A stretch of DNA of 34,901 nucleotides from Perkinsus chesapeaki ATCC PRA-425 (Eukaryota; Protista; Perkinsozoa). The stretch lies in assembly GCA_013115145.1 (NCBI GenBank), contig JAAPAO010000374.1, forward strand, positions 1-34,901, read 5' to 3'. How positions within the stretch are numbered: the stretch's first letter is position 1; each line of letters opens with the position of its first letter. The notes under the pieces are model-generated. The model was not told the origin of the DNA. It saw nothing but the letters and a program-made list of their open reading frames with translations, and did not search any database. The position numbers and the translations under genes are program-made. Below, piece by piece: positions 1 to 34,901 of this stretch.

Positions 1-360
1 GAAACGGAAATGAAACCGCGCTCGCATGAGCGAAGCGAAGGATCACAGATATACAAACGTCATGCATCTACAATTTGTACGATAAGGTTCGTTTACTACG
101 ACACTGGCGTGACGAGAAGCACGAGTTTAGTTTGTACTTCTCATTAGGAATCTTAGCTTGACCCGTACCTCAAGATACGCCATTGGCAGTAGCATCCGTA
201 CGAATCTCCTAAGTTTAGGCTCTACTACAATACTGCCCCTCTACAAGCAAGACACCTCTACTGTGTAGTTACTACTACTGCTAACATAATTGTTATCATT
301 ATACGTACTACAACATTTTTCACTACGAAAGTAACTACTCTATATATTATTTCCCCCATA

Positions 361-1296
361 CTAAGTTCCCCTTATTACCTGCTTCAATGCGTCCACATCC
401 AGCCCACTATCAATCTCATCAAAGATACACAATCTTGGCCTCAACACCACAGCATGCAGCAGCTCCACACGCTTACGCTCCCCACCAGACATACCGGTAT
501 TAACCGGTCTATCCAAGTACTCAATCAACTCCTCACCTCTCTCAACTTCCGTCAATCTATTCTTTGCAAAGTTGTAAAACTCAAAGGGAGACAACTCCTT
601 AAGCCCTCTCGATTTTCGAGAGGCATTTAAAGCAGCATGCAGTAAGGTAAAGTTGGTGAGCCCCGGTATCTCTACTGGAGCCTGCCAGGACATAAACATG
701 CCCAGCTTCGATGCTCTCTCATCCACTTCCAACTCGAGCACATCAGTACCGTTCATTTCCACATCACCATGGGTCACTTCGTACTGTGCATCGCCCATAA
801 GCACCCTCGCAAACGTGCTCTTACCGCATCCGTTAGGGCCCAATAAAGCCACCACTTCACCAGGCTGAAGGTCAAGTGTTACACCGTTGAGGATAGACAC
901 ATCGGGCGCCTCAGCCAAGGTAGCATGGAGATTCGATACATGCAAACCTCCGCCGCCACTGCCAGCAGCAACCTTAGCATCGCCGCTGGCTCGTCTCTTT
1001 ATTCGACTCGCTATCATCCCAGACACCGTCAATGCACCACCGACAGCCAACACGTCGAGGAACCTCCGCCCTAGACCAATAGGTAAGCCACTAGCTTGAA
1101 AGGATCGCTCAGCCGCCCTCACAGGAAGACCACTGCTGGCCGATAAAGAGTTCCGGCTCACCGATGAGACAACAGGAACTACAAAGAGGCTCGCAGTGTA
1201 TAATAAAGAGGAGCATAGGAGGTAGCATCCTAGAGCTAGGATGGTTAAGCCTGGTAGGGTAGAGCGATGTATAGATGGTAAGGGGGGTGGACGCAT
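361..1296 (-). CDS. sufC: Fe-S cluster assembly ABC ATPase SufC with long N-terminal plastid-type targeting leader; C-terminal exon(s) not found in window
   Basis: ORF has Walker A GPNGCGKS, the SufC-like Q-loop region GMFMSWQAPVEIPG, signature MSGGE and Walker B/D-loop CIFDEIDSGLD. First ATG is at 1296. A probable GT donor follows ...LKQ at 378 (minus CAG|GTAATA). Confidence 0.88.
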   Translation of the reverse strand: MRPPPLPSIHRSTLPGLTILALGCYLLCSSLLYTASLFVVPVVSSVSRNSLSASSGLPVRAAERSFQASGLPIGLGRRFLDVLAVGGALTVSGMIASRIKRRASGDAKVAAGSGGGGLHVSNLHATLAEAPDVSILNGVTLDLQPGEVVALLGPNGCGKSTFARVLMGDAQYEVTHGDVEMNGTDVLELEVDERASKLGMFMSWQAPVEIPGLTNFTLLHAALNASRKSRGLKELSPFEFYNFAKNRLTEVERGEELIEYLDRPVNTGMSGGERKRVELLHAVVLRPRLCIFDEIDSGLDVDALKQVIRGT

Positions 1297-1386
1297 CAAC
1301 AATGAAAGATTCTGACACCTCTAGCTGTCACCCACCTCTGAGCACTACACACAATTTACACAGGAAATTGGAAAATACGGTATGAA

Positions 1387-4300
1387 TTATTCACCCCCTA
1401 CTCGAATGGGTTCCATGCCGAAATGAGCCAACACTTTCTCAACCTTTACAGGACATTCCTGATAATCGATAAAATGCAAGGTAATATTCCACAGTACCTT
1501 ATTAGAATAATACTGCAGGAGGAACGAAGTGGCCTTTCCCAATTCATCTATCCGCTCCTTATCTTCTATTAAACGCTCGAGTAACTAAAGTAGTATTATT
1601 GCTATAAAGAAGTGATCCTCTATAAAAGGCCACATCAACTACCTACTACAATAGAAGGCTTATGTACTATACACGGTCAATCTATCTTTATCCAGCTCTA
1701 GGTCTATATACAAACTTAACATGAAAAATATCAACTGTGAGCAACTGCTGCAATTAAGGTTGACGCTCCTCCGAATCGATTTGAGTGATTGTTTCTTTTA
1801 TAAATTAGAATTGTCGCCTTACGCTTGTATCCCAGTATCACCAACATTATGCCACATTTCCGGTAAATCTATTCGATAAAATGGTTTCCCCTATGCATAT
1901 CCTTCCTCCTCCTCCACTACCTCACAATATGCCTCAGCTGCCTTCTCATCCTCTCCTTTGATTTGATACACCTTCCCCAACTTAGGCAGTATATCCTTAT
2001 AAGCATTCCCATCCACTCTATGGTTCTTCCGGAATATCCTCCATGCCTATATATCACTTCAAACCGCCTGTCCCCATACTTACCGTCTCTAAACACACCA
2101 CAGCTTCATCGTCAAAGCACATACCGAGACAGCAGTTACCCAGCGATCTCCAGCCCACCAACAACTCTGGCCTGACAGTAGATTCCATAGAGTGTATTTA
2201 TTCCATTATTATCAAATATAGTATTATACACTGATGTTCATCTACTAGTATATTGACTAATTCATCTTCAAATATCATACTTGCAATAACTGGACGGCAT
2301 CACAGAGCTATCACTACCAGTCTTGAACCGTATACGATATTTCCTATTCAACATTCTCTCACAGAGTGCGAGCCCTCTGACACTTCCATAAACAGCTCAG
2401 GGGCCACTTTATGGATCTATTCGACATGCTTTCGTTAGCTTAATAGTTATGTAGATGTTGATAGGTGTAAGATGATAATAGTTTTAAGTAGATGATAGCT
2501 CCATCTTGGAGTGTTGTCATCAGGCCCGCAGTCTTCCTTCATTCCCTAGTAGACCACCCACCTCAGTTCAACTGCCTTTCTATAATAATATGCCGCATAA
2601 TTAATATGTCCTTGAGCCTCATACACCCTTCCAAGACCACACCAAGCCCTGAGAATACCGCTACTACTAATAAATAAACTATAGTGTAGATCGAAACTCC
2701 ATCCACCACCACTATCGCGAAATTCACCCCATTGATGTATGATCCAGTTCAGTTGCCTCCCGTAATGCCATGATAGCTGCCGATGCCACACCCTGCTGCA
2801 TGTACCTGCCCCTTCTATTCCACAAGCTACTCAACAACAACGACTTCAGTGCCTAAACTACCTACTCATTTCCAACACACACCATTGCCGCAGCCTTCTC
2901 CCTATTACTAGTGTACAATCTCGCTGCCTTCTGATAATACGATATAGCCTTATCACTATCCTGGCATGACCTAATAACCCAACCGCCTCTTCACAGCTCT
3001 ACCGCTACCCTCTACCCGTGATAGACCGCCATCACAAACATGGTCTCCGGTGCGTATTGGTCTATCCTCAGGCACCGGTGGGCCAGCCCCGCCAGCTGCT
3101 TCCGTCTATCCAATAACTTCCTACAAAACGACAGCCTATTCCACTTAAACAATGCCACGTACACATTCTTTCCGATGAATTATATCTTCTTTTCGCCTAT
3201 TTAGTGCAAGCCAATGGCCACTACGAATTTACTACTGAACCCCCCCCAATCCCCGAAGCTTTCCTCCTTGGTCAGCCACTTCCACTCCGACAAGGATCAC
3301 CCATATATTAATATTCTTCGACTAGAACACCCTCCCCAATTAACCTTATTATTATTACAGCAGGCCAGCGTGATGGTCAGCCCCCTTCACACTATCCTCC
3401 TCCTCCAGTGTAACAAATGCCTCAGCTGCCGCGTCAAACTCGCCACTCTCCAAAAGACATACTGCTAATCCAAGAGCAATACCATAATGTTTAGGGTGCC
3501 TCTCAGATAGCTTCTGGAACCTTACACTGAAATAACATAACTACTTGGGAAGGGCATACCTCCTGGCTGCCATTCTGAAGAGGGGCACTTCAGAGGAGGC
3601 TACTGCATTCAAACCAGACTGAGAACAGCAAGCCATAGAAAGAATGCTAGCAATAGGGACTAAGTGTCTAACTAAAACCATATTTCTATCAGACCTTCTA
3701 CTATATCAGTCCACTAATAACAACCTGTCATGCTCGAGGGAATTACCACACAGAAATTCAACACTTCCCTGACTATATGCAATGAATCAGGATGACGAGA
3801 TACTCGATATATATGGAAAAGAGTGAGACCTCCACATTATACAATTTCCAGCGCGCCCCGAATTATTCCCTATTACCTCAGCTGCCATCTTACATGCTGT
3901 AGCCCAAGCCATCTCAGAGATGGTCGCCCTATTGGAGCCCTCATCAACCGAAAGGTACTCATCTGCTGTGACCAACAACGAAGTCAAAAACTCATCCATG
4001 CTCCCAGCAGATACTCGAACAAGATTCTCCTCCGATAACGCACCTATCCCATACCATTTCGTGGCGCGCGGTCATTCCCCATCCTCCACCTTCTCTTAGT
4101 TGAATCTCTGATATTTTCATTCTGCACCGTATAAGGCCTTCCCAAGCTGGCCACAGCAGCGGTGCCATGGCTATAGAACGTTTATACAGCTCCATGGCCT
4201 CTTCTGGCCATACATCTACAAGAACACCAATAATATCTTACTGCCGGTAAAAGCCCATCCGGTGGAAACTAATACTACTATGAGATTCCTTTCTACCGCC

Positions 4301-5428
4301 GCCAGTGTGCATATTTGAGAAGCAGATCTCCAGTGAATGACTCAAAACGATGTGCTTGTAGAAATCTCAAATGATTAATATAAAAAATCACTTAATACTC
4401 CCAAAGTATGATTGACAGAGACCAATAGGGAAGCTTCCAAAACCTCCCGAGTGTGTTTCAGGGCCCATGTCGTGCTGCTGGCCGCTGCGGCGGCAAGACT
4501 GGGTAGAGTGACATCGAGAGCTCTAATCCAACCCAGGCCCCCAACCCAGCCACTACTACCGACACCCTCTTTGCCATGCCACAGTATTCTCTTATGCTTC
4601 CTCCACCATCCCTCCAGTAGATGCCCAAGGTGGTATCCTGCGATAGCATCCAACTTCCCAAGGTGCTTGTCGGACACAGTGGCCTCTATAAGGGACACTA
4701 GTTCCCTGTCAAAAGGTCTAAACTCCTCTTCATTAATTCGAGCTTCTTGCCTGAACCACCACATCACTTCTTGCCCTAACAGTCCGCCACCAACTACCCT
4801 TCAATCGCCCAGCACACTAGAGTGACCAGAAGACTCAGAGTAAGGTCGTCACCACCTGGGGGAAGCTCCTCGATCCGCTCCAGTCGAACAGCATTACGTA
4901 AATAATGTAACGCCTTCTTTGCCTTTAACAGCCTCCCCAATGACTGTAGTGCCCTGCCGTGCTCTCCTCTAGCAACCAGTGCCCATGGCTCCATTAGGGA
5001 CGCATCCGAAAGGTCTACAATGGTGGATATCAATAAAGCATGCAAAGCATGCCTATTCACCGGAGAAGCGATGCATGCTGCCGACACACGGACAGGTCCC
5101 TGAAGGCAGCTCCAGACCATGAAGCCACTGAGAAAGCAGTAAGAGATAATATAGGAGGGGGAGATATCACCTCCGCTGCTTCCGGCATGCCTCGCTCGAT
5201 AAGAACGCATTCAAACGCACCAATGGAGACGCCATTAGTAGCAGAAGAAGAAGAAGCCTTCTGGGCTCCTCCTCCTCCACGCGATGACAGACCATTACCA
5301 CGTGATGTTAAGGACATAATGGCGAGAGCGGTATGAACAAACCTCTCCGACAAGTTCCCATAGGAGCGCAATAATACACCGACAAGATCTCGAAGCAGTT
5401 GTGTTACATTACTAAGATTCATCGTCAT
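1387..5428 (-). CDS. CDC23: Divergent multi-exon TPR protein, anaphase-promoting complex subunit 8 (CDC23/APC8)-like
   Basis: Hand-assembled exons match CDC23 motifs in order: LVARGEHGRALQSL (~4980), SIAMAPLLWPAWEGL (~4150), LAGLAHRCLRIDQYAPETMFVM (~3060), KAISYYQKAARL...AMVCVGNE (~2900), YMQQGVASAAIMALREATELD (~2780), RAWCGLGRVYEAQGHINYAAYYYRKAVELR (~2600), LPKLGKVYQIKGEDEKAAEAY (~1960), ATSFLLQYY (~1520). Putative last exon ends ...IRVGGE* at 1387. Confidence 0.72.
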
Positions 5429-7083
5429 CTAATTCGACTACATCAATATGACAATCGGGCCCAGCTTCCACAACAGCCACTTCATCTGTCTCCACCATCG
5501 GCCGTGCATCCTCAAATTGGCGAAAGATCAATGGCGTCGCTCCGCCGCATTTTGGTAAATCGTACATTGCCTCTTTCACCTTGTTGGTCTCCTTACCAAT
5601 TGAGGATAAGAATTCCTCTATAGACGAAACCAAAGGCATATTCGCCACGAAATAGGTCTGCGCGGGGACCTTATACCTGAGCAACTACTATACACCTGAA
5701 CTAACCATTCTCTTATAAGTCGAAGCACACTACGGAGCTAAAAGAAGACAAACCAGAGAATGACATCTTCCGAATACTAGAAACATATCATTCAGCTATA
5801 GCTGAAATATCACCCGGTCGCCTGTGGATCAACTCGGGGTTGGACCGAGTCTGTTCCATTAATTTACTCTATGACATAGAGATAACAAGACCAGTGCCCA
5901 ACAGTCATTACCAATTTTGGCGCGATACTCCCCCATACTAAGCCCCACACTTCCCCCATCCGTGACTACCATCGAATCGCTCGAGTCCGTTCCTGCAAAT
6001 ATGCGTATAAGGCAACTCGAGCATCACGATTGTCCAGGAGAAAATCCACAACGGCTTCGAGATGGTCCCAAAGGTCAGCACCTAACAAACGGCGGTTGCT
6101 ACCCGACATAGTGGCAGCCCACTCTCATCTGACAGCTACAACGGTGAGGACCGCCAAACTACTGCTCTGACCAACTCTAGCAAACCACAATAAACTCCCC
6201 AGCCCAAAAGCTTTGCTTCCGGTATCGATCGATACTTCATCCGAACTCATATGAGAGAAGACTATGTGGAATGCCAAAACGTTCCCCCTCGAGCAAAGGC
6301 TCGAAAGCCGAAGGGAAGCCTCTGCAGTAGAAGGAGCCGTCGCTCTCATCACCTACCCGCAAGTTGCTCCGATGTCTCTAGGAATTCTAATCCTCCTTCT
6401 AGAAAAGCTTCCTTTTCAGATTTCGATCGCATCTTCTTCTCGACATCTCTAGTCGCCAAAGATTCCTCCGCGGCCTGCAAGATGCTCCAAATCGCGCACC
6501 CTGAAGATTTTGACTTACCTGATTTCGTGCAAGATTCTCCTCGGCGTCCTCCTTCGCTTTTGTTAGCTCCATTATAGACTCATACAACTTGTAGTCGTTG
6601 TTCCGCATCGCCTCTGCGGCCTTAATTATATTAAACCTTGTAGAAATACCTCCACCAGGGATCGAACCAACGACCCTCACCCCTTATCCCTAACAAGACA
6701 AGCTAGTTCCCCGAGATGTTCTCGACTGAAATCCCGCAAGTCCAGACGTTCTGGAAGTCGCCTCATCGGTGACGCATCTTTCTCCTGTTTAATATTAACC
6801 ATCACTCCACACGCCGGCGCAGATGTCTCCCTCCTATCATCGAAAGGAGATTCCTAACAACGAGCTTATCACATCAGTCAACTCAAGCCAGCCAACTCAC
6901 TTCTGTACTTTCGCACATTCTACAGGACTGCTCCTGTCCCGTACCATGGACTCTATAAATCCCTTCACCCTCGCATAGGGGGCACTCGGAAATATCACCA
7001 TCGTCCGTGCAGCTACTACTATCTGGTACACGCTTCTTTACAACACCCAAAGCAGCTTTGATAAATATTGGGCATATCTTCAT
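5412..7083 (-). CDS. Multi-exon hypothetical protein with N-terminal CxxCxGxG...CxxC zinc-finger-like motif and coiled-coil segment
   Basis: Open exon-like frames at 6883-7083 (ECPLCEGEG...SCRMCE), 6540-6680, 6360-6490, 6240-6325, 5960-6090 and 5412-5684, separated by short GT..AG segments. No family recognised and the 5' end is uncertain. Confidence 0.5.
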
Positions 7084-7200
7084 CTCAGTTTTAGCCTAAC
7101 ACATTCAACGTGACTCGTCGAAACTACAGCGATCTCTATACGACATAATAGGAACGGATTATGGTCTATTCGACCCTGTTGTGTTGTGATACTATCATCT

Positions 7201-7223
7201 GTGTCTATCAAAATGATAGACAC
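7201..7223. repeat. Perfect hairpin GTGTCTATCA-aaa-TGATAGACAC
   Basis: 10-bp perfectly complementary arms with a 3-nt loop, read directly from the sequence. Confidence 0.9.
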
Positions 7224-7855
7224 TTACTGGACCGTCTTGAGAGTGCTCGGGGGGAAGGGACTTTGATTTAAAGTAGTCAAGACCAATTTGATAACTTGAA
7301 CATATTTAATGTTAATTAATAGACGTGAATGTGGATTATTCCAAGGTGAGGGGATAACGTTCGACGTCTGGGTAACGGGTTCAAAAATGGGCAAATGATT
7401 AACTTTCCTGGAGTCCCTCCGGAGGTTTTTGGGATACCTCCGATGCTTCAGACACTACCGGCTTATCGCAGTTTGTTGGCAAACTGGACCGGAAAACACA
7501 AAGGCCTCCGCCCAATCACAAAGGAGTAAAACGTTTAATCTTGGTTGCTGAAGAATCGATTTGGTTAACGTTAAATGTTGAACATTTTTCAACTTGCCTT
7601 CACTTAAAAATGAATATGCTGATCGTGGTCGAATTCGGCTTCCCACAGTGATGGTGGGGAAAGGGTTATTACGACCTGCAAGTGTTTTCAAGGAGGATGC
7701 TCAATTTGATAGTAAAGTTCGAGGCACGCTACCAAGGGAGACGTGCGATGAGACACGAGACAAGACCTTGCCAATTTCCCTGTCTCATTCATCCTTCCAA
7801 AAAGTTTTCAGCCGTCTCGTTATTCGAAAAGAGACTGATTTTTAAACAACTGAAT

Positions 7856-8854
7856 ATGAAGCTAGCCACTGCCGGCATCTTTAACCTCATCATCGAGGTA
7901 TTTGGGAGTAATAAGGGCAGCATGGTTTCTGGTATGGTACCTCGATTTATTCCACTTGGTGTTTATCAAACTACTGGTGATGTGCCATTCTTTAGCCATT
8001 TTATTTTGAGAATCAAACCAGGAAATAAAGGAGGGTTGGAATTCCTAGCTGGTCAAGTGGAACACAACTTCATACAATCGGTCCCTCTACCTGACCTTAA
8101 GATGGACATGTCTAGTTTGGAGATACCCGGTCAACGATGCTGGTTACTGCTTTGTGAAGGATTGCCGGAATGCGTTAACAAGATCAAACAAGTGAGTTGG
8201 ATATTGAAAAGGAACGTGGGCAACACTCCACTTCCCCTCCGATCAAGTTCAATTGTCGCCTGCATGTCTAATGAGGGTAACGTTATATTAAACTTACGTG
8301 GCAAAGAGTTCCCCATGCGAAAGGTATCAGATGAGCCAGACTTTGCTCTAGAGAAGCCTATTGAAGTACCGGAGGATGGTTGGTATGTTACCGTCGGGCC
8401 TGTGGACGGCATCGACAGTGTGAGCATACATTTGGAGAATGGAGAAGGGGAGGTGATAATGACGGTTAATGGACATAGTGAATTGAAGAAATATCATACT
8501 CTGAAGATACATCCACTCGCCCCACGTTCGAAAACGAAGACAAGGTGTTACGAAATAGCCATCCGCTTCTCGCGAAGGATAATCTTGATTAAATTGGCAA
8601 TGTTCGATCCTGCACTGGGACATTGGCCGGTGATGATATGTCGAGACAGGGAACTAGTAACGTACTTGGCACTTGGTCAGAGATATGTTCGCTTAGTGAA
8701 GGATGATGGTACTAGAGGTAATAAAAGAGAGAATCCCGGAGAACAGCAGCCGTCCAGAAAGAGGAAGAACACGAACGTTTACAGTGTGGCGAAGAAACTA
8801 CATGCTGCGACTGAATACGAGGAAGTCTTGCCCAAAGTTGATATTACCGAGTGA
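7856..8854 (+). CDS. Intronless hypothetical protein with predicted signal peptide (lineage-specific secreted-type family)
   Basis: In-frame ATG at 7856 within the 390-aa ORF gives MKLATAGIFNLIIEVFG (signal-like), followed by a PLGVY motif and a beta-rich body. No introns. The family resemblance is from recollection only. Confidence 0.6.
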   Translation: MKLATAGIFNLIIEVFGSNKGSMVSGMVPRFIPLGVYQTTGDVPFFSHFILRIKPGNKGGLEFLAGQVEHNFIQSVPLPDLKMDMSSLEIPGQRCWLLLCEGLPECVNKIKQVSWILKRNVGNTPLPLRSSSIVACMSNEGNVILNLRGKEFPMRKVSDEPDFALEKPIEVPEDGWYVTVGPVDGIDSVSIHLENGEGEVIMTVNGHSELKKYHTLKIHPLAPRSKTKTRCYEIAIRFSRRIILIKLAMFDPALGHWPVMICRDRELVTYLALGQRYVRLVKDDGTRGNKRENPGEQQPSRKRKNTNVYSVAKKLHAATEYEEVLPKVDITE

Positions 8855-9197
8855 TAAGGACAATGGTGGACTACTGAATATGCTAGCGGCGGCTGGCGGA
8901 CGTGACACATCAGATTCTGCGGAACTTGCTCGATGGGTTAGCGAAGACGCTGATGAGTTTTTGAATATGCTTGGAGAGGACTCGTCGAAAATTGATACAT
9001 TCCGATGAGGCTCTGGATTAAATGGTAATGTTACGCCTCGTGCAGGAGAAATGCCCTCGACAAGTCACCCAGCAGCCACTCATGGAGATACCATATTACA
9101 AGAGATGATGGGAAATGATGGTGTGGATTCAGAAGTAGATCTTGATCAGTGGATTAGAGAGGAGGGCGATGAGCTTATAAAGACATTGGGTGAATAA
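8830..9197 (+). pseudogene. Frameshifted acidic C-terminal extension of the 7856 gene with in-frame TGA at 9006-9008
   Basis: The same frame is open on both sides of the TGA and carries a repeated motif (ELARWVSEDADEFLNMLGE / DLDQWIREEGDELIKTLGE), ending TAA at 9195-9197. Confidence 0.4.
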
Positions 9198-9750
9198 TAT
9201 CATAGTCGTAATTGCAATGCAGTGAACCACCACTGTAAATGGTGAGAGAATGAATCTTCCAAATGACATGCTCTCTATGGTATAAAGTGGTTGTGTGCCA
9301 AATCCAAGTGTTGTGTTGATATCTTTTCATATTGTTGCCAATATACTTTATTACATTTATATTCTATCAGTTTACAAATTAACAGTTCCTCTATTATTGC
9401 ACTACCCTTTGACCAATTCCACTGATGATTATTAAATCAATAATCCACCGTCAGTGAACTCGTACTGGTCGTCCAAAAAGCATGTAAAATACATGTATGG
9501 TCGATTTGAAAGCAACTAATCGAATAAGAATGTTATGATAGAACTATGCAAAGAAAGTAACGATTATCATCTGAAAATCCTATCTAGAAGTACTCTATAT
9601 TTAATATGGAGAAGGTTTTTTTGCTTTGGCCTAAGTATTAGTCAGCCGACTAATACCAGGGCTGGGCTAGCCAACCGACCAGGCAGTGCAGTACTGGTAG
9701 CTGGCTGCCACCGAGATTAGTCCGTCCTTTACCAACCCAATCTCGAATCT

Positions 9751-9796
9751 AGTGTTGCCAGGGTTGGCAACACTGGGCAACCTAGCGTTGCCCAGT
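9751..9796. repeat. Two overlapping perfect hairpins built from GTTGCC/GGCAAC
   Basis: AGTGTTGCCA-gggt-TGGCAACACT (9751-9774) and ACTGGGCAAC-ctagc-GTTGCCCAGT (9772-9796), each with 10-bp arms. Confidence 0.9.
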
Positions 9797-10630
9797 CCAC
9801 ATACTTATTACTCCTACTCCTTGTCCTACCTTCTTCGCCTGGGGCTCCTCCACTTCAGCCTCCTCCTCCTCCTCGGAGGGTGTTTCTGATTGCATACCAA
9901 CAGACGACGATGCAGGCGATGAGGCATCCAACAGTTCCACTACTTCTACTGGGGATGATGAAGAGGAGGAGGAATGAGATGTTGTCACAATCGGTCGAGC
10001 CAATGACCTTCTCCTTTCCGCCAGCGATTGTCTCATTGCCTCTCGTATCTGTTCCGCGTCAAAACCTTCAGAGTCATCAGACCCACTAGTCTCGGCCATC
10101 GTGGGCTGTTCACAGCTATTTCCTCCACTAGATGCATTCCCTACTATCCCCATCCCTCCTCCTCCATAAGCTGGACCACTTCCTCCACTAGATGCATTCC
10201 CTACTATCCCCATCCCTCCTCCTCCTCCATAAGCTGGACCACTTCCTCCACTAGATGCATTCCCTACTATCCCCATCCCTCCATAAGCTGGACCACTTCC
10301 TCCACTAGATGCATTCCCTACTATTCCCATCCCTCCATAAGCTGGACCACTTCCTCCACTAGATGCATTCCCTATTATCCCCATCCCTCCTCTTCCATAA
10401 GCTGGACCACTTCCTCCACTAGATGCACTGCCCACTGTGGACTCTGACCCAGTAGGCATGGTTTCTCCTTCAGTCCCCTTCCTCTCCCATCGCACAAGCA
10501 GATCAATAAGTTCCTGCTTTCGAAGATAACTGTAATTAGCAAGCCCTCCCGCCTTGGCACGGGCCTTCAACTCCGGCACTTTCATCCGAGTCAACTCCCC
10601 TCTAAGGAGCAGCTCCGGTGAGATGTCCAT
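9782..10630 (-). CDS. Rho_N/HeH-like nucleic-acid-binding domain protein with Gly/Ser-rich tandem repeats and acidic tail
   Basis: ELTRMKVPELKARAKAGGLANYSYLRKQELIDLL matches the Rho N-terminal/helix-extended-helix pattern (L..mkv.EL+..AK..GL..YS.LRK.ELI). ATG at 10630. The 3' end may be spliced (possible GT donor near 9818). Confidence 0.65.
   Translation of the reverse strand: MDISPELLLRGELTRMKVPELKARAKAGGLANYSYLRKQELIDLLVRWERKGTEGETMPTGSESTVGSASSGGSGPAYGRGGMGIIGNASSGGSGPAYGGMGIVGNASSGGSGPAYGGMGIVGNASSGGSGPAYGGGGGMGIVGNASSGGSGPAYGGGGMGIVGNASSGGNSCEQPTMAETSGSDDSEGFDAEQIREAMRQSLAERRRSLARPIVTTSHSSSSSSSPVEVVELLDASSPASSSVGMQSETPSEEEEEAEVEEPQAKKVGQGVGVISMWTGQR
10120..10427. repeat. Coding minisatellite, 5 full units (60, 63, 54, 54, 60 bp) plus a partial unit
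   Basis: Units start at 10120, 10180, 10243, 10297, 10351 and 10411 and differ in (TCC)n length. They encode GMGIVGNASSGGSGPAYG(G)n on the minus strand. Confidence 0.92.
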
Positions 10631-11041
10631 ATCAGCGATCAACGAAGAGGGATTACAGCAGGGACTTCAAAGGGGGAAAATAAAAGCCAACAACTGCCAA
10701 CCAGCATCTCCCCCTTCGATGAATGATGCACTCAACCTCATTGATAGAAACATGAAAGAAATACCATACAAAGTTACCTGCCCGCCGCCGCCGCAGCAGA
10801 GCAGCCATAAGACCTGTTTGTGCACGAGTGGACAGCGGCAGTACTATTATTCAACAAAAACTACGATAACAATAGTACCATAAAAAATACAGTTCGATGC
10901 CACCAACCGCCAATGGAGAAACCAACGCCCGAAAACTGCTCGACATAAGTGAGATGTGGGGTTGGCAGATGATAAGATAGCATCAGCAACCTCCAGAATA
11001 GTTTAATCGTACAGAGATCAAGATACTAATAAGAGGAATTC

Positions 11042-13490
11042 CTATAACAAAAAGGGAGTAGTAACTGTAGAGAAGGCAGGGGCGACTGGATGAAGTGTTG
11101 GAGTTGATCCACCACTCTCAAAGCCAAGTTTAGCAACCGCTACAGTAACACCTTGAAGGGACCTTTTGCGACCTAAAAACAGGCTGACCAATCCTTCATT
11201 GTTATGCTGATTACCTTTATCAACAAATTGTGTGGTAACTGATCCAAGCTCACCGCTATCAGAATTGTGTCCGCCTCCTACTACTAAAATCGGGGGAGGC
11301 TGGACAGGAAGGGAGGAATGCAGTGAGGATGGTGAGGACCACAGAGATGATGAAGATGATGATGGACTTGAAGGCTTTAGGGATACTAAAAACATAAGCT
11401 GAATCATTACAATACAGAGTATGGCTATGCAGCAGGTAGTAATACACAAACGGTTAAGAAAGGCGACGAAACACTCGATACATCGACAAAGAGCTCATAC
11501 CACCACCCCCCTCCCCCCCCCTGCCATCCCTACTGCCATTCCTCTCAGCTGTACTCAGTAGTTCATCTTGTACATGCATCCTATCGGTTGGATTACCCAT
11601 CTTTAATGTAACCTTTATACCAGGATTCCTAGCTGCCATCTTCTGTACCATGTCCTGTACGGACTTCAGTAAAACCGTACCTAACAGACGCGCAGTTGGG
11701 GGGGGGATGAGACTAATTCTTGAGCCCGCCAAGCTATATGGAGCAAAGTGTATTCCGGTTACCAAAAGAGTTCAATTTCATATGATACAACCAATCTGAT
11801 GCTGGCAATACTAAATGACCGCACCTCCGGTGTGTTATGTCCAAGACGGCATATGTGAGGGCCTTCTTCGTTGGTCCCTTTCTACCCCTCTATTTGTAAC
11901 ACCGTTACTATCCTTCCCAACATCATTTGGCCCATCATCACCAATCCGTAACATTCGGATAAAGACAACGGGAAATCCGAGCCTGGACTCGACTACAAAC
12001 TAGTATAGTGCAAGCTATCAGTATACCCCCCGAAAGTGAGTCCATCGTTACTTTTATATCCAATCGATAATATATCATCCTGTTGACCAAACTGCCAAGG
12101 CTGCACTGGTATCTAATAATACCACTCATCCCTTCTATCATCCTTACTATTTATTACATAAATAATAGAGATATTAGCCCCCCGGCCATCACCAGCAGCA
12201 GTTGCCAAAGCAAAGGCCATCGACAATGCCCTTAGTGCCCCCTCGAGGTCCCTAGCACCGACCCCCACTACAAACTGAACACAATCACAACCCCGCTGCA
12301 AAACGCTGCCGCCTCCCCCCTTTATTACATCACGGACCACTGATGACTGCAGCGCAAGCTCAGAGCGTGCTATTATAACGTTACCAGCGCATCTAGAAAC
12401 CTACAAGAGAATCCCTTGCCGGGATAGGGTAATAGAACAGCTACCATTTCCCGATGCCTGGTATCAGTCTTGCCAGAGTCCCCAATGACCAGAAATCGGC
12501 AGTGCCTCGACAACTCCGCCGCAATTGGTACTATAGAAGGACAAGGCGGACGAATAGTCATCTCAAACTCGACACCAGGATTCACCGCCTCGGCCTGAGA
12601 TGCAGTTACCTAGCTACAGCGTTGCCGCTATCTACCCTCTTCATAGAGCGCATGGAGAAGTCCGCGGCTTGCTGGGGAGTCCCCTTGTTAAAATGCACTC
12701 CCAATACTCTTCGCCCCTGTGGCGTTAATCGTAGGCCCCAGTCGATAACACAGTCCAGGTTCTCCGAGCTGAGCAAGAGTATCTGACAATCACACTGCAA
12801 CACGCTAAATAATGGTTGCCTTTTTCCCTTCCAATCCCCAAAACAGCTGCCAATTTACAATGAAAATGGCACAAATCTATCCCATGTTCTTACTACCTAC
12901 ATTATGCGACATTTACAAAACCGTGCTAGTGGGCGGGGGTAAAAATGAGGCGGTATTGTAAGTATTGTGAGTTGATCCCTCCTCCTTTTCTCTTCAATTC
13001 TCCGTACTACATTACCCCTAATAACTCGGCGTAAGAGCTATACTTTACCCAACTTTCGTGCTTGTGTAATTCCTGTCAAGGTCCCACTCTAGCATAGCCT
13101 TTCTAGTGCCGCCCAACAATGCGAAGACAGTGTAAATACCCCCACCAGCACTCACACTATAATAGTCAGAACAGTTTGGCGGATTGGGATCACCCAGCAC
13201 TGCTCTGACCCCGAGAAGTGGATACCCTTCGGGAGGGTTCGATAGGAAGCCTGACAATTGCCCACCACTGTCCAAATTATCATCTATCTTTTCCTTACTC
13301 CCGCCTCCAGTGTACACTTCAGGGACTGTTACTACCACATTAGGCCGCCTTCTACTTGTAGTCAGCTTCTTTCCAGCTATCACAGGGATTGCAGGCGGCA
13401 ATAATGACGCAGGGGGCGGAGGCTCAGCTTCGGTAGTTACGTCATCCCCGCTCGGCTCCTCTTCCCCAGTGGACTTCGGAGCTGTATCTT
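11042..13490 (-). CDS. Multi-exon tandem universal stress protein (USP)-domain protein, paralog A
   Basis: USP-like N-halves (DCVIDWGLRLTPQGRRVLGVHF; VVGVGARDLEGALRALSMAFALA...ISIIYV) and C-halves (PIAAELSRHCRFLVIGDSG; KMGNP...DELLSTAE...PILVVGGG...ELGSVTTQFV...VAVAK). The 5' end is uncertain. Confidence 0.6.
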
Positions 13491-13823
13491 AATTACAATA
13501 AATCACAACATAATTATCAACAAGCGTATCAGCGCGTAAAATGAAGATATTTCCTCCTCTGCGGCGATAGCAACAGATAAGCCCCTTGAAATCGACCAAT
13601 ATATTAGCTTTAAATCAAGCTGAGACGATCAGCTTGTACGGAAGAGCAATCGCCATACCGAGTCGGTATTACCGACATACTGTTTAGTCTAGCAGAAACC
13701 CATACCACATCTACTCCTTGTGAGAACGCCTTCCGACGGGCCTTGTCTCAATTCAGAAATTCTCTTCAACCGCTATCCATGCGTTCTTATGTTGCACCAT
13801 AAAGTATATCACCTTGTTCATCA

Positions 13824-16800
13824 TCAACTTCTCCTTCTTTCTCTTCTCCCAGATACGATATGACTGGATGCTGATGTGGTGATACCAAGCTAAGGGCCTC
13901 CTTAGCAACTGCTACACTCACACAGTGGAGATACTTATCTCGGCCTAACCTTAGCCATACCGCACCTTATCATTCCTCTATTACCTTTATCAACCATATG
14001 GCTCGCCACAGAGCCCAGCTCTCCACTATCAATATTATGACCACCGCCAAGTACAAGTAAAGGTGGAGAGCGATACATGCATCCCCCCACAGTACCGCTG
14101 TCAGAGTCCGCTATGCTAGGCATACGCAGGGGAACTAACAAGCAAAGGGAGTTGTTAAGGAAAGAAGAAGCCCAGAAGATCTTCGAGGAGGCTGTCGAGG
14201 TAGAAGTCCCCAGCTTCAGGGTGTCCGAAATTATCCACTCTGTAAGCAATACACCATTTGACCATTAATAATTTATTCAACACTAGAATGCCCCGAGCAA
14301 CGAAACCCGGGCGTCTATCCTTCCCACGATCCAACGAAACCATACAGTTTTACATTTACACTCGAAACCACCATCCCCCTCCTCCCCCCTGCCATCCCTA
14401 CTGCCATTCCTCTCTGCTGTACTCAGTAGTTCATCTTGTACATGCATTCTATCTGTTGGATTACCCATCTTCAAAGTAACCTTTATACCAGGATGCTGCG
14501 ACTGCAACCTCGCCAGATCATCCTGCACCGAACTCAACATCTGTGCACCTAATCAGACACACTTCCCCTGTGATCATATAGTTTATAGTATTCAATTAAA
14601 CAGTTACTATATATTACATATATGACGTTAGTATTATTAGTTACTATATATTACAGTCGACATATACTATTAATGACCATTTATATGCTACTAAATAATT
14701 GGTACTAATATTATACTGTAACAAAGTAAACGATACCGCATTGATATATACATAGTGAATAGTATTATTTATACTGTTAGCTATGTATGTCTCACAGCCC
14801 TCTAGGCCCTCTCAACTGCAACTTACTTTTATATCCAATCGACAATATATCCTCCTCCTGCCCGAACTGCCACGGCTGCACTGGTATCTGCCACACACGC
14901 CTATGTCCCTCCTATTCATACCGCTCCTTCCACTACATATATAATAGACACCCTAGCTCCTCTAGCTTCACCAGTAGTACTCGATGCCAAGGAAAATGCC
15001 ATAGATAGCGCCCGTCTAGCACCCTCCTGATCTCGGGCACCAACTCCAACGATGAACTAAATTCCGACTAAGCCAACACAACGGTGATAAGCCTTTACAT
15101 CTCGTATTGATGGTGCCTCCAGTGGCAACTCTGACCTCGCTATCACCACATTACCGGAACACTTCTCCACCTATCCATGCCAGCAGTCCTCCTCAGTGTA
15201 CTAGTACTACTACCATTTTCTTATAACGTGTATCTGTCCTCCCAGAGTCCCCCATAACCAATAGAGAGCAATGTCGAGACAATTCCACAGCTATCGGTAC
15301 TATAGATGGACAAGGTGGACGTATACTCATTTCAAAGGCGGCATGTGGGTTCACGTCACGTGCCTGCAGGCCACAAATGAGCAATGATGGAAAGGCCCAT
15401 CGCGAACTATTCTGCCTACTGGGGAAGGCCAACTTACCTTCTACTCGTTGGTAAACGCTACAGGACTGTTACAATCTATCCACTACGTACCCACGTTCGC
15501 GCTTAGGTAGCGTGCTACCATTTTACTACACACAAACAGCGGTATAAAATAATGAAGACATATAGAGCAAGTCAGGAAGTGTACTTCAGTGCATTCAAGA
15601 GGTGTCCAGGTTCACGCCGCACATCATCTAAAGTACTCTCCCACCCCCTTCCTTAATCATTACCCTTCTTCGAGCTGCCATGTATATCTCAGCGGCCTGT
15701 GCTTCAGTTCCCCTATTAAAATGTATAGCCAAAACATTTCTTCCTCTACCAACCAATCGCATACCCCAATCAACAACAATCTTCCAGTTCTCCGAGCTCA
15801 ACAACAGTATCTATCAAGCCATGCCTCAAGCACCCATCCGCCCAAACAACCTTACTGCGTGATAATCGGACAGATTAGGAGGGTTCGGATCCCTGAGAAT
15901 TGACCGCACTCCCAACAACGGCAACTGCTGCTGCTGTTTCCTCTTCGACTCTGCTGTGATGTTACCTACGACCACCTCCACACTACTCCTCCTCATCACC
16001 TAAAGTGTAGTACGTTCAGCAACTATGGCAGCCACACTCATTTTAGTGACCGCGCTGCCGCCAGTACTGGCCTCGAAGAATCCAGCTGGATGAGGAACCT
16101 TCCTTAGCATCTCCAATAGCCTTTCCACAGTGTTGGCCAGCAAGCTGCCGCCAGCTCTAGTAGATTTGTTATCGCCATTTAGACGTATAAGGCCGAATGG
16201 AAGAGAGATAACCTGAAAACACTAATACTTAGTAATAAAGTAGTAGCACTTGGTACTGGACAAGGCAACAACTGCTGTTGCACATTTCTATTATATACGA
16301 CTTGGATTTACCGCTCACTGAGCTAGTTATTCAATACACATAATAGGCCACTCCAGGGAAGCCGTTTATCATGGGATGAGAGGAGGAGCAGGCATCCGAC
16401 CACCACCGCCAGCACATTACCTGCTCATCATCAGCCAGCAGCTCGCTAAGTGCCGTCTTGGTAGGACAGATAGACTGACAATAGGAAGATGTGAGGCATA
16501 CCGCCGCCACCGCCGCCAACCTCACCTTACCAAGCTCTCAAGTGGCAGCGGCTTCAGCGACTCCGGTAACCACTCCCGCTTGCTATTAACCTTCATACAT
16601 TCACACTTGGTGCGTACTGAGGTCACCACCCTGCCATGAAAGGCCACCTTCTCGTATACAGGGTCTCCAGCAGCATTGGTCTCAACAGACGCAAGGCCAC
16701 AAAGATGCAACACTCCCAAACTAAAAGTAGGGGCCTTCTCTACTACACCTGATCAACAGCAGCAGCAGCAGCCATCATCACTAACAAGACTCCTCACCGA

Positions 16801-17739
16801 AGGCTTACATCGACGCTTAGATCTCAACATAAACTGCACTGCAGTGTCCAAAGCTCCCTGGCTACCTCTACCATTGCCACATACCAATATAATCAAGACT
16901 CTCGATGGGAACTTCATATCAAACCTCCGCCTCGTCGGGAGATGAGACAAATCATCCTTTACACAGAACGATGGCCTGTCCTCCCGCATGCCTGAGAATT
17001 GGAATATAACAACACTGCCTTTTGAGAGCCACCCGCCAGCAGCAACAGCAGCAGTCTTATATCTACCCTCTACAAGGCCAGAACGCTTTCTAGTACTAAC
17101 ATAGGGACTTCGTATCATTCCTAATATACCATACTATAATACTGACACTATTCACAGCGTAGCGATTCAGCTGAGTTATTCCTACACATGTCTTTGGTAA
17201 ATTCTAAACCGACCATCTCTCTACCATCTAAACATGCCTCCCACCAAAGCCATTCATAGAATCACATCAATACCCTTGGAATCTCAACATCACTCTCCAC
17301 CACACTGTCCTCAGTATTACACTCGACTATATGACTGTGGCAATCAGAAATCAACAAATAACGAGTAATACAGTCCCGGTTAGTCAAGTTCTCATTAAAA
17401 GGTAATACAGTCCCGCTTAGTCAAGTCCTCTTTAAAAGGTAATAAAGTCCCGCTTAGTCAAGTTCTCATTAAAAGGTAATAAAGTCCCGCTTAGTCAAGT
17501 TCTCATTAAAAGGTAATAAAGTCCCGCTTAGTCAAGTCCTCTTTAAAAGGTAATAAAGTCCCGCTTAGTCAAGTTCTCACTAAAAGGTAATAAAGTCCTC
17601 TATTAACCATTGTTAACTTACCACATCCAACACATACATGTCTCTTAGAACTATCCTTATCTATCCACTGGCCAACCTGAGGGCTACCAGTAGTTGTAGA
17701 GGATGTACTTAAGCTACTCGGTCTTAATGGCTTATACAT
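13824..17739 (-). CDS. Multi-exon multi-USP-domain protein, paralog B (longer, with an extra N-terminal USP-like unit)
   Basis: Exons are collinear with paralog A (e.g. IPVQPWQFGQEEDILSIGYK, SIRPPCPSIVPIAVELSRHC, LRDPNPPNLSDY). Extra segments RVLIILVCGNGRGSQGALDTAVQF and GGSLLANTVERLL are USP-like. Stop TGA at 13824. The start near 17739 is tentative. Confidence 0.55.
17365..17598. repeat. 37-bp head-to-tail minisatellite, 6 copies plus a partial copy
   Basis: Unit GTAATAMAGTCCCGCTTAGTCAAGT(TCTCA/CCTCT)TTAAAAG starts at 17365, 17402, 17439, 17476, 17513, 17550 and 17587. There are no spacers. Confidence 0.95.
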
Positions 17740-17984
17740 AACAGCAGCCAACTAAATAGGAGCAGCAGCCACCGTCATCCTCCCAAATAGTATTATTAAC
17801 CACACTTACTGCAGCACAACTCAACTACTATTCAAAACTATTAAGTGTCTAGTCCGCGAAACTAATAGTAGCACCACACCGACAATCGACGACGAATCGA
17901 CGACGACGAGAACAATAAAACCACATCCTTCCTCAGCTACTTATAACGGATAACAGTAACCTCAAAAATACTCTTCGACACTTC

Positions 17985-19501
17985 TTACAACTCCTCACCC
18001 TTCTCAACCTCGGCCTCCTTCTCATCAGTCTTGCCCGCGGCAATACGCTCCTTCAAGCCATCAGCATTAGAGTGATGCTTCTTGATCCACTTCCAGATAC
18101 CCTTGGCATCACGAGGACCGTCGTACTTCACGGGCTCGGTCTCGCCAGCCTTGATATAGTAAAGAGTCGGGAAACCGTCCCATGAGATGCTCTCAACAGG
18201 AGAATCGTTAGCTGTGCCATCCATTTTGGCGAGCATAACCATGTCCTCAACACCCTCCTTGGCGATCTTCTTGGCCACCTTCTCGTACTCAGGAGCGAGC
18301 TTCTTGCAGTGACCGCACCAAGGGGCGTAGATCTCGAAAAGAACATCCTTATCACTCTGGAAGACATCACCTTCAAGAGTTGAGCCAACAACAACATGAA
18401 CAGGCTCATCCTGAGAGCTCGGGAATGGCTCAGACTTGAGAGTCGGCTCAATAGTACCATCGAGGACACCCTGGAGGAACTCCTCGATCTTCGGGGCTGT
18501 CATCTCACCAGTGTAAAGATACTTCATCTTATCACCAGCCTTCTTGTTGACAGCAAGAGTGGGCAACTCGGTCACGCCAAGCATACCCTCGATAGCGCTC
18601 TTGAACTGAACGGTATCAATATAGGTGAAAGCAAACTTGTCAGAGAACTTCTTTGCAACCTCGTTAATGGTGGGACGGAACTCATTGGCAACCTTCTCAA
18701 GGTCATCACTGGACTCCTGCTCGAAGCAGCCCCAGACGAGTCCCTTGCCAGAAGACATGTACTTGCCATAAGACTCGCCATCAAGAGGACCGAAGACGGG
18801 AAGATCATGATCATCAAGGCACTTCTTGAGACCATCGAAAGTGAGATCCTCGCAAACAACAGGCTCCTCACCCTTATGCTGAATTGTAACACTGGCCTTC
18901 TCAGCATCCTTGTTGGGAACGTGGACGAAGGTGAAATCGCTTCTCTTTCGGGAGGCAACCTCTTCAAAATCTGTAGAGGCTTCCTTGCCCTCATAGATGC
19001 ACAAAGGCTTGCTGCCGGCCTCCTCCTCGGCGAGCTTGCGGGACGAAGCCTCCTTGACAGCGGGGCCAGTCATATCGGTGACCCACTCGGTGATCTCGCT
19101 AGCAGTTCGTCCACCACCATACTCAGACTTGTCACCATCGACGAACCAGTAGAGAGTAGGGTAACCACGGATGCCGTACTTCTCGGCCATCTGCTTGTGC
19201 TCGGTGGCATCGATCTCACCAAGAGCAACCTTCTCCTCGCCGATCTTCTCGGCCAAATCAGCAGCGGCCTGCTCGAACTCGGGGGCAAGCTTCTTGCAGT
19301 GACCGCACCAGGGAGCGTAGAACTTCACGAGCGCATACCTGCAGGTACAACAATGAGCAAACGAGCTTCTTTTAATGCTTACTTATGCTCCTTAACAAAG
19401 TCCTCCATGTTATCATCAGTCAACTGATGGACCTTCGAGTCCGATTCAGCAGCGAATGCTACGGCAGCGAGTGCTGCGAAAAATTGAATGAATTTTCCCA
19501 T
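17985..19501 (-). CDS. PDI: Protein disulfide-isomerase (a-b-b'-a'), ER-resident
   Basis: Exon 1 (19383-19501) encodes signal peptide MGKFIQFFAALAAVAFA. A 44-bp GT-AG intron lies at 19339-19382. There are two WCGHC active sites and a C-terminal GEEL retention-like signal. Confidence 0.95.
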
Positions 19502-19760
19502 GATAAAAGACAATAAAAAGTTGTCCTAAAAACAGCAACTTTATACAGCTGAGATCCACCTTGTACACTGCTAGAACGCCAACCATCACACCACGCTGTA
19601 GCGCTAGGGACAGGACGACACAATCCAGTACAGATTCTCCATTTGTGCAACGAATTTACCTTTTCTTACGGCACGCGTACGGCATCCTTGTGTGCACGCG
19701 TACCGATAGACTCGCCCGCCCAAAAATCTTCACCGTGGAGATTATTGTGGTTGACGCAGA

Positions 19761-20898
19761 ATGGCCGCCGCCTCCGCTCCCCGGGAGCATCGCTCTGCTG
19801 ATGGTGTCCTACGCAAATTTAACACCAGTTCTAAGCAATGGGAAGTCGTACAAGAGGATCAACAACACAATAATGAAGACAACTGTAATACAGTGGCACA
19901 ACTGCATTCCTCATACCGACTTTTCCTCGGATCGCCAATGCAGGAGTTACTCTTCAGGCACGTCCTCACGGGACGAAGGAGCACCTTTGCTGGCTCTCCC
20001 TGGAAAACAATACCCTTTCCAGTACGATGGCAAAGACTTCCAAATAAATGGCAAATTCATTCGATTGCCAAATGGTGAGGAATCACGCCGACACCCAGAG
20101 GACCAGCAAGATGCCGATACGGCCGATTCGGTCTGGGACAGCTCAGTGGTGCGCTCCGAGGCTTCGGTGACGTGAAGAGTTTTGTCTATTCCCAGGTACT
20201 CGCTAAGCTTATAGAGCACAATCCTACACTAGTAAAAGGGAAACGAGTGCTTGAGCTTGGCAGTGGTGGGCCAAGATACTCTCTAGAATGGTTTTAGTCA
20301 TCCCTTCAAGGTACCGGACTTGGTGGCATATCAGCCGCCCTGTGTGGTGGTAAACAAGTTACACTCACTGACTTGCCTTATGCAATGCCTTTGCTCAATA
20401 GGAGCATCACACTTAATGGCGTTGGTGATGTAGTCCGAGCAGAGGTGCTCGACTGGGCCAATCCTCCGAACACCGCACTGCATCCACGGTAAGGCAGTGG
20501 CCCCAGCATAACTAGTAAAAATTCACCACACGGTATGGTTTTTGTGGGAACTGTATCATTCACACATTCGGGCCCCGAGGTGGGGAAGTCCGCTTCAACG
20601 TTTCCCATCGGACCTTCCCGATCACCCCTACAGGTTCGATCTAATCATCGCCTCGGACGTCATATGGTTAGAAAGCCTCGTCCCCTTGCTGGCTAACATC
20701 ATAGCTGAGAAGGAGCTCGTACCGCTGCTCATGGTGCATCAGACAAGGAGCACTCGATGCGATCAGCTCTTCAAAGATTTGCTCAAAGCACGGGGCTTTA
20801 GGATCGACAAGTTGGAGGAGCGGCTGAAGCATCCTTACTTCCTCGGTGACTTATTTCATATTCGAGCGTTTCTTATAGACACCGAGTGTAAAGAATAA
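19761..20898 (+). CDS. METTL21-like (Methyltransf_16 family) SAM-dependent protein lysine methyltransferase, multi-exon
   Basis: Spliced product gives SVWDSSVVLAKLI...GKRVLELGSGTGLGGISAA...VTLTDLP...VLDWAN...FDLIIASDVIW, which are the diagnostic motifs of this family. The 5' exon junction is not resolved. Confidence 0.85.
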
Positions 20899-21140
20899 TA
20901 ATTCGATAATCCTTAGCGGCGTTGAGTTATCCAGTCATTCGGTCGGCGTGTCGGTATGGCCGATACTAATCTCCAAGATAGATCTCTTCGCAAGGCAATG
21001 TTCGGTATCGATGTTTGACTACATCCGACAGTCACGACTGTAAAGAGCTCAACTTGTTACGATAATAATATGCATCTTTGATAAACCCGAAGCGGCCGAT
21101 AGATAAGAAACAGTATTAGGGTACAAGCAGCAAATATATC

Positions 21141-23660
21141 TCAGTGGAGCAGCATAGGACCGACAATACCGTTGGTATCGACCAATCCCTTAACGTGATG
21201 AGCATCCAACACCAGAAGTGTGTAGGCGTCAAGCGCAGCATACCGCTCCTGGCTCTCCGATAGAGGTCTGTCAGCCCACTCGCTGCACCGCTCAGTTTTA
21301 TCAAGGAAGGCCTTCAAGAAATGAGCGACGTGACGCTGAAGGCTGCCACGCTTATCCACCTGGAGATCTATCACATCACACTCTTTAAGCTGTGGTATTC
21401 TTTCCAAGTCAGCCGAGATGCTGAACCCCAATACGCGGGGCACTTGGTGGAGCGCCTCGAAGAGCAGATCAGAGCCTGCTAGGTCTTCGACCAGCATGTC
21501 GATGAGATACACAGTATGAGGTGTTGCTATCTGGAAGAGGGCCGCGCCGGGACCAGAGCTCCATTCGACATCGATACCGATCGTCCGGTATCCTATAATA
21601 TCCCCCACGCAAAGCTCAAGCTGCGGCATAGAACATACCCACATTATGGGAACATCATTCGATAAGGTAACCACGGGCATGTCACCACGGACTATCGGTT
21701 CCAAGTGGGCAGCAGCTCCGTGCTTCCGGTGGGCATGAGAGCTGCTGCTGCCCTTCACTGGATTCCACAACTGAGCTTGCTCGGGATTCTCCTCGGCCGC
21801 TTTGAGATGGGCATCGCTCTCGACATGTTGGCACATTAGCCGCAGTCCTGCTATGAAGGCGTTGTCCTCCTTGCCGGACTTGACGTATCTCTCCACTGCA
21901 CCTTCAACACTGGCCTTACTAGGCTCGATGTCAAAGCATCTACAGAGCTTCTGGATGACCATCGGGGACACTGAGTCGTCATCCAAGCACTTGTTCACAG
22001 TCGTCACGATACTTCTACCCATGGTGCACCGCCAGCCGTACTTTCTAAGTCCCTCGACTGCCTCCAGTACGGCATGGATCTCCTCCTGGCCGAGCTCGTT
22101 CTCCACCAAACAGAGCTTCAAAACCAAGTCGCTGACCGCCTGTGAGCCTTCCTCTCTCATCAGCTCATTCAGCTCGAACAATACGGCTGTTCTGAGCCTC
22201 TGTGACTGTGCACGCCCGAGGCCACGACCGCTCTTTTTCGGCGGGTGTTTGGCAATACAAGCCGATCGCCAAGCTTCTATAGAATCGATCCATTGCTTCG
22301 TGCACTTGTGGTCCACCAAGCCCAGGAGCGGATCCGCTGGTCTCTCCAGCTTCGGCGGGGCCTTGGGCTGGTCACACATCCTCACGTCCTGGAGATCGAT
22401 GCCCTTCACAGCCTCGAATATGGAATCAACTCGCCCACTCTTCCGAAGAATCTCATAGAGGGACTCTTGGAACGCGGCGCAGCTTCTGGTCTCGACATGG
22501 CAGCAGTCCTCCGACTCTGACGGGACGTCCCTTTCGACCACCCATTTGGTCGGCAATATGAATCCTCGACTGGCCTCGACATATCTTCCACCATACTCTT
22601 TATCAGGGACGCATACAGCAACCATGACAGGTCGCTTGGAGCTCGCCTCAGTGAACTCCTGTATTGACTTTATTATGCCTTCCAAGCCGACCAATGGGAC
22701 AGGCTCGATCCCAAGATCTTCATCTCCCATCAATTCAGTGCCATCGTCGGACCCAACACCAGGGGACATCCAATACCGTTTGTGTGTTATCATAGCGAAC
22801 CGCGTTCCAGGGCCGTAGTGGTCCAATATGTCACCCAAAACCTCCTCAGAGTCCTGCTGCACCCACCAGCCCTTAGGGTGGTCCTGGCCTAGTAGCTCGT
22901 ACTTGGAAGCTTTAGCCTTACCGAGATCCCTGAAGACGTCCCAAGCGTAAAACACGCAACCTCTAAGGAGCCACATGTGCTCGACATCTCCACCGCACTT
23001 ATCAACCAGCCATTGCTTAACTGTCGGATGCTCGGCCACAGCCAGCTTCCGCCTGGTCTCGACAATACGCCACGCCAGACTCTCATACAAAAAGGGCCCG
23101 CTGAATCGTGTGGCAAGGATATCAGTCTCCTTAGGCGACATCGTAACACTAAAGTGGATGGATGCCTCCAAATGGAATCGCTCAGGCAAGACGTCATCAT
23201 CAAAGTCAGTCTTGTTGCGGACAACCAAGAACTTCAGACTCGTCAGTTCGCCGTGATTCTCATCGCTGAGAACGCCTTGTCGGACCCACACATTCTTGGC
23301 GTTGATGACCGGGTTCCGCTCTAGTAGGAATTGCAGTAGGCATGTGAAGTAGTGGCCAAGTCTGTGGGAGGTCTTGCTTTCCAGTATGTACTCTCTGAGC
23401 TCCTCAGGATGCTCATCCAGATCGGCAAACCACTCCTGTGATCGACGAACGACAAAGTCAAGCTGTGACGCGCCCCAAGTCGGGACCTGTGTGGTCTTGC
23501 TCGAGCCCTCAGAAAGCAAGTGATGTGAGCTGCAGACCCAGTGTAGATCTCTGACCAGTTTGTGACGATACGACGTGATGGGCTGTATAGGATGATGACG
23601 CTCACTGCTGGTTGAGGAGGTGACGGTTTCTATAGAGGACTCAAAGGAGCTTTCAGACAT
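21141..23660 (-). CDS. Intronless fusion: N-terminal DUF1853-like domain + C-terminal DEDDy 3'-5' exonuclease (WRN/EXD/Mut-7-like)
   Basis: DUF1853-like motifs in order: LVRDLHWV, RLGHYF, GEL, HLE, GPFLYESL, LRGCVFY, KGWW, WMSP, RGFILP.W. Exonuclease motifs: ExoI IGIDVEW, ExoII GFSISADL, ExoIII WADRPLSESQERYAALDA. Likely ATG at 23660; the ORF track starts at an upstream GTG. Confidence 0.8.
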   Translation of the reverse strand: MSESSFESSIETVTSSTSSERHHPIQPITSYRHKLVRDLHWVCSSHHLLSEGSSKTTQVPTWGASQLDFVVRRSQEWFADLDEHPEELREYILESKTSHRLGHYFTCLLQFLLERNPVINAKNVWVRQGVLSDENHGELTSLKFLVVRNKTDFDDDVLPERFHLEASIHFSVTMSPKETDILATRFSGPFLYESLAWRIVETRRKLAVAEHPTVKQWLVDKCGGDVEHMWLLRGCVFYAWDVFRDLGKAKASKYELLGQDHPKGWWVQQDSEEVLGDILDHYGPGTRFAMITHKRYWMSPGVGSDDGTELMGDEDLGIEPVPLVGLEGIIKSIQEFTEASSKRPVMVAVCVPDKEYGGRYVEASRGFILPTKWVVERDVPSESEDCCHVETRSCAAFQESLYEILRKSGRVDSIFEAVKGIDLQDVRMCDQPKAPPKLERPADPLLGLVDHKCTKQWIDSIEAWRSACIAKHPPKKSGRGLGRAQSQRLRTAVLFELNELMREEGSQAVSDLVLKLCLVENELGQEEIHAVLEAVEGLRKYGWRCTMGRSIVTTVNKCLDDDSVSPMVIQKLCRCFDIEPSKASVEGAVERYVKSGKEDNAFIAGLRLMCQHVESDAHLKAAEENPEQAQLWNPVKGSSSSHAHRKHGAAAHLEPIVRGDMPVVTLSNDVPIMWVCSMPQLELCVGDIIGYRTIGIDVEWSSGPGAALFQIATPHTVYLIDMLVEDLAGSDLLFEALHQVPRVLGFSISADLERIPQLKECDVIDLQVDKRGSLQRHVAHFLKAFLDKTERCSEWADRPLSESQERYAALDAYTLLVLDAHHVKGLVDTNGIVGPMLLH

Positions 23661-23826
23661 TCTAGGACAAACGACAGCAAGGGGAAGGCGACCTGCCGAA
23701 CATGCTTGGATGGACAGACACAACGACAACACCAAGCGCACTGAGGGTTCCTTTGCCGAGGAGCTTCAAGACGAAACAAAACGGTTAGTGTGAGAAACGG
23801 TCTTTATAATTAGAAACATTGTTTCA

Positions 23827-26800
23827 TCATCGCCTTCTTCGATTGGGGCGTGTACGATCAGTTATCTCAATTCTATCTCTTGGAACACCAACAGCTTCCA
23901 CTAGGAACTGCCTCACTGACTGAGCCACATTCCCTTGGACCTGACCAGCTCCACAGTAGAACCCCCTAGCATAGAGCATCTTACCATCACAGTGTTGGGG
24001 CCCAAAACGGGATCGTCCCGTACAGTAGCGCTCGATGCATTGTGCTTGGCCAACGCCTTTGCGAACTCCGACAGCTTCAGATGATACTTATCGACACCGG
24101 CAATTAGGGTTTGGGTCTAACGAAGCCTCCTCAAGCCTTGGATTGCACCACAACGACTTGCCTTATTCCCGGACACTTTGTCGGTGACTCTGATAGAGAT
24201 CATTGGTGGAGGACCATACTTCAGCAAACCAATAATGTCATCCGAGGAGGAAAGCTCACCACCTGAACAGGCAAGAGTTCGCCGGGCTTCCTAGCAGCTT
24301 AACTTTGCCATACTTCCAGAAGGTACTATAGCAGTGTAAAGCTCAAGGCCTCGAGACTCGAAGGCTTTGCCTATATCAGACTTGGCTACCGAATCACCAA
24401 CTTGAACCCTGAAAATATGCAGTATACGAGCTACGCTGAGATGGACTCAGGTTACTTCTTCCCGCCCTTGCTCAGCGCGCTTGCTAGACGATCGTCTACA
24501 CAGACGTCCTTGCGGGTGGCCGAGGAACTGCTGGTAGCTTCCTCGGTAGAACCCTCTAAGGCTTTTATGTATCTATTCAAAACAACATGCGTTAGGCCTC
24601 CTGTTTAATGATTCTGGACTCGGCAAATGCCTTCCTACTTGTGGAAGAGATGTCGACATTCCTTGCCGGTGAGGAAATCATGCTTGCCAAGAGTTGACCC
24701 CAACGATGCCTAATCAAATATCAGTAGCCCCCACCATAGAGACCTACTTCTATAACAGACTTCCACACTTGATGAGGTTTATACATTTCTATAATATTCA
24801 CCTTAAGTTCAGAGTCTATGTTGGCCTTCAGCCCTGAAAGATACCACTCCAAAGCCCTCATATCGGTCCACTTACCATCAACACTAGTGCTTGAAGCTCG
24901 TGTCTTGGGTCTAGGCGCGGACTTACTGCCCTTGGCTGTAATAGCGTGGGCTTGCAGCTCTCCCTTACCTTGACTGACACTAGTAATAATAACATCACCT
25001 GAATGAGCATGAGTAACGTTTCACTCTCTATGCCATTCTATCATACTCTGATAACTCCCATTATCCTCTACGGGTATGGTGAGCGAGTGAGCCCAATTAC
25101 CCTGCATAACTCTTAGCGTTGGACTGTGTGTATGTGATAGCCTTTGTGTTCGTGAGACTCTCGCCTCGACGGAATCATACGAAATTTCATCTCGCAGGCC
25201 GGGAGAGGATAATTTGATATTTACATATGCTAATATTCAAACACTAGTTGAAATTTGATATTTTTGCAATCCTGCAGGCCCCAGCAGTAAAGGGCGTTAG
25301 GCACGCATGGTGCCTCGGTGAGAGCAACAAGGCAGCTGACAGAGGCAATTCCTTCCTCGCATACCTCTCTTTTCCTTCATCTTCAGTATCCCCTCCTTCT
25401 CCAGTTCCTTCAATAGCTTAGTCACCTTACGCCAGCTAGTCTTTCTAATGTCAACTCGTATTTGCCGCTCATCCCTAATTTCCGGACCGAGCTCGTCCAG
25501 CCTACCACCACCATCGTTCACCGACTCCATCAATCTAACTGTTTACCTCGAAATCAGCTCCGTTCGTTTACACATGGTGCTGCTCTCCTTCTGAGCATTA
25601 GAGTACAACACAGCAGCTTGGATGGGCAACGCTGACTTGTCGATCTTAGCCAGAACCTCAATCACAGCGTATCTTTCAAGTAGAATTACAGTTGAGGCAT
25701 AAACACTTCTTGAAGGCTTACCTGACAAGCTCGTCATATTGTGCCTGAGTCATTTCCTCGCTCTCTTGTGTGACAGCATCTTCGGGCTCTTCACTGACTG
25801 CTGTTTCACTCGTCTGTGGCGGAAGACTGACCAAGCCAGCATCAGTCACCCTTCTTACTTGGGCGTTCTCCTGGCTTGGAGCCTCAGCGCTTTGAAAGGC
25901 ATCTCCAGCAGGTTCCTCTGCTTCCTGTTGCATGTCCTCTGCTGGTGGCAGCAGTGGTCCCTGTGGGCCCATGTGGAAGATTTGGTCCCCGACATTGTGA
26001 ACTATCTAAAAGCAACCAGAACTGTGATATTAACCACAGATCTAAGCTCTTACCTCAACTGCCTTACCAGACACACCAGTCGCTGAGCTCTCAGCCAAGG
26101 CGAGTTGACTGCTGCTCAACAATGAACGCCCTACATAGCATAAGTCTACTGATGGAGGGAAATGTGGTAGTATTACCAATAGCGACAAAAGGGCCACCAT
26201 TATCTACTCGAATCACACACACTGCTCCTGCTTGGAAGGATGGTGGTCCCTCGACTCTATTCTGAGATGGATACAGACATGTGACGCGAGAACAGAGGAA
26301 GATCGTATGCCCGCAAAGGAGGAGTAAATCTCAAGGGCAGAGATTGGGCCAGTTCAACGAAGCAAATATCTAAATCATTTATGAGAATTGACTTTGAATT
26401 CGTTCTGCTTGAGTTTACGGGTTGACTGGAGCAACTTAGTTTGTCGCTCCAGTAAACTGAGTGGAATAAGAAGGATTTCATGAAATTCATAGGATGGAGT
26501 CCATAATTAATAATTTCATAGACTGACCAGAGATAGACTGACCACGATATATAATTTATCGTCTACTTATCTCTACGCTCAACCTAGGCTGCTCTTCCTC
26601 GGTGTTACACTGGCAACGAGACGCTGACTGGGAGGTATGAGAGTACGAAGGATCTAGCTGTTCTCTGAAATGCAATCAGACACCTGGAGAGGCTGAGAAT
26701 ATGATGGGCCAGGTGAAACGTGAGTGGCAAATAGAGGATCTATTATGCTGAAAAGCACCAGGATGAAAGGATAGCAGGTATGGCGGGCAGTGGGAGGATG

Positions 26801-29800
26801 ATAGAGCTATTGAAGGGAAAGAGCGATGGGGAAAGGAGCAGGGGTGTAGAGCAGCAGAATCATTTTGAGCCAACTTGCAGTATAGCTGTAATAGTTGTTG
26901 ATGCCGGCGGTGTCAATACGTAGACGTGGACAGTCCTGAACTCTCTGCACTCGACTGGAAGTGAGAACATGCGTACTGATTCCAGAACTCCTTGGCTGGT
27001 AACAGGTGGTAACAAATTGGATATGACATAGCCAAGGCTGCCATTAGTTCCTTTCACCCTGAGGAGGGTCACTTCCACATTCCCGGGCGGCACACTATGA
27101 GACTGGGTGCAACAATTGGCCAAGCTGACAGTTTGACAAAGACTGCGAGGTGGGAACTGTGCGGTGAGGTGCCCCTCCGTGAGCAATTCATGCTGCTCAA
27201 ACTAGGTAGACATAACAAGGCTGGTTAGCACAGCTCTAGTAATTGGACGTATGCCCATGTGTTTTCACCTGCGATGTACTGGTTTAGTACTGCCCGACTC
27301 CCTGAGCAACCGAACACTATTTTGTTGACTGCTAATGACAATAATAATGTCAATGAGACGGCTTCTATTCACGGTGAACATAATATCACCCAGCTATCAT
27401 ATGCTATTTGCACAGATATGCTCGAAATGGAGATTATCAAATCACAAGTGCTAGCTTAGTCAGCTGAGCTGACGCACGGAAACCTAATGAACAACGTATG
27501 GGGCAAATGCAACTGTTCTTTCCCCGCTATCCTTCCTCATGAACGAAGCAAAATAAGTTGTGAAAAAAGGTACACCAAGTACAATTTCGGGGGAGTTACC
27601 ATGTTGTAGAAGAAGAGCACACCAAGTACCGTCACAATCTTCCGTGTAGTGACTAGGCGGGATGAGTATCGTTGTACTAGCCCTGGGACTAGCGATATCG
27701 AATGCCAGCTTAGGGAGGTAGTCATACCCTTTCTGCTCGATGTACCATGTACCGTCTGACAGTTTAACATGGACGTCTTGGTGTGCAGCTTGCTCGACGA
27801 TCTGTGTCATCTTGTTCAGCACGAACTCGAAGAAGTTGCTGGGCAAAAATATGGAATAGGATCCGGTATCATAGAGAGCTATACCATTGGGTACTTTCTG
27901 CATAAAAGGTTGGCCCCTAGAGCTCACCAAACCGACATAGGAGAGTACTGTATTGAAGTGATACGTGGATGGTTTCATCGGAATCACTGTTTTCGGTGAT
28001 TCGGTCGCACACTGTTCTGCCTTAAAAGCACCAAGTATAACTTTACCAGTAAAGGTTTTAGAAAGGCTGGGGGCACATATCGATACCGTAAACTCGCGGA
28101 TGATCTTCCTCAGGTGCAACTGCATCAGAATGTTCTCACCAGATGCACCATCACGGTAACCAATCCCAAAGTAATTCATAGGCTTCTCGGTTGGAAATTC
28201 GGGGTTTGGGGACCATCCTATAATAAGTCGGAATTCCATATCGAGCTTATGACCGGCTAGTTTAACGACACCTCGATGAACCACGGTCGTAATTGCACTG
28301 CTATCATCGAACTTAACCACGAACCTCTCCTCGCTGTAAGGGTTACATCCTCCCACACAAGCATAACAAATGCTTGGGGGACACTCGCCATAAGTCACCT
28401 CATACCAGTCTTTATAGATAACATAGGTTCCAGTGGAGCCAGAATCCATGTATAAGTCTAATGGCTGACCATCAAAGGCTACCCCAACCACTGTGTTATC
28501 CTTAAAAGGCAGCGATATTTGGCTGCGTATCAGGCTCAGCATCTCGCTCAACACTACGATAACTGCGACGAGAATCATCGAGATCCGGTGTAGTCGTGCG
28601 AGCCGAAGATCGGGAAAGGGCGGAAACGCGACAGCACATGCGCGACGGTCGAGGCGTGACGCTTCGGTCACATCCGGATACAGTCTGGGAAAGTCTGTCC
28701 CGATATTTTCGCTTTCAAAGTGCACCAACAGTGAAATTCTATCGAGTGGAAATCGGATATTTAGCAGACCATAAATCCTCTAGTTGTTTACACTGACGCA
28801 AAGCTGCCCCATTACATAAGAAACATCAAGTGCTGTGCAGTAGAATTGAGAATAGCATGGTTGATTGTGTCACCTAGGGCGAGCGAAGTGTCTCAGACGC
28901 TAAGGGCAGGCACCGATGGAGGTTCTCCACTGGAGGGAATGGTAATGAAATTAGTAATCTCAGATGGGTGTATAACGATTGGTACACATGAATTACGTAC
29001 ACATGAACCTCGCACACGGAATTTTTGACCTTTAGCTGGTAGATCAAATTCCGGTACACTCAAATCTCTGTCGACGAAGTGTGATACACCAAAAATAGGT
29101 TCAGGGTCAAGTAGTACACAAAAATCTCGATCATATGAGTGTACGTACACCGTGTACGGTACACGAAGATTTGGTTCAGTTCGATTTTGTACTCCTCGAA
29201 CTCGTACACCCGAGGGCTCGTACGCTTGCGTGAATTTTTTTAGTAGGTAAAGAGATCACTAGCTTGTTAATCTAGAGACCTAGCGGTCAATTCCCAGAGG
29301 CGACATAACTGGCAAACTTTGTCTGTCTGACGGAGCGATTAGCACTTTTTGGGGGATCAATATTGAGTCAATGCGGGCTCTGACTAGGGGTGAACGCGCT
29401 GACTGTGTACGTGTTTTAAGCGATCGAGTTGATTGTGAACGTGATTTATGCAGATCAAATACTAAGTGTACGTGTTTTATGTGCACCAATCGTTAACATC
29501 CCTCTCAGATTACGTCAGAGTGCCATATCTTTGATTACATGTGCGCAACCCACGGCCTGGGGGCCACGCTCTGATTTCATCAATGCCCGCGGAACTTCAG
29601 CTGATAAGTGATCATATCTGATATTATCTGTATTACCCTTCAGCTGCTGAAGGGATATATCACAGCGATATTATCACTTATCAACCAATGGCTGAAAGGT
29701 GACGTGAAAGGACAATCGGGTGGCGGCCGAAGACTTCACCCGAAGTAGACAACGCCTCATGGAACACGGCAGTTGAGATGTTGGTTGGTGATGGGGCCGC

Positions 29801-31980
29801 GATAACTACGGTGGCCATGGTAAGGAGTGCCGTGCGGAATGTAGACTGGGCCAAGCTCTGAACCAGAATGTGTCGGCCGGCCCGGAGAAGGCTCCAAACG
29901 AGAACGGAGAGAGGAGGGTGGTTCTGTATTACAGAATCTGTAAGGGAACCAGCTTCGAAGGAGGCTGAGACTTAAAGGCTCGCATGTCCTCGTTTGCGAA
30001 CGCGTAAGATGACAGTATCCTCACTCTGATGCCGCTCGTTGATATGGTAATTTTATATCATGCTTCAGGGCAGTTGTTTATAGGGCGGTTGATTCCATGG
30101 AGCTTCCCACTCGTGAACAGATATCGCGCCTCCGATTCGGGCCGAATCATTCGGCGGCGAACACCTGGATTCAGGTGGGCCGTATAATACGGCCCGTATT
30201 CCTCATGCTGACTTGGCCATCTTCCAACCTCATCAGAGGCGGCAGCTGCGTGGATAATCAGGCTGAGATGGAGCGCTGAGGCTGAGCAGAGCATGGTGCC
30301 ACCGTGCTCCACCACGATGGTGGAGAGTTTAGCTTGGATTCACAGAGATAACTGGGCTGAGGTCTACCTCGCTGATGACACCACAAAGCTGTGTATTTGT
30401 GACGTTATAGGCCTGAACGCCCTCGGGCTTCATGCGAACAAGTGCAGCATGCGACAATAATTATTGGACGGCGAACGTCCACGTGGTGGTGGCTCGCATC
30501 ATATTGGAGAGAGACAAGAGCAAGAAGGTGTTGGAGGAGCAAGTATGGCTTTGGAAGAGGAAAGGGCGACGCCGTGTTACTGATATTCGGGACGATTGCT
30601 CCAGGAGCGAATATGTTATGCTCATCACGGTGGGCCCTCTACACTGTGTCCTACTGTGTACACTCTATCACACTGTGTCCTAACAAGCGCAGAAACGTAT
30701 TGCCTTAGGTGGCGCAGAGTTCATGAATCGTCGCGAGGGAATCGGGACTGCGGGCAGGATGCCGCAACTAAGGAGAAAAACGGCCGCCGGCTTGCCGTAA
30801 GCGTGAGGGAGACAGTTGAGGAGTGAGTTGGCGAGGGGCGCGGCGATGCCGGATCAAGGAGGTTGCGGCTTAGCCACAGTGGCTATTACGGCACTTTACA
30901 GTTCGACGAATGATGTTGGAATGAGCAAACGGCGCGGACAGCTGCGTCATGGTAGCGGACTGTCATTTGACAAGGCAATAACGAGAATGAAAAGTTCATT
31001 CTTAGTAGGTTACTGTTCGGCTTGCGTATCATGTAACTAGCACTGACAACCACGCACCCCAACTGAACGACTAAAGATGTATTAGGGTGTATTAGACGAC
31101 TGAAGCTACGCGATCTAATCAAGTATAATGTAGACAGCACGTCATCGACTGTAGCGAGATTGACACGCATCTTAGTTGCCAATAGGAACTTGCCATGTTC
31201 GCAGTCGACTGCGAGTCGAGTACTGGGCCTCGGCAGCGGGGCCTGAATTGTTTGACGGCAGATTCCTGCTGTCTTAATATAGTTCCCATGACATACTCTG
31301 GGCAGCCATGCGAGAACGTAGAATTTAGCGGATCATCAATCAAAGAGTATATTGCGATTCGAGAACATGCTATAGCGTTCGTGGCCACTCTCTCCAGCTA
31401 AAATGAGCCTCGCACCCCCATGGTCTATTACCACTCCTGGAAGCATTAGATCCGCTCCTCTCGCCAGAAACGGCACCACCGGCTCAGATATCTACAGCAA
31501 TAGCACTTCCCTTAATTTTCTACTCCCTTTTTCACTACCATGAATCTTAGGCTCGACAACCCTAGCGTCCTATTAAGCCCAAAAATGGTAGGATAAAGGC
31601 AGCTCGAGCCATGCAACTTGAACAGCACTGGTACATTCCCATCTACTATGTAAATAACCGTCCTAGTCTCCAAGTGCAGCTCAGACACAGGCCCAGTGCC
31701 CAACAACTGTGATGTCGATGCCTCTGGATATTGGCGCTCCACCTCCGTTACGAGCTGACATGGCGAATATCCATTAATAAGCGTTCAAATATGTTAATGG
31801 AAAGATCGATATAACAATAAGATAGCCCAAGGTAGTAGGTTAGATGCCATAATAATCATTGGCGCGTCGTAGCATTGCAAGATATCGGTCAAGAGTCGAT
31901 GTATTCCAGCCATGTACCTTTTTTCTATCCTTTCCTCCAAGTCTTGTCTCTCTTGTATGCCCTAAAGGCTTGCGGAACAT
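23827..31980 (-). CDS. EIF2D: Translation factor eIF2D (ligatin; MCT1-like/PUA, SWIB, SUI1), multi-exon with one 5,170-bp intron
   Basis: Exon 1 (31918-31980) MFRKPLGHTRETRLGGKDRKK. Exon 2 includes VIYIVDGNVPVLF...LYPTIF. Exon 3 (31432-31491) ISEPVVPFLARGADLMLPGV. Exon 4 from 26261 NRVEGPPSFQAGAVCVIRVDNGGPFVAIG. Then GKAVEIVHNVGDQI, VDIRKTSWRKVTKLLKELEKEG and SUI1 TLIAGVDKY...VQGNVAQSVRQFL. Stop at 23827. Confidence 0.85.
27484..28578 (-). CDS. Intronless secreted pepsin-family (A1) aspartic protease, nested in the eIF2D intron
   Basis: Signal-like MILVAVIVVLSEML from ATG 28578. Catalytic motifs LYMDSGST and ALYDTGSY, and the C-terminal IVLGVPFF..YFASF signature. Confidence 0.88.
   Translation of the reverse strand: MILVAVIVVLSEMLSLIRSQISLPFKDNTVVGVAFDGQPLDLYMDSGSTGTYVIYKDWYEVTYGECPPSICYACVGGCNPYSEERFVVKFDDSSAITTVVHRGVVKLAGHKLDMEFRLIIGWSPNPEFPTEKPMNYFGIGYRDGASGENILMQLHLRKIIREFTVSICAPSLSKTFTGKVILGAFKAEQCATESPKTVIPMKPSTYHFNTVLSYVGLVSSRGQPFMQKVPNGIALYDTGSYSIFLPSNFFEFVLNKMTQIVEQAAHQDVHVKLSDGTWYIEQKGYDYLPKLAFDIASPRASTTILIPPSHYTEDCDGTWCALLLQHGNSPEIVLGVPFFTTYFASFMRKDSGERTVAFAPYVVH
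28982..29471. promoter_or_regulatory. Cluster of 11 GTACAC/GTGTAC hexamers upstream of the aspartic protease
   Basis: Copies at 28982, 28997, 29054, 29114, 29139, 29145, 29152, 29159, 29204, 29405 and 29466. The regulatory role is inferred. Confidence 0.45.
29602..29683. repeat. Nested imperfect inverted repeat
   Basis: Outer arms TGATAAGTGAT (29602-29612) / ATCACTTATCA (29673-29683); inner arms CCCTTCAG (29636-29643) / CTGAAGGG (29647-29654). Confidence 0.75.
30097..30750 (+). mobile_element. Possible highly decayed non-LTR retrotransposon reverse-transcriptase remnant
   Basis: Across frameshifts and in the correct order: IQVGRIIRPVFL (cf. PQGSxLxPxLF), VYLADD (cf. YADD), LGLHANKC (cf. GLxxNxxK), NYWTANV (cf. 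LxWxxHI) and KYGF (cf. WG). The similarity is weak and judged by eye. Confidence 0.3.
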
Positions 31981-32178
31981 ATTACAAACTACTACACTTG
32001 TTTGTTCTTCCACCACTACTACTGTACAACGCAAACTTAACAGCAGCTTAACAAAACTATCACTTAAAACAGTCATCGTACTTAATAATAATCAAAGAAA
32101 AGACATACATGTCAACATAGTCCGAAAACACCTCGGTTGTCTCCGAAAAATCAAAGGGCACTGAGTTAGCCGCCATCG

Positions 32179-34235
32179 TTAAATGGAGAACCGCCTCAGC
32201 AAGGGTTCCCGCACACCATCGCACTCGCAAGATTTTGGATACTTTCTATCTTCCGTCGTAGCCTGCTCAGGTCTCCTCGCTGGTGGAGCTAGGGAACTAA
32301 GCGTTACACCAAATAGAATAACCAACATTCCAATGAGTTGAGAAGGGCACGGTAAAAGGCCATCAATGGCGAAGTTAAGGCCGAGGACCACTATGGAGTT
32401 GGCTGATACAACAACATTAACCAGACTAGTATAAGGGTAGGACAGTGCCAGATTGAGGGCGAAGAAACCAGCAACCTGGACACAGTAGTCACAATCATAA
32501 AGCATTGTAGTCTTGCATCTTGGACGCAATTGTGGCACACATGACAGGCACGCACCCAATAGACGTTTCAGGTGCAAGTCGGCGCAAACTTGCACGAGGA
32601 AATGTGAATTGGGCGGCAATACGAAGGGATACAAGTTGGCAGATTTTAAGGACAGATACACGACTCTGTGAGGAGTTTCGGAATTGCAGGCGTTTTTGAC
32701 GGATTAATCCCCTCTCCCCACTACCTGTGTTATTCCAGCCAATACCGCTAAAGCGACAACCTCACTGGGAAGGACCAATGGTGGGAGATCTTGGCCTTCA
32801 TCACTCTTAACAAAGGCATATCCAACTATAACAGCCATGCCCGTTTGTGATAACAGCCTTGCTGAGAAAGCACTCCAAGTTGACACCTTCCCTGAATGAT
32901 CGAAAGTTCTTCCAAGCTGCAGCGAAGTTTCTACCTATCGCACTGTAACGAACCAACAATGTGGTGGAGGCAAAGGCAAGCATCGATAGGATCTAAAAGC
33001 CAGCTCTAGTGCTATGATGAGAGCTAGGTCAATTGTCGATGATTTAAGAGACTTAGGGTATCAGACACAACGGACAGTCACCCCACAGTTAGCATGAGTC
33101 AGCCAGAACTTTCTAGTAGTAGAGCTTCTGATGAGCGGGAATTCTGGGTGATTTTCAATCTATTTTTGCGAACTATCCACAAGCATATTTTGTGGTTTGT
33201 TTGGAAAATTTTGCAATGCAACTGAGAAAGGCAAGTGGTCCTAATACAGCAAACAGGAAGCCTAGAGTTTCATGGTATTCCTGGCCAGTAGCAGCCGCCT
33301 GATCCTCCGCCTTGGTAGATCCTCCTGGTCCCAACGCCGATATAAGGACGCCACATACCACCTAAAGGACTATAAAGGAGGTTAATAGGGAAGGGGACCT
33401 ACAATGCCTATCAACAAAGCATGACGTTTACTGAGAAGCTCTCTGAACACAAAATGACCATACACACTAACAACTATAATGGTGGAACATAACACAGCGC
33501 TCACTGGACCTATAGCAGCGAAGCAACTAACCGTTGAATATCTGATATGATGAGCACCTTTATCCGCCGGGGAAGTGAATACAAATGCCTTTTTCATAAG
33601 GCTCATAGATACGCCCAATCCCAAACCACCTATTAAAGTAAGAGCTTTAGTACCCCAAGTGATGCTAGGGGTATCTATAGGATTATGGCTCCAAAACATC
33701 TCCATTCTACCAACTCTTAACCACTGAATTAGATAACACAATATACCTGAGGAAAATTCAATATCCCCGACGATGCGTTTCTAGACTTGTGGGGAAGCGC
33801 AGAAATAGCCAAGTACAAAGCCCTTCGATAAAAACACATGATCAGATGCTCAGTACGGGACACAATGGAACGTCTGTGTACAAATCGGCGGCACACGCAG
33901 GCGATTCGTCTCTGGAATCTGCTCTATTTTAATTGAATGGTCCGTACTTTGCTGAGAATAGAGGAACGTCTTTTACCTGGTACACCACCAACTCCCCAAA
34001 TAATAGCAAGCATCTTCCATTCAGCCCCTATGGCATAATAAGCTTCAACTGAGTTGTCCAGAATTCCAGTAGCCACTCTAACAAGAGTCATTGCTCCCCA
34101 AAGCGAGCTCGGAGAATCTTACGCAATAAGGTAGTTAGTAATACCAAAGCAAAGCATGGCCATGAAGGAGTAGGCGACACATCGACCAGAATACTCAGAG
34201 TAAGGATTAGTAGCCTCCACAATGACCTCAGGCAT
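32179..34235 (-). CDS. Multi-exon EamA/DMT-superfamily multi-pass membrane transporter
   Basis: Successive hydrophobic exons: YSFMAMLCFGITNYLI; LIGGLGLGVSMSLMKKAF; GPVSAVLCSTIIVVSVYGHFVFRELLSKRHALLIGIV; AGFFALNLALSYPYTSLVNVVVSANSIVV...QLIGMLVILFGV. This fits two EamA-like halves. Likely ATG at 34235. Confidence 0.7.
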
Positions 34236-34901
34236 TTTTGATCGACTCTGGCATATAGCACGGTACACACTAATAACACAAGACAGGTATTGGACAACAC
34301 CATAACATCTTAACATGCAAGTCAACATCACTGAGGCAGGGGAATGCCAACAAATGGTTTAGATGCAAACGAGCAAAAACGTTGCTTGGTAGAAGATTGC
34401 GGATCCGTTGGAATGTTCGCGAAAATGTCCATAACACCGATGATGCAAACACCGCTAGCACCAATTCCCACGCCGTATCCACCCAGGTGTCGCAATGAGT
34501 CACAGCTGTCGCTGGCGAATTTTGTTGCTTTGCCTTGGTATTCAATCTTCCATGCGCAACCATTTGCAGCGATATATTAAGTCGCTTGCATTAGGGGCAT
34601 AGTCATTTGTATAAGAACGAGCACGCCACACGGGTATGTTGGCGAGAAAGTAAAGAGAATCCAGTTTTCGCGGAAAACAGGGAATCCCTATAGCACGATT
34701 TCGCTCGCTCGAAAACCGCCAGTCGGGGCCGTTCGTTCGGTTCGATCCGCGTTCGTTAGTCACGCAGACAATAAGCGAAATCTCGCTCGCCTCGAAAATG
34801 GACGCGCGGACACGTCACATGGCATTATTGAAGGGCCCACGGGAGGCCTTAGCCTATCCGTGGAGAAGCCGGTATAACTTGACTCAGCATTACCACCACC
34901 A

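What the first reader, a model, noticed from the sequence alone, without database searches (positions are those of the whole stretch)
21141..23660. Intronless DUF1853-like + DEDDy exonuclease fusion: candidate dual-nuclease, possibly bacteria-derived
Seen: a single exon of ~840 aa in a genome where neighbouring conserved genes are heavily interrupted. The exonuclease keeps all DEDDy residues (DVE, D, Y...D). The N-terminal ~400 aa follow the motif order I recall for the mainly bacterial DUF1853 family, which has been assigned to the PD-(D/E)XK nuclease fold. The usual GELDFL and HLE(L/V)AxKF motifs read GELTSLKFL and HLEASIHF, suggesting a degenerate or re-wired active site. Inference: a horizontally acquired or retro-copied domain is fused to a WRN/EXD3(Mut-7)-like exonuclease. 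It could act in nucleic-acid defence, small-RNA trimming or repair. I know of no characterised protein with this architecture.
Basis: partly seen in the sequence, partly recalled or inferred. Interest (0 to 1): 0.7.

Follow-up and report, generated by a model that had tools for sequence, protein, structure and literature searches.

The report
Widespread protist DUF1853–exonuclease fusion gene
This intronless Perkinsus gene joins a bacterial-type nuclease-fold domain that has lost its key catalytic residue to an intact Mut-7-like RNA/DNA end-trimming enzyme; it is an ordinary, slightly trimmed member of an old, widespread but never-studied protist protein family, not a recent bacterial import.

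Summary
An uninterrupted minus-strand ORF (21141-23660, 839 aa) encodes an N-terminal Pfam DUF1853 domain (E 8.6e-20, full profile) and a C-terminal DEDDy 3'-5' exonuclease whose closest solved relative is the Nibbler/Mut-7 EXO domain. The window is from a Perkinsus species.

The fusion is neither Perkinsus-specific nor a recent transfer or retrocopy. About 50 clusters at 50% identity carry the same layout, in dinoflagellates, chromerids, oomycetes, a pelagophyte, a haptophyte and a diplonemid. They are auto-annotated as "3'-5' exonuclease domain-containing protein" or "mut-7", and none is characterised.

In a domain tree the eukaryotic DUF1853 domains form one group (100/97) separate from the bacterial stand-alone genes. 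Perkinsus sits with one dinoflagellate paralogue (100/99).

Almost every member of the eukaryotic group has lost the motif-II catalytic Asp (bacterial G-E-x-D becomes G-Q-L-K). Perkinsus also has Lys→His in motif III. The domain is nevertheless the more strongly conserved one between Perkinsus species.

Most members also carry a C-terminal YbaK/tRNA-editing domain, which Perkinsus lacks.

Best reading: an active 3'-end trimming exonuclease guided by a non-catalytic nuclease-fold domain. The substrate is unknown.

The parts
21141..23660 (-). Complete intronless CDS: 839 codons plus the stop at 21141-21143. Encodes a DUF1853 / helical / DEDDy-EXO protein.
   Evidence: Orthologues in P. olseni are about 80% identical.
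23556..23660 (-). Ser/Thr-rich N-terminal leader (residues 1-35), poorly conserved.
   Evidence: 48% aa identity to P. olseni, pN 0.35. In other family members the DUF1853 domain starts within about 5-40 residues of the N-terminus.
22557..23552 (-). DUF1853 (PF08907) domain, residues 37-368.
   Evidence: AF2 model pLDDT 90.3, pTM 0.91. TM 0.77 over 304 residues to bacterial DUF1853 models.
22878..23375 (-). PD-(D/E)XK-like alpha-beta-beta-beta-alpha-beta core, residues about 96-261.
23226..23243 (-). Motif II position, T140-S-L-K143-F-L. The catalytic Asp of bacterial G-E-x-D is Lys here.
   Evidence: K143 is invariant in A1 and A8.
23151..23174 (-). Motif III, H163-L-E165-A-S-I-H169-F. Glu is kept and the Lys of E-x-x-x-K is His.
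   Evidence: The motif definition comes from PMC3045609.
22365..22544 (-). Linker, residues 373-432. Predicted disordered, yet it is the most conserved segment between Perkinsus species.
   Evidence: pLDDT below 50. 98% aa identity, pN 0.021 with pS 0.79.
21822..22364 (-). Alpha-helical repeat region, residues 433-613. No Pfam family.
   Evidence: No Pfam hit. Eight to nine confident helices. Weak HEAT/TPR-like structural matches at TM 0.3-0.4. No detectable homology to the Mut-7 N-terminal region.
21195..21668 (-). DEDDy 3'-5' exonuclease domain, residues 665-822. Exo I is D697/E699 (21564-21572), Exo II is D751 (21408-21410), Exo III is Y807..D811 (21228-21242).
   Evidence: The family profile matches Nibbler EXO 7jw2 at E 3e-34. 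Foldseek matches 7jw2 at E 4e-9.
21144..21194 (-). Short C-terminal tail, residues 823-839. It ends in G-I-V-G-P, which aligns with the G-x-V-G-P-x-G motif of the YbaK domain in longer relatives and may be a vestige of a lost YbaK module.
   Evidence: Alignments. No YbaK coding potential downstream. This is weak evidence.
23661..23829 (-). Stop codon of the upstream eIF2D gene (TGA, 23827-23829) followed by a 166-nt intergenic spacer on the same strand.
   Evidence: Sequence read. eIF2D exon pieces.

Best explanation
The gene encodes a Perkinsus orthologue of an ancient, widespread and uncharacterised protist protein family. The usual layout of that family is an N-terminal DUF1853 domain, an alpha-helical region, a Mut-7-like DEDDy 3'-5' exonuclease and a C-terminal YbaK/tRNA-editing-like domain.

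Shown:
- The DUF1853 domain has the DUF1853 and PD-(D/E)XK fold.
- In the whole eukaryotic group the two acidic residues of motif II (bacterial G-E-x-D) are replaced by G-Q-x-K.
- Perkinsus and one dinoflagellate paralogue additionally carry Lys to His in motif III.
- The exonuclease keeps every DEDDy residue.
- The Perkinsus protein lacks the YbaK module.
- The whole protein is under purifying selection, and the DUF1853 domain more so than the exonuclease.

Inferred:
- The exonuclease is the only catalytic centre. It trims 3' ends of single-stranded nucleic acid, most likely RNA as in Nibbler/Mut-7.
- The DUF1853 domain has become a non-catalytic module that binds or positions the substrate or a partner.
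- The helical region acts as a scaffold.
- In most relatives the exonuclease is paired with a YbaK-like domain, whose known role is to act on the aminoacylated 3' end of tRNA. That suggests the ancestral substrates were tRNA or tRNA-like 3' ends. Perkinsus would then keep only the binding and trimming parts.
For: - Identity: Pfam hits. DUF1853 fold at TM 0.77 to bacterial models. PD-(D/E)XK core.
- Exonuclease: closest solved relative is Nibbler/Mut-7 EXO. DEDDy residues are intact and family-invariant.
- Breadth: about 50 representative clusters show the same layout.
- Single group and vertical pattern: the Lys-variant group has support 100/97, Perkinsus with dinoflagellates 100/99, oomycetes 100/100.
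- Active-site loss: about 125 of 159 collected domains read x-K...H-E-x-x-x-K. Only 4 stand-alone proteins read E-D...H-E-x-x-x-K. All 79 bacterial genes examined keep E-x-x-x-K.
- Constraint: pN 0.098 in DUF1853 against 0.186 in EXO, with pS about 0.8.
- YbaK module in relatives and absent here.
- Motif roles are taken from PMC3045609. The Nibbler architecture and its ssRNA specificity are taken from PMC11347159.
Against: - No biochemical data exist for any member of the family or for bacterial DUF1853.
- No RNA-seq run covered the gene, so expression is inferred only from purifying selection.
- Loss of the Asp does not prove inactivity. His163, Glu165, a basic residue in motif III and a conserved basic helix remain, so a rewired site is possible.
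- The preference for RNA over DNA is extrapolated from Nibbler. WRN-exo and EXD2, which act on DNA, are only slightly more distant.
- The helical region shows no detectable homology to the Nibbler/Mut-7 N-terminal domain.
- The exonuclease-domain tree is too weak to confirm a single fusion event (AU p 0.065 on the clean set, 0.007 on the uncleaned set).
- The tRNA idea rests on domain co-occurrence, and Perkinsus itself lacks the YbaK domain.
Confidence: 0.6

Rival explanations
1. Dual nuclease. The DUF1853 domain is still an endonuclease with a rewired, possibly metal-independent, active site built from Lys143, His163, Glu165 and His169. It works together with the exonuclease: the endonuclease cuts and the exonuclease then resects.
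For: - The substituted positions are themselves strongly conserved: Lys at motif II in nearly all members, and H-x-E is invariant.
- The domain is under stronger constraint than the exonuclease.
- From general knowledge, some PD-(D/E)XK-fold enzymes such as the tRNA-splicing endonuclease use His/Lys/Tyr chemistry without a metal.
Against: - Both acidic residues of motif II are lost across the whole family. In canonical PD-(D/E)XK enzymes that Asp is a metal ligand (PMC3045609).
- Motif III Lys is variable within the family: K, H, Q, N or D. That is unusual for a catalytic residue.
- There is no experimental precedent for this site.
Confidence: 0.15
2. Recent horizontal transfer from bacteria, or a retro-copy, in the Perkinsus lineage. 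This would explain the lack of introns and would have created a lineage-specific fusion.
For: - The gene has no introns although the adjacent eIF2D has many.
- DUF1853 is overwhelmingly bacterial: at least 471 bacterial loci.
- The stand-alone, canonical-motif sister of the eukaryotic group (P0106) lies on a probably bacterial contig.
Against: - The same three-part layout occurs in many eukaryotic lineages.
- The Perkinsus domain groups with dinoflagellates, its organismal relatives, at 100/99, inside a eukaryote-only group at 100/97.
- The derived G-Q-L-K motif is shared by the eukaryotes and absent from the bacteria.
- Position next to eIF2D is conserved in P. olseni.
- The alignment with Symbiodinium runs through all three regions.
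- Intron loss alone does not indicate transfer.
Confidence: 0.03
3. A DNA-repair or replication-associated exonuclease (WRN-exo/EXD2-like) acting on DNA ends. The DUF1853 domain would recognise DNA structures, as many PD-(D/E)XK domains do.
For: - WRN exonuclease (E 1e-26) and EXD2 (E 4e-25) are only a little more distant than Nibbler (E 3e-34) for the family profile.
- PD-(D/E)XK-fold matches are mostly DNA enzymes.
Against: - The best sequence and structure matches are the RNA-specific Nibbler EXO domain (PMC11347159).
- The best exonuclease-only database hits are Mut-7/EXD3 proteins carrying Mut7-C.
- Most family members carry a YbaK/tRNA-editing-like domain, an RNA-3'-end module.
Confidence: 0.2

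Closest known systems
Uncharacterised eukaryotic DUF1853 + 3'-5' exonuclease (+ YbaK) proteins. Examples: Symbiodinium natans 'mut-7' (P0005), Polarella glacialis A0A813HUF5 (P0011), Vitrella brassicaformis A0A0G4F965 (P0019), Lagenidium giganteum A0AAV2YIB5 (P0020), and Phytophthora, Saprolegnia and Aphanomyces proteins.
   Same: - Same domain order and spacing.
- Same derived Lys at motif II.
- Same DEDDy exonuclease.
- Alignable end to end with the dinoflagellate proteins.
- Same group in the DUF1853 tree.
   Different: - Perkinsus lacks the C-terminal YbaK/tRNA_edit domain found in most members.
- It has His instead of Lys in motif III, a change shared only with one dinoflagellate paralogue.
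Bacterial DUF1853 / COG3782 stand-alone proteins (about 300 aa, mostly Pseudomonadota)
   Same: - Full-length Pfam match.
- Same predicted fold, TM 0.77.
- Shared H-x-E, G-P and E-x-S-R-G-F positions.
   Different: - The bacterial proteins are single-domain and keep G-E-x-D and E-x-x-x-K.
- The window's protein has Lys at the Asp position and His at the Lys position, and is fused to an exonuclease.
- The bacterial function is itself unknown (PMC3424549). The gene neighbourhood gave no clue.
Nibbler / MUT-7 / EXD3 DEDDy exoribonucleases
   Same: - Closest solved exonuclease domain: 7jw2 at E 3e-34 by family profile, Foldseek E 4e-9 at 25% identity.
- A helical region precedes the EXO domain in both.
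- A YbaK-like domain is also found in at least one Mut7-C-bearing protein, P0155.
   Different: - No Mut7-C domain.
- The helical region is not detectably homologous to the Mut-7 N-terminal domain (hhalign probability 0.1%).
- An extra N-terminal DUF1853 domain.
- The EXO tree does not place the fusion family inside the Mut7-C group.
WRN exonuclease domain and EXD2
   Same: Same DEDDy fold and catalytic residues.
   Different: - More distant than Nibbler.
- No helicase or other WRN/EXD2 context.

Membership tests
Pfam DUF1853 (PF08907) | Profile match above the gathering score over the whole domain | tested here: met
   71.9 bits against 25, E 8.6e-20, profile positions 1-284 of 285.
Pfam DUF1853 (PF08907) | Same three-dimensional fold as bacterial members | tested here: met
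   AF2 model (pLDDT 90.3) against the ESM Atlas bacterial DUF1853 cluster: TM 0.77, 304 residues, rmsd 2.9.
Pfam DUF1853 (PF08907) | Motif II Asp (G-E-[LF]-D) | tested here: not met
   T-S-L-K143. Lys is at the Asp position, as in nearly all eukaryotic members.
Pfam DUF1853 (PF08907) | Motif III E-x-x-x-K (PMC3045609) | tested here: not met
   E165 is kept and Lys is replaced by H169. All 79 bacterial genes examined keep E-x-x-x-K.
PD-(D/E)XK superfamily | Alpha-beta-beta-beta-alpha-beta core fold | tested here: met
PD-(D/E)XK superfamily | Catalytic D...(D/E)-x-K metal-binding signature | tested here: not met
   Asp to Lys143 and Lys to His169.
DEDDy 3'-5' exonuclease (PF01612) | Profile match and the five catalytic residues D-E-D-Y-D | tested here: met
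   32.4 bits against 23.6. D697, E699, D751, Y807 and D811 are present and conserved.
DEDDy 3'-5' exonuclease (PF01612) | Exonuclease activity | not testable with these tools
   Needs an enzyme assay.
MUT-7 / Nibbler / EXD3 family | EXO domain closest to the Mut-7/Nibbler EXO domain | tested here: met
   7jw2 is the best hit by sequence profile (E 3e-34) and by structure (E 4e-9).
MUT-7 / Nibbler / EXD3 family | Homologous HEAT-like N-terminal domain | tested here: not met
   hhalign of the helical region against the N-terminal regions of Mut7-C-bearing proteins: probability 0.1%. Only generic helical-repeat resemblance.
MUT-7 / Nibbler / EXD3 family | Mut7-C domain (present in MUT-7/EXD3, absent in Nibbler) | tested here: not met
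   No PF01927 hit. The protein ends 17 residues after the EXO domain.
Eukaryotic DUF1853-EXO-YbaK fusion family (uncharacterised) | N-terminal Lys-variant DUF1853 with a DEDDy EXO domain about 300-350 residues downstream | tested here: met
Eukaryotic DUF1853-EXO-YbaK fusion family (uncharacterised) | Falls inside the eukaryotic group in the DUF1853 tree | tested here: met
   Group support 100/97. Perkinsus with dinoflagellates at 100/99.
Eukaryotic DUF1853-EXO-YbaK fusion family (uncharacterised) | C-terminal YbaK/tRNA_edit (PF04073) domain | tested here: not met
   Absent from the protein and from the DNA downstream. It is also undetected in some other members, such as P0014 and P0017, so it is common but not universal.

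The most novel reading that the evidence does not exclude
The DUF1853-helical-EXO-YbaK family is a previously unrecognised eukaryotic machine for surveillance or turnover of tRNA or tRNA-like small-RNA 3' ends. A bacterial PD-(D/E)XK nuclease was converted, by an early E-x-D to Q-x-K change, into an RNA-recognition module or a metal-independent RNase. The YbaK domain strips the aminoacyl group and the Mut-7-like exonuclease then trims the exposed 3' end. Perkinsus carries a reduced version without the deacylase.
Probability: 0.2. Interest if true: 0.6.

Novelty: new member of a known kind. Interest (0 to 1): 0.38.

Why it matters
For the window itself the result is mostly deflationary. The gene is a normal, vertically inherited member of a family that is already catalogued by domain databases and auto-annotated in dozens of genomes.

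What is worth keeping is at the family level. A protein present throughout oomycetes, dinoflagellates, chromerids, Perkinsus and other protists, several of them important pathogens or symbionts, has never been studied.

Its nuclease-fold domain carries a family-wide replacement of the catalytic Asp yet remains strongly constrained. It is usually coupled to a tRNA-editing-like domain.

That makes a concrete, testable hypothesis about RNA 3'-end metabolism in these lineages. It also gives a clean example of a bacterial-type nuclease domain re-used as a probable pseudo-enzyme.

Tried and rejected
- **Transcript evidence.** The run search listed only two tiny runs of the same species label. One contig lay on an eIF2D exon junction and none lay on this gene. 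Expression and transcript ends therefore remain untested.
- **Word-index searches.** The whole protein and the isolated N-domain found only Perkinsus and one Symbiodinium protein. The exhaustive HMMER search was needed to see the family.
- **Helical region as the Nibbler/Mut-7 N-terminal domain.** Rejected at the sequence-profile level.
- **Bacterial gene neighbourhood of DUF1853.** Neighbours are heterogeneous: rhomboid, chromate transporter, phosphoesterase, cNMP-binding/rhodanese, beta-lactamase, GNAT. No functional clue.
- **Exonuclease-domain phylogeny.** The tree is poorly resolved. A single clade is rejected (p 0.007) when possibly truncated gene models are counted as outgroups, and not rejected (p 0.065) with a cleaned set. 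The result is inconclusive.
- **dN/dS.** Synonymous sites between the two Perkinsus species are saturated, so only pN against pS could be reported.
- **Hidden YbaK exon downstream.** None found.
- **Upstream GTG-extended ORF (to 23741).** Rejected as coding, because the extension is not conserved in P. olseni.
Full report
**What is there.** The minus strand carries one uninterrupted ORF, 21141..23741. The first ATG is at 23660 and gives an 839-aa protein. The GTG-extended upstream part is not conserved in the orthologues, whereas the Met start is.

Pfam finds two domains:
- DUF1853 (PF08907): E 8.6e-20, residues 37-368, covering the whole profile.
- DNA_pol_A_exo1 (PF01612): E 9.9e-8, residues 694-818.

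The 330 residues between them hit no family. All DEDDy residues are present: D697 and E699, D751, Y807...D811.

The nearest proteins are about 80% identical orthologues from Perkinsus olseni, so the window comes from another Perkinsus species.

The upstream gene on the same strand is eIF2D. Its last exon ends with TGA at 23827-23829, 166 nt before the ATG. tblastn shows eIF2D broken into at least 10 pieces over about 8 kb, while this gene is a single 773-aa HSP. One eIF2D intron is confirmed by an RNA contig.

**How widespread it is.** Word-index searches saw only Perkinsus and one Symbiodinium protein with the same two Pfam domains. That protein aligns with the Perkinsus protein along its whole length, middle region included.

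An exhaustive HMMER search with a three-sequence profile found 57 representatives at E≤1e-30. Local domain HMMs showed that about 50 of the best 150 representatives have DUF1853 at the N-terminus and the exonuclease 300-350 residues further on.

Named members come from:
- Dinoflagellates: Symbiodinium, Breviolum, Effrenium, Polarella, Alexandrium.
- Chromerids: Vitrella, Chromera.
- Essentially all sampled oomycetes: Phytophthora, Pythium, Lagenidium, Bremia, Plasmopara, Peronospora, Saprolegnia, Achlya, Aphanomyces.
- A pelagophyte: Chrysophaeum.
- A haptophyte: Diacronema.
- A diplonemid transcriptome: Namystynia.

Their database names are automatic: "3'-5' exonuclease domain-containing protein", occasionally "mut-7". 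[quoted passage not shown] No paper in the searchable library treats the architecture or any member.

**The N-terminal domain.**
- *Fold.* An AlphaFold2 model built on a 36-sequence alignment is confident (pLDDT 90.3, pTM 0.91). It superposes on predicted bacterial DUF1853 structures at TM 0.77 over 304 residues.

**The active site.** The 2011 paper defines the DUF1853 motifs as I (E/Q), II (D) and III (E-x-x-x-K).
- *Bacteria.* All 79 bacterial genes translated from genome contigs have E-x-x-x-K, and most show G-E-[LFI]-D.
- *Eukaryotic fusion proteins.* The homologous motif II reads G-Q-L-K-[FL]-[VL].
- *Counts.* Of 159 collected domains, about 125 read x-K...H-E-x-x-x-K. Only four stand-alone proteins read E-D...H-E-x-x-x-K.
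- *Perkinsus.* It reads T-S-L-K143 and H163-x-E165-x-x-x-H169. The Lys→His change in motif III is shared with about 15 sequences, which are Perkinsus and one dinoflagellate paralogue.

The loss of the metal-binding Asp is thus an old, family-wide feature and not a Perkinsus degeneration. The domain is still constrained. Against P. olseni, synonymous sites are saturated (pS about 0.8). Non-synonymous divergence is 0.098 in DUF1853 (0.086 in the core), against 0.163 in the helical region and 0.186 in the exonuclease.

**Origin.** A careful maximum-likelihood tree was built from 32 eukaryotic and 45 canonical-motif domains (325 columns, LG+C20). Support values are ultrafast bootstrap / SH-aLRT (the quick version is).
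- The eukaryotic Lys-variant sequences lie on one side of a branch (100/97).
- Inside that group, Perkinsus joins Alexandrium, Effrenium and a metagenomic relative (100/99).
- Oomycetes form a group (100/100), and the pelagophyte-like sequences also group together.
- Dinoflagellates have two paralogues.
- The nearest canonical-motif protein is a 366-aa stand-alone protein, P0106 (99/95).

P0106 lies on a 67% GC metagenomic contig next to uninterrupted RsmH and TrmA genes that pass NCBI's equivalog cut-offs. It is probably bacterial, but this is not proven.

This pattern fits one ancient fusion followed by mainly vertical descent. It contradicts a recent transfer or retrocopy in Perkinsus. A bacterial source of the domain before the fusion is plausible, because bacteria hold at least 471 stand-alone loci. 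The tree is unrooted, however.

The exonuclease-domain tree (about 170 columns) is too weak to help. One clade is rejected when possibly truncated models count as outgroups (p 0.007) and not rejected with a cleaned set (p 0.065).

**The rest of the protein.**
- *Exonuclease, sequence.* The family profile's exonuclease matches Nibbler EXO best (7jw2, E 3e-34), then WRN-exo (1e-26) and EXD2 (4e-25).
- *Exonuclease, structure.* The model agrees, matching 7jw2 at E 4e-9 and 25% identity.
- *Nearest exonuclease-only proteins.* The best such database hits are genuine Mut-7/EXD3 proteins with a Mut7-C domain.
- *Helical region.* Residues 433-613 fold into eight or nine confident helices with only generic HEAT/TPR-like resemblance. 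Profile-profile comparison with the N-terminal regions of those Mut-7 proteins finds nothing (probability 0.1%). The Nibbler-like "helical domain + EXO" layout is therefore an analogy, not shown homology.
- *YbaK module.* Most family members carry a further C-terminal YbaK/tRNA_edit domain (PF04073). The Perkinsus protein stops 17 residues after the exonuclease. The downstream DNA has no such coding potential, and a convergent gene starts about 250 nt away. Its last residues (G-I-V-G-P...) align with the YbaK G-x-V-G-P-x-G motif in two alignments. This may be a vestige, but the evidence is weak.

**Mechanism.**

Shown:
- An intact DEDDy site of the Mut-7/Nibbler type.
- A DUF1853/PD-(D/E)XK-fold domain without its motif-II acidic residues.
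- Purifying selection on both domains.

Inferred:
- The exonuclease is the catalytic part and trims 3' ends. The substrate is probably RNA, because Nibbler is specific for ssRNA (PMC11347159).
- The DUF1853 domain serves as a non-catalytic recognition or docking module.
- YbaK-type domains act on the aminoacylated 3' end of tRNA (general knowledge of the family). The usual family layout therefore hints at tRNA or tRNA-like 3' ends as ancestral substrates. Perkinsus keeps only the binding and trimming parts.

I give this overall reading 0.6. The identity and evolutionary statements are far more certain than the functional ones. Rivals are a rewired dual nuclease (0.15), a DNA-end enzyme (0.2, differing only in substrate) and recent transfer or retrocopy (0.03).

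**Limits.**
- No RNA run covers the gene.
- Taxon names were obtained for only about 30 clusters outside the oomycetes.
- The diplonemid record is a transcriptome and groups with a dinoflagellate paralogue, so contamination or transfer cannot be excluded there.

**Verdict.** The gene is a new, YbaK-less member of a catalogued but uncharacterised eukaryotic family. Interest is moderate to low for the locus. It is higher for the family-level observations: the Asp→Lys switch and the recurrent YbaK coupling.

Noticed in passing
window 23661-23829 (-); proteins P0002 and P0004: Two P. olseni GenBank gene models (1431 and 1387 aa) fuse eIF2D (PUA/SUI1 domains) to this DUF1853-exonuclease gene. In the window eIF2D ends with a normal SUI1 C-terminus and a TGA at 23827-23829, 166 nt before the ATG. 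The fused models therefore look like annotation read-through. The adjacency of the two genes is conserved between species.
   Followed up: partly
window 24117-24161 (-): A 45-nt eIF2D intron is supported by one RNA contig. Its ends read CT..GC on the + strand, which is GC...AG on the coding strand, an apparently non-canonical 5' splice site. The junction position is ambiguous by up to 2 nt.
   Followed up: no
window 22365-22544 (-), residues 373-432: The linker after the DUF1853 domain is predicted disordered (pLDDT below 50). Yet it is 98% identical to P. olseni (pN 0.021 with pS 0.79), far more conserved than either catalytic-type domain. It is poorly conserved in dinoflagellates. It could be a Perkinsus-specific interaction motif.
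   Followed up: no
proteins P0155, P0095 (representative-library hits): A YbaK/tRNA_edit domain also occurs in exonuclease proteins without DUF1853. P0155 is EXO + tRNA_edit + Mut7-C, and P0095 is tRNA_edit + EXO. The pairing of a Mut-7-like exonuclease with a YbaK-like domain is therefore recurrent.
   Followed up: partly
proteins P0005/P0010/P0011/P0016 versus P0012/P0013/P0014: Dinoflagellates carry two paralogues of the fusion gene. One keeps Lys in motif III and groups with the diplonemid sequence. The other has His or Gln there and groups with Perkinsus (100/99).
   Followed up: partly
locus L081 (metagenomic contig), gene 1690-2790: P0106 is the canonical-motif DUF1853 protein closest to the eukaryotic group. 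It lies on a 67% GC contig between RsmH and TrmA genes, with a 2.2-kb stretch of only short unassignable ORFs. Its organism is unknown.
   Followed up: partly
window 20542-20898 (+): A convergent ORF fragment with a methyltransferase-like motif (D-L-I-I-A-S-D-V-I-W) starts about 250 nt from the stop codon of the gene studied. It is probably one exon of a neighbouring gene.
   Followed up: no
oomycete proteins P0224-P0229, P0048, P0079: Several oomycetes also have 500-700-aa proteins with only the DUF1853 domain, for example Phytophthora infestans PITG_13295. They may be true exonuclease-less paralogues or truncated gene models.
   Followed up: no

Follow-up and report, generated by a model that had tools for sequence, protein, structure and literature searches.

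Intronic host/nested pairs of protein-coding genes are known, for example the mammalian H13/Mcts2 pair, and have been the subject of surveys (PMC11694760, PMC13309782, PMC3192792). In the published intron sample of Perkinsus marinus, intron sizes range from 39 to 1622 bp, most of them below 100 bp (PMC3101222), and spliced-leader (SL) trans-splicing is documented in the genus (PMC3101222, PMC9399869). The locus described here lies in a 34,901-nt window of the genome of the clam parasite Perkinsus chesapeaki. As in the known pairs, a complete protein-coding gene of apparent duplication origin is located within one intron, and 3'-end formation by the nested gene is expected to conflict with read-through of the host. 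Unlike the H13/Mcts2 type, the pair occurs in a compact protist genome with introns mostly of ~50 nt, and the nested gene appears to be a DNA-level duplicate, accompanied by a relic of its old neighbour, rather than a retrocopy; it is known here from sequence alone. Its position on the host strand is a further listed difference.

The host gene encodes eIF2D (ligatin), a translation-recycling factor whose function overlaps that of MCTS1-DENR. The nested product resembles plasmepsins, proteinase A and BACE (MEROPS A1) in its two D[ST]G motifs, two lobes, bilobal predicted fold and signal-like N-terminus. Unlike the known A1 members, it is very divergent, and only its C-lobe aligns by profile. 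One of the elements within the intron is similar to hAT-like non-autonomous MITEs (538 bp, inverted termini, 8-bp duplication, many copies, non-coding, empty site) but, unlike usual hAT-type ends, its termini start with GGGTG.

The eIF2D host gene and its third intron

The modular organization of the host gene and the content of its third intron are summarized in Table 1. Exons 4 to 6 were placed exactly, while the later exons are approximate, with the stop codon at ~23829-23827.

Table 1. Features of the eIF2D locus and of the sequence within intron 3.
Feature	Position	Strand	Remarks
eIF2D exon 1 (MFRKPLGHTRETRLGGKDRKK)	31918..31980	-	donor GTACAT
eIF2D intron 1		-	163 nt
eIF2D exon 2	31539..31754	-	72 codons, Pre-PUA-like; 163- and 47-nt introns on either side
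eIF2D intron 2		-	47 nt
eIF2D exon 3 (ISEPVVPFLARGADLMLPGV)	31432..31491	-	putative first PUA strand and motif
eIF2D intron 3	26262..31431	-	5,170 nt, GTAATA...CAG, phase 0, cuts putative PUA domain
gene Y, relic of C-terminal tail	31069..31248	-	similarity to C3415 cluster gene
retroelement-like family, decayed 5' portion	28822..30924	+	antisense to host, interrupted by MITE
palindromic insertion, ~95 bp	29595..29690	.	arms 29602-29618 and 29667-29683
MITE, 538 bp	28966-29503 (28958..29511 with duplications)	.	flanked by 8-bp target duplication
nested intronless gene, divergent pepsin-like (A1)	27484..28578	-	364 aa, full-length ORF, D45-S-G-S and D237-T-G-S
3' flank travelling with protease gene	26991..27483	-	common to C442:110393-111253
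eIF2D exon 4	26261-26177	-	putative continuation of PUA (NRVEGPPSFQAGAVCVIRVDNGGPFVAIG...)
eIF2D intron 4		-	46 nt
eIF2D exon 5	26130-26054	-	
eIF2D intron 5		-	48 nt
eIF2D exon 6	26005-25722	-	
eIF2D intron 6		-	49 nt
eIF2D exons 4 to last	23827..26261	-	putative rest of PUA, WH_eIF2D, putative SUI1, stop

On the donor side, exon 3 ends with GADLMLPGV, its final GTG being followed by GTAATA (donor G at 31431); on the acceptor side, the intron ends in CTCAG and exon 4 begins with AAT. Both boundaries are in phase 0, and the seamless junction proposed in the initial annotation is exact (31432/26261). The size of intron 3, which had been singled out as an outlier, is indeed ~100 times the usual one, as the other five resolved eIF2D introns range from 46 to 163 nt; it also exceeds by more than threefold the maximum of the P. 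marinus sample, which tops at 1622 bp (PMC3101222). All of the host exons are open, and canonical splice sites are present on either side of intron 3. In exons 1 to 3, all 113 of 113 codons and the six splice dinucleotides are intact. The ATG of exon 1 is located ~200 bp past the stop of the preceding ORF on the same strand.

Domain identity was assessed exon by exon. Upstream of intron 3, exon 2 matched Pfam Pre-PUA (E 0.004, 18.1 bits) and exon 3 the N-terminal part of PUA (profile positions 7-25, E 0.063), both below the Pfam cut-off, and the exon 3 piece aligns to residues 104-130 of human eIF2D, 'GGADLMLPGLVMPPAGLPQVQKG' (5oa3). Downstream, exon 4 searched alone gave no domain match. The eIF2D-specific winged helix WH_eIF2D (PF25304) was detected in a single exon piece (37.6 bits, E 2.6e-9); in the genome-wide search it reached 45.1 bits, above the cut-off, and its sole match in the genome is this gene. 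A 67-aa exon fragment matched profile positions 18-54 of SUI1 (24.6 bits versus a cut-off of 25.5, E 3.5e-5), the remainder of this domain falling in the following exon. Predicted eIF2D domains are found on both sides of intron 3, ordered and on one strand. An intact eIF2D copy elsewhere, which had been considered as a sign of an insertional pseudogene, was not found in the assembly: the DNA flanks and WH_eIF2D match this contig alone. A search with exon 2 among 1.84 billion representative proteins returned no relative.

At its ends and over most of its interior, intron 3 has no further copy in the genome. A search of 26100-31600 detected neither terminal repeats (inverted, direct or long terminal) nor a target duplication at the ends. 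In the copy-number check that had been proposed for the insert ends, the 5.17-kb module as a whole was single-copy in the assembly (3,544 contigs). Only sub-parts recur, namely the MITE, the protease coding sequence, the C442 fragment and the C2939-related relic.

The nested pepsin-like protease and its flanks

Two collinear eIF2D exons in matching phase enclose the nested gene completely. The description of an intact, intronless gene for a putative pepsin-like protease on the host strand was borne out, with a full 364-codon ORF and both D[ST]G motifs. The ORF aligns collinearly with no fewer than 16 P. chesapeaki proteins annotated as "Peptidase A1" (38-64% identity; word-based search, with matches from P. 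chesapeaki only), 11 of these 16 having a precomputed PF00026 match; no exact match to the nested protease was found in the protein database. Residues D237, T238 and G239 are invariant across 11 aligned sequences, and D45 is kept in at least 90%. Several paralogues lack a motif residue (DSR, SET, DMG), and part of the family may therefore be non-catalytic.

Pfam Asp was not reported for the nested ORF at E<=1, and a profile of the family matched plasmepsin IV (E 1e-5) and BACE2 (E 1e-4) in the PDB over the C-lobe only. The AlphaFold model (mean pLDDT 69, pTM 0.45) gave at least 500 Foldseek matches in the PDB at E<=0.001, and all the matches listed are pepsin-like peptidases; the best match had an E of 2e-12 over ~335-350 columns. 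The TM score is only ~0.3, owing to the poor orientation of the lobes to each other in the model. According to this model, the protein has a bilobal pepsin-like predicted fold. Its hydrophobic, signal-like N-terminus (MILVAVIVVLSEMLSLIRSQ), whose position is conserved among the paralogues, points to its possible secretion.

Apparent traces of a larger unit lie on both sides of the gene. Upstream, the relic of the gene-Y tail is 41% identical over 61 aa (pairwise E 2e-8), with 67% nucleotide identity over 126 bp, to its counterpart in the C3415 cluster, where gene Y is located ~0.85-1 kb upstream of protease paralogues; two of the cluster units match the relic, with equal relative position and strand. 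Downstream, the 3' flank recurs at C442:110393-111253, a truncated and frameshifted pseudo-copy of the protease 3' end and flank. Since the relic of an upstream neighbour and a shared downstream flank are both present, the duplicate is argued to be genomic and not retroposed. In its make-up of gene-Y tail, protease and 3' flank, the insert resembles a unit of the protease cluster that was copied as a segment. The stretch of non-repeat DNA ahead of the protease ATG measures ~240 bp. The other paralogues share only coding sequence with the nested copy (71-73% nucleotide identity), and those inspected occupy tandem or dispersed loci, which lends no support to the suggestion that introns could serve as a route for the spread of the family.

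Element-derived sequence within intron 3

The initial annotation had pointed to a possible reverse transcriptase relic in the intron. The segment instead derives from the gag-like 5' part of a member of a retroelement-like family and has decayed, and the RVT_N match in intron 3 was below threshold and found no support from the rest of the genome. The relic consists of a terminal ~190-bp repeat and a gag-like ORF1, and is collinear with C2939:13601-12066 (65-78% nucleotide identity), showing 55% amino acid identity over 56 residues with the intact C2939 ORF1. Its coding part is broken up among three frames, each of which has 11-18 stops, and its terminal segment is repeated at no fewer than 10 genomic loci. 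In the C2939 element of the parent family, a YVDD motif occurs in the translation of ORF2, for which 39 matches were counted in the genome. This ORF2 gave nothing in Pfam at E<=5; one member of the parent family matched RVT_1 below the cut-off (E 7e-4), and searches of the PDB, by sequence and by profile, were blank. Since the relic is full of stops while eIF2D exons 1 to 3 are intact, selection on the host after the filling of the intron is suggested.

Of the features noted earlier, the motif cluster and the main inverted repeat are a MITE; most of the inverted repeats are explained by this MITE and the retroelement-like relic. The target duplication of the MITE is perfect (TCTCAGAT at 28958-28965 and 29504-29511), and exact inverted arms of 30 nt (28973-29002 and 29466-29495) lie inside the terminal ~45 bp. 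At least 40 genomic copies share 79-85% identity over most of the element, shorter fragments reaching up to 91%, and 8-bp duplications flank three more copies, one with a single mismatch. C2939 represents the empty site, with a single GTCAGAT. By its inverted termini, fixed-length duplication, copies and empty site, the element is a MITE. The contig is also continuous at this point, since the relic is collinear with C2939 across the site, the 8-bp duplications match and C2939 is empty. The palindromic insertion is missing from the C2939 homologue, and no other copy of it was found in the genome.

Origin of the nested arrangement and its alternatives

The eIF2D/protease nest is a real, tidy and ordinary kind of nested gene. 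It is probable that the locus represents a single eIF2D gene whose third intron was filled by a duplicated protease unit and elements. Intron 3 would have grown to its present size through the build-up of foreign DNA, beginning with a protease-cluster unit duplicated as a DNA segment (gene-Y tail, spacer, protease and 3' flank). A retroelement-like copy would next have inserted in this spacer, in antisense orientation, and lost its 3' part, and the MITE, with its 8-bp target duplication, would have inserted last, within this relic. eIF2D would still be produced by conventional cis-splicing between the GTAATA donor at 31431 and the CAG acceptor at 26262, and the protease would be a separate expression unit, driven by the ~240 bp that precede its ATG or formed through SL addition. 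By analogy with mammalian host/nested pairs, any use of the protease 3'-end signal would be at the expense of full-length transcription of the host. Several points count against this host/nested view: a nested gene that shares the host strand and has a 3' end of its own would be expected to cut host transcripts short, intron 3 is far beyond the size range reported for the genus (PMC3101222), the Pre-PUA and PUA matches of single exons fall below the Pfam cut-offs, and the MCTS1-like gene on C2900 may make a loss of eIF2D tolerable. The public annotation offers no support for the spliced model, as exon 2 found no relative among the representative proteins and the database lacks the nested ORF.

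The earlier idea of a mobile or duplicated cargo module stands in its duplicative part, by virtue of the gene-Y relic and the C442 pseudo-copy, but not in its mobile part: the insert is not a mobile unit, since it lacks termini and occurs in one copy only. Transposon-derived sequence and a gene of a multi-copy family do lie inside the intron, but it is very improbable that a single mobile element with the protease as cargo makes up all of the 5.17 kb, as its ends carry neither repeats nor a target duplication, the module is single, the paralogues share coding sequence only, and the elements within it inserted secondarily and have termini of their own. An assembly artefact, with unrelated DNA brought between adjacent eIF2D exons by a misjoin or a collapsed repeat, is just as hard to credit. 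The assembly is fragmented and the intron contains a MITE of a high-copy family, but the intron is unique at its two ends and over most of its interior, the MITE flanks are collinear with one uninterrupted C2939 element and carry matching duplications, and a chance misjoin that preserved host exon order, strand and phase is very unlikely.

The most substantial alternative, although itself unlikely, is an insertional split, whereby eIF2D is broken, exons 1 to 3 are left as an orphan stub, exon 4 and those after it yield no more than an N-terminally truncated product, and MCTS1-DENR substitutes. The exceptional size of intron 3, the likelihood that a nested gene on the host strand terminates host transcription, and the lack of a match for exon 2 among representative proteins all favour such a split. 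Loss of eIF2D could be tolerated, given the overlap with MCTS1-DENR and the presence of an MCTS1-like gene on C2900. However, the reading frames of all host exons are open and the splice sites on either side are canonical, in contrast to the complete decay of the retroelement-like relic that intron 3 contains, and no further eIF2D copy exists in the assembly. Less probable still is a coupling through SL trans-splicing, in which SL addition and polyadenylation would cut the protease mRNA from the eIF2D pre-mRNA, in the manner of an intronic operon, or eIF2D would be transcribed as two separate halves that are then joined in trans. Nuclear genes of this group are not known to have protein-coding halves joined in trans. 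The occurrence of trans-splicing in Perkinsus (PMC3101222, PMC9399869), the shared strand and the short non-repeat DNA before the protease ATG are in keeping with a coupling of this kind, but no sequence feature requires it, and neither paper provides evidence for polycistronic units in Perkinsus: the term is mentioned once in PMC9399869, in a general list of proposed functions, and is lacking in PMC3101222. It is similarly improbable that giant introns sheltering whole hydrolase genes are recurrent in the tiny-intron genome of P. chesapeaki, with the protease mRNA SL-trans-spliced from the eIF2D pre-mRNA and host and guest as alternative products of one transcript.

With an eIF2D gene filled by a duplicated unit as the preferred reading, the locus shows a route of 100-fold intron growth among ~50-nt introns, by segmental duplication and then two element insertions. 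It provides a natural test in which a spliceosome tuned to tiny introns, in a trans-splicing organism, is set against a same-strand nested gene. For annotation it is a warning, as gene finders tuned to short introns will overlook both the eIF2D 5' exons and the nested gene. The nested gene itself extends the large, lineage-expanded pepsin-like family of this shellfish parasite by one member that is unannotated and apparently intact.

The eIF2D host gene and its third intron

The window comprises contig C2809 in full, within an assembly of 41.7 Mb and 3,544 contigs. The assembly is that of P. chesapeaki, three annotated FOL47 proteins having 100% identity to loci in it. An eIF2D-like gene, with its ATG at 31980 and its stop near 23827, is encoded on the minus strand of the window. 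The exon/intron boundaries from exon 1 to intron 6 were read from the sequence, with each of these junctions located exactly. The donor (GTG/GTAATA), the acceptor (CTCAG/AAT), phase 0 and the length of intron 3 all agreed exactly with the values in the initial annotation. This intron is more than three times as long as the largest in a published sample of P. marinus introns, which ranged from 39 to 1622 bp, most of them below 100 bp (PMC3101222). Reading through the donor (31339-31431), the frame stays open for 30 further codons (VIDHGGARLILAGESGHERYSMFSNRNILFD) before a stop, such that intron retention would yield a 143-aa Pre-PUA stub.

Positions of the eIF2D gene structure and of the sequences contained in intron 3
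Feature	Position	Strand	Length	Remarks
eIF2D exon 1	31980-31918	minus
eIF2D intron 1			163 nt
eIF2D exon 2	31754-31539	minus
eIF2D intron 2			47 nt
eIF2D exon 3	31491-31432	minus
eIF2D intron 3	31431-26262	minus	5,170 nt
Gene Y C-terminal tail relic	31248-31069	minus		41% identity over 61 aa, E 2e-8 pairwise; 67% nt over 126 bp
Retroelement-like relic	28822-30924	plus, antisense to host		65-78% nt identity, collinear with C2939:13601-12066
Palindromic insertion	29595-29690		~95 bp	inside retroelement-like relic
MITE	28966-29503 (with duplications 28958-29511)		538 bp	inside retroelement-like relic
Nested protease ORF	ATG 28578, stop 27484-27486	minus (host strand)	364 codons	intronless
Protease last 93 codons and ~490 bp downstream	27765-26991			truncated, frameshifted pseudo-copy at C442:110393-111253 (L002/L017)
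eIF2D exon 4	26261-26177	minus
eIF2D intron 4			46 nt
eIF2D exon 5	26130-26054	minus
eIF2D intron 5			48 nt
eIF2D exon 6	26005-25722	minus
eIF2D intron 6			49 nt

The identity of the host gene was examined by searching each exon separately. In the single-exon Pfam searches, exon 2 matched Pre-PUA (E 0.004) and exon 3 matched positions 7-25 of the PUA profile (E 0.063), both below cut-off. Residues 104-130 of human eIF2D (EKLVGGADLMLPGLVMPPAGLPQVQKG) align with exon 3, and the start of exon 4 (NRVEGPPSFQAGAVCVIRVDNGGPFVAIG) is, by eye, the continuation of the human stretch, with a length differing by one residue. The downstream pieces match WH_eIF2D (E 2.6e-9; 45.1 bits in the genome profile search, above cut-off) and, just below cut-off, SUI1 (E 3.5e-5). 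Searching the PDB with the sequences of individual exon pieces gave weak matches or none. Exon 2 retrieved no eIF2D from 1.84 billion representative proteins, the only matches being two repeat-rich junk proteins, and no relative was found for it in the JGI metagenome contigs.

Neither the eIF2D DNA flanks nor WH_eIF2D occurs elsewhere in the assembly, and an intact second copy, a possibility raised in the initial annotation, is thus absent. A separate Pre-PUA/PUA gene on another contig (C2900:7528-9395, minus strand; L014/L015) is MCTS1-like, with Pre-PUA above cut-off (GANIMTPGLTSPGG), and no intron interrupts its PUA at the position homologous to eIF2D intron 3. A gap of ~540 bp separates the two Pre-PUA matches of this gene.

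The nested protease and its genomic relatives

The protease was originally described as intact, intronless and encoded on the host strand, and the ORF is all three; it has both D[ST]G motifs and a pepsin-like predicted fold. Pfam reported no Asp domain in the ORF, even at E<=1. Over its full length, the ORF is collinear with 16 annotated proteins of P. chesapeaki (38-64% identity), which are named "Peptidase A1 domain-containing" in UniRef and 11 of which contain PF00026. Alignment with these paralogues showed that D45-S-G-S, D237-T-G-S and the conserved cysteines are retained. The family profile matched plasmepsin IV (E 1e-5) and BACE2 (E 1e-4) in the PDB, in the C-lobe only. For an AlphaFold model of the nested protein (mean pLDDT 69), the top PDB fold matches were all pepsin-like (E 2e-12, ~335-350 columns); its low TM reflects the poor orientation of the two lobes relative to each other. 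By inspection, the N-terminus (MILVAVIVVLSEMLSLIRSQ) resembles a signal peptide. Since no identical protein was present in a database of 5.8 billion sequences, this copy appears to be unannotated. In some of the paralogues a residue of the N-lobe motif has been lost (DSR in P0003, SET in P0006 and DMG in P0012), and part of this expanded family may, judging from these motifs, consist of non-catalytic pepsin-like proteins.

The intron was dissected by a whole-intron search of the genome, followed by targeted comparisons. By our own count, ~41% of it is element-derived, ~39% belongs to the protease module and ~20% has no match. The segments without any match are 31249-31431, 30925-31068 and 26262-26990 (~1.06 kb in total).

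In two units of a tandem protease cluster on contig C3415, a gene designated Y precedes the protease by ~0.85-1 kb and has the same orientation; of this gene, the window retains the C-terminal tail only. Gene Y itself (L021 1468-2852, minus strand, equivalent to C3415:15127-16511; also in L022) comprises two open frames of ~200 aa, with no Pfam match. Downstream, the end of the protease and its flank are shared with the pseudo-copy on contig C442. The 204 coding bases compared are 96.6% identical, with six of the seven changed codons being non-synonymous, whereas identity falls to ~82% in the 3' flank next to them, which also contains indels. This contrast might be due to gene conversion or to uneven decay.

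Element-derived sequences within the intron

The C2939 segment collinear with the relic covers the 5' terminal region of a multi-copy element together with its gag-like ORF1, which is 323 aa long and has a zinc-finger-like C-terminus; the ORF2 of this element has a YVDD motif and 39 genomic matches. One member of the parent family matched RVT_1 below cut-off (E 7e-4), and Pfam and PDB searches with the element were otherwise silent; the family is therefore termed retroelement-like, rather than proven. At least 10 loci carry the first ~190 bp of the element. The remains of ORF1 in the window are spread across the three frames, each of which contains 11-18 stops, and the 3' part of the element is missing, as the similarity to C2939 stops ~85 bp into ORF2. 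The possible reverse transcriptase relic of the initial annotation was not upheld: a match to RVT_N (E 0.002, below cut-off) fell in a piece that aligns with the zinc-finger end of the gag-like ORF1, and PF13655 is unmatched in the genome. Pfam searches of 20 other open pieces of intron 3 gave nothing.

In C2939:7001-17000 (L023), ORFs are located at 2919-6189 and 7383-8677, both on the minus strand. The retroelement-like unit in this stretch encodes ORF1 (323 aa), ORF2 (426 aa, with YVDD) and ORF3 (232 aa), and its neighbour is a Ty3-like element that matches RT_RNaseH and Integrase_H2C2. Pfam and PDB hardly recognise the unit, the family of which may represent a very divergent retroelement lineage.

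The MITE has exact inverted arms of 30 nt within its terminal ~45 bp, and is flanked on both sides by a perfect 8-bp target duplication, TCTCAGAT. Its family has at least 40 genomic copies, 79-85% identical over most of the element, and 8-bp duplications also flank three other copies, with a single mismatch in one. The homologue on C2939 has a single GTCAGAT at this point and thus represents the empty site. The GTGTAC "motif cluster" and the main inverted repeat noted initially are both present, and both are accounted for by the MITE. Its internal segment is variable, such that ~110-410 bp found in other copies are absent from the window copy. As many copies are located at contig ends, the family probably breaks the assembly. 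A search of the window for hAT-type X/X'/X excision scars gave a sole match, inside the GTGTAC repeats of the MITE. The palindromic insertion has arms of 17 nt, separated by 48 nt, as well as an inner palindrome. It has no other copy in the genome, and the C2939 homologue lacks it.

Origin of the intron content and expression of the two genes

The relic of the Y tail on the upstream side, the shared flank on the downstream side and the intron ends, at which no terminal repeats or target duplication were found, argue that the protease module arose from a cluster unit by segmental duplication at the DNA level, and not as a retrocopy or transposon cargo. Of the mobile or duplicated module proposed initially, the duplication is thus sustained by the Y-tail relic and the shared 3' flank, and mobility is not. 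A cargo transposon comprising the whole module fails in both its defining tests, termini and copy number: the module was found once in the genome, and the other paralogues have only coding sequence in common with it (71-73% nt identity). The retroelement-like copy and the MITE would be later passengers of the duplicated segment or, alternatively, may already have been in the donor locus before the move.

The host eIF2D would most likely still be cis-spliced across 5.17 kb. In exons 1-3 all 113 codons and the six splice dinucleotides have been preserved, whereas neutral sequence within intron 3 is wrecked, which argues for continued selection on the host; part of the divergence of the relic may predate its insertion, and the point is accordingly an argument only. 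It is also plausible that the insertion has split eIF2D, its function being covered by MCTS1-DENR, as would fit an intron exceeding threefold the published maximum and an exon 2 that is without relatives among the representative proteins. Misassembly is unlikely, as both ends of intron 3 proved unique when their copy number in the genome was checked, as initially suggested, and the C2939 collinearity and the matching duplications prove that the sequence is continuous across the MITE.

The nested gene would probably have a start of its own within the ~240 bp that separate its ATG from the relic, or would receive a spliced leader; trans-splicing is documented in Perkinsus (PMC3101222, PMC9399869). 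Its position on the host strand implies that its 3'-end formation would compete with host read-through, a relationship that has been examined in host/nested pairs of mammals (PMC13309782, PMC11694760). The initial interpretation is consequently supported in part: the split gene, its phase-0 junction, the nested pepsin-like gene and the duplication stand, and the mobile module and reverse transcriptase relic do not. The locus is a nested intronic gene of a known kind, in which the host intron has been expanded by duplication and mobile elements.
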